A DNA stretch of 64,000 nt, from contig JAJZYH010000001.1 in assembly GCA_021798195.1 (NCBI GenBank), positions 80,390 to 144,389 of the forward strand, read 5' to 3'. Positions 1-64,000 of this stretch are shown piece after piece. How positions within the stretch are numbered: the first letter of the stretch is position 1; every line of letters starts with the position of its first letter. The notes beneath the pieces were generated by a model. It was not told the DNA's origin. It ran no database searches and saw only the letters and a list, made by a program, of their open reading frames with translations. A program made the position numbers and the translations under genes. Source of the stretch: Thermoplasmata archaeon (GTDB lineage: Archaea; Thermoplasmatota; Thermoplasmata; Lutacidiplasmatales; UBA184).

Positions 1-198
1 GAGAACCCGCGGAAGTACCATCGCCTGCTGTTGCGGGCCACCATGGACTACAACGAGCTCCGGTCCACGGGGACGTTCTTCCCCTACACCTCGAGGGCGC
101 GGGACTTCGGCCTCGAGGTCCGCCAGATCCCCCTCTCGAACCTGACCGGTGCCTTCGGGGGAGCCCACTGCCTCACCTGTTCTCTGGAGCGGGACTGA
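1..198 (+). CDS. 3' fragment of a guanidino-group-modifying enzyme (amidinotransferase / arginine-deiminase-type fold)
   Basis: Frame 1 is open from the window edge to TGA at 196-198. The translation ends ...LTGAFGGAHCLTCSLERD. A GGxHC(L/M)T catalytic-Cys motif near the C-terminus is typical of this superfamily. Confidence 0.45.
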   Translation, partial: ENPRKYHRLLLRATMDYNELRSTGTFFPYTSRARDFGLEVRQIPLSNLTGAFGGAHCLTCSLERD

Positions 199-233
199 AC
201 CACGGGGCACCGCCCCTTGAAGCCCCCGATCCC

Positions 234-1193
234 CTACGGGGAGATCGCCGGGAGGTCTCCCGTGCCGGTGGATCCCTCGGGGGGCCGGGCCGGAAGGCGA
301 CGGAGGGCGGCTTCGGCCATGGCCGAGAAATCCTCCAGGTCGTGACCCTGGGCCCCGGCCTCCCGCAGGAGCCGCCGGATCTCCCGGGCGAACGGCGTCT
401 CCCGACGGCTCCGGCGCCCAGTTCGGACAACCAGGTCCACATCCTTGCGGGCGAGCCGCAGGAGGAACCGGGCGGGGTACTCCCGGCGCTCGAGGGAATC
501 CCGCTTGGACTCCAGCATCCGGGAGGCGGCGCCCCCCGCCGAGAGCACCGAAAGGACCCGGCCCCGCGGGAGCCCGAGGCCCTCGGAGAGCGCCAGAGCC
601 TCGCTCAGGAGGGCCACGTGGCCGATGGTGAGGAGGTTATTCACCAGCTTCATCGCGGTCCCGCTCCCCACCGGGCCCATGAACTCCACCCCCCGCCCCA
701 TCTTCTCCAGGTAGGGGCGGACCCGCTCCACGTCTGAGGGGTCTCCCCCCACGTAGAAGAGAACGGTCCCCGCCTCCGCCGCATCCACACTGCCTCCCAG
801 GGGGGCATCGACGAAGTGGAGCCCCCGCGTGGCAAGCCGCCCGGCCATGGTCCGGCTCTGGTCCGGGGCGATGGTGCTCATGTCCACCACGAGCCCGGAG
901 GGGGAGAGGCCCCGGGCGATCCCGTGCCGGCCCCAGAGGACCTCGCGGAGCGCCCGGGCGTCGGAGAGCACCGTGAAGACCAGCCCGCTCGAAGCCCCTT
1001 CGGCCACCGCACGCGGGGTCTCGGCCCAGCGGGCCCCCGCCTCGAGGAGCTTCCCGGCCTTCTCCGGTGTCCGGTTGTGGACGATGAGCGGAACCCCCTT
1101 GCGCAGGAGGTTCCCCGCGAGGGGGGCTCCCATCATGCCCAGGCCACAGAATCCCACGGTTCCCGATGATGTGCCGGTCATGGCCGGTACCAC
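234..1193 (-). CDS. NAD(P)-dependent beta-hydroxyacid dehydrogenase (3-hydroxyisobutyrate / 6-phosphogluconate dehydrogenase-like)
   Basis: 319 aa. N-terminal Rossmann motif VGFCGLGMMGAPLAGNL. Family blocks DAPLGGS and GSGTAMKLVNNLL. Ends in a TAG stop. Confidence 0.8.
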   Translation of the reverse strand: MVPAMTGTSSGTVGFCGLGMMGAPLAGNLLRKGVPLIVHNRTPEKAGKLLEAGARWAETPRAVAEGASSGLVFTVLSDARALREVLWGRHGIARGLSPSGLVVDMSTIAPDQSRTMAGRLATRGLHFVDAPLGGSVDAAEAGTVLFYVGGDPSDVERVRPYLEKMGRGVEFMGPVGSGTAMKLVNNLLTIGHVALLSEALALSEGLGLPRGRVLSVLSAGGAASRMLESKRDSLERREYPARFLLRLARKDVDLVVRTGRRSRRETPFAREIRRLLREAGAQGHDLEDFSAMAEAALRRLPARPPEGSTGTGDLPAISP

Positions 1194-1226
1194 CCCGGCC
1201 GGGAAGATAGCGCTTGGTGCCCCGTC

Positions 1227-1604
1227 TCAGCGGGGGGGGAGGACCGCGCTGCGGGGCCCGCCCAGGATGGACTCCGGGGAGGGAAGTCCCAGGGTGGCCA
1301 TGAGGGTCACCACCGTGGAGGGGCCCGGCCGGCGGGATCCCGAGGAGAGCAGCGACTCCACCGTGTCCAGCACCTCTCGCTTCTCGAGGGTGTTCAGCTG
1401 GGAAAGAAGAAGGAGGGAGCCGTGCGCCACCACCTCGTCGAGCCGGTGCGCCAGCTCGGGCCGGTCGTGATCCCGCAGGGCGGGCGCCACCTCATGGGCC
1501 AGGTACGCGAGGGCCTGCCGGGTGCCTTCCGGTGAGACCGGGATCGCACAGGAACGGCCCTCCCACAAGCTGGGGGATGGGTCCCGGTTCTTGGAATGGG
1601 CCAT
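1227..1604 (-). CDS. hypothetical protein
   Basis: 125-aa ORF downstream of the filament locus with no recognisable motif. An AT-rich box (minus-strand CAATTTTG, 1634-1641) lies about 30 nt upstream of its ATG. Confidence 0.3.
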   Translation of the reverse strand: MAHSKNRDPSPSLWEGRSCAIPVSPEGTRQALAYLAHEVAPALRDHDRPELAHRLDEVVAHGSLLLLSQLNTLEKREVLDTVESLLSSGSRRPGPSTVVTLMATLGLPSPESILGGPRSAVLPPR

Positions 1605-1731
1605 CTGGTGGGGTCGACCTCGGACCGCGCGACAAAATTGAGGGGGCCTCGCTACTTAAGCGTAGAGTCGCGACGACGACAGGAAACCGTCCGGTGCAGG
1701 GGAACGACCGAGATCGGGCGGCCCGGTCCGT

Positions 1732-3489
1732 TCAGGTCCCGTGGGCCCGGGCCATCTCGTCCCGGGCCTCCTGGACCGCGTTCTGGGGCTCCTTGTAGTA
1801 GAACGCCACGAGGCGGCCCACGTCGCGGTGCGTGAAGGGATGCTGCTTCGTGGCGCGCGCCTCCCGCCAGCGCATGTACTCCAGCATGTCCACGCGCCGC
1901 TTCACCTCCCGGTCCATCTCCTTCATGGTCCAGTTCTTCATGATGGCCACCCGTTCGTAGATGTACGAATGGCCGCTGTAGAGGAACGTGTCGTCGGCGG
2001 GGTTCCAGGTGTAGACCGAGTTGGTGATGAGCTCGTTGGTCTCGGGGTCGAGACCCACGATCTCGGTGAGGTTGAAGACGCGCCGGGTCATCTTGGTCCC
2101 CACCTTCACCTGCTTCTGCATGAGGACCAGGTTCAGGGCGGAGACCAGGGACCGCGGGAGGGAGATGGGGGGGTTCTCCATCCGGTGGACCATGGCGCTC
2201 ACGCTCTCGGCGTGGAAGGTGGTGTAGCACGTCTTCCCCGTGGCCATGGCCTGGAAGACGATGAACGCCTCGGGGCCCCGGACCTCCCCCACCATGAGGT
2301 ACTGCGGGCGCTGCCGCAGGGCGGCGGCGAGGAGGTCGAACATGTCGATCTCCCCCGGGGCCTTCCCCGTCATGACGTTCTTGGCCCCGAACCCCGCCCG
2401 GGTGAGGGAGGGGATCCAGTTCTCGTGGGGAAGGTTCAGCTCCCGCGTGTCCTCGATGGAGACGATCTTCATCTGGGGCGGGATAAAGAGGAGGACGGCG
2501 TTGAGGGTGGTGGTCTTCCCGGAGGCCGTGCCCCCGCAGACCATCATGGACTGCCCGTTCTCGATGGCGATCCACAGGTACGCCATCATCTCGGCGCTCA
2601 TGGTCTTGAACTTAAGGAGGTCCACGGGCGTGAAGGGGTTGTCCCGGAACCTCCGGATGGTGAAGGAGCTCCCGCGCTTGGTGACGTGCATGCCCAGGGT
2701 GGCCTGCAGCCGGCTCCCGTCGGGTACCGTGGCGTCCAGCATGGGGTTCGCCACCGAGATGTGCCGCCCGGACCGCTGGGCCAGCCAGATCACGTAGGCG
2801 TCGAGGTCCGCGGCATCCGCGAACTTGAGGGTGCTCTTGATGGAGCCGTACTTCCGGTGGTAGATGTAGATGGGGATCCCCACCCCGTCGCAGGAGATGT
2901 CCTCCACCTCGCTGTCCACCATGGGGGCGTCGCAGAGGCCATATCCGATGAAGTCCCGCTCCAGGTAGTACATCACCCGCCCCTTGCTCACCGGGGTGGG
3001 GGAGAGGTCCCAGGCCCGCAGCTGCTCGTCCACCATCCGCCGCAGCTCGTTGCGCTTGGTCTCCACATCGGTCTCCGGGAGGGGTTGGAACCGGTCGATG
3101 AGCGCGGTCTTGAGCCGGCTCAACAGCTGCAGTTCCACGGAGCTCAGGGGGGGCTCGATGACCTCGTAGAGGTACTCGTTGCGCACGTTGTGGTAGGTGA
3201 TCCGGACGAAGGAGTAGGGATCCCGGAGGCTGCTGGTCTCGAGCTCCGTGGTGTCCGCATCCTCGAGGGGAGGGATCGGGGTGGCCACCGATCCCACGCC
3301 CTCGATGGAGGTGACGCTCCCCAGCTTCGCCAGGCGCACCGACCGGGGGAGGGTCTTGTTCCCGCGCGTGAGCGCCGCCGCCATCTTGAGATGGAGGGGG
3401 AAATAGATCTGCTTCCTCTTCTCGGAGGTGGGGACCACCTCCGAGGGGGTCGCTCCCTCCTCCGCCGCACTTTCTCCTTGCGCCGCCAT
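1732..3489 (-). CDS. FlaI/TadA-family type IV filament ATPase (paralog 1)
   Basis: 585 aa. Walker A GGTASGKTTTLNA, block VEDISCDG, block YLMVGEVRGPEAFIVFQAMATG, block LNLPHENWIP. Confidence 0.85.
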   Translation of the reverse strand: MAAQGESAAEEGATPSEVVPTSEKRKQIYFPLHLKMAAALTRGNKTLPRSVRLAKLGSVTSIEGVGSVATPIPPLEDADTTELETSSLRDPYSFVRITYHNVRNEYLYEVIEPPLSSVELQLLSRLKTALIDRFQPLPETDVETKRNELRRMVDEQLRAWDLSPTPVSKGRVMYYLERDFIGYGLCDAPMVDSEVEDISCDGVGIPIYIYHRKYGSIKSTLKFADAADLDAYVIWLAQRSGRHISVANPMLDATVPDGSRLQATLGMHVTKRGSSFTIRRFRDNPFTPVDLLKFKTMSAEMMAYLWIAIENGQSMMVCGGTASGKTTTLNAVLLFIPPQMKIVSIEDTRELNLPHENWIPSLTRAGFGAKNVMTGKAPGEIDMFDLLAAALRQRPQYLMVGEVRGPEAFIVFQAMATGKTCYTTFHAESVSAMVHRMENPPISLPRSLVSALNLVLMQKQVKVGTKMTRRVFNLTEIVGLDPETNELITNSVYTWNPADDTFLYSGHSYIYERVAIMKNWTMKEMDREVKRRVDMLEYMRWREARATKQHPFTHRDVGRLVAFYYKEPQNAVQEARDEMARAHGT

Positions 3490-3515
3490 GGTTCTTCCGC
3501 CTCCCTCCCCTCACG

Positions 3516-4535
3516 TCACAAGATGGGGACCAGGAACCGCATGAAGATCCAGCCCGCCACGAGCATCCCTGTGGCGTGCATGAGCCCCGGCGCGATGCGC
3601 CCCGTATCGATGACACCGGCCATGATCCCGTCCCCCACCGCGTGGGCGATGATGGCCACGAAGAAGGCCAGGAAGACGCCCGGGATGAGCGCCACGGAGA
3701 TGGTCACCGCTCCCGAGGAGGCGAGGCTGCCGCCTCCGGCGGAGGAGGAGGCCAGGCTGTTCCCCGCCGTGATCATCTCGGGGAGGAACGTGGCCGCCAT
3801 GATGTAGATGGTGACCAGGAACACCCCGAAGGCGATGTAGATGACCGCGAGGTAGGTGGCCATGGAGATCCTCCGCTGCTCCTCGGAGAGCTGGGTCTCC
3901 CGGGTGTCGTGGGCCACCATGGTCAGGACGTCGGCCACGTTTCCTCCCGCCTCGTTGGCCTTGGTGATGATGGTCACCACCCGGCTCGTGAGCGGGGTGT
4001 TGATCCGCTGTTCGAAGAGCTTGAGGGAGTGGGAGACCGGGACGCCCCATTCCAGCTGGCTCGCCATCCGCTTGATCTCGTCGGTGAGGGGTCCGTAGCG
4101 TCCCCGGCTGGCCACGATGATCGCTTCCGGAAGGGTCATCCCGAAGCGGCCCGCCTCGGCCACGTCGCGGAGGAAATCGGGGAGCCGGCGCTCGATCTGC
4201 GTGATGCGGCGGTAGCGGATCGTGGCCAGCGTCCCGTAGGGGGCCATGATGACGATCATGGCCATGACGGCCCAGTCCACCAGCGCATTGGTGTGCAGGG
4301 TGCTGGTGCCGTCCTCCCCGGGACGGAACTCGAACGGGATGATCCCCAGATAGGCGAGGAATCCCACCGCAAGGAGCCCGATGCCCGCCGCGATGCCGAT
4401 GTAGAGCACGTAGACGTCCTTGAACCCCGCGCTCTGGGATTTGGCGGGGAGGGTGAGGTAGCTCAGCGCCGAGTTGGCGCTCCGGGGGGCAGGTATCTCG
4501 CCGGATGGCGCATCCTTCTTGCCGAACCCGAACAT
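3516..4535 (-). CDS. FlaJ/TadC-like platform membrane protein (C-terminal-half equivalent, one T2SSF-type domain)
   Basis: 339 aa, multi-TM. Cytoplasmic block RRLPDFLRDVAEAGRFGMTLPEAI...ANEAGGNVADVL is typical of FlaJ/GspF repeats. The ATG lies one codon after the TAG stop of the upstream gene, in the same frame. Confidence 0.75.
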   Translation of the reverse strand: MFGFGKKDAPSGEIPAPRSANSALSYLTLPAKSQSAGFKDVYVLYIGIAAGIGLLAVGFLAYLGIIPFEFRPGEDGTSTLHTNALVDWAVMAMIVIMAPYGTLATIRYRRITQIERRLPDFLRDVAEAGRFGMTLPEAIIVASRGRYGPLTDEIKRMASQLEWGVPVSHSLKLFEQRINTPLTSRVVTIITKANEAGGNVADVLTMVAHDTRETQLSEEQRRISMATYLAVIYIAFGVFLVTIYIMAATFLPEMITAGNSLASSSAGGGSLASSGAVTISVALIPGVFLAFFVAIIAHAVGDGIMAGVIDTGRIAPGLMHATGMLVAGWIFMRFLVPIL

Positions 4536-4538
4536 GGT

Positions 4539-5567
4539 CTACTGCTGCCCCTCCTTGGCCATGGCGAGCATGACGAAGATGAACATCGCCTGCATGGCCG
4601 GGATCATGAAGACGATGGCATCCAGGAAGATGAGCATGTTCGCCCCACCGCTCCCCACCACCGCAAAGATGGCGATCATGATGATCAGGAACAGGGGGAA
4701 CGCCACCACGACCGTGACGAAGGTCTCGGCCATGAGCCCCATGGTCTCCACGCGCTTCAGGAGGTCGAGCTTGTTCTCCTTCTCGTACTGGTCCGCCTTC
4801 AGCAGGAAGTACGGCTTGAGCTGCCCGCCGCTCGTGGCCGTGGTCACCACGCCCTGCAGGAAGTCCTGGAAGCGCTTCGACGGGGTCCGCTGCGCTCCCT
4901 CCTTGATCGCCGTGAGGATGTCCACGCCCAGGAGCTCGGTGTCCCGCGTGATCCACGCGGCCTCCTCCGCCACCTCGCCGTAGAGCTTCTGCTTCGCGAG
5001 CTCCTTGAAGATGGTGTCGATGTTCACGTCGGCGCTGGCCATGGCGGAGACGAAGCTCATCGCCGACGAGATCCTCCGGTCGATGGCGACCCCCCGGGCC
5101 TTGGCCCGGCTGCCGGGCGCCGAATCCATGACCACCTTGGCCATCACGGGGACCACCACGGCGATGATCGCGGCCGGCACGAAGGCCACGAAGCCGAGGC
5201 CGCCCACGAAGTAGAGGAAGGCCCCGAGGAGGACCCCCAGGGCGAGGCCCACGGGAAGGGCGATGAGGTAGGTGACGAAGAGGGTGTAGGCGAGGTACTC
5301 GTCCCCCCGGATCCGCATGTGGGCCTTCATGAGATCCTCCTCCAGTTGGGGGTTCACCGCCCCCTTCCTCCGGACCCGGCCCTGGAACGTGTGCCAGGCG
5401 GCCAGCTGGAGCGCGGAGAGCTTCGAGAAATCCGGTTGGGCTCCCTTCTTCAGCCGGATGGTCCGGGCGGGCGAGGGGCGGTCCTTGGCCCGCCGGACAT
5501 GGGTCGTCAAGACCGATTTCCGCTGGGCATCGAGACGGGAAAACCCGTCGTTCACCTCGGGGCACAT
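4539..5567 (-). CDS. FlaJ/TadB-like platform membrane protein (N-terminal-half equivalent, one T2SSF-type domain)
   Basis: 342 aa. TM helices flank the block ISSAMSFVSAMASADVNIDTIFKELA...TSGGQLKPYF. Starts 3 nt after the stop of the upstream ATPase gene. Confidence 0.75.
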   Translation of the reverse strand: MCPEVNDGFSRLDAQRKSVLTTHVRRAKDRPSPARTIRLKKGAQPDFSKLSALQLAAWHTFQGRVRRKGAVNPQLEEDLMKAHMRIRGDEYLAYTLFVTYLIALPVGLALGVLLGAFLYFVGGLGFVAFVPAAIIAVVVPVMAKVVMDSAPGSRAKARGVAIDRRISSAMSFVSAMASADVNIDTIFKELAKQKLYGEVAEEAAWITRDTELLGVDILTAIKEGAQRTPSKRFQDFLQGVVTTATSGGQLKPYFLLKADQYEKENKLDLLKRVETMGLMAETFVTVVVAFPLFLIIMIAIFAVVGSGGANMLIFLDAIVFMIPAMQAMFIFVMLAMAKEGQQ

Positions 5568-5570
5568 GGC

Positions 5571-7235
5571 TCAGCCCGCCACCTCCGGGGCGTAGCCGAT
5601 CTTCTGCATCACGGCCGCCGGGTCCTTGTAGTAGCTGGAGATCCAGCGCCAGATCTGGTGGTAGTCCACGATCTTGTTCTGCGCGAGGTAGCGGATCACG
5701 GCGACCCGCCGCTGGAACTCGGCCTCCATCTCCTCGTGGGTGTAGTTCTTGAGTTCCATGATGTTGTCCAGGAGGAACGAGTGCCCCTTGAACAGGAACT
5801 TGTCCCCCGCGGGATCCCATTCATAGACCGTGTTGGTGATGAGCTCGTTGGTCTCGGGTTCGAAGCCCACGATCTCCAGGACCTGCTTCAGGCGGCGGAC
5901 CACGTTGTTCCCCGAACGGGCCTGCACCTGGATGATGACGTTCTTCAGGGCCGAGAGCAGGATCCGGGGCGTGTTGATGGGGGGGTTCTCCAGACGGTTC
6001 ACCATGCTCTTCACACTGTCCGCGTGCATGGTGGAATAGGTGGTGTGGCCGGTCGCCATGGCCTGGAACATGGTGTAGGTCTCCCGGCCCCGGACCTCCC
6101 CCACGATGATGTAGTTGGGCCGCTGCCGGAGCGCGGCCCGGACCAGGTCGAACATGTCCACCTCTCCCGCCGCCTTGCCATCGGGCCCACGGTCCCCGGT
6201 GCCGCTGCGTGTCGCCCCCGGGATCCAGTTCTCGTGGGGGAGGTTCACCTCCCGGGTGTCCTCGAGGCTCACGATCTTGGCGGTGGGCGGGATGAAGAGG
6301 GCGATGGCGTTCAGCGTGGAGGTCTTCCCCGCCGCGGGTCCGCCGCAGATGATGAGCGACTCCCCCATCTCCGCGGCGAGCCAGAAGTAAGCCACCATCT
6401 CCTCGTTGGCGGAGCCCGCCAGGATGAGGTCCACGGGGGTCCACGGCTTCTCCTTGAACCGCCGGATGGTGAAGCTCGCCCCCCGCGTGGTCACCTCCCG
6501 GGCGTAGGTGGCCTGGACGCGGTGGCCCTCCGGGGTGGTCCCGTCCAATATGGGGTTCGAGACGCTCACCTGCTTGCCGCAGCGCTGTCCCAGGCCCACC
6601 ACGAAGCTGTTGAGAGCCTCTTCATCCTCGAAGACGACGTTGGACTTCACCGATTCGTAGCGCTGATGGAAGATGAACAGCGGGATGTTGGAACCGTCGC
6701 AGGAGATGTCCTCGATGGCCTCGTCGTTGATGAGCACGTCCACGGGTCCGTATCCCACGAAGTCGCGGATGATGTAGTAGTTGATCCGTTCCATGGAGAG
6801 AGGGCTGATGTCGATCCCCCGGGTCTTGAGGTAGTTCTCCACACTCCCCTTGAGGTACACCTTCTTGTCGGCCGATCCCATGACGGTCCCTTCGGACCCC
6901 AGGATGCGCGTGAGCGTGGCCTTGAGATGCTTGAGGAGTTCCCGCTCGCTGTTGGTGAGCTGGGGCTCGATGGCCTCGTAGAGGTACTCCTTGGTCCGCT
7001 CGTTGTAGGTCACCCGGGCGTAGGAATAGGGGGCCTGGACGGCGACGAACTCCACCTCCTTCATCGCCGGATCGGTGATGGCCGGGACCGAGGTGATGTA
7101 GGTGCCCGGGAGGTCCGCCAGCGCCGCGGAGGCGCTGGGGGCGGGGGAGGAGTCCAGCTTCCGGGAGACCGAGGGCGGGAGCATGGTGAGGCGGGCCTGG
7201 GGCCGGTTCTTGGGGACCTTCACCTTGTACGACAT
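5571..7235 (-). CDS. FlaI/TadA-family type IV filament ATPase (paralog 2)
   Basis: 554 aa. Walker A GGPAAGKTSTLNA, block IEDISCDG, block YIIVGEVRGRETYTMFQAMATG. Colinear with paralog 1 over its full length. Confidence 0.85.
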   Translation of the reverse strand: MSYKVKVPKNRPQARLTMLPPSVSRKLDSSPAPSASAALADLPGTYITSVPAITDPAMKEVEFVAVQAPYSYARVTYNERTKEYLYEAIEPQLTNSERELLKHLKATLTRILGSEGTVMGSADKKVYLKGSVENYLKTRGIDISPLSMERINYYIIRDFVGYGPVDVLINDEAIEDISCDGSNIPLFIFHQRYESVKSNVVFEDEEALNSFVVGLGQRCGKQVSVSNPILDGTTPEGHRVQATYAREVTTRGASFTIRRFKEKPWTPVDLILAGSANEEMVAYFWLAAEMGESLIICGGPAAGKTSTLNAIALFIPPTAKIVSLEDTREVNLPHENWIPGATRSGTGDRGPDGKAAGEVDMFDLVRAALRQRPNYIIVGEVRGRETYTMFQAMATGHTTYSTMHADSVKSMVNRLENPPINTPRILLSALKNVIIQVQARSGNNVVRRLKQVLEIVGFEPETNELITNTVYEWDPAGDKFLFKGHSFLLDNIMELKNYTHEEMEAEFQRRVAVIRYLAQNKIVDYHQIWRWISSYYKDPAAVMQKIGYAPEVAG

Positions 7236-7278
7236 CTACGTGCGCCTCCCGTACGCTCCCTGCTCAGCGGGCATGGAC

Positions 7279-8319
7279 TCACGTGGGCGCATTGCCCACC
7301 CCCACATTGGTGAGGAGGAGAACCGTGGTCAGGCTGAAGTCGTTGACGTTGGGGACCACCACGTAGACTTCCATGGGGGTCGTGGGTCCGGCGGCCTGGC
7401 AGGTGGCCGGGTTGTACTCCTGCGAGGAACTCGGGGGTGTCGTGGCGACATCTGTGCCGGCGGGCAGGACAAAGACGAAGGGAGATTGATAGGGGGACCC
7501 GGGGGTAGAACCGGCAGGGTTGGCCGAAAGGGTGGTGTTGTAGAAGCGTGCCCACGCACAGGGCAGCGTGGTCTCCATGGTGATGTTCACCTGGATGCCG
7601 TTCGCGGATTCGCTCGAGTAGGATTGGGTGCCCAGGAGAGTGGTGTACACCTGGTCGGTGCCCGTGGAGGTGCTCGACGTATCGTTCCCCTGGACCCGGA
7701 ACAGGACCATGGACAAGGAGGTGTTCGTCCCGGTATGGGAGAAGGAGACCGAGGGGGTGAACAACATGACCTCCCCGGTTCCGGTGGGTGAGGAGGAGAT
7801 GACGGCGTCCTGTTCGAAGGTGTATTGGATCGGGGTGAAGTAGCGGTCCGGGAGGTACATCCGGATGATCCCCGTGGACGCATTCTGGTAGAAGTTCGGA
7901 ACGTCCTGCCGAGTCCCCTGGGGTCCGATGGAGTCCAGCGGGAACGAAATGTTGGTGTAGAGCCCCAGCGAGGTGGAGAAGGTCAGGATCCCCTGGGTGG
8001 GCTGGGCGAAGACGGGGACGCCCTCCGAGCGCATGGTGATGGGATCCACGACGCTATGCCCCGCCTGGCCGTCCAGGACCAGAAGGTCCACGTCGTGCTT
8101 CATCTGGGCGAACTGCGACGACACGGTGATGGAGAACTGGCTCTCATTGTCGGTCATCCACAGGGGAAGGTACTGGGTCAGGAAGATCCCGAAGATGCTC
8201 AGGAAGACCAGAAGCGCGAGGAGGGTCCCGATGACCGCCGCCACGGCCCTCCGGTCCCCGCGGAAACGGCCCCGGCGATGGCGTCGCCAGAGTGACCGCG
8301 GTCCGAAGGGGGGTTGCAT
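7279..8319 (-). CDS. archaeal type IV pilin-like protein with class III signal peptide
   Basis: The N-terminus RGDRRAVAAVIGTLLALLVFLSIFGIF matches the archaeal pilin N-terminal (RAVSPVIG-type) domain. The remainder is Ser/Thr-rich with many N-x-S/T sequons. I prefer the ATG at 8319 because the TTG at 8361 in the ORF track lies inside the putative TATA box. Confidence 0.6.
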   Translation of the reverse strand: MQPPFGPRSLWRRHRRGRFRGDRRAVAAVIGTLLALLVFLSIFGIFLTQYLPLWMTDNESQFSITVSSQFAQMKHDVDLLVLDGQAGHSVVDPITMRSEGVPVFAQPTQGILTFSTSLGLYTNISFPLDSIGPQGTRQDVPNFYQNASTGIIRMYLPDRYFTPIQYTFEQDAVISSSPTGTGEVMLFTPSVSFSHTGTNTSLSMVLFRVQGNDTSSTSTGTDQVYTTLLGTQSYSSESANGIQVNITMETTLPCAWARFYNTTLSANPAGSTPGSPYQSPFVFVLPAGTDVATTPPSSSQEYNPATCQAAGPTTPMEVYVVVPNVNDFSLTTVLLLTNVGVGNAPT

Positions 8320-8358
8320 TCGCGCCGCTCCCTCGAGACGGTTGCACCGGGAGAGCGA

Positions 8359-8368
8359 CAATTAACTA
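8359..8368 (-). promoter_or_regulatory. TATA-like box upstream of the pilin-like gene
   Basis: Minus-strand TAGTTAATTG is an isolated AT-rich decamer in GC-rich DNA, about 40 nt upstream of the ATG at 8319. Confidence 0.35.
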
Positions 8369-8545
8369 CGCGAGTTCGGGTCTTAAACCCTCCGCCCCCG
8401 ATGACAAGACCCCCTCCGGTCTCCCTCGGGGCGGGAGAGGGGTTCCGGGGAGCCTCCAGGGGACCCGGTCACTTCGTCCGGTCGGGCCGAGCCGGGACCT
8501 CGGCGATTCCCGCCCGCCGCGGACCCCCCTCCCCGAGGGAGGGCC

Positions 8546-8556
8546 AAGAATTAAGA
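8546..8556 (+). promoter_or_regulatory. TATA-like box upstream of the ACT-domain gene (probably a leaderless transcript)
   Basis: AAGAATTAAGA is centred about 30 nt upstream of the ATG at 8581. Confidence 0.4.
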
Positions 8557-8580
8557 CCGTGGGAGCCCGTCCACCGGGGG

Positions 8581-9072
8581 ATGGTGGTCCAAGAACTCAC
8601 CTTGAGCTTGCCGAACCGCCCGGGCGTCCTGCAGAGCGTGACCCAGATCCTCGCCGAGGGGCGCATCAACGTCGCGTCCCTTTCCCTGAACTCCCAGGGG
8701 CTCAAGAGCAATGTCCGGATGGTGGTGAGCGATACGCAGCGGGCCCTTTCTCTCCTGCGGAAGAATGGGTACAAGATCGACGCCCACGAGCTCCTGGTCG
8801 TCCATCTGGAGGACAAGGCGGGCAGCTTTGCCAAGGTCCTGGGCATCCTGGCGAAGCACCGCATCAATGTGGTCTCCGCCACGATTCTCGTCACGCGGGA
8901 TCGCCAGAAGGTCCTGGTAGGCCTGGAAGTGAGCAACACTTCCCGGGCTCGGCGCCTCCTTGCGCAGGCAGGTTTCCTTGCCCCCAGCGCGGAGGACCTC
9001 ATTTCCAACGAGGATCTGGTCTCCAGCCGACTCACGGAAGTACCGGGCGAGTCCGTGGGACTCCTGTTGTGA
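8581..9072 (+). CDS. tandem ACT-domain protein
   Basis: Two repeats of the ACT pattern: LSLPNRPGVLQSVTQILAEGRINVASL and VHLEDKAGSFAKVLGILAKHRINVVS. The internal ATG at 8581 was chosen because the upstream part of the 252-aa ORF is Pro/Arg-rich and contains the TATA-like box. Confidence 0.7.
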   Translation: MVVQELTLSLPNRPGVLQSVTQILAEGRINVASLSLNSQGLKSNVRMVVSDTQRALSLLRKNGYKIDAHELLVVHLEDKAGSFAKVLGILAKHRINVVSATILVTRDRQKVLVGLEVSNTSRARRLLAQAGFLAPSAEDLISNEDLVSSRLTEVPGESVGLLL

Positions 9073-9077
9073 GAGGG

Positions 9078-10274
9078 TCAGGTTCGGATTCCCGAAGGGA
9101 GGGCATCGCCCGCGGGGGAGGCCCTCCGATCCCTCCGGGGAATCTCCCGGGCTTCTTCGTGCATCGGGTCGACGGAGTGGCGGGCCTCCCGGAGGAGAGC
9201 GGCGTATCTCGTCCGGTCCGCGGATTCCACCGCTCCCCGCAGGTCCTTCAACGACCGCTCCAGTCGATTGAAGAGATTGGGTGCGGTGGGATTCACCGAC
9301 TGGATGTCGTACGAGAGGTCCGGGCTCTCTGCCATCACGTTCCGGGCGGCGTCAAGATGCCGGCGTAGGGAGGCCGGTGCACAGGTCCGTACGAGGGTCG
9401 GGTCTTGGCCCGATCGCGCCAGGGCGAGGCCCAGGATCAGGCTCAGGGCATGGGGGAGCGCCAGGGCATCCCCCATGAGGGGGTCATGAGCTTCCAGGGG
9501 GAGGAAGGAGATGGAAAGGGAGCTGGGGGCGAAGAGCGAGGCCGCCCGGAGCGCCGACGGGCGGTCGCCACAATCCATCACCAGGAGCTTCTCGCCTTCC
9601 AGGGTCCTCACGTCCGGCCCGAAGAGGGGGTGGACGCTGGAGAGGTGGAACCCGTGCCGGATCCCCCGGTGGATCCATGGGAGGAGCGGGGCCTTGAACG
9701 AGAGGACATCGAAGATGAGCGCCTCGGTCTCGGTGGCGAAAAGGGAGCGATAGATCGCCCCCGCCGAGCGCATGGGGGTGGCCACGATGATCACCTCGGC
9801 ATCCTGCGCCGCCCGGCCCAGGTCGGAGTGAACGGTCACTTCGGGAGCGGAACGATCCGATCCCCGGGGGTCCACTACCCCCACCCGATGGCCCAGGGTC
9901 TCCAGGAACTCCCGCAGCCAGCTTCCCATGCGTCCCAGCCCCCCCACGATCAGAACGTCCGATTGGCGGGGAGGGGACGAGCGGTGCCCCTCGACCCTCT
10001 CCTCCGCATGGGTGGATTCCTCCAGGAGCCACGACGCCAGCCGGGCGGCTCGGCGGGGGTCCACATGGTCCTTTGCCAATCGCTTCTTCCAGCGTTCCAG
10101 GGTGGCCGGCTCCGTGCCGTACTCCCGTCGGGGAAGGTTCAGATCCCGTTTGAGTTCCCCCAACCGGTGCGCGAGGGCCAGCCGGCGTGCGATGGCCTCC
10201 AGAACGGCCTCGTCCGCCCGGGCGATCTCGCCACGCAACCGGATCAATTGATCCCTGCGGGGATCGGACGCCAT
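9078..10274 (-). CDS. tyrA: bifunctional chorismate mutase / prephenate dehydrogenase
   Basis: 398 aa. N-terminal AroQ-type helix LIRLRGEIARADEAVLEAIARRLALAHRLGELK. This is followed by a Rossmann motif VLIVGGLGRMGSW and the prephenate dehydrogenase core (SVHPLFGP). Confidence 0.75.
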   Translation of the reverse strand: MASDPRRDQLIRLRGEIARADEAVLEAIARRLALAHRLGELKRDLNLPRREYGTEPATLERWKKRLAKDHVDPRRAARLASWLLEESTHAEERVEGHRSSPPRQSDVLIVGGLGRMGSWLREFLETLGHRVGVVDPRGSDRSAPEVTVHSDLGRAAQDAEVIIVATPMRSAGAIYRSLFATETEALIFDVLSFKAPLLPWIHRGIRHGFHLSSVHPLFGPDVRTLEGEKLLVMDCGDRPSALRAASLFAPSSLSISFLPLEAHDPLMGDALALPHALSLILGLALARSGQDPTLVRTCAPASLRRHLDAARNVMAESPDLSYDIQSVNPTAPNLFNRLERSLKDLRGAVESADRTRYAALLREARHSVDPMHEEAREIPRRDRRASPAGDALPSGIRT

Positions 10275-10295
10275 GGTCGAGAACAGGTCTCCACC

Positions 10296-10303
10296 CTATA
10301 TTT
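10296..10303 (-). promoter_or_regulatory. TATA box for tyrA (leaderless)
   Basis: Minus-strand AAATATAG is centred about 26 nt upstream of the ATG at 10274. Confidence 0.4.
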
Positions 10304-10347
10304 GCCCAATACACGAGGGGACCCCGCGAAACTTCGGGGGGAGAACC

Positions 10348-10357
10348 AAACTTAAAG
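10348..10357 (+). promoter_or_regulatory. TATA-like box for tRNA-Gly
   Basis: AAACTTAAAG lies about 30 nt upstream of the tRNA 5' end. Confidence 0.4.
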
Positions 10358-10383
10358 ACCCCCCGGTTCTCGGCCGATGCCAA

Positions 10384-10455
10384 GCGGTCATAGTGTAGTG
10401 GTTAGCACGCAAGGTTCCCAACCTTGCAACCCGGGTTCGAATCCCGGTGACCGCA
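10384..10455 (+). tRNA. tRNA-Gly(CCC)
   Basis: Hand-folded cloverleaf: GCGGTCA/TGACCGC acceptor stem, CAAGG-TTCCCAA-CCTTG anticodon arm, CCGGG-TTCGAAT-CCCGG T arm, discriminator A. No encoded CCA. Confidence 0.85.
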
Positions 10456-10549
10456 TCGTGGGCTCCTCCGGGGGTCATCCCCCCGGGAGGCAGATCCCCC
10501 TCGTCGAGCCGATCCCCGAATGGAGGTGCCTCGGGGAACCTCCCGGTCC

Positions 10550-11965
10550 TCACTCGATACAGCAACTCATCCGGCTCATGTCGTGGTGGAACGACTCCGC
10601 CGCGATCTTGAGGGACTCCGAGAACGTGGGGAAGGTGTGGACCGTGTCGATGATGTCCTCCACCGTGAGGCTCCCCCGCAGGGCGTAGGCCGCCGCGTGG
10701 ATCATGTCCGCGGCGATGGGGGAGACGATGTGGACTCCCAGCACCCGGCGGGTCTTCGCATCCACCACCATCTTGAGGATCCCCCGGGTGTCCCCCACGG
10801 TGAGCGCCTTCGGGATCCGTTCCATGGTGATCACCCGGCACTCGCACTGGAAACCCCGCCGGACCGCCTCGGCATCCGTGAGCCCCACGCTGGCCACCTG
10901 GGGGTTCGTGAACACGGCATGGGGCACCAGATCGTAATTGATGGACCTCGTTTCCCCCTGGAGGGCGTTCCGCGCGGCGAGGGCCCCTTCCTTGGCCGCC
11001 ACGGTTTCCAGCGCCATCCGGCCCACCACGTCCCCCGCGGCCCATATCCCGGGCACGGAGGTCTCTAGGTGGGGGGAGGTCTTCACGAATCCGCGATCCG
11101 AGAGCCGAACCCCGGCCTCTTCGAGGCCGATCCCGGCGGTGTTGGGGCTCACCCCCGTGGCCACGAGGATCTCGTCGCCCACGCACGTGAGGCTGCGGGA
11201 ATCGTTCGTGAGGTCGCACACGACCCGGCCCTTCTTCCTCTGGATCCGCTTGACCCGGGCACCGGTGTGGACCGTGATCCCTTCCGAGGTGAGACAACGG
11301 GTGATCTCCTCGGACACCTCGGGTTCCTCGAACGGCAGGAGCCGCGGGGCGGACTCGAGGACGGTCACCGTGCTCCCGAAGTGGGAGTACATCTGGGCGA
11401 ACTCGAGGCCCAGGGGCCCCCCTCCCAGCACCATGAGCTCCCCGGGGAGATCCTTCCGACGCATCAGCGATCGGTTGGTGAGGTATCCGGCCTCCTCGAG
11501 CCCCTCGATGGGGGGGACTTTGGGGGAAGAACCGGTCGCGAGGAGCACATGCCGTCCCCGCAGGGTGCGTCCGCGGACCGTGACCGTGCGGTCGGGGCGG
11601 AGGGTGCCCGTGCCTTCAATGTACTCGATCTTGCGGTCGGTCAACACATCCTGATAATTCGTCTTCCGGAGGCGTCGGACCATCCGGTCCTTGTTGGCGA
11701 TGGCCTCCGGGAAGTCGCAGCGGACCGCCCCCGGAAGGTTGCATGCGAACTGCGGGCTCTTCCGGTAGAAGTACTCGTTCCCGGCCTCGAGGAGGAACTT
11801 GGAGGGGATGCACCCCACATTGACACAGGTCCCTCCCATGGGAAGCCCCGCATTGACCATGGCGGAACGGAAGCCCAGTTCGTCGGCGCGGATCGCCGCG
11901 GCGAACGCGGCGGCACCTCCCCCAAGGATCACCAGATCGAAATCGTCTCCGGAACGCGGCATCAT
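10550..11965 (-). CDS. merA: mercuric (Hg2+) reductase, core form without an N-terminal HMA domain
   Basis: 471 aa. Redox-active GGTCVNVGCIPSK. FAD and NAD Rossmann motifs. C-terminal vicinal cysteines ...FHHDMSRMSCCIE, which distinguish MerA from other class I disulfide reductases. Confidence 0.85.
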   Translation of the reverse strand: MMPRSGDDFDLVILGGGAAAFAAAIRADELGFRSAMVNAGLPMGGTCVNVGCIPSKFLLEAGNEYFYRKSPQFACNLPGAVRCDFPEAIANKDRMVRRLRKTNYQDVLTDRKIEYIEGTGTLRPDRTVTVRGRTLRGRHVLLATGSSPKVPPIEGLEEAGYLTNRSLMRRKDLPGELMVLGGGPLGLEFAQMYSHFGSTVTVLESAPRLLPFEEPEVSEEITRCLTSEGITVHTGARVKRIQRKKGRVVCDLTNDSRSLTCVGDEILVATGVSPNTAGIGLEEAGVRLSDRGFVKTSPHLETSVPGIWAAGDVVGRMALETVAAKEGALAARNALQGETRSINYDLVPHAVFTNPQVASVGLTDAEAVRRGFQCECRVITMERIPKALTVGDTRGILKMVVDAKTRRVLGVHIVSPIAADMIHAAAYALRGSLTVEDIIDTVHTFPTFSESLKIAAESFHHDMSRMSCCIE

Positions 11966-12010
11966 GGATGGGTGAGATGCCCGTCATCATTACGCCTCGC
12001 GGAGCCGGCG

Positions 12011-12042
12011 GCCACCTGCTTTCTCTGAGGAAACCAGGTGGC
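12011..12042. promoter_or_regulatory. 8-bp perfect inverted repeat in the merA / thioredoxin-like divergent intergenic region (candidate operator)
   Basis: GCCACCTG (12011-12018) and CAGGTGGC (12035-12042) are separated by 16 nt. The repeat lies between two divergent start codons. Confidence 0.35.
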
Positions 12043-12061
12043 GGATCGGCCAGCGAACCGA

Positions 12062-12069
12062 GATAAAAG
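12062..12069 (+). promoter_or_regulatory. TATA-like box, with a downstream GGAGG, for the thioredoxin-like gene
   Basis: GATAAAAG lies about 45 nt upstream of the ATG at 12112. GGAGG at 12103-12107 is a possible SD sequence. Confidence 0.35.
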
Positions 12070-12111
12070 AGCGACCGCATCGTCCTGCTGTCCCGCGGAG
12101 CCGGAGGATTC

Positions 12112-12837
12112 ATGACCCCCACGGATGCACGACGTCCCACCAGTGAGAAGTGTCCCCACTGCGACGTCCGAGTTCGGCGAGATCGCTTGCTGACGCACGT
12201 CGCCCGGGTCCATCCGGGTCAATCCCTGGAACCGGAGACGGTGAAGCGGATCCGTAAAGCCTCCCGTGAGGCGTCCCGAGGAAGCCGCACCCCGCGGGCC
12301 CCCCTCCCTCGACGATGGATCTTTGCGGGAGTGGGCGTGGTCATCGTAGTGCTCGTGGCCTACGTGATCCTCCATTCTTCCGCGTCGGGTCTCGCCCGGA
12401 CCGGGGGAGCCGCCCCCGATTTCACATTCACCGGGCTCTCCGGGAATCCTCACTCCCTGAGTTCCTACGAGGGGCACCCCCTGGTGCTCTGGTGGGTGGC
12501 GACCTTCTGCTCCGGCTGCAGCGAAGGGACGTCGTACTTTGCGCAGAACTATTACTCCCAGTACCACACGGAAGGGGTGACCCTGCTGGAGATCGAGGAC
12601 TACAACGACCTGGGCCAACCGGGACCCAGTATGAGTTCGTTCGCCACATCGAACGGGTACAACGGTCAGGCGGGGTGGGTGATGGGCATCGGGTCTGCGT
12701 CGGGCACCCAATCGTACAATCCCAATGGGTACCTCGATGTGTACTACGTCATCAACGCTCAGGGGAACATTGTGTCCAGCGGCCAGGTACTCTCCTCCTC
12801 CTTCTCCACGGCTCTGCAGCAAGCGGTGTCCTCATGA
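12112..12837 (+). CDS. membrane-anchored TlpA/redoxin-like thioredoxin-fold protein with an N-terminal C2H2-spaced zinc-finger motif
   Basis: 241 aa. CPHCDVRVRRDRLLTHVARVH (C-x2-C-x12-H-x4-H), then one TM helix (WIFAGVGVVIVVLVAYVIL), then APDFTFTGLSG...PLVLWWVATFCSGCSE with a CxxC motif. Confidence 0.7.
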   Translation: MTPTDARRPTSEKCPHCDVRVRRDRLLTHVARVHPGQSLEPETVKRIRKASREASRGSRTPRAPLPRRWIFAGVGVVIVVLVAYVILHSSASGLARTGGAAPDFTFTGLSGNPHSLSSYEGHPLVLWWVATFCSGCSEGTSYFAQNYYSQYHTEGVTLLEIEDYNDLGQPGPSMSSFATSNGYNGQAGWVMGIGSASGTQSYNPNGYLDVYYVINAQGNIVSSGQVLSSSFSTALQQAVSS

Positions 12838-13070
12838 CGGTCCCGGTGGGATTGGAGTCTCCGCGGGGGCTGGCGTCTCGACGTCGGGCGATTCCCTTCC
12901 TTGCGGGAGGGGTGGCCCTGCTCGTCCCCTTGGCCGTGGCCCGGGCGTTCTGCTGCCATCTTTCCCTGCTCCAGAGCCGTCTCATCTTCTCCTGGCTCCC
13001 GCCTGCCGGTTTGCTCCTCATCGGGATTGCCGTGGGCGTCTGGTGGGGGTCCCGATGGCCGAGACCATGA
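12834..13070 (+). CDS. small two-TM membrane protein with a vicinal Cys-Cys pair
   Basis: 78 aa. The ATG overlaps the upstream TGA (ATGA). AIPFLAGGVALLVPLAVARAFCCHLSL, then LLLIGIAVGVWWG. Confidence 0.5.
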   Translation: MTVPVGLESPRGLASRRRAIPFLAGGVALLVPLAVARAFCCHLSLLQSRLIFSWLPPAGLLLIGIAVGVWWGSRWPRP

Positions 13071-13666
13071 CCGGGGCCGTGCATCCCCGCGGGATGTTTC
13101 CAGAGGCGACCGTCCTTCGGACGGTGTTTTCGTCGCCGGCGTACCTTCTCGCCTACCTTCTCTCGGCCCCCCTGGTCGCGGGAGCCTATCTGATCCTGCT
13201 GCCCGGGCTCATCCTGGGCTCCTACCAACCCTGGGTCCTCCGGTTCCTTACAGTCCCGGAGGCGGCGTTTGCTGTCGCGATGGGGGTCCTCTTCCCCGCC
13301 GTGGTGCTGGCGAACCTCCATCTCTGGAGGCATCCCGGCTGCGCGCCCGTGAGCCGCCACGCCCGGACCGGCACCCTGGGGGCGCTCGTCATGAGCGTGA
13401 TCCCCAACGCCCTCTGCTGCACTCCCATCATCCCGGTGGTTCTGGCCGCATTCGTGTCCGGTGCCGCCCTGGTGTCCATATCCGCTCCCGTGCAGTATTT
13501 CCTCGGCACCTACGCTCCGGTCCTGTACCTCGTGTCGGCCCTGGCCCTGTGGGCCTCTCTGCGCGTCGCTGCCCGGGCGACCCAGCGGACCCAGGTGCCG
13601 GGATCGGCGGGCTCTATGGACGAGTGCGGATGCTCCCCCCTCGACGAGGCTATGAAGGATGGTTGA
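13055..13666 (+). CDS. four-TM membrane protein with an intramembrane Cys-Cys pair and a C-terminal C-G-C motif
   Basis: 203 aa. Overlaps the previous ORF by 16 nt. GTLGALVMSVIPNALCCTPIIPVVLAAF sits in a TM helix. The cytoplasmic tail contains MDECGCSPLDE. Confidence 0.6.
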   Translation: MAETMTGAVHPRGMFPEATVLRTVFSSPAYLLAYLLSAPLVAGAYLILLPGLILGSYQPWVLRFLTVPEAAFAVAMGVLFPAVVLANLHLWRHPGCAPVSRHARTGTLGALVMSVIPNALCCTPIIPVVLAAFVSGAALVSISAPVQYFLGTYAPVLYLVSALALWASLRVAARATQRTQVPGSAGSMDECGCSPLDEAMKDG

Positions 13667-13708
13667 CGTCATGGGAAGGACCAACCAGGCGGTTTGCCCC
13701 CTCTCACC

Positions 13709-14293
13709 ATGCCCTGCACCCACCCCGGACCCATGGCGGTGACCCGCGCCCGCTTCCCCGATGCCGCGTTCCTGGCCGACGTACTTTCTGAGGGCCAGAA
13801 CCGGGTGGGCTTCCTGGTCCTCGGCGTGGTCATCACCTTGTCCTATCTCGCCGTGTTCGACACCGTGGATGCCCATGTGGGGCTGGGGGCGCCCCTCACC
13901 GTGGAACAGATCCTGGATTCCATCGCCATCGGGGCGATGCTCTCCCTCTACCTGGTCTCGCACTCCCATTGCGTTCGGCAGGGCGTTTGCGCCCCCGTCC
14001 GGAACGTAGCAGGCTCCCGTTCCCTGGTCGCCGGGACACTGGTGGGGGGACTTCCGGCCCTGCTGGTGGGATGCTGCGGTTCGTTGGTCCCCGCAGTGGC
14101 ACTGGGTCTCGCGGGCACGATCTCCGAGACCGGGATCCTCCCTGCCCTTTCCGTCGCCGCAGTCGTGGCGCAGTTGATGGCGCTCCTCTTCATCGCAATC
14201 CCTCTCCACAGGCTGGCACGACTCTGGCAGTGGGACCTCTCGGGGAACGGGACCCCTCGGACGGGGAAGGAGGTCCCTGAAGACGGTGAATGA
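13709..14293 (+). CDS. membrane protein with an intramembrane Cys-Cys pair (paralogous core to the previous gene)
   Basis: GTLVGGLPALLVGCCGSLVPAVALGL parallels GTL...P..L.CC...(I/V)P.V of the 13055 gene. Also contains HSHC...C. The start is uncertain: TTG 13694, ATG 13709 or ATG 13733. Confidence 0.6.
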   Translation: MPCTHPGPMAVTRARFPDAAFLADVLSEGQNRVGFLVLGVVITLSYLAVFDTVDAHVGLGAPLTVEQILDSIAIGAMLSLYLVSHSHCVRQGVCAPVRNVAGSRSLVAGTLVGGLPALLVGCCGSLVPAVALGLAGTISETGILPALSVAAVVAQLMALLFIAIPLHRLARLWQWDLSGNGTPRTGKEVPEDGE

Positions 14294-14474
14294 ATTCTCT
14301 CTTCGGAACCACCGCGGGGTCAGGTGCCCGCCGGGAAGGCTTCCCGGAGACGAGATCGAGTTCGCGATCCGGGACCAGTGGACATCCTTCTTCCAAGAGA
14401 AACGGGTGGGAAGAGGTCCGGGCGGATGCACAACGTTCCTCCATTTTATGAGGGCCGGGAAGGTGGCGTATCGC

Positions 14475-14930
14475 ATGGGTGAAGAGCCCCAACGCGGAAC
14501 GAAGGCGAAGGAATCGGCCACAGGATTCACGAGGCAGGAACGTGCCGCCATGAAGGACCTCATCCGGGAGCGCTCCGTCGTGTGGGGGAGGAACCGGGAC
14601 GATGACGACCGGGTAGTGCGGGCCAAGATCGACCAGATGCCCGAACCAGACCGGTCCATGGGGAAGAGGATCCACGAACTCATCGGGACCCGCGCTCCCG
14701 TCCTCGCGCCGAGGCTCTGGTACGGGATGCCGGCGTACACCAAAAAGGGGGACGTCGTTTGCTTCTACCAACCGGCCAGCAAATTCAAGGCGAGGTACGG
14801 AACGCTCGGCTTTACGGATCACGCGAAGCTCGACGAAGGGAAGTTCTGGCCCACCGCATTCGCACTCACCGGCCTGACCGCCACCACGGAAGCGACCATC
14901 GCACGTCTCCTCAAGAGAGCGGTGGGTTGA
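14475..14930 (+). CDS. DUF1801 (YdhG-like) domain protein
   Basis: LWYGMPAYTKKGDVVCFYQPASKFKARYGTLGF is typical of the family. An internal ATG was chosen, so the start is uncertain. Confidence 0.55.
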   Translation: MGEEPQRGTKAKESATGFTRQERAAMKDLIRERSVVWGRNRDDDDRVVRAKIDQMPEPDRSMGKRIHELIGTRAPVLAPRLWYGMPAYTKKGDVVCFYQPASKFKARYGTLGFTDHAKLDEGKFWPTAFALTGLTATTEATIARLLKRAVG

Positions 14931-15032
14931 GACGTCGGTAGCCCGCGCAAGGGATCCCGGGCCGCGACGGGGAGAGTGCGGCGGCGTACGGATTTAGGGA
15001 GATGGTGCCTTCCGGGCGGAGTGGGGAGAAGG

Positions 15033-16130
15033 ATGCCGGAAGAGGGGGGATTCCAGACGCTATCGGACCTCGAGGAGAGCGCGGCACGTCGTGTGGATCC
15101 GAAGGTCTGGGCCCATGTCCAGGGAGGTGCCGGTGAGCAGAGGACCCTCCGCTGGAACCGGGAGGCCTTCCAGGTAAGGACCCTCCGGCCCAGGGTCCTC
15201 GTGGACGTGCGCCGAGTCCGCACCGCCCACCGGATCCTGGGTCGACCCGTGGATGTCCCCTTCTTCATCTCGCCCACCAGTCAGCACGGGCTCCTCCACC
15301 CGGAAGCGGAAGTGGCCACAGCTCGGGCCGCTGCCGGAAGGAACGTGCTCGCGGTCTACTCGACGCTCTCGACCCGGGGCTTGGAGGAGATCGCCGAGGC
15401 GGCCCCCCGGGCTCCCCGCTGGTTCCAGCTCTATGTCCATCAGGACCCGGCGATCACAAAGGACCTCCTCCAGCGGGCCGAAGCAGGCGGGTACCAGGCC
15501 ATCGTGATCACCGTGGATGCCCCGGTCCTGGGGGTCCGGGACTCGCAGGATAAAGCCGGGTTCGTCATGCCTCCAGGGGTCCCATTGGGAAACCTGGATC
15601 GGTATGCGTCTTCGAAGGGCCACGAGGGGTCCCTCCGCCAAGCCGATCACTTCGCCCGGCGGACAGACCCCGCGATGACCTGGGATCGGCTCGCGGAGGT
15701 CCGGGCAGGGACCCACCTCCCCTTGGTCCTCAAGGGAATCCTCACCGCCGGGGACACCGAGCGGGCGGTCGATGCAGGAGTGTCGGGGATCGTTGTCTCG
15801 AACCATGGGGGACGCCAGCTGGACGGGGCCCCGGCCACGCTCTGGGCCCTGTCGGAAGTGGTAAAGGCCTCCCGGGGGCGGCTCGAAGTCTACCTCGATG
15901 GGGGAGTCCGGCGCGGCGCCGACGTGCTGGTGGCCATGGCCCTGGGCGCCCGGGCCGTGGGGTTGGGACGCCCCATCCTCTGGGGGTTGGCGGCCGGCGG
16001 AGAAGCCGGTGTGGGTCGGGTCCTCGACCTCCTCCGGAAGGATCTGGAAATCTCCATGGCGCTCACGGGCTGCCGGGAGGTAATGGAGATCCGGCCGGAG
16101 ATGGTCGGAGAGATTCCCCGGGACGGATAG
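15033..16130 (+). CDS. FMN-dependent 2-hydroxyacid oxidase/dehydrogenase (L-lactate / glycolate oxidase family)
   Basis: Blocks WFQLYV, ITVDAP, LVLKGI and VSNHGGRQLDG, followed by the C-terminal block DGGVRRGADVLVAMALGA. Confidence 0.8.
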   Translation: MPEEGGFQTLSDLEESAARRVDPKVWAHVQGGAGEQRTLRWNREAFQVRTLRPRVLVDVRRVRTAHRILGRPVDVPFFISPTSQHGLLHPEAEVATARAAAGRNVLAVYSTLSTRGLEEIAEAAPRAPRWFQLYVHQDPAITKDLLQRAEAGGYQAIVITVDAPVLGVRDSQDKAGFVMPPGVPLGNLDRYASSKGHEGSLRQADHFARRTDPAMTWDRLAEVRAGTHLPLVLKGILTAGDTERAVDAGVSGIVVSNHGGRQLDGAPATLWALSEVVKASRGRLEVYLDGGVRRGADVLVAMALGARAVGLGRPILWGLAAGGEAGVGRVLDLLRKDLEISMALTGCREVMEIRPEMVGEIPRDG

Positions 16131-16138
16131 GGGAAGAG

Positions 16139-16250
16139 TCCCGGCTGCCTGATTTGAACAGGCGACCTGAGGATGTCCGCGGGGACCGCCGGAGGGTCAC
16201 CCCAGCGGGCCGAACTACAGTCCCCCGCTCTACCCCTGAGCTAAGCCGGG
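16139..16250 (-). tRNA. tRNA-Tyr(GUA) with a 40-nt intron
   Basis: Minus strand: CCCGGCT/AGCCGGG acceptor stem (C1-G72, the archaeal/eukaryal Tyr identity pair), GCTC-AGGGGTA-GAGC D arm, anticodon loop CTGTAG[intron]A, GCCTG-TTCAAAT-CAGGC T arm. Total 72 nt plus a 40-nt intron. Confidence 0.8.
16175..16214 (-). other. tRNA-Tyr intron at the canonical 37/38 position
   Basis: 40 nt (TTCGGCCCGCTGGGGTGACCCTCCGGCGGTCCCCGCGGAC) interrupt the anticodon loop one nucleotide 3' of the GTA anticodon. Confidence 0.7.
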
Positions 16251-16376
16251 CCAATGGACGACCCCTCCCTCCCTACAAAATCCCTTCGGTACGCATGAGA
16301 GGGCGGGGTCCCTCTCCGGACCGACCCGAGGCAGAGGCGCAACATTATGAGCCATAACCTTGTGAGGCGCCTCGTT

Positions 16377-16449
16377 GGGCCTGTAGCTCAGTCGGTAGAG
16401 CAGGCGGCTCTTAACCGCAAGGTCCAGGGTTCGAATCCCTGCAGGCCCG
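16377..16449 (+). tRNA. tRNA-Lys(CUU)
   Basis: GGGCCTG/CAGGCCC acceptor stem, anticodon loop CTCTTAA, CAGGG-TTCGAAT-CCCTG T arm, discriminator G. Confidence 0.85.
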
Positions 16450-16540
16450 TCCGATTTTGGCAGGGCTTCGCCCATTTCGTTCGCGCTCTCCTCGAAGGGG
16501 GTTCGGCTCAGCCGTCACTTGGATTGTCACAATGGTCACG

Positions 16541-16548
16541 ATTTATAC
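16541..16548 (+). promoter_or_regulatory. TATA box for the TA operon, preceded by three GTCAC repeats
   Basis: ATTTATAC lies about 25 nt upstream of the ATG at 16570. GTCAC occurs at 16514, 16526 and 16535 and may be an operator. Confidence 0.4.
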
Positions 16549-16569
16549 CATTGACGCCCTCTCAGGGGC

Positions 16570-16812
16570 ATGGCCGTCGCCGATCCGCCCACCAGCATCC
16601 CCGTCCACAGCTCAACGCTCCGACGGCTCCAGCAGATGAAGACCGGTGCCCAGACCTGGGACGAATTCCTGCGCGAGCTCGCGGAACGTGACCTTGACCG
16701 GCTCGAGGAGAGCATCGCAACGAAGGACCTAGCCCTCTACCAAACGGAGAAGGCCAAGGTGATTCCGCTGGAGGACGTCCTCCGGGAGTTCCGTCTGAAG
16801 AGGAGGCGGTAG
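16570..16812 (+). CDS. antitoxin-like small protein (putative partner of the RelE/ParE-like toxin)
   Basis: 80 aa. TSIPVHSSTLRRLQQMKTGAQTWDEFLRELAE resembles archaeal antitoxin families. Lies 3 nt upstream of the toxin-like gene. Confidence 0.5.
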   Translation: MAVADPPTSIPVHSSTLRRLQQMKTGAQTWDEFLRELAERDLDRLEESIATKDLALYQTEKAKVIPLEDVLREFRLKRRR

Positions 16813-16815
16813 AGC

Positions 16816-17157
16816 TTGGGCAAGGTCGGCTTCTGGGGCCGATCGTACGCACAGTTCAGATCGCTGCCGGCCGAGATTCAGATCGCCTTCGAATGGGCCA
16901 TCCTGGAATTGGCCGCGGACCCCGCTTCCTTCCCCGAGTCGCGAGATACTAGACTTGTCGTGGTGACCGAGTCGATGTGCGGCCCCTCCGGATTGCGCAG
17001 GATCAAGGTCACACGGTCCAGCGAGGACCCGGGCTTTCGGGGGATCTATTTCTTCGACGGCTCAGAGGTGAACTTTCTGCGTTTCTCCTTCCGCGACCCC
17101 GACACCTATCGAAGGATCGACCGCGAGCTGACCCGCTTGCTTGCCTCGCTGAAATAG
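16816..17157 (+). CDS. RelE/ParE-superfamily toxin-like protein
   Basis: 113 aa with a TTG start. RIKVTRSSEDPGFRGIYFFDGSEVNFLRFSFRDPDTY matches the RelE-type pattern (R..v.....YR.iY..d...v.il....R...Y). Confidence 0.5.
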   Translation: MGKVGFWGRSYAQFRSLPAEIQIAFEWAILELAADPASFPESRDTRLVVVTESMCGPSGLRRIKVTRSSEDPGFRGIYFFDGSEVNFLRFSFRDPDTYRRIDRELTRLLASLK

Positions 17158-17217
17158 CATGGCACTGGGCCAGAGCACCGCCCAGGCCCCGAATTCTCGT
17201 TTTGAGTTCGCTCCATC

Positions 17218-17861
17218 TCAAACTCCTTGCTGCCTGCGAAGCCAGAGCACCGCGGTCTCATGGTGCTTCTCGGTGGCCAGATCGAGAGGAGTCATTCCAC
17301 CTGCGGCCCTGGCCCCAAGGTTTGCGCCGGAAGTCGGCAGGAGCTCCAAGGTCCCCGTTCTCCGCGGCGAGGTGCGCAGCCGTGAAGCCGGCGTGGGAAC
17401 GAGGATTGACGTCGGCCCCGGAGTCGACGAGCATCTTCGCAAGGAGTGGTTTCCGGCCCGCGATGGCTGCCTGCAGGGATTGGTTGGAAATGGCATTACG
17501 GGAGACCGTGTCCCCCTTTGCGCCGTGACGTTAGGAGGAACTGCGCGACCTCGGGCTTTCCCAGGTGTGCTGGGAGATGGAGCGCCGTCCATCCGTCATG
17601 GCGGAAAGCCCGGACGAGCTCAGGGTCCTGCGGGAGGAGCTTCTCAACTCGCTCTACGTCCCCCAATGAGGCCGCTTCGAAGATGTCCGGAGTGGTTCGC
17701 CTCGCGATCAGGTCAGCGATGTCGGTAGCCCCCTGCCTACACCGAGACCATGAGGGGAAAGAACTCCTCCCCCAGGTCCCTATCGAGCGGGCGCGGGTTA
17801 TCGTCCGGGAGAGTTCTGACCGGGGTGCGATCTCGCGATTGAATGACTGCTTCGAGGGCAT
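17218..17861 (-). pseudogene. ankyrin-repeat protein gene disrupted by at least two frameshifts
   Basis: Ankyrin-repeat sequence continues across three minus-strand frames. First, DIFEAASLGDVERVEKLLPQDPELVRAFRHDGWTALHLPAHLGKPEVAQFLL. Second, by my own translation, RHGAKGD...LLAKMLVDSGADVNPRSHAGFTAAHLAAENG. Third, LELLPTSGANLGARAAGGMTPLDLATEKHHETAVLWL. Confidence 0.6.
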
Positions 17862-17949
17862 GCCTCTCCCGGGGTCGAGACATGATCGATTGTCCAGGGG
17901 GATACGGTCGTGGCCGGGATTTCAATCCTTGGTGAACCGGCAGAATGAA

Positions 17950-18335
17950 ACCTTTCTCCCCGACGAGCGGCGTGAGCCTCCGGGATAGGTGATCGACATC
18001 GCATGAGGCGTCCACGAGCTTTGCCACTTCGCGCGCGATGTGTCGAAGGCCGGGAGGCCGCCACGAACCGGAGCTCGCGAGCCCCAGCGCCCTGGGGAGA
18101 CTGTGCCTCAGTCCAGCTTCCGATGTCCGTGGTCGTCGCCCGAGGGGCCGCGAAATTCGACGACCCAGATCCCCTGCGGACCGATATACCCGCACCCAAC
18201 GCTGCGCCGTGTCGACCCCACTCCGAGTAGCGATGCCGCCTGCCGTGGAGGGACACCAGAATTCACGAGAGCTACGGTGAGCACCCTGGTGTCGAGATCT
18301 CTCGTTCGGCTCCCTGCCTTGCGTGTCATGATCAA
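17950..18335 (-). mobile_element. degraded IS630/Tc1-like transposase N-terminal (HTH) remnant, with no DDE domain
   Basis: DLDTRVLTVALVNSGVPPRQAASLLGV in one frame, and DTAQRWVRVYRSAGDLG...GRRPR...GLRHIAREVAKLVDASCDVDHLSRRL in another. Together they resemble the two HTH modules of IS630-family transposases. The boundaries are approximate. Confidence 0.3.
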
Positions 18336-18559
18336 GAGACCCGAGGGTCCGTCCGGTCCAAGGTGCTTCGTACGGTTCCCAAGGACGGAGGCCCCTCTTC
18401 CGTGCTCCTCGAAGAGGATCCGCAGGCTCCGGCATCAGTACGGGCGTGTTCCCCGGATTCGAGCCATTCTGGGGTCGGGCCCCTGCGGGCCCGGGCCCGG
18501 GAGGGCTTGAACCCTCATGTCCTGAGGGGGGTGATAACCCTCTTCCGACCTCGAACCTA

Positions 18560-19301
18560 TCAAGCGGCTCTCTTTGAGAACCCCGACATCCGCAGGTGGC
18601 ACGCCAACGTCGCCCAGGGGTCCTTCGCCTCGGGGGCATGCCGCGCGAGGGGTCTCGCGATGACCCCGTGCTTGTGCGCGAGCCCCGACCTGTCGAGACC
18701 GGTCCCACGGCCGACGAGCTCCGGCGGGTCCCCCCGGTCATCGCGCAGAGGAGCGCGATGGCGCAGGTGGTGTTCCCGATGCCCATCCCCCCCGGGGCGA
18801 GGAGGTCGACCCCCTGGTCGAGGAGGACGTGCGCGGCCCGGCGCCCCGCCTCCACCGCCCGCTCGGCTGCCTCCCTCGACATCGCCCCTCCTTCGCGAAG
18901 TTCCGGGTCCCGGGGGCCAGCCGAAGGTCCAGGAAGTTCTCGCGGGGGAGGAAGCGAGGACCCTTCACACCCACGTCGACCACCAGAATGTCGGCGCGGA
19001 CGAGACGCGCGAGGACGCTTGTGGCAGTCCCCCCGCCCAGGAAGCTGTCGACCATGGCGTGGGTCACGCTCGGAGGGTAGGCGGAGACCCCTTCCTCGGT
19101 AACCCCGTGGTCCGCCGCGAGGACCACGATCCCCTTGCGGGTCACCTTCGGCCGTGGGTCCCCGCGTATCCCCGCGAGAGCGATCCCGCGTTCCTCCAGC
19201 CGTCCCAGGCTCCCCTCCGGCTTCGTGAGGTTGTCCCACCGCTGCTTCGCCAGAGTGCGGCCACGCCCGTCGATGGGCGGTAGCTTCCAGTTCCGTCCCA
19301 A
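18560..19301 (-). pseudogene. cobT: cobT (nicotinate-nucleotide:dimethylbenzimidazole phosphoribosyltransferase), frameshifted twice and lacking its C-terminal third
   Basis: Segment 1: LTKPEGSLGRLEE...VVLAADHGVTEEGVSAYPPSVT...VVDVGV. Segment 2, in another frame: AMSREAAERAVEAG...GGMGIGNTTCAIALLCAMTG. Segment 3, in a third frame: DPPELVGRGTGLDRSGLAHKHGVIARPL...DPWATLA, then a stop. Both frame changes fall in G-runs. Confidence 0.6.
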
Positions 19302-19598
19302 GGCCGCTCCCTTCCGGGAGGGGTCCCACCAAGGTCGAGGATACTTGAACGTCGTTGGGTCGGGAGATCGCCGTTCGCTCTACGGACCGCCGACAAAGGA
19401 TGAGGCGCGGTCCTTCGACCGTGGCGACCCCCGCACGGTTCGACCGCGAGCGCGGGTCGTTCTGCCCCGCAACCCGCTGGAGCGCCGGAGGAGCCGGAAG
19501 CGACTCTGGCCACGGCGAGGTGACTCCCAGGGTCGTCGGTGGGGTCGCCGAAAGGCGGCGAACCCGTAGCGCCTCGGACGAGGTCAGGCCCGTGCGGG

Positions 19599-20609
19599 CT
19601 ATCGGGGGTCACGCAGGTACCGACGGGCGAGGTGGACGAGCAGCGCGAAGGTTCCCACCAGAAAGAGGAGCAGAGGGTAGTCGCCCCCAACGAAGACCAG
19701 AACGAGCCCCCAGGGGAGGGCCCATGCTAGGAGGCCGAGGGCCAGGAAGGACTTCTGCGCCCCGTTGTTCACTTGGCCCATCCATCGGACCACGAGCGAA
19801 AGCGCGAGCCCGCCGAAGAGGAGCTCTCCCCCGACCAGGGCCAAGGGGAAAGGGAATAGATGCGACCCGACGGTGTAAACCGCGCCCCATCCCGCGGCGA
19901 TGCCCGCACCCAATGCGAAGAACCTCCAGGGTTTTCCGGTGGCCCCGGTCGTTCGAGGATAGAGAAGGCTCCCGGGCATACCACGGGCCAGCACCACGCA
20001 GAGGCCCATCGTGATGAGCAAGAGCGCCAGGGTGGGATATCCTTCGAAGTACCCAGGGTCGTAGCGCAGGTAACCGACGAGGGTCGAAACGGAGAGGACG
20101 ATCAGAGCAACTACCATGCCGGTCGTCCCCAGGAAGTCCCGCTGCCGGGTCTGCGGTTCGGTGAGATCGACGAGCAGGATCGGAAGCCCGATGCTGTAGA
20201 CGGCGTGGAAGAGGTCGAGGCTCACGGCCCAGACCGTGTTGATGCCGAGGATGCGGCTGAAAGGGCCGACCAACGGCACCGCGCTCCGTGCCGGGTCGAC
20301 CATGGTCTTCAGGGCGATGCCCTCCTCCGCGATCCCGTAGGCGAGACCCAGAAGGAGGATGCTTCCCCAACCGTTCCCCCAACGCCGAGCGACCTCGCGG
20401 ATCAGAAGGACCCCGGCCCCGTAGAAGCCCAAGAGCCCGAGGTCGTTGATCGGGTCGGCCAGGGACCAGACGGAGGTCGAGCCGGTAAAGAACTCGGCGA
20501 AGATGATGGAGAGCAGAACGAGAAGCCCCGGAGCCTTCAGCCGTTTCCATCGAGGGGAAGGTAGGGATGGGTTCGGAGCGTCTGCGCTCCCTAAAGGGGG
20601 GGCGGTCAC
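19599..20609 (-). CDS. polytopic integral membrane protein, function unknown
   Basis: The C-terminal roughly 336 aa of the 487-aa ORF are strongly hydrophobic, with 8 or more helices. The start is uncertain (GTG 20609 proposed), and the upstream part of the ORF is Arg/Pro-rich. Confidence 0.5.
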   Translation of the reverse strand: MTAPPLGSADAPNPSLPSPRWKRLKAPGLLVLLSIIFAEFFTGSTSVWSLADPINDLGLLGFYGAGVLLIREVARRWGNGWGSILLLGLAYGIAEEGIALKTMVDPARSAVPLVGPFSRILGINTVWAVSLDLFHAVYSIGLPILLVDLTEPQTRQRDFLGTTGMVVALIVLSVSTLVGYLRYDPGYFEGYPTLALLLITMGLCVVLARGMPGSLLYPRTTGATGKPWRFFALGAGIAAGWGAVYTVGSHLFPFPLALVGGELLFGGLALSLVVRWMGQVNNGAQKSFLALGLLAWALPWGLVLVFVGGDYPLLLFLVGTFALLVHLARRYLRDPR

Positions 20610-21098
20610 CTTCCGTACGGGGGGTTTCCCGGACCCCGGTAACGTTGTGCCGGGACCTGTGGTGACACCCGCGAGGCTCTCCGTGCCCCGGCGACGGGTC
20701 CCGTACGGTCGGATCTGGAAAGGAAGGACCCGGTGCCCCTCCCTTCCCTGGCCCGGGGTGCGTGCGGTCCGATCGGGGTCGTGCAACGCCTTCCCCCACG
20801 CCTCGATCGGCCGGTCCCTGATGAACATCCTCGGGCTCGTCCTCTGGTGCGGCTCGTCGACCCCTTGGCAGAGGAGTTTCGCTGCATCCCTTCCGCACGA
20901 TAAGGCTCTTCCGGGCTCAGGGTGGGTGGATTCCTGCCGGAATCCGTAGGGACCGGTTCGTCGCACTTGCCTCTCCTCCTCGAGAAGAGGGGCTGAGAAC
21001 AACGTGTTGGGAAGGAAGGGCGCCCCCCTCTCCCATCCTCCTCTCCCTCGAGGGCTATCCACCCGAAGGCCGGAAAGGCCCCTCTTTCCCCTTGGTCA

Positions 21099-21527
21099 AT
21101 GAGTGTGATCCCGACCCCCCGTCGATCGTCGCCAACCCCAGCGAGGCCAGTCTCGGAGCGGACGGGAGGGGACCTTTGTCCCAACTTCGCCAGCGTGGAG
21201 ATCATTGGCACCAAGTGGCGGCTCCTGGTCATCCGACACCTGCTCCAAGGTCCGCGCAGGTTCAACGAGCTTCTACCGGGAATCCCTGGCCTGAGCGCGA
21301 AGACGCTGAGCTCGACCCTCAGGTTCCTAAGGAGGGCCCGTGTGCTCGAACGTCATGTGACCGACGGCAACCCTGTGCAGGTCGCCTACAACCTCACCAG
21401 CGACGGTCGTGCCCTGGGTAACCTCATCGAGGAGATACGCGCCTGGGGGGGAACACCGGGTGCTCCCCCGCTGGGAGCGGAACGGACCGGGCTCCGGGAG
21501 AACTCCCAGGGCAAGGCCCTCCAGTAG
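21099..21527 (+). CDS. HxlR-family winged-helix transcriptional regulator
   Basis: CPNFASVEIIGTKWRLLVIRHLLQGPRRFNELLPGIPGLSAKTLSSTLRFL matches the HxlR signature. Confidence 0.75.
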   Translation: MSVIPTPRRSSPTPARPVSERTGGDLCPNFASVEIIGTKWRLLVIRHLLQGPRRFNELLPGIPGLSAKTLSSTLRFLRRARVLERHVTDGNPVQVAYNLTSDGRALGNLIEEIRAWGGTPGAPPLGAERTGLRENSQGKALQ

Positions 21528-21838
21528 GCCCCCCGAGGTGGACGGACCCCGCGACCGGGAAGGATCCCCGGGGGTAAGCAGGTCTCGGGCGAGAGAGTTG
21601 ATGGGGTTCGCTCCCGGATCGTGTCATATCCTCCACGGACCCCGTCGAGACGCGGACCCCTCCAGGAGATGGGAACAGTGGGCGGCACCCGTGGGTGCGA
21701 ATCCAAGAAGAAGCCGTGATGGGACGGTCTTGGTGCGGCTCTCCCAACCTCTTCTCCCTTCGATCTTCTCGATGGGTCTCGGGCGGACCTCTCCGCTCAC
21801 GTACGCTCTAAGCGCACGGGCTCATGGCGCGCTTCGCG

Positions 21839-21911
21839 CGGCCTGTAGCTCAGTCGATAGAGCAGGCGGCTCGTAACCGCAAGGTTCAGGATTCGAAATC
21901 CTGCAGGCCCG
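21839..21911 (+). tRNA. tRNA with CGU (Thr) anticodon on a tRNA-Lys-like body; possible pseudo or remoulded tRNA
   Basis: Differs at 7 of 73 positions from tRNA-Lys(CUU) at 16377. The anticodon loop is CTCGTAA. The T stem carries a compensated change (CAGGA/TCCTG). Position 1:72 is a C-C mismatch. I saw no obvious upstream TATA box. Confidence 0.55.
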
Positions 21912-22107
21912 GACCCGACCCAAGAGACCGACCGTTCCCAACGCGCCGAACCGGATGGAAGGCCACGGGACCTTTGGGCGACTTCACTTCCGATGCGCGA
22001 GACGGGGTAGGTTGGCAAGGTCCCTTGGTTTTCCCCGCACTCCGCAGGGGAACGAGCCCCAACGGCGGAGATGGAGGAGGAGGGCCCGACCGGGGAAAGG
22101 AACCATC

Positions 22108-22383
22108 TCACTTGTAGGTGGACTGGTAGGTCGTCCCCTCGTCATCCCAGATGGTGATGCAACTGCCCTCGCATTCCGTGAGGCATGCGTTGCACAGGAT
22201 GCAGTCCGGCCCGTTCTCGGCCACGGACTTCTCCCCGCGGAATTGGAACTTCGCCCCCACTTCCGGATCGTCCACGACATCCGGGAATTCGGAACGGGGA
22301 TGCATCACGAACACGTTCACGGGGCAGACATCGAAGCAGTGCCGGCACCCGGTGCACTTCTCGATCTGCACCTTGACGTCCAT
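22108..22383 (-). CDS. 2x[4Fe-4S] ferredoxin
   Basis: CTGCRHCFDVCP and CILCNACLTEC cluster motifs. The internal ATG (MDVKVQIEKC) was chosen as the start. Confidence 0.8.
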   Translation of the reverse strand: MDVKVQIEKCTGCRHCFDVCPVNVFVMHPRSEFPDVVDDPEVGAKFQFRGEKSVAENGPDCILCNACLTECEGSCITIWDDEGTTYQSTYK

Positions 22384-22393
22384 GAGGACCCCC

Positions 22394-22804
22394 TCACCAT
22401 CTCGGCATGCACCCGGCGTGCCCCAGCTGGAGGTTCTGTGGAACGTTGAGGCCACCCTCCCGCGGGTGGACCCGGGGGGACATGGACATCGTGAGGGCCT
22501 CTGGTCGGGGGGGTTCGGGGGCCTTGGGGATCGCGATGTCTCCCCGGCATACGGCGCACGTGGGACCGTGCCGCTTCAATTCCCATTGAAGGGCCACCAG
22601 GTACATGCTGGGGGTGGGGCGGAAGACTCCGGCCGCGGATGCCCTCCACTGTTTCTCGTGCCGGCGCGCCATCTCGGTGAGGGCCTTCTCCAGGGGGCGC
22701 TCGCGGCCCGGGAAATAGAGGCTCGCGAGGCGATCCGCCTCCCTTCTCACCCACTCCTCCGGGTCCGTCATCCCACTTCGGGTCCCCACACCCCCAGGGT
22801 ACAT
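22394..22804 (-). CDS. hypothetical protein
   Basis: 136-aa ORF immediately upstream of the ferredoxin gene on the same strand. No motif recognised. Confidence 0.3.
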   Translation of the reverse strand: MYPGGVGTRSGMTDPEEWVRREADRLASLYFPGRERPLEKALTEMARRHEKQWRASAAGVFRPTPSMYLVALQWELKRHGPTCAVCRGDIAIPKAPEPPRPEALTMSMSPRVHPREGGLNVPQNLQLGHAGCMPRW

Positions 22805-22985
22805 TTAGGCTGCCCCAGTCGAGTCTCGTTCAAAATCAGGGGCGATGGGTTGGCGGAAACGGGTCACGGCTTCTTTTTGTTCTTGCAACCGCAGGTGTCG
22901 CACATGGACTCCCCCGCCCACTCGATTTCCACGCAGGCCATCCCACTCTCGACGAAACGTCTAGATGCGGGGTTCCCTTCCCGGC

Positions 22986-23813
22986 TCAGGAGTGCATTTC
23001 CACGATCTTCTTCTCGATCACGGCGAGGGTGACGGACAGGGTGGAGATGGCGAGGCCGAGCTTCTCCGCGAGATCGGTGAGGGAAATCCGTCGGGGCACA
23101 TCGAAGTAGCCCTCGGTCATCGCCTGGTGGAGGATCTCCTCCTGTCGGGGCGTGAGAAGGGAGGGCCGGCGTGGCGGGGGTCCGCGGTGGATCGCTTCCA
23201 GTTGCAAGCCGGTGGAATCGTGCGCAAGTTCGTTCAACAGCTCCCGGACCTTGTCTTCGGGACCCACCACCGTCCAGGCCGCCACGCCGTTCCTCACCGG
23301 GAACGGGAAATGTCGGAGAAGCTTCAAGCGTTTCAGGATGGGAACGAAGGTACGTCCTCGGTAGTAGACCCGGAAGACGGCCGAGGACTCCGTGGCCTCG
23401 ATGAGTTCCACCTCCTCCACGCGGGGGAGGGAACGGATCTCCTCCCCCCATCTTCCCCTTTCACCGGGCCGGATCTGGACCTCGAAGAGCGTGGCGCCCC
23501 CGTCCAGCTCCAAGCGGTCCAGGACGTCCAGGCGGACTTCCGGGTGGTTCACCGTGAAGGTCCTCAGCCACAGCTCCTTGGGGAGGGTCACCTTCAACCG
23601 GCAGGAGACGACAACCGGCCCCTCGGGAGGATGCGGGGGCCCCTCCGGATGACGACGTCTTCCCCCATGAGCCGTTCCCTGATCTTTCGAGGGGCCCTTC
23701 CGCGGGGCATGCGGCGGAACCTTCCGGGCCCCTCCCCGGACTCGGCCCCTTCCGTTCACGTGGATCCCCTCCCTCGACGGGACCGAATGGTCTAGCCGAA
23801 CATCCCATATCAT
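22986..23813 (-). CDS. HTH_10 (bacterio-opsin-activator-type) transcriptional regulator, paralog 1
   Basis: C-terminal LTPRQEEILHQAMTEGYFDVPRRISLTDLAEKLGLAISTLSVTLAVIEKKIV. The N-terminal domain is shared with paralogs 2 and 3. It is the 3' part of a 543-aa ORF. The ATG at 23813 was chosen, but the start could be further downstream. Confidence 0.75.
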   Translation of the reverse strand: MIWDVRLDHSVPSREGIHVNGRGRVRGGARKVPPHAPRKGPSKDQGTAHGGRRRHPEGPPHPPEGPVVVSCRLKVTLPKELWLRTFTVNHPEVRLDVLDRLELDGGATLFEVQIRPGERGRWGEEIRSLPRVEEVELIEATESSAVFRVYYRGRTFVPILKRLKLLRHFPFPVRNGVAAWTVVGPEDKVRELLNELAHDSTGLQLEAIHRGPPPRRPSLLTPRQEEILHQAMTEGYFDVPRRISLTDLAEKLGLAISTLSVTLAVIEKKIVEMHS

Positions 23814-23876
23814 CCCATTCCCTCCGGGAAGCTGCTTGTGGCGCCCGTCCGCCAGAGAGTTCCTCTCGGGGCATGC

Positions 23877-24227
23877 ATGATCCGGATCAAGAGAGCCTAC
23901 GAACCCCCTTCGCCGGAGGACGGCCGCCGGATCCTCATCGACCGCCTCTGGCCCCGCGGAGTGCGGAAGGAGGAGGCGCGGATCGATGAATGGCGGAAGG
24001 AGCTGGCACCCAGTGACCAGCTCCGGAGATGGTTCGGGCACGAGCCCGCGAAGTTCCCGGAGTTCCGGGAACGCTACCGAAAGGAACTCCTGCGCCAGAG
24101 GGACTCCCTCGCAGCCCTGGCCATCGAGGCCGAGCGGAGCGTCGTGACGCTCGTCTATGCCGCCAAGGATAGCGAGCACTGCAATGCCACCGTCCTGAAG
24201 GAACTCCTCGAGGAAAGCATCCAGTGA
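23877..24227 (+). CDS. DUF488 family protein
   Basis: MIRIKRAYEPPSPEDGRRILIDRLWPRGVRKEEARIDEWRKELAPS...LVYAAKDSEHCNA is typical of DUF488/YeaO-like proteins. Confidence 0.7.
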   Translation: MIRIKRAYEPPSPEDGRRILIDRLWPRGVRKEEARIDEWRKELAPSDQLRRWFGHEPAKFPEFRERYRKELLRQRDSLAALAIEAERSVVTLVYAAKDSEHCNATVLKELLEESIQ

Positions 24228-24246
24228 CCGGGTTGGGGGACCGAGC

Positions 24247-24753
24247 GTGCCCGAAGAGGATGCGGAGAAGGACTCCTTCACCGCGTTGGGGGAGGCGCTG
24301 GAACAGGACCATCGCCGCCTGGATGACCTGTGGGAGATGGCCACTCGGGAGTGGCGGGAGGATCCCGAGCGGTCCCGGGCCCACTTCCGGACCTTCTCCC
24401 GGGGTCTCCGGACGCACATCCAAGCAGAGGAAGACGTCCTGTTCCCGTTCTTCGAGGAACACGGTGGGGAAGGGGCCCCCCAACTCACCGACCTCCTGCG
24501 CGAGGAACATGGCCGGATCCGGGAAGCCCTGAGTGCACTCCTGCGGGAGGTCGAAGAAGGGGCGCCGGACTTGGAGGCGGAGAACACGGCGCTCCAGGAT
24601 GCTCTCTGGGCCCACAACGCGCGGGAGGAGAGTCAGCTCTACCCGTGGTTCGACGCGCACGCGACGCGGGGGGCGGCGAAGGAGGTCTCCCAAGAGATCC
24701 TCTTTCGGCTCGCCGGAACCAGGGGTGCCGTCGATCAATCCAGGGAGGGATGA
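24247..24753 (+). CDS. hemerythrin-like (HHE cation-binding) domain protein
   Basis: 168 aa with a GTG start. Spaced H/E ligand pattern (LEQDHRRLDD..., RTHIQAEEDVLFPFFE, LREEHGRIRE, WAHNAREESQLYPWF). Confidence 0.65.
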   Translation: MPEEDAEKDSFTALGEALEQDHRRLDDLWEMATREWREDPERSRAHFRTFSRGLRTHIQAEEDVLFPFFEEHGGEGAPQLTDLLREEHGRIREALSALLREVEEGAPDLEAENTALQDALWAHNAREESQLYPWFDAHATRGAAKEVSQEILFRLAGTRGAVDQSREG

Positions 24754-25973
24754 TGGACCCTCCAATGGAGGACGGGGAGGCTCCCCACGGACCAGAAGAC
24801 ACCCAGGGCGGCGAGAAGTCCGCCGAAGAGCCACCGGCCCGGGAGGTCTCCCAGGACCGCGGATTCAACGTTGAGGAGGGCCATCGCCACGGAGGCGAGG
24901 ATCAGGACCGCACCGGTGGAAAGGGCCCGGAGGGTCCACCGGTGGGAGACGAACTGGAACGGGGCCACCATGCTGAACCACATCCCGAGGATCATGAGAC
25001 CGAGGAAGCCGAGGAGGTTCGTCCACGCATGGGCCTTCACGAGGCCGTAATCCCCCGAAGAGATCATCCATAGGCCCACGCTCCCGCCGACCAGGAGGCA
25101 GCTCCCGCTGGCGAGATAGACCCAGTGGGCCCGTCGGGGAGTCCGGGCACGGGTTACGAGCCAGAAGAGCTGCAGGACGAACAGCACCGCCGCCGTCCCT
25201 TCCAGAAGGCCCGCGATGAGGAGAAGGGCTCCCTCCCGCGGGGCCAGGGCGAGCAACCCCAATGGAACCCCGATGGCACCGGTGAGGCCAGTGGCCGCGA
25301 GGGACCGGGCCACCCACGCCGGGGCATCGGTCCCGGCGGAACGGGGGATCAACCGGAGGCTCACACCGAAGATCAGGAGGGCGAGCTGGCCGAGGACGTA
25401 GGTATGTACCCCCGCCAACCAGAAGCCGAAGCCGGGTCCGGGCGTCACCGAACTCGCCATCCACAGGAGGGCGGAGGCGATTCCGAAGATCCAGGAACTC
25501 CCGAAGAGAAGGGCCGCCACCCGGTCCGCGGGCCGTTCCGGAGGCCCCGTGTGGGGTGGTGGGGTCCGGAGGGATCGCAATCCCGTCCCCACAAATGCCA
25601 GGAGTACCAGCAGCCAGGCTCCGCTTCCCGCCAGGGTGATCACCCACCCCGTCGACACCGGCACGAGGAAGGAACGGCCCACCAGGCCCAGGACCACCGA
25701 GGCCTCTGCCACGGCCCAGTAGGCGGGGCCGTCGGGAGCCCCTATGAGCCGCCGGCGGAAGATACTGGGGAACAGATGCCATGCGAAACCCAGAGCGGTG
25801 AAACCCACAAACCCCACCAGGAAGAGCCAGAGCAGGCCCTCGAACGGAACCCCGGAGACTCCCACAAGGAGGCCCAGGAGCACGAGGTGCAGCGGGGCCG
25901 CGGTCAAGAACCGCCGGGGTCCGGGAGCGATCACCATGGTGCGGTGTCCCTCGTCCCTCCGGCAGAGAACCAC
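24735..25973 (-). CDS. 12-TM membrane protein, NnrS-like (tentative)
   Basis: 412 aa, highly hydrophobic, with conserved-looking His residues in the helices (WHLFPS, GVHTYVLG, KAHAWTNLLGFLGLMILG). The family call is made from memory of NnrS motifs only. Confidence 0.4.
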   Translation of the reverse strand: MVLCRRDEGHRTMVIAPGPRRFLTAAPLHLVLLGLLVGVSGVPFEGLLWLFLVGFVGFTALGFAWHLFPSIFRRRLIGAPDGPAYWAVAEASVVLGLVGRSFLVPVSTGWVITLAGSGAWLLVLLAFVGTGLRSLRTPPPHTGPPERPADRVAALLFGSSWIFGIASALLWMASSVTPGPGFGFWLAGVHTYVLGQLALLIFGVSLRLIPRSAGTDAPAWVARSLAATGLTGAIGVPLGLLALAPREGALLLIAGLLEGTAAVLFVLQLFWLVTRARTPRRAHWVYLASGSCLLVGGSVGLWMISSGDYGLVKAHAWTNLLGFLGLMILGMWFSMVAPFQFVSHRWTLRALSTGAVLILASVAMALLNVESAVLGDLPGRWLFGGLLAALGVFWSVGSLPVLHWRVHHPSLD

Positions 25974-26070
25974 CCCTCACGGGGGTTCGCCGAAACGATT
26001 CGGCGACGCCTACTTCTCTCTCGCTCCCGCTGCACCATCTCGCCCACACCCGTATCCCGGGGGATGAGAT

Positions 26071-26391
26071 ATGAACGACGGCGCTCGTGAGACACGGATC
26101 GAAGGGTTCCCGACTCCGGCATCGTCCTCCGAGTCCATCCTGGACGTCCGGGGGACACCCCCTCCCCAACGGCATCCCGCCATCTTCGGTGCATTCCAGC
26201 GGCTCTCCCCCGGTACCTCTTTTGTCCTGGTGAACGACCATGACCCGAAGCCGCTGTTCTACCAGTTCCAGGCGGAGCACACCGGGGAGTTCACCTGGGA
26301 GTACCTCGAGAAGGGTCCGGAAACCTGGCGGGTGCGCATCGGCCGGTCCACGGCTCCCCGGGAGGCACAACCCCTTTCGATGCTGCGGTGA
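26071..26391 (+). CDS. DUF2249 domain protein
   Basis: LDVRGTPPPQRHPAIFGAFQRLSPGTSFVLVNDHDPKPLFYQFQAEHTGEFTWEYLEKGPETWRVRI matches the DUF2249 pattern. Confidence 0.7.
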   Translation: MNDGARETRIEGFPTPASSSESILDVRGTPPPQRHPAIFGAFQRLSPGTSFVLVNDHDPKPLFYQFQAEHTGEFTWEYLEKGPETWRVRIGRSTAPREAQPLSMLR

Positions 26392-27566
26392 CGGACTCCC
26401 TTCGTCCCGTGGGTCGCCGGCTCCCCGCATCCCGGGAGAGAGGCCCCGCCACGGGGCGGTCCCGCCTTCGCCTCCCGGTGATGGCGGCGGGGCTCATCTC
26501 CCTCGTGCTGGGGCTCTGGGCGGGGCTCTTCCGGCTGGGGTGGGCCCTGCCCCTGCTCTCCACGTCCCTGCCGGAGGCGCACGGGCCCCTCATGGTGAAT
26601 GGCGTGCTGGCGACCCTCATCGGCCTGGAGCGCGCCGTGGCCCTGCATCGTCGGGCGTATTTTGCGGGTCCGTTCCTCACCGGGGCCGGGTCCGTGGCCC
26701 TGGCCCTGGGGATCCCGTCCTCCTTCGCGATCCCCTGGGTCGTCCTGGGAGGCGGGATCGTCCTGGCCATGTTCCTGGAGATCCGGGTCCGTCAGCCCGC
26801 CCTCCACACCACGGCCCAGGTCCTGGGGGCCGGCGCGCTCCTTGCCGGGAACGTACTGTGGTGGGGGGGGCTGGACATCCCGTACCTGATCCCGTGGTGG
26901 GGATCCTTCCTGGTCCTGCTCATCGCCGCGGAGCGCCTGGAGCTCACGAGGATGCTGCCCATCCCCACGTGGCGCCGTCACCTCCTCGGCAGCTTCTTCG
27001 TCCTCGACCTGGCCGGGTGCGCCGTGGGGGTCCTGTGGTTCGTCCCGGGAACCCTGCTCCTCGCCGGTTCCTGGATCGCGATGGCCCTGTGGCTCATCGC
27101 CCACGATGTGGCCCGCTGGAACCTGAGACGGGCCGGGCTTCCCCGCTTCGCCGCGATCTGTCTTCTCTCCGGATATGCGTGGCTCGCGGCGGGAGGGGCA
27201 TTGATCCTCGCGTTCGGTGGGATCGTGCCGGATGGCCTCGTGTACGATGCCCAGCTCCATGCGGTCTTCCTGGGGTTCGTTCTCTCCATGATCTTCGCCC
27301 ACGCGTTCGTCATCCTGCCGGCCACCCTGGGGACCCCCGCGCCCTTCCACAGGGCCTTCTATGTCTGGCTGGGGGTCCTCGACGCATCGCTCATGGGGCG
27401 GATCGCGGCCGATCTCCTCGCCCTCGGATCCCTCCGAGCCTGGGCGGGATTGTTCAATGTCGTCGCCATCGGGGGGTTCGGCATCTCGCTCCTCGCATCC
27501 GTGCTCTTGGAGCGCTGGCCCGTGGGCCGGTTCTCGGGCCTGGATGCATCCTCGTTCTTCCCGTAG
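26388..27566 (+). CDS. polytopic membrane protein (possibly NnrS-related)
   Basis: 392 aa. The GTG start overlaps the upstream stop. Motifs EAHGPLMVNGVLATLIGLERA, LIAAERLEL and AQLHAVFLGFVLSMIFAHAF. Confidence 0.45.
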   Translation: MTDSLRPVGRRLPASRERGPATGRSRLRLPVMAAGLISLVLGLWAGLFRLGWALPLLSTSLPEAHGPLMVNGVLATLIGLERAVALHRRAYFAGPFLTGAGSVALALGIPSSFAIPWVVLGGGIVLAMFLEIRVRQPALHTTAQVLGAGALLAGNVLWWGGLDIPYLIPWWGSFLVLLIAAERLELTRMLPIPTWRRHLLGSFFVLDLAGCAVGVLWFVPGTLLLAGSWIAMALWLIAHDVARWNLRRAGLPRFAAICLLSGYAWLAAGGALILAFGGIVPDGLVYDAQLHAVFLGFVLSMIFAHAFVILPATLGTPAPFHRAFYVWLGVLDASLMGRIAADLLALGSLRAWAGLFNVVAIGGFGISLLASVLLERWPVGRFSGLDASSFFP

Positions 27567-27625
27567 AGCCCGGGTCCGACCCCCTGGGGACCCGTGCTGC
27601 CGGGAACCGCCATCCTGCGGCCGGC

Positions 27626-28342
27626 TCAAAGGAACCCGAACTGCCGCTTGGCAAAGTCGCTCATCCTCTCCGGGCTCCACGGGGGGTCCCAGACGATGGT
27701 GACCTCGGCGGACCGGATCCCCGGTATGGCCTCCGCCGCGGCCTTCACCTGCTCCTGGAGCAAGCCGGTGACCGGGCAGCCCGCGCTCGTCATGCTCATG
27801 CGGATGCGGACGCTCCCGTCGTCCGCCCAATCCACACCATAGATGAGGCCCAGGTCCACGATGTTCATCGGGATCTCCGGGTCAAAGATCTTCCGGAGGG
27901 CCCGGTCCAGGAGGGTCTTCGGTGGGGCGGCCGGCGTTCGCCCGTCCGGTGCGGCGGGCCGGTCCCCTCCCGGGGGGGCCATCTCCCCGGAGGGTTCCGC
28001 TTCCTGCCGGGTCGCGGGGACATTGGGGCCGTCGATGCGGAACCCTTCCCGGCCCCCGTCGGAGGCGTAATCCACCGTCGCATCCGCAAGGTACCTGCGG
28101 CTCACGGGATCGATGAGCAACGGGACCCCGTCGCAGGGAAGGATCTCTTCCGGTCGTCGGGCCTTCTCCAGGGCCATGCCGAGCCGGGGGGCTGTTCCGG
28201 GAAGGACGTAGATGCGGAACGCCGAGCCGGAGGGTTGTCCCTTGAGGAGCGCCACCATCCGGGTCTTTGCCTCCGGCGAGATCCGGATCTGGAATTCGGC
28301 TCCTCTATCGGGTCTGCCGGTGCCGGGGTGGGGATCCTGCAT
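27626..28342 (-). CDS. fusion of a Cys-less A-type-carrier (HesB/IscA-like) domain with a DUF59 (MIP18/SufT-like) domain
   Basis: N-terminal FQIRISPEAKTRMVALL...FRIYVLPG...LGMALE...DGVPLLIDPVSRRYLADATVDY, without the carrier cysteines. C-terminal IFDPEIPMNIVDLGLIYGV...MTSAGCPVTG...IVWDPPWSPERMS. The start is set at MQDPH so that it abuts the upstream gene. Confidence 0.65.
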   Translation of the reverse strand: MQDPHPGTGRPDRGAEFQIRISPEAKTRMVALLKGQPSGSAFRIYVLPGTAPRLGMALEKARRPEEILPCDGVPLLIDPVSRRYLADATVDYASDGGREGFRIDGPNVPATRQEAEPSGEMAPPGGDRPAAPDGRTPAAPPKTLLDRALRKIFDPEIPMNIVDLGLIYGVDWADDGSVRIRMSMTSAGCPVTGLLQEQVKAAAEAIPGIRSAEVTIVWDPPWSPERMSDFAKRQFGFL

Positions 28343-28346
28343 GGTC

Positions 28347-28907
28347 TCACGTGTGCCCGGGAACCCTCCGGTCGGACGGACCTTGGGGGGCCCCGGGACC
28401 CCCTCGCACGACGCCGGCTCCACGGCCGCCCAGGAACGGCCAGAGGGTCCGCAGGTTCACGAGCCCGAAGATGAGGAACGAAAGTACCGCGAGCCCCAGG
28501 AACCCATCTGCAAGCACGGGGGGCGCGGACGCCAGCGAGAGCGCAAAGAATCCGAGGATCCCCACGTTGGTGAGGGTGAGATGGAGCCGGGGCAGAAGCC
28601 TGGGCCCAAGGGTCACCCCGAAATGGCTGGGTACCACGATCGTGCTGACCCCGCTGATGGTGAGCCCCACCCACCCGAACAGGGCGAGGAGGTCCCGATC
28701 GTCGACGAGCCGGTCGGGGAGCGCCCCGGTGCCCAGGAGTCCTTCATACACGATCCCTCCCAACATGAAGACGGTGAGGAGGACGAGATAGCCCGAGGCG
28801 CTGAGGAGCATCCAGAGGGCCTCCCGCGAGGGGGGCCGGCGACTCCCCGGGCCCCCTCCGGGGGCCATGGGAAGGGCCGTCCCTGGGATGCCTGGGAGCA
28901 GGCTCAC
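28347..28907 (-). CDS. membrane protein, function unknown
   Basis: 186 aa with 4-5 hydrophobic helices. The GTG start overlaps the upstream TGA (GTGA). Confidence 0.45.
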   Translation of the reverse strand: MSLLPGIPGTALPMAPGGGPGSRRPPSREALWMLLSASGYLVLLTVFMLGGIVYEGLLGTGALPDRLVDDRDLLALFGWVGLTISGVSTIVVPSHFGVTLGPRLLPRLHLTLTNVGILGFFALSLASAPPVLADGFLGLAVLSFLIFGLVNLRTLWPFLGGRGAGVVRGGPGAPQGPSDRRVPGHT

Positions 28908-29722
28908 GGGGTTCCCCCGGATTCCAGCGTCGGGAGAGGGGCGGGAGTGCCACTACTCTCCTCCGCGGGAACGAGATGGTCCGGGCAGCGGAAGGTAAGG
29001 TGGACGCGAACGGTGTCGTCCCCTCTCACCTCGACCTTCTGCGAAGAGATCTCCCAGCCGCCGGCCGGCGGGATCAACCCCAGTTGCCCCTGGGGCCCCG
29101 GGACCACCTGCGCTTCGTCGCTCCGGGTGCAACCGTCCTGGGCGCAGCGGACCGCAACTTTCTGGTCTTCGTGGCCCGCGGGACTCTTGAGGAGCTTCTG
29201 GACGTGCTGGTCCAGATCGGCCACTTCTCCTTGCGTGGCCGAGAACTTCGCACCCACCCGCTGCGCGGCATCCTCGGGTAGCGTGGAGATGAGGCAGGAA
29301 AGGGGGTAATCCCCCTCGTACACGCTCACCTCGTATCCCTGGTTGGCCAGCTTCTCCAGGAGTTCGCCGAGCCGTGCCCGCGCGTGGGGGACTCCCGTTC
29401 CGTACTCTTCCAGCGCCGCCCGGGCCTCCCGGATGCGTTGGGACTCCGCCTCGTGGTCGCGCACCAACCGATCGAGATGTTCATAGCACGTGGTCATGGC
29501 GACCGGGCGGGCTTCCGGCTGGAGCTCGCGGTCCATCCTCTGGATGTGCAGGGTGAGGTACTGCTCGAAGAGCCGGAGCTCCTCGGCGACCTCCCCCACC
29601 GGCACATCCTTGCCATCCTTCAGGAGGAGGGCCACCTCGAGGATGCGCTCGGTGATCCCCTTGATCACATCGTTCTCTCGCTGCAGCTCTTCCAGAGGGT
29701 CTGGGACATCATTAGCGGACAT
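28904..29722 (-). CDS. hemerythrin-like N-terminal domain protein with a Cys-containing C-terminal domain
   Basis: The N-terminus DVIKGITERILEVALLL...LFEQYLTLHIQRMDREL...CYEHLDRLVRDHEAE shows an H/E-rich four-helix pattern. The C-terminus carries C-x4-C ... C-P-x-H. Confidence 0.5.
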   Translation of the reverse strand: MSANDVPDPLEELQRENDVIKGITERILEVALLLKDGKDVPVGEVAEELRLFEQYLTLHIQRMDRELQPEARPVAMTTCYEHLDRLVRDHEAESQRIREARAALEEYGTGVPHARARLGELLEKLANQGYEVSVYEGDYPLSCLISTLPEDAAQRVGAKFSATQGEVADLDQHVQKLLKSPAGHEDQKVAVRCAQDGCTRSDEAQVVPGPQGQLGLIPPAGGWEISSQKVEVRGDDTVRVHLTFRCPDHLVPAEESSGTPAPLPTLESGGTP

Positions 29723-29832
29723 GTTCGGATCCCCGTTCCCGGGCCTCCACACCCAACCAGGGAGAGAGGGCCGTTAGCGCGTGCGCCTAGAGGATTCGGA
29801 GAGCGGGGGAGGGAGTCTTAATCCCGAAGGGG

Positions 29833-30576
29833 ATGCCCGGGGCCATGGAACGGCGGACACGTCCCACTCCATCCTCCGGGCAGAGCCGTCGGGGAAGACC
29901 GCGCCGCCCGAGGGTCTCCTCCTCCGCCCGCCGGCCATCGCCGCTCCTCGCGTGCCGGATCCGCGTCCCCCTCCCCGACGGCCCATGGATCCAGCGCTTC
30001 AGTCGGGCGCATCCCGACGTCCACATCGAGGTCTTGAACCGATTGGACCTGGGCCGGGATCGTACCCTCACGGAAGTGCGCCTGCGTTCCCCGGAAGCGA
30101 CCCCGTGGGAGGAGGAGATCCGGACGCTCCCTGGGGTCCTCCATGTGGACCCGCTGGGTCCTCCGGGGCCGGTGACGCTTCTGCGCGTCGTCCACCGCAC
30201 GTCGGCGTTCGTCCCGATCTTCCGACGGTATCAGCTCATGCGCCGCTTTCCGTTTCCGGTCGAGGCCGGAGTGGCGACCTGGGTCGTCGTGGGCCCGGAG
30301 ATCAAGGTCCGCCGCCTCCTGGACGCCATGCGGTCCAAGGCACCAGACCTCACCGTGGAATCCGTCCGGCACGACTCGGCCCAGGGCCGGGAGATCCTCA
30401 CGCCCCGGCAAGAAGAGCTCTTCCGGCGGGCCATGGCGGAGGGCTATTTCGAGGTCCCCCGCCGGGTGACCCTCACCGCGCTCGCCGCGCGATTGGGGAT
30501 GGCGGTCTCGAGCCTCTCCGAGGCCCTGGCGATCATCGAGAAGAAGCTTCTGGAGGAGCGGCGGGTTCTCTCGTAG
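29833..30576 (+). CDS. HTH_10 transcriptional regulator, paralog 2
   Basis: LTPRQEELFRRAMAEGYFEVPRRVTLTALAARLGMAVSSLSEALAIIEKKLL. A TATA-like TCTTAATC at 29816-29823 suggests that the leaderless start may be the ATG at 29845. Confidence 0.75.
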   Translation: MPGAMERRTRPTPSSGQSRRGRPRRPRVSSSARRPSPLLACRIRVPLPDGPWIQRFSRAHPDVHIEVLNRLDLGRDRTLTEVRLRSPEATPWEEEIRTLPGVLHVDPLGPPGPVTLLRVVHRTSAFVPIFRRYQLMRRFPFPVEAGVATWVVVGPEIKVRRLLDAMRSKAPDLTVESVRHDSAQGREILTPRQEELFRRAMAEGYFEVPRRVTLTALAARLGMAVSSLSEALAIIEKKLLEERRVLS

Positions 30577-30805
30577 GGAACGAGTTCCCGGCGCCGCCCG
30601 GAAGACAACGGCGGGTTGGGAGCACCACGCGAAGGGCCCGAGGCTCCCCCGCACGCCTCCTACGCCTCTCCCCGCCCCCTTCTTCGGAGGTCCTTGCGGC
30701 AGCGGGAGGTCTCCGGGGACGAACTGCGTCCGGAGGGCCGGTGGGACCCCCCCTCGAGGAGCCCCCAACGCGATGTCTGCGACCCATCGCGGCCCCCGCG
30801 GGGTG

Positions 30806-31600
30806 TCAGGGACAGGCCGGAGCAGGGGCCGGCGCCACTACCTGGGCCGCGGCGTGGTCGGCATCCTCCGCGTCCTCCCCGTAGCGCTCCACGAAGATCC
30901 GGTCCTTGGGGCAACCGAGCCGTTGGGAAAGGTCCTGCATCTCGTTCACCATCTCGTTCACCCCGCAGAGATAGACATCGGCACCGGAGAGGTCCGGGAA
31001 CATCCTCTGTACGTGCTCCTCCACATGGCCCACGCGCCCCGTCCAGGATCCGTCCGCGGAAGGCCGGGAGACGATGGGGACGAAGTGAAAATCCGACCAT
31101 GCGGTCTCCAGGGTACGGAACTCCGCCGTGTGCACGAGGTCCTCCGGGTGGCGGCCCCCGAAGAACAGCCACGTCGGGGTGGACGGTTCCTCCCTCCGGA
31201 TCTGCTCCAGCATGGGGACGAAGGGCGCGAGGCCGGTGCCCGTGGCCACCAGGAGGATGGAGCGCCCGCCCGCGGGGCGCAGGGTGAACTTCCCCAGCGG
31301 GGCCAGCACCACCAGTTCGGGCCTCCGGAGCGGGTCCAGGCCGCAGAGAAGGCTGGAGCCGAAACCATCCGGGATGCGCTTGATGAGGAGACGGAATCGG
31401 TCGTGGTGCAAGGCCGAGGAGAAGATGGAATAGGAGCGGGTGACCCGCCGGCCGTTCCGACTGAGGTAGAACGTGACGTACTGCCCCGGCACGAATTCCA
31501 ATGGGTCCTCGGGTGGGAGCGTAAAGGTCAGCACATGGGTCGAAGGGGCCACCACCTCGTTGGAGACCAAGGTGACCTTGCGCTGGTGCGGTGGCGACAT
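30806..31600 (-). CDS. ferredoxin-NAD(P)+ reductase-family flavoprotein (FAD/NAD-binding)
   Basis: RSYSI (RxYS FAD motif), LLVATGTGLAPFVPML (NAD motif), YLCG near the C-terminus. Confidence 0.75.
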   Translation of the reverse strand: MSPPHQRKVTLVSNEVVAPSTHVLTFTLPPEDPLEFVPGQYVTFYLSRNGRRVTRSYSIFSSALHHDRFRLLIKRIPDGFGSSLLCGLDPLRRPELVVLAPLGKFTLRPAGGRSILLVATGTGLAPFVPMLEQIRREEPSTPTWLFFGGRHPEDLVHTAEFRTLETAWSDFHFVPIVSRPSADGSWTGRVGHVEEHVQRMFPDLSGADVYLCGVNEMVNEMQDLSQRLGCPKDRIFVERYGEDAEDADHAAAQVVAPAPAPACP

Positions 31601-31750
31601 GGTGAACCTCCAACTGTACGAGGCCCCCGGGAGGCCATGACCGTTGGACCTAGACGGTTCGGGTCATCCGACTTGGGTGCCCCTTCCTTCCCCATGGACC
31701 GGAGCGGGGACCATCGGGTCTCCCGGAGGCCTCCTCACGTCCCGCATGCC

Positions 31751-31770
31751 GTGAATACCGGTGAATGCCG
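31751..31770 (+). repeat. tandem decamer GTGAATACCG GTGAATGCCG just upstream of the surface-protein TATA box
   Basis: A direct repeat with one mismatch, immediately 5' of GTTTATGA (31778-31785). Confidence 0.4.
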
Positions 31771-31777
31771 CCCGTAC

Positions 31778-31785
31778 GTTTATGA
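31778..31785 (+). promoter_or_regulatory. TATA box of the surface glycoprotein gene (leaderless)
   Basis: GTTTATGA is centred about 29 nt upstream of the ATG at 31811. Confidence 0.45.
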
Positions 31786-31810
31786 TGGCCTGCCCGCCCA
31801 GGACGGTACC

Positions 31811-33826
31811 ATGGCGAAAGCTTGGCTTCCCGCCTCCGGTCCCATGCCCCGCGGCCTTCCCGGTCTCATCCTGGGCCTCGTGACCCTCCTTGTCCTAATC
31901 CCCGCCACGCAGGGGGTTCCATCCGTCTCCATCGGGTCCGCCGCGTCCGTGGGCGACTTCACCCTCACGAGCCAGGCCGCGAACATCACGCTGGCCGTGA
32001 ACGGGACGGGGGGTTTCGTCTGGGAAGGGGCGGCGAATCCCGTGCCCCCGGGCGACGGAGCCCTCACGTACGGCGGAGGCTACCCCTGGCCCTCCGACGC
32101 CCTCTCCGTGAACGACTCCGCTCTGAACGGGACCATCTATTGCGCCCAGCCCGGAAACTCCCCGCCCTGGGGGGATCTCAACAACTTCGTGGTCCGCTCG
32201 GGTGCGCTCTCCGCCACCCGGGGATTCGTGGCCTGGGTCACCCCGAGCCTCACCATCAACGAGACGTACACGTTGGAGGCGGTGGCGGGTGAGCCGGGCC
32301 TGGGGTACGTGGCGTACAATGCCACGGTGACGAACCGGGGGCCCGCGGCGGACATCCGGGTCCGCTTCTATTTCGACACCCAGCTCAACTACAATGATGG
32401 CGCCCCGTTCTTCGTCCCGGGGCTGGGGGAGGTCACCACGGAGGTGAACTTCTCCAGCGCGTGGCCGTTCATCGAGGACTTCGACAACTATTCCGCCCCC
32501 TCCCTGGTGGGCCTCTTCACGCCCCTGCCGGGAAGCCCGTCCCCCTACCTCACCAGCATCGCGGAGTGGCCCACCTCCCAGGGAACGAACTGGACGTACG
32601 TCACCAACCCCGCCAACGACATCACCTACGACTCGGCCATCCTGTTCTACTATGATCTCGGGACGCTGGGGACCGGACAGAGTTCCTCCGCCGGCGTCAA
32701 CTACGGCCTGGGGCAGGTGTCCGGGGGAAGCCTCAAGGTGAACTCCATCACCCCCGACCGTTCCCAGTACACCCCCGGCCAGGCCTTCTCCGATGAGGTG
32801 GTGGTGGGGAGCACGCAGAACACCTCCACCAGCGGGACGCTCTCCCTCGGGGTGTGGGGGTCCTCGGGGAGTTCGCCGGCTCTGAGCCTGAGCCTCCCCA
32901 TCACGACCCGGCCCGAGTCGGGGGGGCTCGCCGGGTTCACCTACCTCAACTTCACGGGTTCCATGCCCACGCCCACGGGCCTCTACCAGCTGGTGGCCAC
33001 GCTCAGCGTGAACGGCAAGAACGTCTCGAGCGCCAACGCCGTGGTCTCCGTGGTGCCGTTCCAGATCGGGGCCACGCATTTCCCCTCCCTCCCCACCTCC
33101 CGGGAGAACGTGACGTTCACGGTCACGGTGAACATCGCCCAGGCCACGAACACCACCCTCTACGTGGACGGGGCGGCCGTCCAGACATGGGCGATGGGAT
33201 CCGGCACGTTCAACTTCGTCCACACCCCCCTCGCCGCAGGGACCCACACGTACAACGTGACCACGCACGAACCTCCGGGGAACTCGAGGGTGTCGGGCGG
33301 TCCCTGGTCCTTCCTGGTCGTGGCATCCCCGGGAGGGGTTGTGCCCCTCACCGCCACTCTTTCCGCCACCCCCAACCTCATGTGGCAGGGGAACACCACG
33401 ACCCTCCGGGCCTCCGTCTCCGGTGGAACGGGCCCCTACACCTACTCGTGGAACTCGCTGCCGCCCGGGTGCACAAGTTCCGATGTGGCGACGTTGACCT
33501 GCGCTCCCACCGCCACGGGGAACACCACCGTCTCGGTCACGGTGACGGATTCCTCGTCCCCCACGCATCAGAGCGTCACCGTGACCACCCACCTCGAGGT
33601 GGTCCCGGCGCCCGGAAGCGGTACGGGTTCGGGAGGTCTCCTTTCAAGCCTCCTGGACGCATGGCCGTACCTGGTACTGATCCTCGTGGTGGTGGCGGTC
33701 CTCGGCCTGGCCCTCGCGATCCGCCGGCGCCGCGGCAGGAAGGTTCCGTCACAGATGTATCCACCACCTCCGCCGCCTCCTCCCATGGGGATTCCTCCGC
33801 CCCCGCCCCCACCGGGGAACCGATAG
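31811..33826 (+). CDS. secreted, membrane-anchored cell-surface (S-layer-like) glycoprotein with a PKD-like repeat and a poly-proline cytoplasmic tail
   Basis: Signal peptide MAKAWLPASGPMPRGLPGLILGLVTLLVLIPATQG. About 20 N-x-S/T sequons. SVSGGTGPYTYSWNSLPPGC resembles PKD-like repeats. C-terminal TM helix WPYLVLILVVVAVLGLALAI, then RRRRGRK, then YPPPPPPPPMGIPPPPPPPGNR. The first roughly 346 codons of the 1017-aa ORF are antisense to the FNR-like gene and are excluded. Confidence 0.7.
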   Translation: MAKAWLPASGPMPRGLPGLILGLVTLLVLIPATQGVPSVSIGSAASVGDFTLTSQAANITLAVNGTGGFVWEGAANPVPPGDGALTYGGGYPWPSDALSVNDSALNGTIYCAQPGNSPPWGDLNNFVVRSGALSATRGFVAWVTPSLTINETYTLEAVAGEPGLGYVAYNATVTNRGPAADIRVRFYFDTQLNYNDGAPFFVPGLGEVTTEVNFSSAWPFIEDFDNYSAPSLVGLFTPLPGSPSPYLTSIAEWPTSQGTNWTYVTNPANDITYDSAILFYYDLGTLGTGQSSSAGVNYGLGQVSGGSLKVNSITPDRSQYTPGQAFSDEVVVGSTQNTSTSGTLSLGVWGSSGSSPALSLSLPITTRPESGGLAGFTYLNFTGSMPTPTGLYQLVATLSVNGKNVSSANAVVSVVPFQIGATHFPSLPTSRENVTFTVTVNIAQATNTTLYVDGAAVQTWAMGSGTFNFVHTPLAAGTHTYNVTTHEPPGNSRVSGGPWSFLVVASPGGVVPLTATLSATPNLMWQGNTTTLRASVSGGTGPYTYSWNSLPPGCTSSDVATLTCAPTATGNTTVSVTVTDSSSPTHQSVTVTTHLEVVPAPGSGTGSGGLLSSLLDAWPYLVLILVVVAVLGLALAIRRRRGRKVPSQMYPPPPPPPPMGIPPPPPPPGNR

Positions 33827-34074
33827 ATTCGGAGCGTGGCCGACGCGGGGGCGGGTCTCTTCCGCGGAGCCCGTGGGCCGTGGAGATTTCGCTGACGGGG
33901 ACCCACGGCCGCTCCAGGGGAGTCACCCGTGCACTGGTCACAGGGAAGGGGAGGTCCCGTATCGCCTTCCCTGAGACCTCGTCCCATTCCGCCACCGGTG
34001 CGGGATCCGGGGGAGCCATCCATTCACTTTTGAACCTGTCCTGTTATCCCCCTCCATCGGGAGAGGAGAGGACC

Positions 34075-34815
34075 ATGGAGAAGAGGCCCTGGGAGCTCAC
34101 GGGCGACGCCTTCTGCGACGAACTGTTCCGGTACAAGCTGGAGAACCATCCGTTCCGCACCCACCCGTTCTTCCGCGACTGGGTCGCGGGGAAGCTCCCC
34201 CGGACCACGCTGCAGCGATGGGCCCCCCAGTTCTATGCCTGGCTCACCTGCATCCCGCGCGCCTACGCCCTCCGGTTCGCGCGCCTTCCCTGGGAACCGC
34301 GCTTTGCGAAGTACCGGCCCATGCTCCTGGAGCACCTCACCGAAGAGGCCGGGTTCCCGGAGGGGGTCCACACGCCCCACCCGGAGCTCTTCCTGCGGTT
34401 CTGCGAGGGGCTGGGCCTTTCCCGGGAATCGGTGGAGACGGCGGAGCTCCTCCCCACCACCCACCTCGCCATCGACGATTTCATGTACGTGAACCACGAG
34501 GAGCCGTTCTACGTCTCGGCCGCGGGGTCCTCGGAGCCCCCCAACGTGGACCTCTGCGAGAAGCTCCTTCCGGTCCTGCGGAAGGTCTACAAGATCCCCG
34601 AGAAGCACCTCGAGTACTACCGGCTCCACGGGGAGGCCGACAAGGAGCACAGCATCCTGGTGAACAGCCTCGTCCACGACTTCGCGCAGGAAGGGGAGGC
34701 GACCCGGCGGAGGATGTGGCAGGCCATGCTCCGGAGCTTCGGGGTCCACCAGGCGATCGTCGACGGGGTCCTCGCGGCCCCCGGGGACTCCCCCCCACGC
34801 GGAGCCCGCCCCTGA
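34075..34815 (+). CDS. heme-oxygenase-like fold / iron-containing redox enzyme family protein (PqqC/TenA/CADD-like)
   Basis: 246 aa. HPFFRDWVAGKLPRTTLQRWAPQFYAW...LLEHLTEEAG...HPELFLRFCEGLG...YYRLHGEADKEHS shows the E/H ligand pattern of this fold. Confidence 0.55.
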   Translation: MEKRPWELTGDAFCDELFRYKLENHPFRTHPFFRDWVAGKLPRTTLQRWAPQFYAWLTCIPRAYALRFARLPWEPRFAKYRPMLLEHLTEEAGFPEGVHTPHPELFLRFCEGLGLSRESVETAELLPTTHLAIDDFMYVNHEEPFYVSAAGSSEPPNVDLCEKLLPVLRKVYKIPEKHLEYYRLHGEADKEHSILVNSLVHDFAQEGEATRRRMWQAMLRSFGVHQAIVDGVLAAPGDSPPRGARP

Positions 34816-34968
34816 AGGGGAAGGCCTTTCCCCGGGCCCGGATGGGAATGCCCCGGGGCACCAGTTCCGGCGGTCGGCGTACGTGGTCCATTCTCTTCGT
34901 GTGCGGGCGGGAGGGCAAAGCCCCGGCGCCCGCCTGCGGAAGGTGAGTCCCCGATGCACCGAGGTGGC

Positions 34969-36564
34969 CTACTGCCGGGGGGGTCCTCCGGTGGAGGTCC
35001 CGGGAGGGGGAGTGGTGGGCTCCGTCCGGGACGCCCGCAGGGACTTCTTGTCCACCTTTCCGGTGCTGGTGAGGGGGAGGCCCGGGAGGATCTGGAACTC
35101 CTCGGGGATCCACCAGGTCCGGATCCGACCTTCCGCCGCGTGGCGTTCCAGATGGGCGCGCATCGCGGGGACCGGGGAAGGCGGGGCATCCCGTAGCTGG
35201 ACGAAGGCCACGGGCCTCTCTCCCCACTTCTCGTCGGGCCGCCCCACCACGGCTGCCATCTCCACGAAGGGAAGTTCCGAGAGGAGGTTCTCCAGGAGGC
35301 TCGTGGGGATCCATTCCCCGCCCGATTTGACGGCGTCCCGTTCCCGGTCCAGGATCTGGAGCCGGCCCACCCCGTCCCTCGCCCCCAGATCGCCCGTCCG
35401 GAACCAGCCTTCGGGGTACGCCTCCCGGGTCCGCACCGGATCATCCACGTAGCCGTGGGGGAGCCACGGAGCCCGGAACTCGACCTCCCCGAAACCGGCC
35501 CCGGGGAGCTCCCGGATCCGGACCTCGCTCAGCGGGGCCAGGGTGGTGGCCATGCGGAGCCGCTCCATCTGGTCGGGGAGTTCCAGGGAGGTCTCCTCCG
35601 GGGAGAGGCGGCCGATCCCGGCGATGAGGCCATCGGTGAACCCGTAGATCGACGTGATCTCGAGGCCCCTCTCCGCGCATTCGGCCACGAGCTTCTTGGG
35701 AATGGCCATCCCGCCCACCAGGGCCTTGCGGCCCCGGAGGACCTCCCGCCGCGGTTGCCGGAGGAGCATGTGGAGCATGGTGGGCACGGCGTTGAACCAG
35801 CTGACGTGCTCCGACTCGATGACGGCGAGGGTGCGGGCCGGTTCGAACCGGCCATCGAGCACCAGCTGGGCGCCCAGGAAGGGCCCGATGTACACGAGCC
35901 CCCAGCCGAAGAGGTGGTAGAACGGGATGAGGCCCATGAGGGTGTCGGAGGAGCGCAAGGAGGCGGGCCCCGGATGGGCGGAGAGGAGGGTGGAGATCCC
36001 CCAGATGGCCAGGAGCACCTTCCGATGGGAGTAGCGGACTCCCTTGGGCGTCCCCGTGGTCCCCGAGGTGAACAGGAGGACGGCATCGTCCTCCTCATCC
36101 ACTTCCCGGCCGAGGATCCCCGTGCCCTCGGGTCCCGGGGGTGCCTCCGGAAGCCCCGGGAATCCCATCGCTCCGTCCATCTCGAGGGTCTCGTGCCCCT
36201 GGGCGAGACCCCGGAGGGGAGGCGGGACCTCGGGGCCCAGGAGCACCAGGCGGGGGCGGGCGGTCTCCAGCGTCGCGGCGATCTGGGCGGGGGGGAGGCC
36301 CAGGTTCACCGAATGGAGGACCGCCCCGATCCCCGGGACCGCCTGGTGGAGGAGGAAATGCTCCGGCGTGTTGAAGTCCAGGACCGAGACCACGTCTCCC
36401 CGGGACACACCGTGACGCCGGAGGCGGGCGGCGAGGGATTCGGCCCGGGCATGGAGCTCCGGGTAGCCCCAGGAGCTCCCCCGGTAGGAGACCCCCTGGG
36501 AACGGGCGGGGAACCGCGCCGTCGTCCAGATCCGGTCCAGCGTGAGGCCATCCGTGCGCGTCAT
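34969..36564 (-). CDS. AMP-dependent acyl-CoA synthetase/ligase
   Basis: LLFTSGTTGTPKGV AMP-binding motif, WFRTGDLG, and GKVDKKSL at the C-terminus. The ATG overlaps the stop of the upstream gene (ATGA). Confidence 0.8.
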   Translation of the reverse strand: MTRTDGLTLDRIWTTARFPARSQGVSYRGSSWGYPELHARAESLAARLRRHGVSRGDVVSVLDFNTPEHFLLHQAVPGIGAVLHSVNLGLPPAQIAATLETARPRLVLLGPEVPPPLRGLAQGHETLEMDGAMGFPGLPEAPPGPEGTGILGREVDEEDDAVLLFTSGTTGTPKGVRYSHRKVLLAIWGISTLLSAHPGPASLRSSDTLMGLIPFYHLFGWGLVYIGPFLGAQLVLDGRFEPARTLAVIESEHVSWFNAVPTMLHMLLRQPRREVLRGRKALVGGMAIPKKLVAECAERGLEITSIYGFTDGLIAGIGRLSPEETSLELPDQMERLRMATTLAPLSEVRIRELPGAGFGEVEFRAPWLPHGYVDDPVRTREAYPEGWFRTGDLGARDGVGRLQILDRERDAVKSGGEWIPTSLLENLLSELPFVEMAAVVGRPDEKWGERPVAFVQLRDAPPSPVPAMRAHLERHAAEGRIRTWWIPEEFQILPGLPLTSTGKVDKKSLRASRTEPTTPPPGTSTGGPPRQ

Positions 36565-38261
36565 GCCATCCACTCCAGAGCCCCTTCCATCCGCGGGTCC
36601 GGGACATCGGGTGCCCGGTGGGCGATGTGGCGGGCCACGTAGAGGTCCAGGAGGGTGCGGGCCGCGTCGGTCCCACCGGGTCCATGGGCGTACTCCAGGA
36701 AGAACAGGGACGCCATGAGGTGACCCACCCGGGTCAAGAGGTCCTTCGCGTAAAACTCGCCCCGGTGCCGGTCCTCGAGGATCCCCCGCCCCCACGTCGA
36801 CAGCTCCTCGGTCTCGCTGCGGAGCCGGTCGGCCGTGGGGCCCGTCACCGGGAGCGACTGGATCCGGCGCAGGACCTCCTTCCAGAACGCCTCGCGGACC
36901 GGGGCCCGGTTCCACAGGTCCAGGAACTCGAGCGCCTGGATGTTGCTGGTTCCCTCCCAGATGGAGGTGACCAGCGCCTCCCGGTGGAGCCGGGCGAGGG
37001 GGAACTCCTCGAGGAAGCCGATCCCCCCCAGCACCTCGAGGCAGGACCGGGTGACCTCCTGGGACATCCACGACGTGAGCGCCTTGGTGAGATGGGTGAG
37101 GAGGCGGGCTTGGAAGTATCCCTCGGAATAGGGAGGCCGGTCCTCCGCGGTGGCCGAGACGGCCCGCGCCGTGCACAGGGCCAGCAGGAGACCCACCTCC
37201 ACCTCCGCCTCCATCTCCCAGAGGTCGCGGCGCAGGAGGGGATGGTCCCGGAGCGCTTTCCCGAAGGCCTGCCGGTGGACGGCGTAGCGGTAGGCCTCCC
37301 ACAGGGCCTTCCGGGCCAGTCCCACCGCGGCCAGGGCGTTGTCCACCCGGGCGATGTTGAGGATCTCGAGGGCGGTGTAGATCCCGTGGGACGCCTCCCC
37401 CAAGAGGAACGCCTCGGATCCCTCGAGCTCCACCTCGCCGGTGGGGACGGCCCGGGTCCCCATCTTGTCCTTGAGCCGGCGCAGGGAGAAATTGGGTTCC
37501 CCGGAGGCCCGGAGCCCGGGGACCAGGAAGAGGGCGATCCCCTTGGGGCCGGGGCGGACCGGTTCGGGCTTCGCGGTCACGAGGGCCACATCGGCGAGGC
37601 CCACGTTGCTGGTGAAGTACTTGTTGGGCCCCCAGAGCCTCCAGCCCTCCGGGGTCTCCCGGGCCACGGTCACGTTGGCTCCCAGGTCGCTCCCTCCCTG
37701 GACCTCCGTGTAGAACGTGGCTCCCCAGGCCCCGTGGGGCGAGTCGGTCGCCAGGGAGGAAAGGAACCGCTCCTTCGTGCTCGGATCCCCGTACTTCCAG
37801 ACCGCAAAGGCGGTCTGCATCGTCAGGGTGATGGTGCAGAAGAGGCCGGCATCGGAGATGAGGTAGCCGCTCAGGAAGTGGGACCAGAGACGGGGAGCGT
37901 CCTCGAGACCGGCGGAGATGGTCCGGAGCTCCCGGAGGTGCCCGAGGACCCGGCGATGCTCCGGGGAGATGCGCACGAAATCGATCCGTTCGCCCAGGAG
38001 ACCCCAGGTATGGAGCACGGGACGGGCGCCGTGGTCGATGGAGTCGGCCACCTCCATCATCTCCTCGCCCACGAAGGCCCCCAGGAGGTCGTGGTGCTCG
38101 CGGGGTGCCATCCCCAGGAACTTGAGCATCTCCTGGAACGGACGGTCATCCCGGCAGTAGTTGACCCCGTGGGTGAGGAAGAGATGATGGAATTGATCCC
38201 GCATGGGAGATTCTTCCCGTACCGTCCGGACCCATCCGTCGGTTATTAGCCCATCCGGCAC
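36561..38261 (-). CDS. AidB-like acyl-CoA dehydrogenase
   Basis: 566 aa. GATFYTEVQGGSDLGAN...WRLWGPNKYFTSNVGLADVALVTAK...LKDKMGTRAVPTGEVEL. An alternative start is the ATG at 38204. Confidence 0.75.
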   Translation of the reverse strand: MPDGLITDGWVRTVREESPMRDQFHHLFLTHGVNYCRDDRPFQEMLKFLGMAPREHHDLLGAFVGEEMMEVADSIDHGARPVLHTWGLLGERIDFVRISPEHRRVLGHLRELRTISAGLEDAPRLWSHFLSGYLISDAGLFCTITLTMQTAFAVWKYGDPSTKERFLSSLATDSPHGAWGATFYTEVQGGSDLGANVTVARETPEGWRLWGPNKYFTSNVGLADVALVTAKPEPVRPGPKGIALFLVPGLRASGEPNFSLRRLKDKMGTRAVPTGEVELEGSEAFLLGEASHGIYTALEILNIARVDNALAAVGLARKALWEAYRYAVHRQAFGKALRDHPLLRRDLWEMEAEVEVGLLLALCTARAVSATAEDRPPYSEGYFQARLLTHLTKALTSWMSQEVTRSCLEVLGGIGFLEEFPLARLHREALVTSIWEGTSNIQALEFLDLWNRAPVREAFWKEVLRRIQSLPVTGPTADRLRSETEELSTWGRGILEDRHRGEFYAKDLLTRVGHLMASLFFLEYAHGPGGTDAARTLLDLYVARHIAHRAPDVPDPRMEGALEWMA

Positions 38262-38361
38262 CGATCCGGTCCTTTCCCCGGCGAATCACCGTGGACTCCG
38301 CGCAACGCACGGGAGGAGCCGGGGCGGCGGGTCGGACGGAGCCGAGGAACGCCGCCCGGCA

Positions 38362-39516
38362 TCATGGGGACGCGGGACCGAGGAGGGGCAGGAGGGCCTC
38401 GGGTTCCGGGAGCCCCTCCGGGGGATGGTAGGCCGACGGGGGGACGCCCCGGATCCGGAGGACCTTTTCCGCCACGGACCGGCAGTACCCGCACTGGGAA
38501 CAGCTGCGGTGCTCGCAGTCCATGGTGGCGATCCGCCGCAGGAACCCCGGAGGGAACCGCGTGTTGTCGATGACGACGTCCGCGAGCGGAGCGAACGCCT
38601 CCGTGAAGGCGCGGACCACCTGGGGTTCCCGGGGGTCGTCCGCGAGCGTCGCGAGCGCGCTTCGGGGGCCCCGGACCTGGACGTAGCTCAGGATGTCCAG
38701 GAGGTTCCCTTCGTACTTCCGCCCGGCGTAGGCCTGGGCCACCTTGACCAGCCACGGGGTGGCGTGGTTGCGGCCGGAGATCTTGAAGCGGTGGACCCCC
38801 TCCTCCTCGTAGACCTCGAGGTCCTCGGGCCGGATGAACACCGACGCGATGAGCTTCCAGGGGGTGCGCACGTATTCCAGGCCGCACTCCACGATGGGGA
38901 ATTCGAAGAGGGGGCAGGGTTCCCCGAACTGGGAGCTCAAGGAGCTCGTGTTGAGGTGATGGAATCGGTACGGGCAGGAGGGGATGCAGCTCTGGTTCAC
39001 GAGGACCTCGACGCGCATGCCGATCCGGACCAGTCCCCGGATGAGCGCGAAGTCCCGGTTGGCCTCCTCCAGCACCACCGTTTCCGCGCCCAGGCGCTTG
39101 TAGTACTCCGCCTGCGTCACGGTCCGGATGCGGGCGAAGGAGGAGACGGTGATGGGCACTTCGGGGTGTGCCCGGTGCAATGCGTCCACCAGGGCGGGGA
39201 TGGCGATCACGAACCCGTCGACCCCGAGGTCCAGGAGGTCCTCCGCGGTCCGCAGGAAGGCGGGAAGGAACCCCGGCCGGTACTCCTTGAGCCCCAGGTC
39301 GCTGCTGTTCAGGGTGGCGTAGAAGGTCCTCCCCGCCGCGTGGACCGACCGCAGGTGCCGGCGGAACTCCTCCCGCGTGACGGAGGGGAGGATGTGGGGA
39401 GGCCTTCCGCCCCCGGTGATCTGGTAGGGGAAGCTCCCGAAGAGGCTCGCGACGGGCAGATCCCGCGTCCGCTCCACCAGGGCATCGTCAAAGTTGGAGG
39501 CGAGCACGATCTCCAT
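38362..39516 (-). CDS. peptidase-U32-family protein (the family that includes the O2-independent hydroxylases RlhA, TrhP and UbiU/V)
   Basis: TIM-barrel-like layout: MEIVLASNFDD..., GRTFYATLN, LGVDGFVIAIPALVDAL, ITVSSFARI, GAETVVLEEAN, VEVLVNQSCIPSCPY. C-terminal Cys cluster CEHRSCSQCGYC. The start is set at 39516, with minus-strand CGTTTTGG about 27 nt upstream. Confidence 0.55.
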   Translation of the reverse strand: MEIVLASNFDDALVERTRDLPVASLFGSFPYQITGGGRPPHILPSVTREEFRRHLRSVHAAGRTFYATLNSSDLGLKEYRPGFLPAFLRTAEDLLDLGVDGFVIAIPALVDALHRAHPEVPITVSSFARIRTVTQAEYYKRLGAETVVLEEANRDFALIRGLVRIGMRVEVLVNQSCIPSCPYRFHHLNTSSLSSQFGEPCPLFEFPIVECGLEYVRTPWKLIASVFIRPEDLEVYEEEGVHRFKISGRNHATPWLVKVAQAYAGRKYEGNLLDILSYVQVRGPRSALATLADDPREPQVVRAFTEAFAPLADVVIDNTRFPPGFLRRIATMDCEHRSCSQCGYCRSVAEKVLRIRGVPPSAYHPPEGLPEPEALLPLLGPASP

Positions 39517-39614
39517 GGCCTCCGGAGACGGGGCTACACCCAAAACGAGCATCCCTGACCGGTACGGGCGAATCCCCTTGACGCAGGGAAACCTCCCCGG
39601 ACCCGGAGGCATCC

Positions 39615-40088
39615 GTGGGGATCTCATCGTCCCGGATCGAGGTCCTGCGTCGGGAACTGGAGGGGATCGACCACTCCCTGACGATCCTCGCGGCGGCCCG
39701 TGTGGATCTCGCGGTCCGCATCATCCGGGAGCGGATGAGTGCGGGGGATCCCGTGGCCCTCCCCGCGCAGGAGGACCGGGTGTTCCGGAGGGCCCGGATG
39801 TGGGCCCGGCGGTACGGGGCTCCGGAGCCCCTCGTGGAGGGGTTCTTCCGGGGGATCGTGGCCGAAGGGAAGCGACGGGCCCTCGTCTCCCGTGGGGAGG
39901 GGGCCACGGGTCATCCGGAGTTCGTTACCGTGTTCGTGACCCCCGGATCCGGGGCCAGGGAAGCGGTCCCGCCTTCGCGGCCCATCCCGGCCGCCGCGCG
40001 GAAGAGCCGGTCCGGGGGAGGACTTGGGGTCCCTTCCCGAGGGGTCCTGGCCGCTGAACCCGTGGATGTCGCCGCGGAACCCAGGTGA
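39615..40088 (+). CDS. stand-alone AroQ-type chorismate mutase (N-terminal roughly 95 aa) with a disordered tail
   Basis: GTG start. RIEVLRRELEGIDHSLTILAAARVDLAVRIIRER...LPAQEDRVFRRARMWARRYGAPEPLVEGFFRGIVAEG follows the three-helix AroQ pattern. Confidence 0.5.
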   Translation: MGISSSRIEVLRRELEGIDHSLTILAAARVDLAVRIIRERMSAGDPVALPAQEDRVFRRARMWARRYGAPEPLVEGFFRGIVAEGKRRALVSRGEGATGHPEFVTVFVTPGSGAREAVPPSRPIPAAARKSRSGGGLGVPSRGVLAAEPVDVAAEPR

Positions 40089-40094
40089 AGAAAG

Positions 40095-40886
40095 ATGTAC
40101 TCCGAAGGGATGGGAAGTAGTGTGGCCCGGAAAGCGATCGTCCCCCCGGCGGAGAGTCGGGGAGCGTTTCAGGAGACGAACCCGAACCGGCGGGCCATGG
40201 GGCGCCCCGCCAACGGCTCCTCCGTCCGGGAGCTCTCCCTGGTGGAGATCCGGTTCGCCCCGGGGGATGACCGGGATTGGCTCCTCAAGGTCATGGGAAC
40301 CCCCGAGACGTACGTGAAGCTCCGGAACTGCCGGCCCACCGACGGTTCCCCCCCGGGCCTCTTCCGACTGCTGGAGATCTCCTGTTCCTCCGTCCGGTTC
40401 GCGGGGCTCCTCCGAGAGCTCCGGCAGAGGAGCGACGTGCGCCACGTGGCGGTGACGCCGGTGGCCCCCGCCCGTTGGCTTTTACAGGTGGAGAGCGATC
40501 TTCCCGCCCTCTGCCAGGGGATATTCGAGGCGGGAGGGACCTGCGTGGGGTGCCGACTCCTCTCGGACGCGGATGAGGACGGCCGGATCTCCTGGCGGAT
40601 CCTCGCGCCGGGATCCGAGCCTCTCCGGGCGCTCTATGAGAGGATCCTCAAGGAGAGGCCCACCCCGTCCCCCGTGGTGCACCGCCAGCGCTACCGGGAG
40701 CGGTCGAGCCTCACCCGGCGCCAATCGCTGGCGCTCCGCACCGCCTTCCGCATGGGCTACTACGAGTTTCCGCGCCGCGTGGGGCTCCGGGCACTCGCGG
40801 AGGCCATGGGGGTGAGCCGGTCCACGGTGTCGGAGATCCTGCGACGGGCCGAGGTGAAGGTCATGGAAGGGCTTCACTCCGCCTGA
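40095..40886 (+). CDS. HTH_10 transcriptional regulator, paralog 3
   Basis: LTRRQSLALRTAFRMGYYEFPRRVGLRALAEAMGVSRSTVSEILRRAEVKVM. The start may be internal, for example the ATG at 40197. Confidence 0.7.
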   Translation: MYSEGMGSSVARKAIVPPAESRGAFQETNPNRRAMGRPANGSSVRELSLVEIRFAPGDDRDWLLKVMGTPETYVKLRNCRPTDGSPPGLFRLLEISCSSVRFAGLLRELRQRSDVRHVAVTPVAPARWLLQVESDLPALCQGIFEAGGTCVGCRLLSDADEDGRISWRILAPGSEPLRALYERILKERPTPSPVVHRQRYRERSSLTRRQSLALRTAFRMGYYEFPRRVGLRALAEAMGVSRSTVSEILRRAEVKVMEGLHSA

Positions 40887-40901
40887 GGGGGACCCCGGAC
40901 G

Positions 40902-41123
40902 TCAGTGGGCCCGCTTCCCGGGTCCCTTGAGTTCCCGCTCCGCCTGGAGCCAGTCGTCCAGCGCGTGCCCCGGAGCGCCCCCGCGGGACAGGAAGATCTG
41001 GTAGGCGCGCTCCCGGATCATCTCGTCGGTGGGAGGGGCGGGGGAAGGAACCGGCCCGTCGGGAGCCGGGGGACGTTCGTCGAGGGCATGCGGCATTCTG
41101 CGGGGGGTGTGCGAACGGGGCAT
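40902..41123 (-). CDS. DUF2934 domain protein
   Basis: MIRERAYQIFLSRGGAPGHALDDWLQAERELK is the characteristic DUF2934 motif. The start is uncertain. Confidence 0.55.
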   Translation of the reverse strand: MPRSHTPRRMPHALDERPPAPDGPVPSPAPPTDEMIRERAYQIFLSRGGAPGHALDDWLQAERELKGPGKRAH

Positions 41124-41257
41124 CGGAACACCTCGGAGAGGGAGTGGAAAGGCGAGGATCGATGGGAGGATCCGGAACGAGTGCGTCAAACAGAGGAATC
41201 ACTGGGGATGCTTAAGGATTGTAGTCCCCTGCTGCGTCCCGGGTCCACGAGGTCGAT

Positions 41258-42139
41258 CTACACACCTTTCCGGCGTCCTGCCACCACGAACCCATGGCCC
41301 ATCTCGAGGGTCCCTGGCCTCCGGCCGACGCATTCCTCGAGCCGGAGGAGCGCCTCCCAGGTGCGTTTCTCCTGGTGGGCGATGGAGGGGCTCCGGTCCT
41401 GGAACGCCGTGAGAGGGGCCACGCTCATCACATCCAGGGTCTCGAAGCCATGGCGGGCGAGCGTTTCCCGGGCCTCCCCCGCCGTGAAGAATTGGCATTC
41501 GAACTTCGCGAGCCGGGCCGGTGCGAACGGTTGATACCCCGTGGCAAGCACGGAATCGATGAGGTAGAGCCGGGGGTTGCGGAGGACTTTCTGCAGGCGG
41601 CGGTCCTGGGAAAGGCCGTGGAGGAACTCCTGGACCGCTCCCGCCGGGGAGGGGAAGTCGGCCACCAGGAGACCCCCGGGCCGGAGCACGCGGCGGAGCT
41701 CCTCCATCACCTTCGGTGCGTCACGGGCGGCGAACCCGAGGATGTTGCCGAGGGCGACGGCCGCGTCCACGGAACCGGTGGTGAGGGGCAGGTGCTCGCC
41801 CGCCCCCTGGATCCAGTGGACCCGCGGGAGACCCCGGCCGTCCCGTGAGCTCCGGCGCGCGGCCTTGAGGGATCTCCGGGAGAGGTCCACGGCGATCACC
41901 GGGCCCCGCGCCAGGCGACGGATCACGGGGGTGAAGCGGCCGGGGCCGGGTCCCAGTTCCAGGACCCGGCCGGGGGAGTCCTTCAGATGCGCCCGGAGGA
42001 ACCTCTCGCGCAAGGTCCCCAGGAGGATCCGGCGGGGGTCACCCTGGTAGCGTCGCCGCTCCCTCGCGACGCCCAGGTCAAAGACCCCCCGAAGGCGCCT
42101 TCGGCGGCGTGGGGCTTCCCCCTCGGGTCGGGTCGGCAT
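41258..42139 (-). CDS. class I SAM-dependent methyltransferase
   Basis: Motif I VLELGPGPGRFT, followed by VIAVDLS and ALGNILGF. The start is set at MPTRPEGE, with minus-strand CCAAATATCC about 29 nt upstream. Confidence 0.7.
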   Translation of the reverse strand: MPTRPEGEAPRRRRRLRGVFDLGVARERRRYQGDPRRILLGTLRERFLRAHLKDSPGRVLELGPGPGRFTPVIRRLARGPVIAVDLSRRSLKAARRSSRDGRGLPRVHWIQGAGEHLPLTTGSVDAAVALGNILGFAARDAPKVMEELRRVLRPGGLLVADFPSPAGAVQEFLHGLSQDRRLQKVLRNPRLYLIDSVLATGYQPFAPARLAKFECQFFTAGEARETLARHGFETLDVMSVAPLTAFQDRSPSIAHQEKRTWEALLRLEECVGRRPGTLEMGHGFVVAGRRKGV

Positions 42140-42263
42140 CGCGGATCGGTGGACCACCTCCCCCGGATATTTGGACCCTTTCGACCCCCCCGGCCCCGCC
42201 GTCCGACCCTCGGGAGGGGACCGATGGGATCGATCCCCGGATCCCGTTCTTCAGGGGGTGCGC

Positions 42264-43835
42264 CTAGGGCGGGAGGTCCAGCTCCTGCCGGAGCGCTGCC
42301 AGGGGGACCCCGACCCAGGCGGGCCGGAAGGCAATCTCATAGCGGACCTCGTAGAGGAGCTTCCTCCGAAGGTGGAAGCGAAGGTGCTTCCGGAACTCCT
42401 CCGGGTCCTCCGGGGCCAGACGACCACTCTCTCCGCTCCGGCTCAAGCGTCGCCGGTACTCCTCCACGAGGGCCGCTTCCGCGGCGTCTCTCCACCGTCG
42501 GGCTCGAGCCATGAGATCCGGCGCCCGGGGGGACCCAGGATCCCTCGCGGCGATCCGGGCCACATAATCGAGGGATCGGAGCAGGCCTCCCAGGTCCTTG
42601 AGCGGGGGGTGCAACCCGGCGCGTTCCCCCGGGGTTCGAGCCGGTTCCCCCTCGAAATCCACCAGGACGAACCCCCGGGGGGTATCCAGGATCTGCCCCA
42701 GATGGTAGTCCCCGTGGACCCGGATCCGAAGGAGTCCCCTCCATTGGAGGGATTCTGCCTCCCGGATCCACTCCCGGAGTCGGGTCCGGGCCCGAAGGAT
42801 ACATTGGAGCCCGGGACGGACCTCGGGAGGGACCCGGGGAAGCGCCGTCCCGAGGACCCGAAGGGTGGTCTCCACCTCGCGGGACCAGGCGATCTGGAGG
42901 TCTTGTCGGAATCGGGGGGAGATCCCCCGCGGGGCCCAGCGGGGTTCCCGGATCCGGGCCAACGCCACATGGAGGTCGGCGCTCACGGCGCCCAGGGTCC
43001 GGCAGGCGGCGATCTCGGCATGGGGGGAGGCGCGGGAAGGTTCGCGGAATTCCTTCCGCAGCGACCGCAGGAAACGCTGGAAGAGGTCCCCGTGATGGCG
43101 GAGGTACGGGGAGAGGACGCCCAGGAGCCGGGGCGGAGATCCCCGGGGCCGGTAGACCAGCGTGGCGAGGGGCGGAGGGACCCGGTGGAAGCGGGTCCGC
43201 CGCCAGAGGAGGAGAGGGATCTCCACGTCGGGGGAGGGGTGGGGCCCCGGTCGCCGATAGAATTTGAAGAGGTACCGGGACCCGACCCGGAGGGAAGTGT
43301 TGGACTGCTCCACGCCCAGGGGCCGGATCCCGCCGTGGGGTGGGACCAGGACCGGGGGGAGGCGCAGGAGTCCGGTGGGACGTGCCTCCACGAACCCTCC
43401 CGGAGTCCTCCAGCGCGCTCCCCGGGCGAGCGCCGGACCCAGGGCGGACCAGAGGGCGCGCGACGCGGCGACCTCCGGCCGGAGGGAGAACCCGGAGGGG
43501 GCCGGGGTTCGCTGGAGGAGAAGGAGATAGAGCGAAGCGTCCCGGATCCCGAACCGCACATCCACGAGGGCGAGGACGGCGGGGCGGGGTCCGTCCCCGA
43601 GGGCGAGATGGTCCCTCCAGTGCACGGAGCTCATGGGATGGGACCCCCGGGCGAGCCAGCGCTGGCCGCTCAGGAGCGGGATGAGATCCGGGACGGAGTC
43701 TCCCGGGAGCGGCCACGGAAGGATCTTTCGCGAGGGGTCCTCCCGGATCCCCGGGGAGGACATCGGAGCCCTGTGGGAGGGGACGGGCCCCCGGCGATCC
43801 CTCCGCGGAGCCTTCCGGGGCGTCCCCGTGGGCAT
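42264..43835 (-). CDS. mak: maltokinase (maltose 1-phosphate forming; GlgE pathway)
   Basis: VEQSNTSLRVGSRYLFKFYRR, VHGDYHLGQIL and DFEGEPARTPGER...PPLKDLGGLLRSLDY are Pep2/Mak signatures. Confidence 0.75.
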   Translation of the reverse strand: MPTGTPRKAPRRDRRGPVPSHRAPMSSPGIREDPSRKILPWPLPGDSVPDLIPLLSGQRWLARGSHPMSSVHWRDHLALGDGPRPAVLALVDVRFGIRDASLYLLLLQRTPAPSGFSLRPEVAASRALWSALGPALARGARWRTPGGFVEARPTGLLRLPPVLVPPHGGIRPLGVEQSNTSLRVGSRYLFKFYRRPGPHPSPDVEIPLLLWRRTRFHRVPPPLATLVYRPRGSPPRLLGVLSPYLRHHGDLFQRFLRSLRKEFREPSRASPHAEIAACRTLGAVSADLHVALARIREPRWAPRGISPRFRQDLQIAWSREVETTLRVLGTALPRVPPEVRPGLQCILRARTRLREWIREAESLQWRGLLRIRVHGDYHLGQILDTPRGFVLVDFEGEPARTPGERAGLHPPLKDLGGLLRSLDYVARIAARDPGSPRAPDLMARARRWRDAAEAALVEEYRRRLSRSGESGRLAPEDPEEFRKHLRFHLRRKLLYEVRYEIAFRPAWVGVPLAALRQELDLPP

Positions 43836-43847
43836 ACGGTGCCTCGC

Positions 43848-45533
43848 CTAGGGGGAGGGGGGCACGGAGGAAGGGGGAGGCGACGTGGAGGCAGGCTCCG
43901 GTGGGAGCAGTTCGAACCAGAACCACTCGTGCTCCCCCAGGGTGAAGAAATAGGGGAGTTCGCCGATCCGGGGGAAGCGGGTGTTCCCGCGGAGCTCGAG
44001 AGGGGTGTACTCCTTGAACTGGGGGAGCGACAGCTCCAGGGCCACCGAACGGCGGGAAAGGTTGAAGACGCACAGGACCGTCTGCCCCTCGTAGCGGCGC
44101 AGGAAGATCAGGGCGCTGGGGTTCGCGTGGGGGAGGAACTCGATCTCCCCCCGTCCGAAGACCCTGGCGTACCGCCGGCGCACCGCGAGGATCCGCTGGA
44201 TCCACCGTAGGAGGGACGAGGAGAGACGCACCTCGGCCTCCACGTTGCGGCTCTCGTAGTGGAAGTTGGGGTTCGTGATGACCGGGAGGTAGAGCATCTC
44301 GGGGTCCACCCGGGAGAACCCGGCGTTCCGGTCCGGCGACCACTGCATGGGGGTCCGGACGCCGTTGCGGTCCCCCAGGAACACGTTGTCCCCCATGCCC
44401 AGCTCGTCCCCATAGTAGAGCACAGGGACGCCGGGCAACGAGAACAGGAGGCCGTGGAGGAGCTCGAGGAGCCTCCGGTCGTCGTCCACCAGGGGGGCGA
44501 GGCGCCGGCGGATCCCCAGGTTGAGGCGCATCACCGGGAGCTTCGCGTACTCGTGGTACATGAAATCCCGCTCCTCGTTGGTCACCATCTCCAGGGTGAG
44601 CTCGTCGTGGTTCCGGAGGAAGATCCCCCAGGCGCACGTGGCGGGGATGGGAAGCGTCTGCATCACGATGTCCGTGATGGGATGGTGCACCTCCCGGGCG
44701 ATGGCGATGAAGATGCGGGGCATCAGCGGGAAGTTGAAGGCCATGTGGAACTCGTCCTCGTTCCCGAAGTACGCCTTCACATCCGCGGGCCACTGGTTGG
44801 CCTCGGCGAGGAGGATGCGTCCCGGGAACTCCGCCTCCACCCGGGCGCGCAGGTCCTTGAAGAACGCGTGCGTCTCGGGAAGGTTCTCGCAGGAGGTTCC
44901 CTCCCGTTCGAAGAGGTACGGGACCGCGTCGCACCGGAAGCCGTCGATGCCCCGCTTCATCCAGAACTGGACCACCCGGAACATCTCCTCCCGCACCTCG
45001 GGATTGTCGTAATTGAGGTCGGGCTGGTGGCTGTAGAAGCGGTGCCAGAAGTACTGCTTGGCCACCGGGTCCCACGTCCAGTTGGACCGCTCGGTGTCCA
45101 CGAAGATCACCCGCACCCCGCGGTACTTCTGGTCGGTGTCGCTCCAGACGAACCAGTTCCGCTTGGGGGACTGGGGATCGGCCCGGGCCTCCTGGAACCA
45201 GGGGTGGTCCTGGGAGACGTGGTTCATCACCAGATCCGCCACCACCCGAAGATCCCGACGGTGGGCCTCCTGGATGAAGCGGTCGAAATCCTCGAGGCTC
45301 CCGTAGGTGGGGTGCACCTGGTAGTAGTCGGAGATGTCGTAGCCGTCATCCCGCCAGGGGGACTGGTAGAACGGGAGGAGCCAGAGGGTATCCACCCCCA
45401 GATCCCGGAGGTAGTCCAGCTTCTGGATCGCCCCCACGAAGTCCCCGTAGCCGTCGTGGTTGCCGTCGTAGAACCCCTTGATGGAGAGCTCGTAGAAGAC
45501 CGCGTCCTTGTACCACAGGGGAGGATGGTCCAT
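43848..45533 (-). CDS. treS: trehalose synthase / maltose alpha-D-glucosyltransferase
   Basis: WYKDAVFYELSIKGFYDGNHDGYGDF...LLPFYQSPWRDDGYDISDYY...GFRCDAVPYLFEREGTSCENLPETH. Confidence 0.85.
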   Translation of the reverse strand: MDHPPLWYKDAVFYELSIKGFYDGNHDGYGDFVGAIQKLDYLRDLGVDTLWLLPFYQSPWRDDGYDISDYYQVHPTYGSLEDFDRFIQEAHRRDLRVVADLVMNHVSQDHPWFQEARADPQSPKRNWFVWSDTDQKYRGVRVIFVDTERSNWTWDPVAKQYFWHRFYSHQPDLNYDNPEVREEMFRVVQFWMKRGIDGFRCDAVPYLFEREGTSCENLPETHAFFKDLRARVEAEFPGRILLAEANQWPADVKAYFGNEDEFHMAFNFPLMPRIFIAIAREVHHPITDIVMQTLPIPATCAWGIFLRNHDELTLEMVTNEERDFMYHEYAKLPVMRLNLGIRRRLAPLVDDDRRLLELLHGLLFSLPGVPVLYYGDELGMGDNVFLGDRNGVRTPMQWSPDRNAGFSRVDPEMLYLPVITNPNFHYESRNVEAEVRLSSSLLRWIQRILAVRRRYARVFGRGEIEFLPHANPSALIFLRRYEGQTVLCVFNLSRRSVALELSLPQFKEYTPLELRGNTRFPRIGELPYFFTLGEHEWFWFELLPPEPASTSPPPSSVPPSP

Positions 45534-45542
45534 GGCGGTCCC

Positions 45543-47504
45543 TCACTCCTTCCCCAGGGCGAGGATGTGGGCCACCCGGACCGCGGGGTCCAGCTTCACG
45601 TAGTTCCGGGACCCCGTCCAGGTATAGACCTCGTCGGAGAGGAGATCCCGGATGGGGTAGGGTCCCCCGGAGGGGAATCCCAGCTCCCCCGAGGGAACGG
45701 TCACCATGGACTCGCGGACGCGATCCGGGGCCACGTTCACGATCACCAGCAGGACCGAGGTGGCCGCGGGGTCGAACCTCACGTAGGCCACGAGACCGGG
45801 ATCGTCGATGGGGAGGAACCGGATCCCCCCGAACCCCTGGAGGGCGGGCCACGTGTGGCGCAGGTGGTTCAGGCGCCGGATGAGGTCCTGGATCCCGGGG
45901 TGCCCGGGATCCCGCCACACCAGCTGGTACTTCTCCGAATCCCGGTACTCCTCCGTGTGGGGGATCGCCTGGGATTCGCAGAACTCGAAGCCGCTGTAGA
46001 TGCCCCAGAGCGGGGAGAGCGTGGCCGCGAGGACCGCCCGGGCCGCGAACGCCGGGGGTCCCCCCTCCTGGAGGAAGGGGGAGAGGATGTCCGGCGTGTT
46101 GGTGAAGAGCATGGGCCGGAAGTACGCCATGCGGTCCGGGCGGGAGAGTTCCTCGAAGTAGCTCTCGATCTCGGGCCGTGTGGTCCGCCACGTGAAGTAG
46201 GTGTAGGACTGGCTGAACCCCAGCATCGCGAGGTGCTCCATGATCCGGGGACGGGTGAACGCCTCGGCGAGGAACACGAGGTCCGGAAACTCCCGTCGGG
46301 TCTCCCGGAGGAGCCACTCCCAGAACTCGAAGGGCTTGGTGTGGGGGTTATCCACCCGGAAGGTCCGGACCCCTTCCCGGGCCCAATGAAGGACCACGTC
46401 GCGCATGGCCATCCAGAGCCCGTCCCGATCCGGCCCGTCGAAGTCCAGCGGATAGATGTCCCGGTACCTCTTGGGGGGGTTCTCCGCGTACCGGATGGAA
46501 CCATCCTTCCGGTGCCGGAACCACTCGGGATGCTCCCGCACCCAGGGATGGTCCGGGGAGCACTGGAAGGCGAGGTCCAGGGCCACCTCGAGGCCCAGCT
46601 CGCGGGCCTTCCCGAGGAGCGCACGGAAGTCCTCCGGAGTCCCCAGCGCCGGGTGGACGCTCGTGTGGCCCCCGGACCCATCTCCGATGGCCCAGGGGCT
46701 CCCCACGTCGTCCGGCTGGGCCCGGTCGGCGTTGTTCCGGCCCCGGCGATGTGTCCGCCCAATGGGATGGATGGGGGGGAAGTACACCACGTCGAACCCA
46801 AGGTCACGGATCCGGGGAAGTTGCTTCTGGACGTCCCGGAACGTACCGTGGACGCCGGGGCGGGGACCCCAGGAACGGGGGAACATCTCGTACCACGCCG
46901 CCCGTCCTGCCTCGGCGCGTTCCACCAGGAGAGGGTAGATCGCACCTTCGGTGACCGGGTCCCGGGGCTGGAGTTCCCGGGCCAGGGCGGATAGCCCGGG
47001 GTCCGATGCCGCGCGGAGGAAGTCCGCGTATCGCTGGGACTCCAGGGACTCCTCGAGCCCACGGAGGCGAGGAGCGTCCTGGCGGGACGCGCGCTGGACG
47101 ATCCTCCGGACCAGGGGAAGGCCCAGAGAGGCATCCTCGGAGATGTCCTCCTGAGCCTCCGCCCACGCGCTGAGACGGGAGATCCAGGAACTCCAGTGAT
47201 CGGTCCATGCCACGATCCGGAACTCGTAGGAGCCCGGGTCAGGTAGCTTCAGTCCGGCCCGGAACCGATCATTGCCCAGGGGAAGGAGGGGTGTCGCGTT
47301 CCAGGACGTGGCCCCTTGGGCCCGGATCTGGGCTTCCCCCATGGGGATGTCAGTCCCGGGAAGGAGAAGGTCCGCCTCCACCTGGACCGGCGTGTGGACC
47401 AATCCCTTGGCGGGGAAGCGGCCGCCCTCCACGACCGGCATGACGCCACGGATGGCCACCTGCGTCCCATGCCGGGGTAGAGGGAAAGGAGGCGGAGAGG
47501 GCAT
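45543..47504 (-). CDS. glgE: alpha-1,4-glucan:maltose-1-phosphate maltosyltransferase
   Basis: AWYEMFPRSWG...FDVVYFPPIHPIGRTHRRGRNN...GSPWAIG...DLAFQCSPDHPWVREHPEWF...YAENPPKRYRDIYPLDF. Confidence 0.85.
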   Translation of the reverse strand: MPSPPPFPLPRHGTQVAIRGVMPVVEGGRFPAKGLVHTPVQVEADLLLPGTDIPMGEAQIRAQGATSWNATPLLPLGNDRFRAGLKLPDPGSYEFRIVAWTDHWSSWISRLSAWAEAQEDISEDASLGLPLVRRIVQRASRQDAPRLRGLEESLESQRYADFLRAASDPGLSALARELQPRDPVTEGAIYPLLVERAEAGRAAWYEMFPRSWGPRPGVHGTFRDVQKQLPRIRDLGFDVVYFPPIHPIGRTHRRGRNNADRAQPDDVGSPWAIGDGSGGHTSVHPALGTPEDFRALLGKARELGLEVALDLAFQCSPDHPWVREHPEWFRHRKDGSIRYAENPPKRYRDIYPLDFDGPDRDGLWMAMRDVVLHWAREGVRTFRVDNPHTKPFEFWEWLLRETRREFPDLVFLAEAFTRPRIMEHLAMLGFSQSYTYFTWRTTRPEIESYFEELSRPDRMAYFRPMLFTNTPDILSPFLQEGGPPAFAARAVLAATLSPLWGIYSGFEFCESQAIPHTEEYRDSEKYQLVWRDPGHPGIQDLIRRLNHLRHTWPALQGFGGIRFLPIDDPGLVAYVRFDPAATSVLLVIVNVAPDRVRESMVTVPSGELGFPSGGPYPIRDLLSDEVYTWTGSRNYVKLDPAVRVAHILALGKE

Positions 47505-47804
47505 GCGCTACGGTCCACCCTCCGCGATCATTGTCCCGCTCCCGGGGATGGGCCGGTTTCGGAAGGCCGGGTCGGCCGCAGGGGGAAGGAGCCCGAGGGA
47601 GGCGAGGACCCGGCGGGAAGGGCGTCCACTTCCTCACCCCATTCGGTCTCCCTGCTCCCCATGCGCGTCCCTCAAGCCTAATACCCGTCGGGTCAATAGA
47701 CTTGAGGTCGAATCCCCTGCACCATGGTGTGGAGCGTCTCCCCCGGGGGGGGACCGGGACGCGAAACCCCCTTCCCCTAGCCCCCCGGCGGGTGCCTCCC
47801 TGAG

Positions 47805-49841
47805 ATGGACCTCACGATGCGCACCGATCTGGACCCGGCCCGCCTCGATTCCCGGGGCCGGACGCTCTCCGAGAGAGGCGTCCTCCCCGCGGCGCAAACC
47901 CCGGCCCAAGGAGGATCGCTCCCGGGAGAACCTCCTCCCCTCGAGTCGGTGCGGCCCACGGACCTTGACGTCTACCTCTTCCGGGAAGGGACCCACAGCC
48001 GGATCTACCGGTTCTTGGGGGCGCATCCCGCGGTCGAGGCGGGGAGGACCGGGACCTACTTCGCCACGTGGGCTCCCGACGCGCAGGCGGTGGCCGTGGT
48101 GGGGGACTTCAACGGGTGGGATGCCGGCGCCGACCGCATGGCCCCCCGGGGCGACTCCGGGATCTGGGAACGGTTCGTCCCCGGGGTGGGCCCGGGAGCC
48201 CTCTACAAGTACCACATCCGGTCCCGGTACCGGGGGTACCGGATGGACAAGGCCGACCCGCTGGCCTTCCGGGCGGAGATCCCCCCCCGGACCGCGTCCC
48301 AGGTGTGGGACCTCGGCTACGGCTGGGACGACGGGGAGTGGATGGCCCGTCGGGGAACCCGGAACGGTCTCGACTCCCCCATCGCGATCTACGAGATGCA
48401 CTTCGGCTCCTGGCGTCGCGTGCCGGAGGAGGGGAACCGCTCCCTCACCTACCGCGAGATGGCCCATTGGCTGCCGCCGTACCTCCGCGAGTCCGGCTAC
48501 ACGCATGTGGAATTCCTCCCGTTGATGGAGCATCCGTTCTACGGTTCGTGGGGGTACGAGGGGACCGGCTATTTCGCCGCCACGTCGCGCTACGGGACGC
48601 CCCAGGAGCTCATGGGGCTCGTGGAGGAACTGCATCGCAACGACATCGGCGTGTTCCTGGACTGGGTCCCGTCCCATTTCCCCCAGGACGGCCACTCCCT
48701 CGGGTTCTACGACGGGACGCATCTCTACGAGCACGACGATCCACGCCTGGGGGTCCATCCGGACTGGGGATCCTACATCTTCAACTACGGCCGCCGGGAG
48801 GTCTCGAGCTTCCTCCTGAGCTCGGCGGCGTTCTGGATGGACCGCTACCATCTCGACGGGCTCCGCGTCGATGCCGTGGCCTCGATGCTCTACCGGGACT
48901 ATTCCCGGCGCGCCGGAGAATGGATCCCCAACCGCTACGGCGGCCGGGAGAACCTGGAGGCCATCGACTTCCTCCGGCGCCTGAACATCATGCTGTACCG
49001 CGACTTCCCGGGGACCCAGTCGATCGCCGAGGAGTCCACCGCCTGGCCGGGCGTGAGCCGTCCCACCGAGATGGGAGGTCTCGGCTTCGGGCTCAAGTGG
49101 GACATGGGCTGGATGCACGACACGCTCCGCTACATGTCCCGGGACCCCATCCACCGCCAGTATCACCACAACGACCTCACGTTCCGCGCCATCTACCAGT
49201 TCCACGAGAACTTCGTGCTCGCCCTCTCCCACGACGAGGTGGTCCATGGCAAAGGTCCCCTCTACGCGAAGATGCCGGGGGACCCGTGGCAGAAGCTCGC
49301 CCAGCTGCGGCTCCTCTACGCCTACCAGTACGCCCTCCCGGGGAAGAAGCTCCTCTTTATGGGAGGGGAAGCGGCCCAGGAGCGGGAATGGGACCACGAG
49401 ACGAGCCTCGACTGGGATCGGTGGACCCAGGAGGGGCCGGCGGGCCTCTTCCGATGGGTGCGGGACCTGAACCTTCTCTACCGGACGCAGCCGGCCCTCC
49501 ATGCCACCGAGTTCCACCCCGAGACGTTCCAGTGGGTGGACGCGGGGGACTCGCGCGAGAGCACCCTCGCGTTCCTCCGCCGGGGGACGGCCCGGGACCC
49601 CCCGGTCCTGGTGGTCTTGAACTTCACCCCCGTTCCCCGCCACCAACGCCGCTATCCCGTCCCCCACGCCGGCCGCTGGCGGGAACTCCTCAACAGCGAC
49701 GCCCGGGACTACGGCGGGTCTGGTGTGGGGAACCTGGGGGAGGTATGGGCCCCCCCCTATTCCACCGGAGGAAAGGGAGGAGTCCTCTCCCTCACACTCC
49801 CTCCCCTGGGTGCACTCTTCCTCCGGCCGGAGGAGACGTGA
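47805..49841 (+). CDS. glgB: 1,4-alpha-glucan branching enzyme (GH13)
   Basis: FATWAPDAQAVAVVGDFNGWD...YKYHIRS...IYEMHFGSW...DGLRVDAVASMLY...AEESTAWP. The exact start is uncertain. Confidence 0.85.
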   Translation: MDLTMRTDLDPARLDSRGRTLSERGVLPAAQTPAQGGSLPGEPPPLESVRPTDLDVYLFREGTHSRIYRFLGAHPAVEAGRTGTYFATWAPDAQAVAVVGDFNGWDAGADRMAPRGDSGIWERFVPGVGPGALYKYHIRSRYRGYRMDKADPLAFRAEIPPRTASQVWDLGYGWDDGEWMARRGTRNGLDSPIAIYEMHFGSWRRVPEEGNRSLTYREMAHWLPPYLRESGYTHVEFLPLMEHPFYGSWGYEGTGYFAATSRYGTPQELMGLVEELHRNDIGVFLDWVPSHFPQDGHSLGFYDGTHLYEHDDPRLGVHPDWGSYIFNYGRREVSSFLLSSAAFWMDRYHLDGLRVDAVASMLYRDYSRRAGEWIPNRYGGRENLEAIDFLRRLNIMLYRDFPGTQSIAEESTAWPGVSRPTEMGGLGFGLKWDMGWMHDTLRYMSRDPIHRQYHHNDLTFRAIYQFHENFVLALSHDEVVHGKGPLYAKMPGDPWQKLAQLRLLYAYQYALPGKKLLFMGGEAAQEREWDHETSLDWDRWTQEGPAGLFRWVRDLNLLYRTQPALHATEFHPETFQWVDAGDSRESTLAFLRRGTARDPPVLVVLNFTPVPRHQRRYPVPHAGRWRELLNSDARDYGGSGVGNLGEVWAPPYSTGGKGGVLSLTLPPLGALFLRPEET

Positions 49842-51673
49842 CGGAGGGGCGGGAGGTGGGCGCCCTTCCCGGTCCGGAGGGCTGGACGTTTCGGGTCTGG
49901 GCCCCCCGGGTCCCCTCGGTCCGCCTGATCCTCCCCGCGCAGGGCGATGCCTCCGGGATCCCTCTGGACGCCGAGGGAAATGGTTACCACCGCGGGCTGA
50001 TCCCCGGGCTCGGGGAGGGGACGCGCTACCGCTTCCGCCTCGAGGGGAGCGACCTGCCCGACCCGGCCTCCCGCTGGCAGCCGGAGGGCGTGCACGGCCC
50101 TTCGGCCCTGGTGGACCTCGAGGGATACCCCTGGACCGATGGGGATTGGACCGGCATCGATCTTTCGGACCTCGTGATCTACGAGCTCCACGTGGGCACC
50201 TTCTCCCCGGAGGGCACGTTCGCGGGGGTCCTCGCCCGGATCCCCGCTCTCCGGAAGATGGGGTTCACCGCGGTGGAGCTCATGCCCGTCGCCCAGTTCC
50301 CGGGACGGTGGAACTGGGGCTACGACGGCGTGGACCTCTTCGCGGTGGAGTCCCACTACGGCGGGCCGCACGCCCTGCAGGACCTGGTGAACGGGGCGCA
50401 CCGGGCCGGCATGGCCGTGCTCCTCGACGTGGTCTACAACCACCTGGGCCCGGAGGGGAACTACCTCGGCCGGTTCGGCCCCTACTTCTCGGAACGGCAC
50501 GGGACCCCCTGGGGTCCCGGGCTGAACTTCGACGGGCCGGGATCCGATGAGGTCCGGCGCTTCTTCACGGCCAACGCCCGGCAGTGGCGCGACCTCATGC
50601 ACCTCGATGGGCTGCGCCTCGATGCCATCCAGGGGATCGTGGACACGTCGGCGGACCCCTTCCTCCGGGAGCTCTCGCGGGAACTCACCCGCCGCTCGGG
50701 CCGGCCGTTCCATCTCATCGCCGAGAGCGACCAGAACGATCCCCGGACGCTCCAGAGCCCCTCGAAGGGAGGGATGGGTCTCCATGCCCAGTGGGCCGAC
50801 GACTTCCACCACTCCTTCCATGCCTTCCTTACGGGGGAGAGGCGCGGGTACTACCAGGACTTCGGTGGGTTCCACCCGATGGTGCGGGCCCTCAAGACCC
50901 CCTTCGTGTACGAGGGTCAGTTCTCCCCCTACCGCGGACGGCGGCACGGCGCACCCGCCCGGGGACTCGCCCCCCACCGGTTCGTCGTCTTCCTCCAGAA
51001 CCATGACCAGGTGGGGAACCGGGCCCAGGGAGAACGCTGGACCCACCTCGTGAGCCCCGGGGACCGGCGCGTGGCCCATGCCCTCCTGGTGCTGGGGCCC
51101 TACCTGCCCCTGTTCTTCATGGGGGAGGAGTACGGGGAGGCCCGTCCCTTCCTCTTCTTCACCGACCACGGGGATCCGGCCCTCATCGCGGGCGTCCGCG
51201 AGGGCCGACGGAAGGAGTTCGCCTCGTGGGGGGCCGAGGAGACGCCGGATCCCCAGGATCCCGCCACCTTCCAGAGGAGCCAGCTGGACTGGGAGGCCCA
51301 GGACCTGCCGGAGCGCGAGGGGACCCGACGATACCTGTCCGCCCTCCTCTCCCTGCGCCATGCCCACCCCTCCCTCCGGGCCCCCCGGGGGAGGCGGATC
51401 ACCTTCCGGGAGCGGGAGCGGTGGATCCGGGTGGACGTTTCCGCCTCCCCCGCGGAACGCTGGACCCTCCTCGCCGTGTGGGGCGGAGGGTGGTACCCAG
51501 ACCGGCCGGGGAAGGTTCCCACGGAGCCCCGCCACATCTGGATGGACTCGGAGGATCCGGCCTATGGGGGATCCGGGACCCCCCCGGAGGATGGAGGAAG
51601 GGTGCGGGGACCCCGATTCCTCTTGTACGGGTCTACGGTTCCGGAGGGGGGATCCCCTTGGAACGGTTCGTGA
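49838..51673 (+). CDS. treZ: malto-oligosyltrehalose trehalohydrolase
   Basis: The GTG overlaps the glgB stop. FRVWAP...IYELHVGTFSPEGTF...WGYDGVDLFAVESHYGGP...DVVYNHLGPEGNYL...LDGLRLDAI...FLQNHDQVGNR. Confidence 0.8.
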   Translation: MTEGREVGALPGPEGWTFRVWAPRVPSVRLILPAQGDASGIPLDAEGNGYHRGLIPGLGEGTRYRFRLEGSDLPDPASRWQPEGVHGPSALVDLEGYPWTDGDWTGIDLSDLVIYELHVGTFSPEGTFAGVLARIPALRKMGFTAVELMPVAQFPGRWNWGYDGVDLFAVESHYGGPHALQDLVNGAHRAGMAVLLDVVYNHLGPEGNYLGRFGPYFSERHGTPWGPGLNFDGPGSDEVRRFFTANARQWRDLMHLDGLRLDAIQGIVDTSADPFLRELSRELTRRSGRPFHLIAESDQNDPRTLQSPSKGGMGLHAQWADDFHHSFHAFLTGERRGYYQDFGGFHPMVRALKTPFVYEGQFSPYRGRRHGAPARGLAPHRFVVFLQNHDQVGNRAQGERWTHLVSPGDRRVAHALLVLGPYLPLFFMGEEYGEARPFLFFTDHGDPALIAGVREGRRKEFASWGAEETPDPQDPATFQRSQLDWEAQDLPEREGTRRYLSALLSLRHAHPSLRAPRGRRITFRERERWIRVDVSASPAERWTLLAVWGGGWYPDRPGKVPTEPRHIWMDSEDPAYGGSGTPPEDGGRVRGPRFLLYGSTVPEGGSPWNGS

Positions 51674-54093
51674 CCATCCACGGGCATTTCTACCAGCCTC
51701 CCCGGGAGAATCCCTGGCTGGACGTGGTGGAGGAGGAGGCGTCGGCCCGCCCCTACCACGACTGGAACGAGCGGATCTCCAGCGAATGCTACGAGCCCAA
51801 CACGGCGTCCCGGATCGTGGACGGGGAGCAGAGGATCCTGCGCATCGTGAACAACTTCTCCCAGATCAGCTTCGACGTGGGACCGACGCTCCTCCGTTGG
51901 ATGGAGGAGCGCCAGCCCGAGACCTACCAGAGCATCCTCGCGGCCGACAAGGAGAGCCGCTCCCGCTTTGGGGGGCACGGCTCCGCCATGGCCCAGGCCT
52001 ACAACCACAGCATCCTGCCCCTCCTTCCCGCGCGGGACATCCGGACGCAGGTCCGCTGGGGCCTCCGGGACTTCTCGGAGCGCTTCGGACGGCCCGCGGA
52101 GGGGATGTGGCTCCCCGAGACGGCGGTGAACCGGGAGGTGCTGGACATCCTCGCCCAGGAGGGGGTCCGGTTCACCCTGCTCTCTCCCCACCAGGCGACC
52201 CGCACGCGACCTCTGGGGGGAAGCGACTGGACCGACGTCGGAGGCGGAAAGATCGACCCCTCGGTCCCGTACCGCATCTCCCTCCCCGAGGGCCGGTCCC
52301 TCTCCCTCTTCTTCTACGATGGTCCCGTTTCGCATTCCATCGCCTTCGAACATCTCCTGGACCGGGGGGAATGGTTCGCGCAGGCCCTCGTGGACGCGCT
52401 GGGCCGGGCCCAGCGCGTCCCGGGGAGGCCCTGCGGCCTCGCCCATGTGGCCACTGACGGGGAGACCTACGGCCATCACCATCCCCACGGCGACATGGCC
52501 CTCGCCTACGCGCTGTATCACCTGGAAAAGGAGCATCTCGCCCGCATCACGAACTACGGGGAGTTCCTGGAGCTCTGCCCGCCCCGGGACGAGGTGGAGA
52601 TCGCGGAGAACTCCTCCTGGAGCTGCAGCCACGGCGTGGAGAGATGGCGGGCCGATTGCGGATGCCGGACCGGCCATCCGGGCTGGCACCAGGCCTGGCG
52701 GGCTCCCCTCAGGGAGGCTCTCGACGACCTCCGGGCACAGCTCGACCCCCGCTACGAGGAGATTTCTGGAAAGTGGCTCCGGGACCCCTGGGCCGCCCGG
52801 GACGACTACGTCTCGGTGTTCTTCCACCCCGGTCCCCCCCGGAAGGGGCGCTTTTTGGAGGCGCACGCGAAGGGTCCCCTCTCCCCCGAGGAGGAGATCC
52901 AGGTCTGGCGCCTCCTGGAGATGCAGCGCTCCCTCCAGACGATGTACACGAGCTGCGGCTGGTTCTTCGACGAGGTCTCGGGCATCGGGACCGTGCAGGT
53001 GCTCTCCTACGCGGGGCGGGCCATTCAGCTGGCGGAGGAGGTCCTGGGTGGGCCGTTCCTCCCCCGGTTCCTGGAGCGGCTGGAGAAGGCCCCCAGCAAC
53101 CTGCCCGCCTACGGGAACGCCCGGCGGGTGTACGAGGAGCTCGTGGCGCCCCGGCAGGTGGATCTGCCCGCCGCCACAGCGGATTATCTCGTGCGCCGTC
53201 TGCTCACTCCCGCCGAGGAGCCCATCCGGGTCCCCTCCTTCCACGCCGAGGAGAGGCAGTTCCAGGAGTGGGAGGCGGGACGCGTGCGGATGCAGGTGGG
53301 CCTCCTCTGCATCGGCTCGGACTGGACCGGAGCGTCGAAGGAGTACGAGTTCGGGCTCCTGCACTTCGGGGATCTCAACCTGGCCGGGGGGTTCCGGGAA
53401 GCCCGCCCCGACTCGGACCTCGCTTCCCTGCGCGAGGTCCTGGCCCAGGCCTTCGAGTTCGGGGACCTCGCGGCGGTGGTCCGCCGCCTCTCCGATCACT
53501 TCCCCACGTGGACGGTCTCCCTGCGCTCCCTGTTCCGGGAGGAGCGGCGCGGGGTGATCCAGCGGCTCCTGGCGCAGAACCTGGAGCTTGCCGCCGGGAG
53601 CTACGCCTCCATCTACGAGCGCGAGGCCCCCCTCATGCGGACGCTCAAGGACCTGGGCGTCCCCCGTCCCCGCGTCTTCGACGTGGCGGCCGGCTTCGTC
53701 CTCAACAACGAGCTCCGGGGCGCCCTGGAGCGGGACCCTCCGGACCTGGGCCGGGCCGCGGATGCCCTCGATGAGATCTCCCGCTGGGGGCTCACCGTCG
53801 ACGCGGAGGACCTGAGCTTCACGCCCCAGCGCACCGTGGAGCGCGTCCTGAAGCACCTGGAGGACCAGCCCCTGGACCTCCCCAACCTCGAAGGGCTCGT
53901 GCGCCTCCTCCGGATCCTCCGCCGGCTCCCGTACCGCCCGGATTTCTGGAGGGCCCAGAACTCCTTCTACCACATCCTCACCACCGTCTATCCCGAACGT
54001 CGGGAGAAGGCCCGGACGGGGGATCTCGGGTCCCTCCGGTGGGTGGAGGCGTTCGCCACCCTGGGACATCTCCTCTCGGTGCGCGTGGAATGA
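51658..54093 (+). CDS. GH57-family glycoside hydrolase with a long C-terminal (DUF3536-like) extension
   Basis: HGHFYQPPRENPW...NFSQISFDVGPTLLRWME...AYNHSILPL...GMWLPETAV...TDGETYGHHH. The start is either TTG 51658 or GTG 51670. Confidence 0.7.
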   Translation: MERFVTIHGHFYQPPRENPWLDVVEEEASARPYHDWNERISSECYEPNTASRIVDGEQRILRIVNNFSQISFDVGPTLLRWMEERQPETYQSILAADKESRSRFGGHGSAMAQAYNHSILPLLPARDIRTQVRWGLRDFSERFGRPAEGMWLPETAVNREVLDILAQEGVRFTLLSPHQATRTRPLGGSDWTDVGGGKIDPSVPYRISLPEGRSLSLFFYDGPVSHSIAFEHLLDRGEWFAQALVDALGRAQRVPGRPCGLAHVATDGETYGHHHPHGDMALAYALYHLEKEHLARITNYGEFLELCPPRDEVEIAENSSWSCSHGVERWRADCGCRTGHPGWHQAWRAPLREALDDLRAQLDPRYEEISGKWLRDPWAARDDYVSVFFHPGPPRKGRFLEAHAKGPLSPEEEIQVWRLLEMQRSLQTMYTSCGWFFDEVSGIGTVQVLSYAGRAIQLAEEVLGGPFLPRFLERLEKAPSNLPAYGNARRVYEELVAPRQVDLPAATADYLVRRLLTPAEEPIRVPSFHAEERQFQEWEAGRVRMQVGLLCIGSDWTGASKEYEFGLLHFGDLNLAGGFREARPDSDLASLREVLAQAFEFGDLAAVVRRLSDHFPTWTVSLRSLFREERRGVIQRLLAQNLELAAGSYASIYEREAPLMRTLKDLGVPRPRVFDVAAGFVLNNELRGALERDPPDLGRAADALDEISRWGLTVDAEDLSFTPQRTVERVLKHLEDQPLDLPNLEGLVRLLRILRRLPYRPDFWRAQNSFYHILTTVYPERREKARTGDLGSLRWVEAFATLGHLLSVRVE

Positions 54094-56747
54094 GGACCGT
54101 CCTCTCCCTCTACCGCCTGCAGCTGGGTCGCCGCCTTCCGTTCGCCCGGGCCCGGTCCCTCCTCCCCTACCTCGCCCGGCTGGGGGTCACCCACCTCTAC
54201 CTCTCCCCCGTGCTCACCGCCCGGCCGGGGAGCGCCCATGGGTACGATTGGGTGGACCCCACCACCATTAGCCCCGCCCTGGGGGGGGAGCGAGGGCTCC
54301 GGTCCCTGGTTCTCCGGGCCCATGCGCTGGGGCTGGGCCTCGTGGTGGACATCGTGCCCAACCACATGGCCGCCTCCCTGGAGAACCGGTGGTGGTATGA
54401 CCTCCTGCGCCGGGGACCCCGCTCCCGGTACGCCCGGCATTTCGACATCGAGTGGGAGGAGGGATCCCAGGTCGTCCTCCCATGGCTCACCCGTCCGTTG
54501 GAGGATGTGATCCGGGCGCGCGACCTTTCCCTGGAAGGGCGGGGAGGACGCCACACGATCCGGATCCCCGGGGGGGCGCGTCTGCCGGTCTCCCCCGAGG
54601 GCGAGGCGTGGCTCCGCTGGCGGGCCCGGAACCGGGAGGCGTCCTACGGGGCACCTTCCACGCCGCGGGAGGGCCTCACGCCCTCCCAGTGGAAGACCCT
54701 CCTCGGGGCCCAGTGGTGGCAACTGGTCCCCTTCCAGGAGTCCCCCGAGCGCGTGAACTACCGGAGGTTCTTCGACGTGAACGACCTGGTGGGGCTCCGC
54801 GTGGAGGAACCCGCCGTGTTCCGGGACGTCCACGCGAAGGTGATCCCGGCGGTACGGGCCGGCTGGTTCGACGGGCTGCGCATCGACCACGTGGACGGCC
54901 TCCGGGACCCGCGGGGATATCTTCGGCGGCTCGCCCGATCCGTGGGTGGGACACCCGGACCCCACGCGAATGCGCCCGCCATCTACGTGGAGAAGATCCT
55001 CCTGGGCGCCGAGGAACTCCGGAGGGACTGGCCGGTCGCCGGCACCACGGGATACGAATTCCTCCGGGACCTGTCCCAGCTCCTCGCGGACCCCCGGGGG
55101 GCCCGGCGGCTCACCGTCGCCTACGAGAGGTTCCTCGGGGTCCGCCGTCGTTGGAAGAAGATCCTCCTCGAGTCCCGGTCGGAGGTCCTCGCGGAGCTCT
55201 TCCCCGCGGAGGTCCGCCGCCACGCCCGAAGGCTGCGCCGGGCGGCGGAGCGGCTCGCCGGGAATCCCCTCCCCCCGGATCCGCTCTGGGAGTCGATCCT
55301 CGCCCGGTTCGTGGCGCATTTCGAGGGCTACCGGAGCTACCTCGACGGGGTCTCCCTCGCCTCGGAGGAGGATCGCCGGAGGATCCTCACCGCGTGGCGG
55401 GCGGTCCGGACGGACCTGGAGAAGGAACCCTCGGCCGGGGACGTCCTGGCCCATGCGGGAAAGGTCTTCGCGACGATGCTCCGGAAGGCCCCCCCCGCCG
55501 AGGTGGCGGAGTTTGCGATGCGCCTCCAGCAGTTCCTGCCCGCCGTGACGGGGAAGGGATTGGAGGACCGGGCCCTCTACCGATTCTTCCCGGTGCCCGC
55601 CCTCAACGAAGTGGGCGGGGTGCCGCAGTTCCCGGTCCCTGGGAGCTCCACCGCCCGATGGCACCGGGCCATGGCCCGGGCCGCCCGGCAATGGCCGGGG
55701 CGGATGACCACCACCTCCACCCATGACACCAAGCGGAGCGAGGATGTCCGGGCCCGTCTCCTCGCCCTCACCGAATGGTCCGGGGAGTTCGCGTCGCTCC
55801 TCCCGAGGTGGAACGCCCGACTCTGGCGGATCCTGGGGCATCGCCCTCCCACGCTCCTCCCGGACCGGAACGCGGTCTACCTCCTCTTCACCACGCTCCT
55901 GGGCTCCTGGCCCGTGGACGCCGCCCCGGACGAAACCTACGCGCGACGGATCCAGGCCTACCTGGTGAAGGCGGCCCGGGAACGGGCGCGGCGCTCCAGC
56001 TGGCACGCTCCGGATCCCGAGTTCGAGCGGTGGGTGGAGACCGCCGTGGCCCGGCTCCGGCGCGATGACGGTCCCGGCGGATTCCTTTCGTCGTTCCTCC
56101 CGTTCCAGAGGACCCTGGCCTGGCACGGGGCCCTCCGCTCCCTGGTGGCCGTGGCCCTCAAGGGGACCGCGCCCGGGAGCCCGGACATCTACCAGGGCTG
56201 CGAGATGTGGGACTTGAGCCTCGTGGATCCGGACAACCGGAGACCCGTGGACTTCCGTCGCCGGAAGGAGGCTCTCGCGTCCCTCCTCCGGGAACGACGG
56301 GGAGGAAGGATGCCCCCCGTGGAGAGCTGGCGACGACATTGGGAGGATGGTGGGATCAAATTGTGGGTGACCCACCGGACGCTCTCCCTCCGGAAAGGGG
56401 CTCCGGCCCTCGCTCCCGGCTCGCCCTATCTTCCGGTCCATGTCCGTGGCGCGGGCGAACGCGTGGTGGCCTTCCGCCGGGGAACGGGGGGCGAGAGCGT
56501 CCTCACGGTGGCGCTCCGGGAGACCCGACGGTTCGCCCCGACGATGGGGGGACCTGTGGGAAGTCCCGAGGGCGAGAGCCTCCCCGGCTTCATCCGACTC
56601 CCCGGATCGCCGACGGATGGATGGACCGACGTCCTCACCGGGAAGACCGTGGGGCCTTCGACTCCCAAGGGGGGGCTACCCGTGCGGGAGGTCCTCCGGG
56701 AGCTCCCCGTCGCCATCCTGGTGCCTTCGAGGTCGATCCCGTGGTGA
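54090..56747 (+). CDS. treY: malto-oligosyltrehalose synthase
   Basis: The ATG overlaps the upstream stop (ATGA). YRLQLGRRLPFARARSLLPYLARLGVTHLYLSPVLTARPGSAHGYDWVDP...VDIVPNHMA...DGLRIDHVDGL...TTSTHDTKRSEDVR. Confidence 0.85.
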   Translation: MRTVLSLYRLQLGRRLPFARARSLLPYLARLGVTHLYLSPVLTARPGSAHGYDWVDPTTISPALGGERGLRSLVLRAHALGLGLVVDIVPNHMAASLENRWWYDLLRRGPRSRYARHFDIEWEEGSQVVLPWLTRPLEDVIRARDLSLEGRGGRHTIRIPGGARLPVSPEGEAWLRWRARNREASYGAPSTPREGLTPSQWKTLLGAQWWQLVPFQESPERVNYRRFFDVNDLVGLRVEEPAVFRDVHAKVIPAVRAGWFDGLRIDHVDGLRDPRGYLRRLARSVGGTPGPHANAPAIYVEKILLGAEELRRDWPVAGTTGYEFLRDLSQLLADPRGARRLTVAYERFLGVRRRWKKILLESRSEVLAELFPAEVRRHARRLRRAAERLAGNPLPPDPLWESILARFVAHFEGYRSYLDGVSLASEEDRRRILTAWRAVRTDLEKEPSAGDVLAHAGKVFATMLRKAPPAEVAEFAMRLQQFLPAVTGKGLEDRALYRFFPVPALNEVGGVPQFPVPGSSTARWHRAMARAARQWPGRMTTTSTHDTKRSEDVRARLLALTEWSGEFASLLPRWNARLWRILGHRPPTLLPDRNAVYLLFTTLLGSWPVDAAPDETYARRIQAYLVKAARERARRSSWHAPDPEFERWVETAVARLRRDDGPGGFLSSFLPFQRTLAWHGALRSLVAVALKGTAPGSPDIYQGCEMWDLSLVDPDNRRPVDFRRRKEALASLLRERRGGRMPPVESWRRHWEDGGIKLWVTHRTLSLRKGAPALAPGSPYLPVHVRGAGERVVAFRRGTGGESVLTVALRETRRFAPTMGGPVGSPEGESLPGFIRLPGSPTDGWTDVLTGKTVGPSTPKGGLPVREVLRELPVAILVPSRSIPW

Positions 56748-57058
56748 GCCGGAGTTCGGCGCCTCCGGGGGAGGCGAAGGACACGGAGGGAGGGGGCCCG
56801 GGCGGAGGTCTGCCATCGTCCCTCCCCCGTATCCGCCCACGAGGACACGCCCGGGGCACAGGGCCTTCCACTGCTCCCACTCCCGCACTCGGAGGGGCCC
56901 GGCACCTTTCGGATGGATGGGCAGTATGTCGCTCCCCTCACCCTCGACGGATCCCTTTCTCCCGGACATGCTCGGGCCACCTCACCTGGGCCTTCCCCGG
57001 GGCGATGATCCCTCCCCGTCCTGCATGAACCTCTGTCCCAGGGGGAAGGCGGTATCCT

Positions 57059-57079
57059 GGACACCATGCCATGGTGTCC
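57059..57079. promoter_or_regulatory. 21-bp near-perfect palindrome (candidate dimeric transcription-factor site)
   Basis: GGACACCATG c CATGGTGTCC. It lies about 80 nt upstream of the DUF1028 start and about 25 nt upstream of the AT-rich GCTAATAGAT (57105-57114). Confidence 0.35.
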
Positions 57080-57156
57080 GCAGGGGCCGGTCCCCGGAAC
57101 GAAGGCTAATAGATGGGGAAGGGGCCTAAGGACGACCCGAGACCAGGGGGTACAGC

Positions 57157-58161
57157 ATGTCCCAGGGACCTCGCTTGAGCACGTTCTCCATCGTGGCCGC
57201 CGATCTGGACCGTCAGGAATGGGGGATCGCCGTCCAGTCCAAGTTCGTCGCCGTGGGATCCGTGGTCCCCTGGGCGGAGGCCAAGGTGGGGGCGCTGGCC
57301 ACTCAGGCGCTCGCCAACGTCCGCTACGGGCCGGACGGGCTCTCCCTCCTCCGGAGCGGGCTCGCGGCCCCCGACGTGGTGCACAAGCTCACTTCGGTGG
57401 ACCCGGAGCGGGAGCACCGGCAACTGGGGGTCGTGGATGCCAAGGGACGCGCCGCCGCCTACACGGGTGCGAAGTGCCTGGACTGGGCGGGTCACGTCGT
57501 CGGGGAGGGCTTCACGTGCCAGGGGAACATCCTCACGGGCGAAGAGGTGGTGGAGCGGATGGCCCGGGCCATGGAGACCACTCCGGGGGATCTCGCGGAC
57601 CGCCTGCTCGCCGCCCTGGCGGCCGGCCAGAAGATGGGAGGGGACCGGCGGGGACAGCAGGCGGCGAGCCTCTTCGTGGTGAAGCCGGGGGCCTCCTACG
57701 GGGGGGGCGTGGACCGGTACATCGACGTTCGGGTGGACGATCATCCGGCCCCCATCGAGGAGCTCCGGCGGATCTTCGCGATCTACGACATGACGCTCCT
57801 CAACCGCGAGGACCCCTCGACCCTCATTCCGCTCACTCCGGCGGCCATCCTGGAGGTGCAGAAGGACCTCAAGTCGGTGGGATACTACTTCGGCCCCCTC
57901 CACGGGCGATGGGACGAGGCCACCCAGGCGGCCTTTGACAAGTACCTGGGGGTCCACAATTTCGAGAACAAGGCCCGCACCGACGGGAAGGTCTGGCCCT
58001 CGGTGCGCCGCCACCTCCGCGAGTCGGCCGCGCGGGCGGAGGCGGAGGCGCAGAAGGCCCAACCTCAAATCTACGGGGCCCTCTCCTCCGGCCCCGGGAA
58101 GGTGATGGGATCGTCGACGCGGCCCGCCAAGGACACAGAGAGGGCGAAGCGGCGGAAGTGA
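57157..58161 (+). CDS. DUF1028 (Ntn-hydrolase-like) protein with a C-terminal peptidoglycan-binding-type domain
   Basis: STFSIVAADLDRQEWGIAVQSKFVAVGSVVPWAEAKVGALATQA is the DUF1028 N-terminus. AAILEVQKDLKSVGYYFGPLHGRWDEATQAAFDKYLG resembles PG_binding_1. Confidence 0.65.
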   Translation: MSQGPRLSTFSIVAADLDRQEWGIAVQSKFVAVGSVVPWAEAKVGALATQALANVRYGPDGLSLLRSGLAAPDVVHKLTSVDPEREHRQLGVVDAKGRAAAYTGAKCLDWAGHVVGEGFTCQGNILTGEEVVERMARAMETTPGDLADRLLAALAAGQKMGGDRRGQQAASLFVVKPGASYGGGVDRYIDVRVDDHPAPIEELRRIFAIYDMTLLNREDPSTLIPLTPAAILEVQKDLKSVGYYFGPLHGRWDEATQAAFDKYLGVHNFENKARTDGKVWPSVRRHLRESAARAEAEAQKAQPQIYGALSSGPGKVMGSSTRPAKDTERAKRRK

Positions 58162-58436
58162 GCGCGGAGCTCCACCGCCGATACTCCTCCCCCGCGCAGG
58201 TGGAGAGCCTCCGAGCCGCCCTGGCACCGGACAACGCGGCGTACGTGGAAACCTCCAGGGAGGGTACCGACCTCCGTATCCGCGTCCGGGCCCGGAATGC
58301 CGGGGAGCTCCGGCGCACGCTGGAGGATCTCCTGGCCTGCCTTTCCGCCGCCGAGAAGACCTGGGACATGGCCCAGGGACCGCGCGGCGAAGAGGAGCCG
58401 GCGCCGGGGGCCTCTGAGGACGAGGACGAGGGATGA
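58158..58436 (+). CDS. Pcc1-like (KEOPS subunit) small protein
   Basis: 92 aa. The GTG overlaps the upstream stop. YSSPAQVESLRAALAPDNAAYVETSREGTDLRIRVRARNAGELRRTLEDLLACLSAAE follows the Pcc1/CTAG pattern. Acidic tail. Confidence 0.45.
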   Translation: MSAELHRRYSSPAQVESLRAALAPDNAAYVETSREGTDLRIRVRARNAGELRRTLEDLLACLSAAEKTWDMAQGPRGEEEPAPGASEDEDEG

Positions 58437-59542
58437 CCCAGACCTCCCCCGTCACGACGTCCCACGGACGGGCTTCCTTTTCCATGGGTGGCCCGGGGCG
58501 GTACGGGGTGGCCGTGGCGGTCACCGTGGCGGGCGTCCTCTCCCAGTACGTCGTCCCGGCGGGGTGGTTCCCCGCGGGTTGGGCGGGCTTCGCGCTCAGC
58601 CTCTTCCAGGTGTACGGCTTCGGGCTCCTCGCGTTCTACTGGGCGTTCCGGGCCGCTCCCCTGCGGAACTTCGGCCGCCACATGGGGGTCGGGGTGCGGG
58701 AGGGGCTCCGGTGGTACGGGGTCTTCGGGGTCCTGGGGCTCGTCCTTGCGGTGGTCCTCACCAACATCTATCTCAAGCTGGACCCGAGGACCGGGGAGCT
58801 CCTTTCCCGGATCACTCCCGTGATCCAAGAGGGCAGCCAGAACACGGTGTTCTTCATCCTGTTCTCCATCTTCTTCGTGGGGTTCGTGGAGGAGACGCTC
58901 TTCCGGGGGTACGTCTTCGGGGGAGCCCTGCGCGCACTGGGGACCCGGAACTGGGGCTGGACGGCCCTGTGGACCAGCCTCCTCTTTGCGGGGGTCCACC
59001 TCTATTACGCCCAGACGTACCTCGAGGTCTCCCCCATCTACTACGTCCGGATCGTCACGCTGGGCCTCGCGTTCTCCTTCGCCTACTATCACTCCCGCGG
59101 GAACCTCCTGGTGGTCGCGCTCCTGCATGGCGGCTTCGACGCCATGAGCTTCGGGAGCCTCTTCCCGGGCGCGCTGGGGACCGCATTCCTGGCCCTCTCG
59201 CTCCTCTTCCTCCTGGCGTGCGGCCTCTACGCCCTCGTCCTTCACCTGCGGAGGGTCGAATCTACGCCTCCCCCCTTGGCCCCGGCGCCCTACCATCCCA
59301 TGCCATGGGTAAGTCCCTCGGGGATGCCCGCCCCACCGCCCCCCCCTCCGCCCATGGGGATCTGGACCCACTGCATCCTCTGCGGGATGCCGTTCCAGGT
59401 CCCGGCCTCCGCGGCGGCCGCCCCATGCCCCCGCTGCGGGTCGTGGAACCCCCTGGGCTCCCGGATGCCGTTCCCGGGGGTCGTTCCTCCCGCACGGGAT
59501 CCCATCGCCAACATGCCGCCGGGCGCGTGGCCCCCTGCGTAG
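58433..59542 (+). CDS. CPBP-family intramembrane glutamic protease with a proline-rich linker and a C-terminal zinc-ribbon
   Basis: Motifs VEETLFRGYVFG (EExxxR), FAGVHLYY (FxxxH) and LLHGGFDA (HxxxD). Then PAPPPPPPPMGI and CILCG-x(14)-CPRCG. Confidence 0.7.
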   Translation: MTQTSPVTTSHGRASFSMGGPGRYGVAVAVTVAGVLSQYVVPAGWFPAGWAGFALSLFQVYGFGLLAFYWAFRAAPLRNFGRHMGVGVREGLRWYGVFGVLGLVLAVVLTNIYLKLDPRTGELLSRITPVIQEGSQNTVFFILFSIFFVGFVEETLFRGYVFGGALRALGTRNWGWTALWTSLLFAGVHLYYAQTYLEVSPIYYVRIVTLGLAFSFAYYHSRGNLLVVALLHGGFDAMSFGSLFPGALGTAFLALSLLFLLACGLYALVLHLRRVESTPPPLAPAPYHPMPWVSPSGMPAPPPPPPPMGIWTHCILCGMPFQVPASAAAAPCPRCGSWNPLGSRMPFPGVVPPARDPIANMPPGAWPPA

Positions 59543-59648
59543 GGCCAGATCCCCTCCCCCGTGGATACCCGGTGCGGGGAAGAGCCCACGGGAGCGATCC
59601 CGAGGACCTTCAGAAACCGTTTTCCTTCCGGCCCAGTGGGTCCACGGG

Positions 59649-60074
59649 GTGTCATCCGTGGACGATGCGCCGATGCGAGATCTCCTGCGGCAGGCGAGGA
59701 CCATTGCGGTGGTGGGGTTGAGCGACAAGCCCGACCGGGACTCCAACGAGGTGGGGCGCTACCTGAAGGAGAGGGGGTACCGCGTGGTGCCGGTGAACCC
59801 CGCCCTCCGGGAGGTCCTGGGGGAGCCCTCGTACCCGTCGCTCTCGGAGATCCCGGCAGACGTGGTGGTGGACATCGTGGACGTCTTCCGGAAATCGGAA
59901 GCGGTCCCCCCCATCGTGGAGGAAGCCCTCCGACGCCGGCCGCGCCCCCGGGCCATCTGGCTCCAGCTGGGGGTCCGTCACCCCGAGGCCGCCCGTCAGG
60001 CGGAGGCCGCGGGAGTTCCCGTGGTCCAGGACCTCTGCATCATGCAGCAGCATCGACGCCTTCTTCCCCCGTGA
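59649..60074 (+). CDS. CoA-binding domain protein (YccU/YneT-like)
   Basis: LRQARTIAVVGLSDKPDRDSNEVGRYLKERGYRVVPVNP...YPSLSEIP..VDIVDVFR...IWLQLGV. Confidence 0.7.
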   Translation: MSSVDDAPMRDLLRQARTIAVVGLSDKPDRDSNEVGRYLKERGYRVVPVNPALREVLGEPSYPSLSEIPADVVVDIVDVFRKSEAVPPIVEEALRRRPRPRAIWLQLGVRHPEAARQAEAAGVPVVQDLCIMQQHRRLLPP

Positions 60075-60114
60075 ACGAACCCCGTCCCGCGAGAGTATAT
60101 GGAGGGGTAGGTCC

Positions 60115-63100
60115 ATGAGAGGCCCCCCCCTGGAGAGCGCCGTGGAAGAGACCTCCCGCACCCGTACCTCCTCCTCTCCCGGACCACGCTCCGCGGCCGT
60201 CCCAGCACCCAACCCCTACGCCCCGTTCCTGGCCATGGAGCAACGCGTACGGGAGTTCTGGGCCCGGGAGAACGTCCCCGAGCGGGCGCTGGCCCTGCAT
60301 CCCACGGGGCCTCCCTTCCGATTCACGGAGGGCCCCCCCACGGCCAACGGCCGTCCCCATGTGGGCCACCTCATGGCGCGGTCCCTGAAGGACATGGTCC
60401 TGCGGTTCCGGCGGATGAATGGGTACCGGGTGGTGACCCCCATGGCCGGGTGGGATTGCCATGGCCTTCCCGTGGAGATCGAGGTGGAGAAGAGCCATGG
60501 CTGGCGCTCCAAGAAGCAGATCCTGGAGTACGGTCTCGCGAAGTTCGCGGCGGACTGCCGGACCAACGTCCTCACGTACGAAGCCATCTGGCGGGAGCTC
60601 TCCTCCCGGATGGCCTACTGGCTGGACTATTCCCATGCGTACTTTACCATGAGCCCCGAGTACATCGAGAGCGTCTGGTGGTCGCTCAAGGAGCTCCATG
60701 GGAAGTCCCTTCTGGAGAAGGGGCTCTATGTGGTCCCGTACTGCCCCCGGTGCGAGACACCGGAGGCGAGCCATGAGGTCGCCCAGGGGTACCGGGAGAC
60801 CACCGATCCGTCGGTGACCGTCCGCCTGCGGCGCACCGACGGCCCTCCGGATGGCCCGCCCACCTACCTTCTCGCCTGGACCACGACCCCGTGGACCCTC
60901 CCGGCCAACCTGGCCCTGGCCGTGGGCCCCGCCATGGACTACGTGGTGTTCCCAGGGACCTCCGGGGAGCGCTACGTCATGGCGGCCCCGGCATTTTCCC
61001 GGTACTTTCCCGAGCCGGGCACGGCTCCTCCCATCCAGGAGCACCTCACCGGGGCGGATCTCGTGGGATGGCGCTACGAGCCCCCTTTCCCCGGCGTGAC
61101 GCCGGGAGGACCGGCCCGGCACCGGGTGTATGCGGCGGACTGGGTCTCCACGGAGGAGGGGACCGGGATCGTGCACGTGGCCCCCTCCTTCGGTGTGGAC
61201 GACCATGCCCTGGGGCAGGCGGTGGGCCTGGGCGCGTTCGACCCGCTGGACGCCTCCGGCCACTTCACCTCGGCGGTCCCCCTGGTGGCCGGGCTCTCCT
61301 TCAAGGCCGCCGATGCGAAGCTCCTCGAGGACCTCTCGGCCCGGGGCCTTGTCCATTCCCAGGGGACGTACCGCCACACCTACCCCTTCTGCTGGCGGTG
61401 CGGGAGCCCTCTCATGTACCGTGCGGTGGAGACGTGGTTCATCCGCATCCACAAGCTCCGGGCGGAACTCGTGGCCCACAACGCCGCGGTGAACTGGATC
61501 CCGGCCCACCTGCGGGAGGGCCGGTTCGGGAACTTCCTCTCCGAGGCCAAGGATTGGGCGCTGAGCCGGAACCGCTACTGGGGGACCCCTCTGCCCTTCT
61601 GGGAGTGCCCCCGGGGCCACTGGGTCGCCGTGGGAAGCTTCGCGGAACTCCGCGCCCTCTCCCCCACGCCGCTCCCCGAGCCCTTCGATCCCCATCGCCC
61701 GTGGGTCGACGAGATCCCCGTGGAATGCCCGGAGCACCACGTGCGGATGACCCGGGAACCGTACGTCATCGACGTGTGGTACGACAGCGGATCGGCCCCC
61801 TTCGCGCAGTACCACTACCCGTTCGCCCAGGATTCTCCCTTCGATCCCGCGGTGCCCCTCGACTTCGTGGCCGAGGGACTGGACCAGACCCGGGGATGGT
61901 TCTACACCCTCCACGTGCTGGCCACCCTCCTCTTCCACCGCCCCGCCTACCGGACCGCCCTGGTGAACGGGATGGCCCTCGACGAGGGGGGCCTCAAGAT
62001 GTCCAAGTCCAAGCGGAATGTGGTGGAACCGCTGGAGCTCATGGACCGGATGGGGGCCGACGCCCCCCGCCTCGCCATCTACCTGGGGTCCTACACCGAA
62101 TCCACCCGGTTCTCCGAGACCTCCATCCGGCTCAGCGGGGGGAAGCTCCTCACCACCCTCCTCAACGTGGTGGAGTTCTATCGCTCCAATGCGGCGCTCG
62201 ACGGGGTCCGCGGGTCGGAGAATGCCCCGGACCCCTCCTCGCCCCTGGACCGGTGGCTCCTCTCCCGGCTGGAACGGTTGGGCGAGGTGCTGGGAAGCGC
62301 CTACGACGCCTCGGATGCCCACACCGCCGCCCAGGAGATCCAGGGGTTCCTGGAGGAACTCTCCACATGGTACCTCCGCCGCTCCCGGCCCCGGTTCTGG
62401 TCGGAGACCAGTCCCGAGGACAAGAGGCAGGCCTACGCCACCCTCTCCTACGTCCTGATCGCGGTCTCCCGCTTCCTGGCCCCCCTGGCGCCCCACGCCG
62501 CGGAGCACGTCCACCAGGTGGTCCGGGGAGACGACTTCCGCTCCGGCGCCCCCAGCGTCCACCTGGAGGCGTGGCCCCGGGTGGTGGGGCACCGGGACAC
62601 GGCGCTCGAGGGCGCCATGGCGCGGCTCCTCACGGTGGTGGAGGGAGTGCGCGACCTCCGGATGAAGGCGGGGGTCCGGTCCCGGATCCCCCTGCCGGAG
62701 CTCGTGATCGGAGGCTTCACGCCGGAGGAGCGCCGGGCCCTCGGCGCCGCATGGCCGGGGCTCCTCCAGGAGGAGGCCAATGTGAAGAAGGTCACGGAGC
62801 TCACCCTGGAGGAGTTCGCGGTGCGCCCGTTCCCGGAGGCGGACTGGGTGGTCCGGGCCCAGGAGGCCCGCCTTCCCATCGCTCTGTCCCGGAACCCGGG
62901 ACGTGAACTCTGGCTGGAGGGACTCTCTCGGGAGATCATCCGACGGATCCAGATGGCCCGCAAGGAGTCCGGGATGGAGTACGGGGACCGGGTCCGGGTG
63001 GAGCTCTGGGGAGGGGTGAACCTCCGCGCAGCGGCTCGAGCCCATGGGACCGTGGTGGCGGAGGCGGTCCTCGCCGCGGAGATCCGGTGGCCGGAGGAGG

Positions 63101-63192
63101 AGTCCCCTCCGCCGGGCCCCGGCGTCCACCGGTGGGACGACGTGGAGGGCGAGACCCTCGTGGTGCGCCTCGAGAAGGCGCGGGAACCCTGA
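60115..63192 (+). CDS. ileS: isoleucyl-tRNA synthetase
   Basis: PPTANGRPHVGHLMARSLKD (HIGH region), WDCHGLPVE, KMSKSKRNVV, plus the editing and anticodon-binding regions. The start is uncertain: ATG 60115, GTG 60142 or ATG 60235. TATA-like AGTATATGG lies at 60094-60102. Confidence 0.9.
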   Translation: MRGPPLESAVEETSRTRTSSSPGPRSAAVPAPNPYAPFLAMEQRVREFWARENVPERALALHPTGPPFRFTEGPPTANGRPHVGHLMARSLKDMVLRFRRMNGYRVVTPMAGWDCHGLPVEIEVEKSHGWRSKKQILEYGLAKFAADCRTNVLTYEAIWRELSSRMAYWLDYSHAYFTMSPEYIESVWWSLKELHGKSLLEKGLYVVPYCPRCETPEASHEVAQGYRETTDPSVTVRLRRTDGPPDGPPTYLLAWTTTPWTLPANLALAVGPAMDYVVFPGTSGERYVMAAPAFSRYFPEPGTAPPIQEHLTGADLVGWRYEPPFPGVTPGGPARHRVYAADWVSTEEGTGIVHVAPSFGVDDHALGQAVGLGAFDPLDASGHFTSAVPLVAGLSFKAADAKLLEDLSARGLVHSQGTYRHTYPFCWRCGSPLMYRAVETWFIRIHKLRAELVAHNAAVNWIPAHLREGRFGNFLSEAKDWALSRNRYWGTPLPFWECPRGHWVAVGSFAELRALSPTPLPEPFDPHRPWVDEIPVECPEHHVRMTREPYVIDVWYDSGSAPFAQYHYPFAQDSPFDPAVPLDFVAEGLDQTRGWFYTLHVLATLLFHRPAYRTALVNGMALDEGGLKMSKSKRNVVEPLELMDRMGADAPRLAIYLGSYTESTRFSETSIRLSGGKLLTTLLNVVEFYRSNAALDGVRGSENAPDPSSPLDRWLLSRLERLGEVLGSAYDASDAHTAAQEIQGFLEELSTWYLRRSRPRFWSETSPEDKRQAYATLSYVLIAVSRFLAPLAPHAAEHVHQVVRGDDFRSGAPSVHLEAWPRVVGHRDTALEGAMARLLTVVEGVRDLRMKAGVRSRIPLPELVIGGFTPEERRALGAAWPGLLQEEANVKKVTELTLEEFAVRPFPEADWVVRAQEARLPIALSRNPGRELWLEGLSREIIRRIQMARKESGMEYGDRVRVELWGGVNLRAAARAHGTVVAEAVLAAEIRWPEEESPPPGPGVHRWDDVEGETLVVRLEKAREP

Positions 63193-63216
63193 CCCCGTTC
63201 CCCGCCGGGAAACCCC

Positions 63217-63846
63217 CTATTCTGGGCCCAGCACACGGATCACGTCGCCCCGGGGCTCCCGCTCCCCGAACACCTCGGACCGGAACCTCTGGAACCGGAC
63301 CTCCCCCCGACGCCACGCGTCGGCCGGGAGCCCCGCCTTCTCGCAGGTCCCCGAGAGGAATGCGGGCACATCCCATCCCAGCTCCACGGGCACCTGGGGC
63401 AGGAGGAGCCCCTGGGCGGACCCCGCCGTGGCGATGAGGCCGTCCCGGCCCACCACCACTTCCCGGAGGAGGTCCGTGGGGGAGGAGGCCGGGATGGGCT
63501 CCGGGGGAGTGAGGATGGAGACCTCCACCGTGATGTGAGGAAGTTCCTCCGGGGCGACGGGCGGGAACCGGGGGTCCTCCCGGGCGGCATGGATCGCCGC
63601 GAGGGGGATCCCCCGCGCGAGAGGGTAGAGAGGCAGCGGGAACCCGATGCATCCCCGGAGCTCCCCATGCGGCGGGGCGGTCTTCAGGGTGACGAAGACC
63701 CCGCGTTTCTCGCCGAAGATCGAAGGGAGAGGGGAGGGATGCCCCGGCGGGGGTGGACTCCCCTTTCCCCGGGGGCGAGATAGGGTCTCCTCGAGAGTCG
63801 ACCGGGCGAGCCGGACGGCCCTCTCCCCTTCGGTGGGCGTGACCAT
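63217..63846 (-). CDS. AMMECR1 domain protein
   Basis: KRGVFVTLKT...GELRGCIGFPLPLYPL...AIHAAREDPRFPPV...ITVEVSILTPPE...GRDGLI...GLLLPQV. The start is set at MVTPTEGE. Confidence 0.8.
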   Translation of the reverse strand: MVTPTEGERAVRLARSTLEETLSRPRGKGSPPPPGHPSPLPSIFGEKRGVFVTLKTAPPHGELRGCIGFPLPLYPLARGIPLAAIHAAREDPRFPPVAPEELPHITVEVSILTPPEPIPASSPTDLLREVVVGRDGLIATAGSAQGLLLPQVPVELGWDVPAFLSGTCEKAGLPADAWRRGEVRFQRFRSEVFGEREPRGDVIRVLGPE

Positions 63847-64000
63847 GGCGGAGAGGGAACGTCCGGGGGGAAGAAAAACTTTGGAAGGATCCAAGGGTCC
63901 CTGAGGAGGGGGGCCCGGGTGCCTTCCTCCGATTCGGGGAGGGACGGCCGGACCCTTCCCATGCCCTTCACCCGTCCGGCGCCCCGGGTGGGATCGAAGG

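Follow-up and report, generated by a model that had tools for sequence, protein, structure and literature searches.

The window (the whole stretch of Thermoplasmata archaeon DNA that was analysed, 64 kb) contains five co-directional genes on the minus strand. In transcription order, they encode a pilin-like protein, an upstream motor ATPase (ATPase2), the N-half and the C-half of a platform protein, and a downstream motor ATPase (ATPase1), and the intergenic gaps are 43, 3, 3, and 26 nt:

8355..8390, minus strand: AT-rich island, candidate TATA/BRE (GGGTTTAAGA ... TAGTTAATTG, picked out by eye from the sequence)
7279..8319, minus strand: pilin-like gene, 346 aa (ATG start; alternative TTG at 8361)
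5571..7235, minus strand: ATPase2, upstream motor ATPase of the FlaI/GspE2 superfamily, 554 aa, T2SSE domain
6321..6344, minus strand: Walker A (P-loop) of ATPase2, GGPAAGKT, residues 298-305
4539..5567, minus strand: platform N-half, 342 aa, one T2SSF domain
3516..4535, minus strand: platform C-half, 339 aa, one T2SSF domain
1732..3489, minus strand: ATPase1, downstream motor ATPase of the FlaI/GspE2 superfamily, 585 aa, T2SSE domain
2512..2535, minus strand: Walker A (P-loop) of ATPase1, GGTASGKT, residues 319-326

These open reading frames and their spacing agree with the five-gene archaeal type IV filament layout proposed in a preliminary description of the same DNA, and the ATPase peptide strings quoted there are all present in the translations. 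The operon-like spacing (3-43 nt) is accompanied by ribosome-binding sites, including GGAGG 5' of ATPase1 and an SD-like GGGAG 8 nt 5' of the ATG at 8319. The five genes form a real operon, which encodes a machine for assembling type IV pili. The AT-rich island 5' of the pilin-like gene, in a genome of 68% GC, could be the archaeal TATA/BRE promoter of this operon.

In the pilin-like protein, a class III (prepilin-type) signal is combined with a long N-terminal helix and a head rich in beta structure. Its cleavage-site-like sequence is R-A/VAAVIGTLLALLVF (R-A/VAAVIG, the slash marking the cut), and the consensus across 31 homologues is R-G/VVAVIGTLLALLVF. One homologue is also 346 aa long, at 99% identity. 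The AF2 model (pLDDT 85) places the helix at residues 22-83, followed by beta strands; the protein matches neither a Pfam domain nor a fold in the PDB. It is the sole candidate with a class III signal in the window, which contains no major pilin, and homologues lie 5' of the operon in all 69 related loci with room for one. Its likely role is that of a minor or accessory pilin. As the preliminary description had noted, archaellum accessory genes are absent from the flanks (ArlB/C/D/F/G/H are not found nearby), and multi-TM open reading frames throughout the window showed neither the motif nor a Pfam match of an A24 prepilin peptidase.

The two ATPases are 48% identical over 511 residues, and both carry a Pfam T2SSE domain (E 7.5e-34 in ATPase1, 3e-31 in ATPase2); ATPase2 also matches PilB3_C (8e-6). 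The best PDB match of both is afGspE of A. fulgidus (2OAP; 426 bits for ATPase2, 411 bits for ATPase1), and this match spans nearly their full length. ATPase2 has kept Walker A (GGPAAGKT), the Asp box, Walker B (YIIVGEVRG), and the His box (TMHADS) in 73 orthologues, and ATPase1 has kept Walker A (GGTASGKT), the Asp box (SIEDTRE), Walker B (YLMVGEVRG), and the His box (TFHAES) in 63. Judged by these motifs, both paralogues are catalytically intact, which bears out the earlier view of two intact, colinear ATPases bracketing a split platform, neither copy lacking catalytic residues. In a neighbor-joining (NJ) tree, each ATPase forms its own clade with 100% bootstrap support, spanning many genomes. 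The paralogues evolve at an equal, slow rate and are equally constrained (mean pairwise distances 0.334 and 0.331), and they differ by fixed, paralogue-specific substitutions in the P-loop (Pro in ATPase2) and near Walker B and the His box.

Each platform gene encodes exactly one Pfam T2SSF domain (N-half, 1.5e-13; C-half, 2.7e-20), as the preliminary description had anticipated. Aligned to the NCBIfam ArlJ models (555 positions), the N-half spans 38-245 and the C-half 309-538; since these are separate stretches of one profile, the two proteins are two halves of a single FlaJ-type platform. In terms of FlaJ/ArlJ/UpsF, this alignment makes the N-half the counterpart of the N-terminal repeat and the C-half that of the C-terminal repeat. 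Among 1,783 database homologues of the N-half, the best 120 are all 303-359 aa long with a single T2SSF domain. Between the two platform genes, the TAG that closes the first shares its reading frame with the start codon of the second (TAG ACC ATG), a point that the preliminary description had missed.

A relative is present in 263 species-level genomes, and the related loci that were compared are from metagenome-assembled genomes labelled Methanomassiliicoccales, Lutacidiplasmatales, or unclassified Thermoplasmata. Without exception, the ATPases are inherited together with the split platform, in the fixed order ATPase2, N-half, C-half, ATPase1: this order is kept in 58 of 58 species-level related loci with enough sequence on both sides, and neither ATPase copy is missing from any of them. 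A recent local duplication of the ATPase, which the preliminary description had proposed to check by surveying relatives, is rejected by this conserved order and by the separate clades. The same four-gene core occurs in Thermoplasmatales loci, and the ATPase-platform-platform-ATPase layout is standard across Thermoplasmata archaea.

A counterpart has been published. Cuniculiplasma divulgatum possesses two ATPases, CdiPE1 and CdiPE2, and a split platform, CdiPFa and CdiPFb (PMC12448462, ISME J 2025), which are homologous and of the same architecture, so the framing of the locus as undescribed does not hold. The N-half aligns to CdiPFa (residues 48-319, 31% identity, E 1e-35) and the C-half to the CdiPFb portion of the sequence in that publication (38% identity, E 3e-42), and the split point is equivalent. 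We inferred the gene order of C. divulgatum S5 from a Cuniculiplasma-like contig (L084), which has the order ATPase, N-half, C-half, ATPase and a CdiPFa homologue with 88% identity to the OCR reading of the published sequence. Pairwise scores across orders group the upstream ATPases together and the downstream ATPases together, and the upstream ATPases of Thermoplasmatales loci share with ATPase2 the Pro at the third position of Walker A (G.P..GKT). At 40 clade-discriminating columns, upstream copies carry 15-20 ATPase2 states versus 5-7 ATPase1 states, and downstream copies carry 13-15 ATPase1 states versus 5-11 ATPase2 states. The deep nodes of the NJ tree lack support (6% of bootstraps for upstream copies with the ATPase2 clade, 0% for downstream copies with the ATPase1 clade), so the case for orthology with the Cuniculiplasma-type ATPases is built on synteny, on the pairwise scores, and on signature residues. 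On these grounds, ATPase2 matches in position the upstream ATPase of Thermoplasmatales loci, and ATPase1 the downstream one. Grouping with an already described two-ATPase archaeal locus, which the preliminary description had held to speak against its reading, is thus essentially what CdiP presents.

Like CdiP, the locus has two full-length FlaI-superfamily ATPases and N-half and C-half genes in the same order, no AapX gene nearby, and a major pilin outside the operon. Unlike in CdiP, the host belongs to a high-GC (about 68%), non-Thermoplasmatales lineage of Thermoplasmata, identity of the ATPases to the Thermoplasmatales copies is only 36-46%, and a 346-aa pilin-like gene is fixed directly 5' of the operon, a place at which Thermoplasmatales loci have none. 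Most likely, the locus encodes a CdiP-type adhesive pilus machine whose major pilins and prepilin peptidase would be encoded elsewhere. Because the layout is published for Cuniculiplasma and standard in Thermoplasmata, the locus is a new example of a known design; what is added is that the layout is kept across at least three orders.

We consider it probable that the genes form a single operon whose products assemble a non-archaellar type IV pilus of CdiP type in the following way. By homology, prepilins with class III signals would be made, the 346-aa pilin-like protein from this operon and the major pilin(s) from elsewhere, and would be cut by a prepilin peptidase whose gene likewise lies at another place in the genome. 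A platform of N-half and C-half, which jointly stand in for the paired internal repeats of an ordinary FlaJ/PilC protein, would lift the pilins from the membrane into the filament, with energy from ATP hydrolysis by hexameric FlaI/GspE2-type ATPases docked under the platform. Most likely, both ATPases would act on this one platform as a mixed or alternating motor, an arrangement preferred to an extension/retraction pair and to a spare or regulator copy; one example would be an ATPase1/ATPase2 hetero-hexamer matching the heteromeric platform. An exploratory and statistically uncontrolled mirror-tree comparison gave 0.41 for ATPase1 with the C-half and -0.12 for ATPase1 with the N-half. The expected function, as for the Cuniculiplasma pilus, is surface adhesion or biofilm formation.

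The preliminary description had offered either a mixed motor or separate extension and retraction motors; both may still apply, and its interpretation is overall partly supported. A division of labour like that of PilB and PilT, with one extension and one retraction ATPase evolved independently of PilT, would fit two intact, anciently diverged, and universally kept paralogues with their own fixed substitutions, and the analogy was raised by the authors of the C. divulgatum study (PMC12448462). We regard it as unlikely. Both copies have the same full-length architecture and neither is PilT-like (NCBIfam pilT_fam 40-43 bits, cutoff 319), and C. divulgatum cells, with a homologous machine, adhered but showed no twitching (PMC12448462). 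Archaeal Aap pili (PMC11178785) and bacterial Tad pili (PMC6920026) reportedly retract with a single bifunctional ATPase, in which case retraction would not need a second motor. Were there such a pair after all, it would include the first dedicated retraction ATPase in archaea.

Somewhat more doubtful still are two alternative homo-hexameric motors that share one platform and serve different pilins, different growth conditions, or priming (minor pilins) versus elongation (major pilin). Archaeal PilB/PilC modules do assemble pilins supplied in trans, sometimes several (PMC4858521, PMC12448462), and in this locus the operon has the pilin-like gene beside it but not the gene for the major pilin. 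However, the tight operon with its 3-nt junctions argues for co-expression over differential use, RNA-seq of C. divulgatum found the machinery genes without growth-phase differences (PMC12448462), and the 58 complete loci never lack either copy.

It is very improbable that these genes encode the core of an archaellum or a pilus of Epd/Tad type instead of the CdiP-type machine, even though JGI annotates the platform genes as 'flagellar protein FlaJ', archaellum FlaI is the best NCBIfam model for both ATPases, and two platform genes are also found in Epd and Tad. Those two systems possess just one ATPase, accompanied by TadZ or FlaH (PMC6668835). The FlaI scores (405 and 411 bits) are below the 550-bit cutoff, and the Arl genes named above are missing nearby. 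The Tad ATPase CpaF matches both ATPases at 132-144 bits, far below afGspE, the TadA-family model reaches 133-140 bits against a cutoff of 373, and the platform halves match ArlJ/UpsF/BasF models, not TadB/TadC models. Hardly any weight falls on artefact or decay, with the split a nonsense mutation, a sequencing error, or pyrrolysine-type TAG read-through (some Thermoplasmata, the Methanomassiliicoccales, recode TAG, and the two halves are in frame one codon apart) and the second ATPase a recent, dying duplicate: the split recurs in all of the best 120 homologues and in 74 related loci, where the junction stop is TAA, TGA, or TAG and the frames are mostly shifted, which excludes nonsense mutation and read-through, and the ATPases are 48% identical, equally constrained, and in fully supported clades of their own. 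The platform split is real and old.

Among other known systems, Epd (EpdL with EpdJ/EpdK) and Tad (TadA with TadB/TadC) likewise have two adjacent one-T2SSF genes derived by fission of a two-repeat gene (PMC6668835; PMC4371748). The preliminary description had assigned Epd one two-domain platform, which is wrong, as Methanococcus maripaludis Epd pili require both EpdJ and EpdK (PMC4371748). Nor are one-domain pairs a hallmark of bacterial Tad, because Epd shares the fission (PMC6668835; PMC6711533) and crenarchaeal TadC-like platforms come as one or two genes (Makarova 2016, PMC4858521). The ATPases of the present locus are only distant kin of CpaF/TadA. Tad loci have the order tadB then tadC. 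TadB is the equivalent of the C-half and TadC that of the N-half (PMC6668835), whereas here the halves follow the layout of the ancestral gene, with the N-half first, which points to an independent fission.

Clade 2 euryarchaeal pili (Haloferax volcanii PilB3/PilC3; afGspE) are alike in that afGspE is the best structure match, weak PilB3_N and PilB3_C domain matches occur at the locus, and pilins are supplied in trans; the long, beta-rich, locus-linked pilin recalls the 'signature minor pilin' arCOG02911 (Makarova 2016, PMC4858521). Those pili are described with one ATPase per locus, unlike the two here. Bacterial type IVa pili also use two paralogous hexameric secretion ATPases, PilB and PilT, for one filament machine. 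PilT lacks the N-terminal domains of PilB and is usually encoded apart from pilB/pilC. In contrast, both copies here share their architecture, flank the platform genes, and have no specific similarity to PilT, and the one studied relative does not twitch (PMC12448462). The Sulfolobus Aap (AapE/AapF) and Ups (UpsE/UpsF) pili are likewise non-archaellar adhesion pili with an ATPase and a FlaJ-type platform, and the halves match the UpsF model. These have one ATPase and a fused platform, unlike the two ATPases and split platform here, and Aap pili require AapX (PMC12448462), a need that the machine described here does not share.

The window carries an operon-like cluster that encodes two intact ATPases of the FlaI/GspE2 superfamily, two platform halves that complement each other and, linked to them, a prepilin-like protein, all strictly co-inherited. 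In transcription order, the five genes are:

7279-8319, minus strand: pilin-like protein, 346 aa, with an ATG start and an alternative TTG at 8361
5571-7235, minus strand: ATPase2, 554 aa
4539-5567, minus strand: platform N-half, 342 aa
3516-4535, minus strand: platform C-half, 339 aa
1732-3489, minus strand: ATPase1, 585 aa

The ORF list confirmed that the five co-directional genes and the short gaps given in the preliminary description are real and correctly described. The gaps are 43, 3, 3, and 26 nt in transcription order, and Shine-Dalgarno-like sequences (GGAGG/GGGAG) precede the pilin-like gene and ATPase1. Pfam assigns T2SSE to both ATPases and, as the preliminary description had anticipated, exactly one T2SSF domain to each platform gene. 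Its statements that archaellum accessory genes and a prepilin peptidase are missing from the window also stand. The flanking genes are ordinary metabolic ones, encoding a dehydrogenase, an ACT-domain protein, a chorismate mutase/prephenate dehydrogenase, a disulfide reductase, a redoxin, and an FMN dehydrogenase; no archaellum accessory genes occur in these flanks or in the related loci examined, and a scan for GxGDxK-type motifs combined with Pfam searches of five multi-TM ORFs found no A24 prepilin peptidase in the 64 kb.

The ACT-domain gene (8314-9072, plus strand) is divergent from the pilus operon, as it is in the loci of two distant relatives, L001 (6768-7256) and L090 (14-502); it is a conserved neighbour whose link to pili is not obvious. 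At the other end, a co-directional 125-aa ORF (1227-1604, minus strand) lies 127 nt 3' of ATPase1. It has no Pfam match and is not kept at that position in L001, where a DNA methylase comes after the operon. Between ATPase1 and this ORF lies a stretch rich in T (ATTTTG, about 1632-1637), which may be the operon terminator. The gene at 58433-59542 (plus strand) codes for an Rce1-like CAAX protease (Pfam E 7e-15); any tie to the pilus operon is speculative because it is 50 kb away.

Scanning one genome per GTDB species with the N-half as query retrieved 263 genomes with a relative. The best 80 of these relatives share 50-65% identity with the query and come from MAGs labelled Thermoplasmata, Methanomassiliicoccales/-aceae, or Candidatus Lutacidiplasmatales. 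When the five window proteins were mapped onto these 80 loci and L001, the order ATPase2-like, N-half, C-half, ATPase1-like was found in each of the 58 loci whose flanking sequence was long enough on both sides. Every upstream ATPase was nearest to ATPase2 (74/74) and every downstream one nearest to ATPase1 (63/63), and the pilin-like gene lies upstream in all 69 loci with room for it. Orthologues are 63-80% identical to their window counterparts, versus 48% over 511 residues between ATPase1 and ATPase2, and each ATPase forms a clade with 100% neighbour-joining (NJ) bootstrap. The fixed order, the identities, and the clades rule out a recent local duplication of the ATPase gene, and the gene-order survey proposed in the preliminary description thus points to a conserved layout. 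In Thermoplasmata, this architecture is ancient and close to universal. Two operon contigs sit inside MAGs labelled 'Deltaproteobacteria bacterium' (JAKALO010000209.1) and 'bacterium' (DAIDCO010000078.1), labels that probably reflect binning contamination.

The two platform genes cover complementary parts of the NCBIfam ArlJ profile (positions 38-245 of 555 for the N-half and 309-538 for the C-half) and therefore correspond to the two repeats inside a single FlaJ-type platform. With just 21% identity over 115 residues, they are not duplicates of each other. Both match ArlJ, UpsF, and BasF models and no TadB/TadC model in NCBIfam. The N-half modelled alone with AF2 gave a low-confidence structure (pLDDT 68.6, pTM 0.39), and neither Foldseek nor a profile search found a meaningful match for it in the PDB. 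At the junction (4533-4541, minus strand), the N-half stops at TAG and the C-half starts at an ATG in the same frame, with one ACC codon in between; a single read-through there would yield a fused 682-aa platform. A search of 5.8 billion proteins with the N-half returned 1783 homologues, and the best 120, on which lengths and domains were judged, are all 303-359 aa long with a single T2SSF domain. Across 74 related loci, the stop at the junction is TAA, TGA, or TAG, and the two genes are mostly in different frames or overlapping. A nonsense mutation, a sequencing error, and TAG read-through or recoding are ruled out as sources of the split by these half-length homologues and varied stops and frames. 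The fission of the platform is thus genuine and old.

Split platforms as such have been known in archaea for a decade, so the preliminary description's view of platform pairs as a hallmark of bacterial Tad systems does not hold. The Epd pilus of M. maripaludis requires both EpdJ and EpdK (PMC4371748), Denise et al. described one fission of a two-repeat gene that Epd and Tad have in common (PMC6668835), and Makarova et al. reported crenarchaeal TadC-like platforms encoded by one or two genes (PMC4858521). A related locus (L092, GCA_002838935.1, 6001-11369) has genes for KaiC-like ATPases and a Roadblock/LC7 protein, then one for a single ATPase of 862 aa, and then two for T2SSF proteins of 293 and 631 aa. 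The split platform and the ATPase duplication are therefore separable traits, since this locus has the former with no second motor ATPase.

Both ATPases are intact, as first described: Walker A, the Asp box, Walker B (VGEVRG), the His box, and the RQRP arginines are kept in 63 ATPase1 and 73 ATPase2 orthologues as well as in the Thermoplasmatales copies, and both motors look active. Poor conservation is confined to the first 65-90 residues of each. Mean pairwise distances are equal for the two paralogues (0.334 versus 0.331), and neither is decaying or under relaxed constraint. The best PDB match of both is A. fulgidus afGspE (2OAP; 411 bits for ATPase1, 426 for ATPase2), aligned over nearly the full length (residues ~60/88 to ~546/574 of the window proteins), followed by S. 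acidocaldarius FlaI (298 and 277 bits), with CpaF, the ATPase of Tad systems, far lower (132-144 bits). Scores against family models all fall below their cutoffs: 404.7 and 411.1 bits for the NCBIfam archaellum-FlaI equivalog (cutoff 550), 139.6 and 133.3 for the TadA-family model TIGR03819 (cutoff 373), and 39.6 and 42.5 for TIGR01420 pilT_fam (cutoff 319). The Pfam PilB3_C score of ATPase2 is marginally below its cutoff (26.3 versus 27 bits), and relatives have weak PilB3_N/C matches. Together with the platform model matches, these ATPase scores place the system outside the archaellum and Epd/Tad groups, among the other archaeal type IV pili.

About a dozen ATPase representatives of 880-1335 aa (including P0170, P0178, P0188, P0194, P0221, P0229, P0238, P0249, P0256, P0265, and P0267) match the query in two colinear segments around an insertion of 270-770 residues in the catalytic domain, which looks like an intein. 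Three other proteins (P0133, P0262, and P0227; 851-1156 aa) hold two or three complete ATPase modules per polypeptide. These are either natural tandem fusions or gene-calling run-throughs, and they bear on the idea of a hetero-oligomeric motor.

The layout had been taken as undescribed, which was not borne out. The pilus of Cuniculiplasma divulgatum, solved in August 2025 (ISME J, PMC12448462), is served by a machinery operon (CdiP) with a pair of ATPases, CdiPE1 and CdiPE2, and with cdiPFa and cdiPFb as the two genes of a split platform. This contradicts the earlier generalization that archaeal pilus machines have one ATPase and one two-domain platform. The authors described the second ATPase as "enigmatic" and the operon as "unique" among those of archaea; the pilin genes lie ~500 kb from the machinery, and cells adhered without twitching. 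BLASTP of the CdiPFa,b sequence from that paper's supplement aligned CdiPFa residues 48-319 with N-half residues 63-339 (31% identity, E 1e-35) and the CdiPFb part (residues 371-594) with the C-half (38% identity, E 3e-42), and the split point is equivalent. A Cuniculiplasma-like contig, L084, encodes a CdiPFa homologue 88% identical to the published sequence within the order ATPase (525 aa), T2SSF (324 aa), T2SSF (284 aa), ATPase (529 aa). The same four-gene core is present in two further Thermoplasmatales-type contigs and two other metagenomic lineages. The locus in the window is thus not a new kind of system, its kind having been in the literature since 2025; a literature search on Lutacidiplasmatales pili gave no results.

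Whether the paralogues correspond across orders was addressed with outgroups and context loci from a search of ATPase1 against 1.84 billion representatives, whose clustering at 50% identity merged the orthologue clades, with the Cuniculiplasma-like contig L084 representing Cuniculiplasma. NJ trees were built with ~115 outgroup representatives and then with a reduced set and 100 bootstraps; the deep nodes were poorly supported, the grouping of upstream Thermoplasmatales copies (those before the platform genes) with the ATPase2 clade receiving 6% bootstrap and that of downstream copies with the ATPase1 clade 0%. Bit scores follow gene position: upstream copies score 387-443 bits with ATPase2 versus 347-374 with ATPase1, downstream copies score 357-452 with ATPase1 versus 342-416 with ATPase2, and paralogues within one genome score lowest with each other (295-328). 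Similarly, at 40 signature columns, each at least 90% conserved within ATPase1 and within ATPase2 and differing between them, upstream copies have the ATPase2 state at 15-20 and the ATPase1 state at 5-7, and downstream copies have the ATPase1 state at 13-15 and the ATPase2 state at 5-11. For example, all upstream copies have the P-loop G.P..GKT where downstream ones have GGT.SGKT, with His versus Ser at ATPase2 position 238 and Asn versus His at position 413. Synteny, scores, and signatures favour pairing upstream with upstream and downstream with downstream. Because pairwise scores and signature columns agree, we infer one ancient ATPase duplication before the Thermoplasmata orders split.

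The pilin-like protein has no Pfam domain, and its 295 database homologues are nearly all unnamed. The family consensus (RR..RG/VVAVIGTLLALLVF...PLWMTDNE) is a class III signal-peptide pattern. The AF2 model (pLDDT 85, pTM 0.79) places a beta-rich head after an N-terminal helix of 62 residues, predicting the generic "lollipop" shape of pilins, and Foldseek found no PDB match at E <= 0.001. Euryarchaeal loci include a long "minor pilin", arCOG02911, which is FlaFind-positive and 250-550 aa long with an all-beta head (Makarova et al., PMC4858521); the 346-aa protein fits this type better than a filament-forming major pilin. No other class-III-signal protein was found in the 64-kb window, and tblastn detected no CdiPB-like pilin there (E at least 1.1). 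In one related locus (L089), a pilin-like gene (10989-11837, EEG/VASAVGAIFAIL...SYVPAEM) lies 3' of the second ATPase instead of 5' of the first. Another, the Thermoplasmatales-type contig L086, encodes a 177-aa CdiPB-like pilin (3773-4306, Pfam Pilin_N, DKA/VSPIIATILL) about 2 kb upstream of the operon; its N-half gene (8001-9617) is 538 aa owing to an N-terminal extension.

By homology, the operon would assemble an adhesive CdiP-like type IV pilus, with pilins and peptidase supplied from elsewhere in the genome. A pair of dedicated extension and retraction motors is argued against by the lack of twitching in the experimental relative C. divulgatum (PMC12448462) and by reports that one ATPase is enough for retraction in Aap and Tad systems (PMC11178785, PMC6920026). 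We favour a joint or mixed motor of both ATPases, because their genes sit in a tight cluster with those of the split platform, both are under equal constraint, and neither is ever lost alone. In exploratory, statistically uncontrolled mirror-tree partial correlations, ATPase1 tracked the C-half (0.41) and not the N-half (-0.12), and ATPase2 gave about 0.38 with both halves; the suggested ATPase1-C-half pairing is a lead only. A more specific proposal, which we regard as rather doubtful, is an archaeal two-motor machine independent of bacterial PilB/PilT, in which one paralogue would be a dedicated retraction motor or the two would form an obligate alternating hetero-hexamer. The hetero-hexamer would have three-fold symmetry matching a platform in which N-half and C-half subunits alternate. 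Either way, the duplicated ATPases and the split platform would be adapted to each other, and their pairing would have been fixed before the Thermoplasmata orders diverged.

The two-ATPase split-platform layout is not peculiar to a single acidophile: hundreds of Thermoplasmata species, methanogenic and soil lineages included, have it as their standard, strictly syntenic pilus machine, and both motors have kept their catalytic residues under equal constraint since an ancient duplication. What had been a single-organism curiosity becomes a comparative data set of paralogue-specific signature residues and paired orthologue alignments, useful for experiments on whether heteromeric type IV motors exist and whether archaea have a retraction motor of their own.

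Compared with known systems, the window ATPases miss the ArlI/FlaI equivalog threshold of the archaellum, and genes for archaellin, ArlC/D/E or X, F, G, and H are not clustered with the operon. Epd-like and Tad systems likewise have two one-domain platform genes, but their single ATPase is accompanied by a TadZ or FlaH-like secondary ATPase, whereas the window operon has two T2SSE ATPases, which are not of the TadA/CpaF type, and no KaiC/FlaH or TadZ gene. Unlike in PilB/PilT pairs, neither paralogue belongs to the PilT/PilU family, and both have the same full-length architecture. The euryarchaeal clade-2 T4P (PilB3/afGspE-like) are closer, as the ATPases are most similar to afGspE and the pilin-like protein fits the published arCOG02911 description. 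CdiP shares two FlaI/AapE-like T2SSE ATPases, 48% identical to each other in the window, and a platform likewise split into N- and C-terminal halves of AapF/FlaJ; to this the present analysis adds the great age and near-universal occurrence of the architecture in Thermoplasmata and a set of signatures specific to each paralogue.

Follow-up and report, generated by a model that had tools for sequence, protein, structure and literature searches.

A merA locus of a Thermoplasmata archaeon encodes a candidate Hg(II) import module built on a thioredoxin-fold protein and an unnamed family of four-helix Cys-Cys membrane proteins

In bacterial mercury resistance, the external Hg(II)-binding role is filled by MerP, and MerF is a mercury transporter of two transmembrane (TM) helices for which NMR structures have been solved. 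The merRHAI operon of Sulfolobus encodes an ArsR-type MerR, the TRASH-domain chaperone MerH and MerA, and to our knowledge it includes neither a membrane Cys-Cys (CC) protein nor a redoxin. Among thiol-redox systems, CcdA and DsbD have six TM helices with a single cysteine on each of two of them; with their partners ResA, TlpA and CcmG they are tied to cytochrome c maturation and not to merA, and the known job of TlpA/ResA-type reductases is electron transfer, not metal binding. Mer transporters have been stated to be absent from Archaea, with the exception of MerP in Ferroplasma (PMC3466566).

The locus described here lies in a 64,000-nucleotide stretch of a Thermoplasmata archaeon genome (the window), in which merA (10550-11965, minus strand) is separated by a divergent intergenic region of 146 nt (11966-12111) from four plus-strand genes, here called g1 to g4. 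The 471 aa product of merA, the mercuric reductase core enzyme, scores 537 bits against the NCBIfam MerA model TIGR02053 (cut-off 454) and contains the Pfam domains Pyr_redox_2 and Pyr_redox_dim. It carries GGTCVNVGCIPSK, the redox-active motif CVNVGC and, as read in the translation, a C-terminal SCCIE with the pair Cys468-Cys469. The identity given to it in a first-pass annotation is confirmed; an N-terminal HMA/NmerA domain is absent. The same annotation had described the four genes as tightly overlapping, which holds for g1 to g3 (the g2 start overlaps the g1 stop as ATGA, and g2 and g3 overlap by 16 nt) but not for g4, which follows g3 after a gap of about 42 nt. It had recognised no MerT, MerP, MerC, MerR or MerH, and tblastn of the window likewise found no canonical MerT, MerP, MerF, MerE, MerD, MerR, MerB, MerH or ArsR (all E > 0.1), nor any gene for a mercury-responsive regulator.

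The first gene of the string, g1 (12112-12837, plus strand, 241 aa), encodes a membrane-anchored redoxin-like protein, as had been proposed, with matches to Pfam AhpC-TSA (38.0 bits) and Redoxin (37.1 bits) that are both above gathering cut-offs. It also matches the ResA subfamily of NCBIfam (1.3e-10), and its relatives in the PDB are ResA, TlpA-like and GPx-like proteins; there is no Pfam HMA match. One hydrophobic stretch at about residues 68-87, preceded by an Arg/Lys-rich segment, forms the anchor, and the Redoxin/TlpA/ResA-like thioredoxin-fold domain is extracytoplasmic. Its CSGC motif (C133-S-G-C136, nt 12508-12519) belongs to a CxxC that, together with a probable cis-Pro (P204), is invariant across 10 g1 homologs. 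By its sequence g1 is one of the TlpA/ResA-type reductases, which counts against a metal-binding role. A cytoplasmic Cys2His2 finger (CPHC..H..H, residues 14-34), absent from the first-pass description, is found at the N-terminus; all archaeal g1 copies have it, and bacterial homologs do not.

The third gene, g3 (13055-13666, plus strand, 203 aa), encodes a membrane protein that carries IPNALCCTPIIP and an ECGC motif close to the C-terminus. Charge counts under the positive-inside rule predict four TM helices with both termini inside. The vicinal pair C121-C122 (nt 13415-13420, motif PNALCCTPIIP) is in TM3, which is kinked in the AF2 model by a helix break at 122-124 (pLDDT 79, pTM 0.70); further cysteines are C96 in the cytoplasmic loop and C191-G-C193 at the C-terminus. 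The proteins g3 and g4, for which a common core had been noted, match each other by BLASTP (E = 5e-6) and as family profiles (99.7%), and are real paralogs. The open reading frame of g4 (13709-14293, plus strand, 194 aa) can be extended to a TTG at 13694 (199 aa), with the ATG at 13709 the likely true start, judged from the homolog P0038. In g4 the CC pair (C127-C128 in the 199-aa numbering, nt 14072-14077) lies in the motif LLVGCCGSLVP, with VGCCG invariant, and loop cysteines are present at C100 and C106. Only three close relatives of g4 were found (eight sequences in the subfamily alignment A6), which points to a lineage-specific second subunit.

Between g1 and g3 lies g2 (12834-13070, plus strand, 78 aa), which encodes a membrane protein that has two hydrophobic segments and the motif AFCCHLSL, in which C40-C41 (nt 12951-12956) are invariant. 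It has only four homologs among 5.8 billion clusters, and occupies the same position between g1 and g3 in two other loci (L002 and L061). Across the conserved core shared with the L061 ortholog, differences at codon positions 1, 2 and 3 number 10, 3 and 31, and of the codon changes 25 are synonymous and 12 non-synonymous; this pattern shows purifying selection, and g2 is therefore a real gene. Profile comparison found no similarity of g2 to MerF, MerT or g3, and it is best regarded as a putative lineage-specific accessory subunit. The CC motifs first noticed in g2, g3 and g4, and the ECGC of g3, are all in place in the translations.

A set of 1.84 billion proteins contains 204 representatives of the g3/g4 family. 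Those that have a name are all labelled “hypothetical protein”, and the family lies outside every Pfam and NCBIfam model. Across 115 diverse members of the g3 family the two cysteines of the CC pair are the sole invariant columns, and the small families of g2 and g4 likewise keep their CC without exception; these pairs are not chance occurrences. Outer loops are devoid of cysteine, 112 of the 115 have a cysteine in the cytoplasmic loop or tail, the tail carries at least two in 67, and a second CC is present there in 25. This is the layout of MerT and MerF. Profile-profile comparison with hhalign matches g3 to MerT (94.5%, E 8e-8) and MerF (92.8%, E 4e-7), a homology based on such scores along a hydrophobic stretch of 60-80 columns. 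The matched region is TM3-TM4 plus the tail, with CC paired with CC, TM4 with the second helix of MerT/MerF and the tail cysteines with MerT C76/C82. Reversed MerF and MerT templates gave 15% and 5%, respectively, column-shuffled templates less than 1%, and masking of the CC columns left 87.7% for MerF and 71.5% for MerT. No family member reaches the Pfam gathering threshold for MerT or MerF (best E = 0.005-0.008, for few members), and g3 itself has no match to Transport_MerF. Three members (P0067, P0104 and P0136) are natural fusions of a MerT/MerF-like hairpin with a g3-like domain. The suggestion that the module is a non-homologous replacement of the bacterial importers is thus apt for g1, whose fold is that of thioredoxin and not the HMA fold of MerP, but probably not for g3.

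The first-pass annotation left it to be seen whether other genomes link these genes to merA; they do so strongly, and in more than one arrangement. Of 36 dereplicated loci, 32 have a g1-like redoxin gene adjoining the g3-family gene. Among the 25 clusters with flanks of at least 8 kb, 16 have a genuine MerA, one that ends in the C-terminal CC, no more than 3.6 kb away. These counts come from few lineages and do not represent independent events. The loci span Thermoplasmata, an archaeon of 39% GC and Acidimicrobiales bacteria, with varying MerA clades and gene orders. All four Thermoplasmata metagenome-assembled loci with upstream DNA (L002-L005) have merA divergent from g1, an optional g2, and g3, and their MerAs belong to two clades, 73-75% and 43-44% identical to that of the window. 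The 39%-GC archaeal contig (L053) has MerA and ArsR genes divergent from a g3-like and a g1-like gene, the latter sharing the Cys2His2 finger, and the pair of ECGC-bearing g3 and g4 occurs again near merA in L049 (with g1) and L050. The module had been supposed to be archaeal, but it is not confined to Archaea: most copies are found in Acidimicrobiales-type mer loci. In 36 such loci from metagenomes, a g3-like gene is followed by one or two g1-like redoxin genes, with neighbours encoding MerA, ArsR, MerB and a MerT-like small protein; in L045 alone, MerA-MerH-MerT is directly followed by the g3-like gene. No MerA was found within the available DNA of L027, L044, L020, L017 and L061, and a tblastn search with the g3-like protein h226 gave zero matches in all PLSDB plasmids, including pMM23. 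Of the four genes initially taken as one module, g1 and g3 emerge as the conserved core, with g2 and g4 as lineage-specific add-ons.

We consider it likely, with some reserve, that these genes form a Hg(II) capture-and-import relay that feeds MerA, in which a hitherto unnamed group within the Mer transporter superfamily works with a thioredoxin-fold partner. The best reading of g3 is as a new four-TM branch of that superfamily, and of g1 as a thioredoxin-fold stand-in for MerP. That Hg(II) is bound and carried, in which direction, in what sequence it is handed on, and what g2, g4 and the zinc finger contribute, is inferred. The outward CxxC of g1 would bind external Hg(II), which would then move by thiol ligand exchange to the Cys-Cys of the kinked third helix of g3, which in this lineage probably cooperates with g4, its paralog, and with the small protein g2 and its CC. 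It would next reach the cytoplasmic cysteines (C96 in the g3 loop, the C-terminal CGC and possibly the N-terminal finger of g1), and end at the C-terminal Cys-Cys of MerA, an enzyme without a metal-binding domain of its own at the N-terminus, which would reduce it to volatile Hg(0).

A less probable explanation, which nevertheless deserves weight, is an extracytoplasmic thiol-reducing or -protecting system with no import of Hg(II). Here g3 would be a CcdA/DsbD-like conduit, its CC and cytoplasmic cysteines passing reducing equivalents across the membrane to the outward-facing g1, which in its reduced state would repair or protect the thiols of surface proteins; recruitment to mer loci would follow from the attack of Hg(II) on exposed thiols. 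The Redoxin/ResA/TlpA-type sequence of g1, with its CxxC and conserved cis-Pro position, speaks for this. We retain a redox role as a rival because a few distant family members occur in non-mer contexts of thiol redox or envelope stress: the P0039 subfamily (L051/L052) has no merA and is beside VKOR, DUF929 (GCPYC) and a Cys-rich protein, and L047 adjoins HtrA and an envelope-stress two-component system of histidine kinase and response regulator. A possible dedicated reductase, the MerA paralog pyr449, which lacks the C-terminal CC, is the divergent neighbour in several Acidimicrobiales loci; however, it is not tied to g3, since it is also present in mer operons that lack g3, such as those of pMM23 and Phaeobacter plasmids. 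Weak hits to DsbD_2 (E = 0.068 for g3; 2 of 115 family members) also speak for the redox reading. Against it, there is no significant sequence or fold similarity of g3 to CcdA/DsbD, and Foldseek matched g3 to no solved structure in the PDB. The membrane proteins thus lie outside the thiol-disulfide and cytochrome-maturation families, membership of which the first-pass annotation had named as a refutation of its proposal. The profile similarity of g3 points instead to MerT and MerF, and tail CC pairs and fusions with MerT/MerF-like hairpins are traits of mercury transporters.

It is improbable that the CC proteins and redoxin are a membrane-bound sensor or sequestration device, binding Hg(II) at the surface and either buffering the metal or signalling through the g1 finger in archaea and a BlaI/M48 pair in Acidimicrobiales. 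The lack of a regulator gene next to merA in the window, the conservation of the finger-like motif in archaea, and the BlaI-like repressor and M48 protease pairs conserved beside the module in bacterial loci would fit such a role. So would an inverted repeat in the merA-g1 intergenic region (GCCACCTGCTTTC / GAAACCAGGTGGC, 12011-12042; 13-nt arms, 92% complementary), a candidate operator near the A/T-rich GATAAAAG (12062-12069), a candidate TATA-like box. However, the repeat is conserved only in part, as L002 and L005 keep just its inner TTTC..GAAA and the full pattern was not found between merA and g1 at other loci; a single membrane-tethered Cys2His2 finger is unlikely to bind DNA sequence-specifically and has no counterpart in bacterial g1 homologs; L053 and bacterial loci have ArsR-type regulators; and the MerT/MerF-like cysteine layout suggests through-transport. 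That unrelated membrane and redox genes lie beside merA by chance is very hard to credit and is effectively refuted by the dereplicated linkage tally (32/36 for the redoxin, 16/25 for MerA), for in spite of the minority of loci without merA in reach, the linkage is seen in both archaea and bacteria, in loci that differ in gene order and MerA clade, and Rosetta-stone fusions join the family to Mer-type hairpins.

Read as an import relay, the locus can be placed among the described systems as follows. With CcdA/DsbD and ResA/TlpA/CcmG it shares a cysteine-bearing polytopic protein and an anchored, outward thioredoxin-fold CxxC protein, but those polytopic proteins have six TM helices with one cysteine on each of two, against four TM helices and one vicinal CC in g3. 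As in Sulfolobus merRHAI, an archaeal merA whose product lacks NmerA is accompanied by small cysteine-containing proteins; the TRASH-domain protein and ArsR gene of that operon are not found here. MerH of Mycobacterium marinum pMM23, from the mer operons of Actinomycetota, is likewise a four-helix, CC-dependent Hg(II) transporter, but its CC is in TM1 (FATLCCLGV) and not in TM3, and MerH and g3 are different families. MerF resembles g3 in its two-helix hairpin, with LCC(F)TP in the first helix and a cytoplasmic C-terminal tail bearing Cys or CC, to which g3 adds two N-terminal helices and an outer-loop insertion of 9 residues in which the motif SAPVQYF is conserved. In MerT/MerP of the Tn501/Tn21 type, as here, an outward two-cysteine protein and an inner-membrane CC protein are encoded beside merA. 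MerP is a soluble HMA-fold protein, whereas g1 is anchored in the membrane and carries its CxxC on a thioredoxin fold; MerT has three TM helices with the CC in TM1, whereas g3 has it in the third of four. MerT and g3 are alike in the vicinal Cys-Cys within a helix, the proline after it and the second, cytoplasmic cysteine pair, and in the alignment TM1-TM2 and the C76/C82 loop of MerT are matched by TM3-TM4 and the g3 tail. The g1-g3 pair, which accompanies mercury-resistance genes in both archaea and bacteria, looks like the mercury importer that archaea were thought to lack.

The window encodes a mercuric reductase, merA (10550-11965, minus strand; 471 aa), whose translation contains GGTCVNVGCIPSK and ends in MSCCIE. 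The protein has the domains Pyr_redox_2 and Pyr_redox_dim, scores 537.2 bits against the NCBIfam equivalog TIGR02053 (cut-off 454.45), and carries both the redox-active CxxxxC of the FAD domain and the C-terminal vicinal Cys pair, the latter also found in MerA orthologs adjoining g1 and g3. The N-terminal HMA metal-binding domain (NmerA) is absent from the window MerA. After a gap of 146 nt, a string of four plus-strand genes begins, encoding a redoxin (g1) and three membrane proteins with vicinal cysteines (g2, g3 and g4). ORF listing and translation recovered every element described in the first-pass annotation, and its naming of merA is upheld by the TIGR02053 score. Its statement that no recognizable MerT, MerP, MerC, MerR or MerH homolog is present is also in line with the searches: tblastn of the 64 kb with MerT, MerP, MerF, MerE, MerD, MerR, MerB, MerH and two ArsR-type regulators returned only E values above 0.1.

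The divergent merA-g1 intergenic region contains an inverted repeat at 12011-12042 with 13-nt arms (GCCACCTGCTTTC / GAAACCAGGTGGC), and the A/T-rich GATAAAAG at 12062-12069. The inner TTTC..GAAA of the repeat is the only part that recurs, at two other loci (L002 and L005); as the full palindrome is not kept elsewhere, we reject it as a conserved operator and list it as a candidate operator only. No regulator gene lies near the repeat. Immediately past the merA 3' end, 9078-10455 holds tRNA-Gly(CCC) and a minus-strand gene for a bifunctional chorismate mutase / prephenate dehydrogenase, and tRNA-Lys(CTT) is located at 16376-16452. With about 6 kb between them, the two tRNA genes bracket the mer cluster, a possible sign of an integration site. 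An ORF at 14286-14930, with a weak DUF1801 match (E = 0.011) and an 8-nt overlap with the end of g4, is probably not part of the module, since none of the other loci has such an ORF downstream of the module. Further away, the N-terminus of a 360-aa ORF (7279-8361, minus strand) resembles an archaeal class III (type IV pilin-like) signal peptide, RGDRRAVAAVIGTLLALLVFLSIF, which fits the archaeal origin of the window.

The start of g2 (12834-13070, plus strand; 78 aa, with AFCCHLSL) overlaps the g1 stop as ATGA. That g2 is a real gene is seen from comparison with its ortholog at locus L061, where the conserved core differs at 10, 3 and 31 sites in codon positions 1, 2 and 3, respectively. The next gene, g3 (13055-13666, plus strand; 203 aa), overlaps g2 by 16 nt and encodes IPNALCCTPIIP together with a C-terminal ECGC, while the plus-strand ORF of g4 opens at 13694, with ATG 13709, the start of its homologs, giving 194 aa including LLVGCCGSLVP. 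g3 and g4 are paralogs (BLASTP E = 5e-6; 99.7% for the family profiles). A word-indexed search of 5.8 billion clusters found only 24 relatives of g3, and a profile search among 1.84 billion found 204 representatives at E <= 0.001, 128 of these at E <= 1e-10. All named members are annotated as "hypothetical protein" from "Candidatus Thermoplasmatota archaeon" or "Acidimicrobiales bacterium", and the family is covered by no Pfam or NCBIfam model. Scanning 115 members singly against Pfam gave no consistent family, the commonest matches being at chance level (Bap31 in four, MerT in two, DsbD_2 in two).

In the alignment of these 115 sequences (A3), C121 and C122 are the only invariant columns, with P124 and P127 nearly so, and the consensus around the cysteines is LPS-x-LCC(T/S)P(I/V)(I/V)P(T/S)LL. 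Mean Lys+Arg counts are 3.1 at the N-terminus, 1.9 in loop 2 (about 9 residues) and 2.3 in the tail, compared with 0.8 and 0.5 in outer loops 1 and 3, predicting a clear four-helix topology with both termini inside. No family member has a cysteine in an outer loop. Cysteines in cytoplasmic loop 2 or the tail are found in 112 of the 115 (at least two in the tail in 67, a second CC there in 25), in agreement with the earlier suggestion that an intramembrane CC pair plus a second, cytoplasmic Cys pair follows the layout of MerT, MerC and MerF. An AlphaFold2 model of g3 built from A3 (pLDDT 79, pTM 0.70) breaks TM3 exactly at C122-T-P124.

Remote homology to MerT and MerF was found with profiles made from annotated merT and merF genes of six plasmids (alignments A7 and A8). 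Comparing A3 with these by hhalign gave 92.8% probability for MerF (E = 4e-7, 61 columns) and 94.5% for MerT (E = 8e-8, 80 columns). Both alignments put CC on CC and g3 TM4 on the second helix, and the g3 tail cysteines fall on the C-terminal CC in MerF and on the C76/C82 loop in MerT. Reversed MerF and MerT templates scored 15% and 5%, and twenty column-shuffled templates at most 0.4%; with the CC columns masked in A3, 87.7% (MerF) and 71.5% (MerT) remain. Three natural fusions (P0067, P0104 and P0136) have a MerT/MerF-like hairpin, LLCCxGP, N-terminal to a g3-like domain; P0067 also carries RRRRRACCEP, and P0136 has a weak Pfam MerT match on its TM3-TM4 region as well. Curated HMMs (PF02411 MerT, Transport_MerF, MerC, MerE and NCBIfam Mer models) do not match g2, g3 or g4 above threshold, and on the MerT HMM two of the 115 family members reach E = 0.005, far under the gathering score. 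g2 has no detectable similarity to the MerF, MerT or g3 profiles. Foldseek of the g3 model against PDB returned nothing under E = 0.78, and no MerF-like fold match. MerF has a small, NMR-derived structure, so this miss tells little about homology to it.

The first gene of the string, g1 (12112-12837, plus strand; 241 aa), is a ResA/TlpA-like member of the Redoxin/AhpC-TSA group with a CxxC, matching AhpC-TSA and Redoxin above the Pfam gathering cut-offs (38.0 and 37.1 bits versus 26 and 26.6). It reaches E = 1.3e-10 on the NCBIfam ResA subfamily, under that model's full-length cut-off. A single hydrophobic anchor is preceded by an Arg/Lys-rich segment, and C133-S-G-C136 lies within the thioredoxin-fold domain. 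Ten diverse homologs all keep the CxxC, a Trp six residues before it and, where the cis-Pro is expected, a Pro. Residues 14-34 (window 12151-12213) form a Cys2His2 zinc-finger-like motif, CPHC-x11-H-x4-H, that the first-pass annotation did not describe. By the positive-inside rule, this finger is predicted to be cytoplasmic and the thioredoxin domain to be outside. All archaeal copies of g1 have the finger, including that of an archaeon of 39% GC, and bacterial copies do not; the MerA proteins adjoining archaeal finger-bearing g1 are without NmerA. An HMA domain of the MerP type (GMTCxxC) was found in none of g1-g4, and tblastn of the window with MerP gave E = 0.17, so g1 is at most a functional analog of MerP. 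Near the module, neither Sco genes nor genes for cytochrome maturation were seen.

Linkage of the family to merA is observed in both archaea and bacteria; its absence from other genomes would have counted against the proposal of the first-pass annotation. Scanning a genome collection with a narrower alignment (A2) yielded five Thermoplasmata MAG loci only. All four that include upstream DNA have minus-strand merA divergent from g1-g3, with g2 also present in L002 alone; their MerA proteins fall into two clades, with 73-75% and 43-44% identity to the window MerA. L061 keeps g1-g2-g3, with mobile-element genes upstream and the contig end 2.6 kb away. g3 (with ECGC) and g4 occur together in L049 and L050, the former having merA and a second g1 in addition. 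In L053, an archaeal contig of 39% GC, minus-strand MerA and ArsR genes are divergent from a g3-like gene (tail SCC) and a g1-like gene that likewise has the Cys2His2 finger.

Distant homologs P0022 and P0023, plus 36 metagenome loci, reveal a conserved cluster of Acidimicrobiales type. Here MerA, which often has NmerA, is accompanied by a BlaI-like repressor and an M48 protease, by an ArsR regulator and by the g3-like gene, after which come one or two TM-anchored redoxins (WCSSC / GCASC). A MerA paralog without the C-terminal CC and a MerT-like protein of 98 aa are often present as well, and MerB or a second MerA sometimes. The order in L045 is MerA-MerH-MerT-g3-like. ArsR, MerB, MerT-like and MerH genes are also found in g3-family loci. 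Dereplication at 90% identity gave 36 clusters, of which 32 have an adjacent g1-like redoxin (in three of the other four, the contig is cut off at the gene itself). A genuine MerA, with its C-terminal CC included in the alignment, is located within 3.6 kb in 16 of the 25 clusters with flanks of at least 8 kb, and in 20 of 36 overall. For several bacterial loci, MerA was not found within the DNA retrieved.

Other features of these loci were observed in passing. Between MerA and the g3-redoxin module, the repressor (BlaI/CopY-like, Penicillinase_R) and the membrane M48 peptidase (BlaR1-like) are conserved as a pair (L006 4727-6108; likewise in most loci of Acidimicrobiales type: L010, L015, L018, L023-L036, L044), which may be a proteolytic metal-sensing switch of these mer loci. 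The MerA paralog, about 450 aa with CxxxxC but no C-terminal Cys pair, scores 325 bits on TIGR02053, under the cut-off, and is annotated only as "NAD(P)/FAD-dependent oxidoreductase". It recurs in mer loci of Acidimicrobiales, Mycobacterium and Rhodobacterales (L006 6126-7475; L018, L021, L028, L029, L036; pMM23 10305-11657; Phaeobacter plasmids L059 and L060). As a dedicated partner of g3 this paralog (pyr449) was rejected, the same type of oxidoreductase being encoded in mer operons without g3. P0155 (276 aa), from the representative search, begins with NmerA and the initial ~100 residues of the FAD domain of MerA and runs in frame into the C-terminal half of a g3-like protein. Whether this reflects fusion by a deletion or a chimeric assembly, it puts merA and a g3-like gene next to each other.

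The best-supported reading, and in our judgement a rather probable one, is that the module is an Hg(II) relay feeding MerA. The data show its anatomy, conservation, topology, linkage and remote homology, and from these we infer metal binding, direction and order of transfer. Hg(II) would be bound at the outer CxxC of g1, pass to the intramembrane CC of g3 (together with g4 and g2 in the lineage of the window), then to cytoplasmic cysteines (C96, the CGC tail and possibly the g1 finger), and finally to the C-terminal CC of MerA for reduction to Hg(0). A bolder version, rather unlikely and put forward as speculation, makes g1 a membrane-spanning, two-faced Hg chaperone. Standing in for MerP, the CxxC on its outer face would trap Hg(II), and its cytoplasmic finger would take the metal from the g3/g4/g2 CC relay to a MerA without NmerA, so that thioredoxin fold and zinc-finger motif would both be repurposed as hand-off sites, in an import system common to acidophilic archaea and Acidimicrobiales by horizontal transfer.

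The main rival to the Hg(II) relay is a CcdA/ResA-like reductant relay protecting surface thiols, which we regard as rather unlikely. The family membership of g1 speaks for it, as do the VKOR and envelope-stress contexts of distant family members: the P0039 subfamily is found on a transposon-like stretch, next to VKOR, DUF929 (GCPYC) and a Cys-rich protein, and at L047 the g3-family gene adjoins a histidine kinase, a response regulator and HtrA. One such stretch, L051 2691-5873 on an archaeal contig of 66% GC, has DUF929 (GCPYC), VKOR, a 276-aa protein with CCTP, CCCWCW and CCGG, and then a g3-family member of MICCG subtype; with IS66 and Tn3-type transposases at its flanks, this is a mobile thiol/metal cluster that lacks merA. 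Against a reductant relay stand the design of vicinal CC plus cytoplasmic Cys, the Mer-type fusions, and the lack of CcdA/DsbD similarity of any kind. g3 scores 13.5 bits on DsbD_2 (E = 0.068; cut-off 24.9), a model matched weakly by two of the 115 members, and the DsbD HMM does not match the family. No CcdA-like fold was found by Foldseek against PDB or by a PDB profile search, the latter giving nothing relevant beyond a chance MBH-subunit match (E = 0.93). The first-pass annotation had named membership of such a family, with an unconserved CC, as what would undo its proposal; the HMM and fold searches are negative and the CC is the sole invariant feature. CcdA and DsbD moreover have six TM helices, two of which each bear one essential Cys, whereas g3 has four helices and one vicinal CC. 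A sensor or sequestration role is less likely than the Hg(II) relay and, we think, improbable. Explanations of any other kind share a very small remainder, and mere chance adjacency, smaller still, hardly competes with the relay.

Boyd and Barkay found Mer transport genes to be absent from Archaea except for MerP in Ferroplasma (PMC3466566). Reviews of mer-operon evolution likewise describe Hg(II) transport and binding genes as missing in Archaea save one MerP, archaeal mer operons being "merA only" (PMC3466566), and a geothermal metagenome study reported MerA and MerP alone on Thermoplasma scaffolds. Full-text searches of the open-access literature, where absence is not proof, found no description of the module. 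What appears to be new is a Mer-superfamily architecture with a non-homologous thioredoxin-fold replacement of MerP, common to acidophilic archaea and Acidimicrobiales, its function being predicted. If the module is an importer, it would fill the archaeal gap in Hg(II) transport, add a family to the Mer superfamily beside MerT, MerC, MerF, MerE and MerH, and show a thioredoxin-fold protein performing the job of MerP. For specialists this would be a moderate surprise, and the question of whether archaea lack Hg importers would become directly testable. The proteins are small and cysteine-defined, and hence easy to test in E. coli. Mercury-cycling surveys of acidic, geothermal and mine-drainage metagenomes miss the family because its members are labelled "hypothetical protein" and neither Pfam nor NCBIfam models them; with a model of the family, mer loci of Thermoplasmatota and Acidimicrobiales would be better annotated. 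The proteins could also prove useful as components of mercury biosensors or in bioremediation at low pH.

With respect to known Mer systems, the g3 family has a vicinal CC within a TM helix, followed by Pro within two to three residues, a second cysteine set on the cytoplasmic side as judged from K/R counts, remote profile-profile homology, and a place in mer operons next to merA. With moderate confidence, we propose that g3 and g4 are a new four-TM branch of the Mer superfamily, in which two extra N-terminal helices precede a MerF-like hairpin. A minimal merF locus without merA was seen on an Agrobacterium plasmid (L058), where a "GDCCVxC domain-containing (seleno)protein" gene (2674-2898) overlaps the end of merF. 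tblastn of a bacterial g3-like protein had no match among 72,556 plasmids; known mer plasmids therefore lack the family, which is distinct from MerT and the MerH of pMM23. This MerH, unlike the g3 family, has its CC in TM1 and is a separate family. The first-pass idea of a non-homologous replacement of the bacterial importers probably does not hold for g3 and g4, given the hhalign probabilities of 92.8-94.5% between their family and MerT/MerF. It is retained for g1: MerP has the HMA fold and g1, without HMA, the thioredoxin fold, and g1 would hence be a non-homologous replacement of MerP in the proposed relay.
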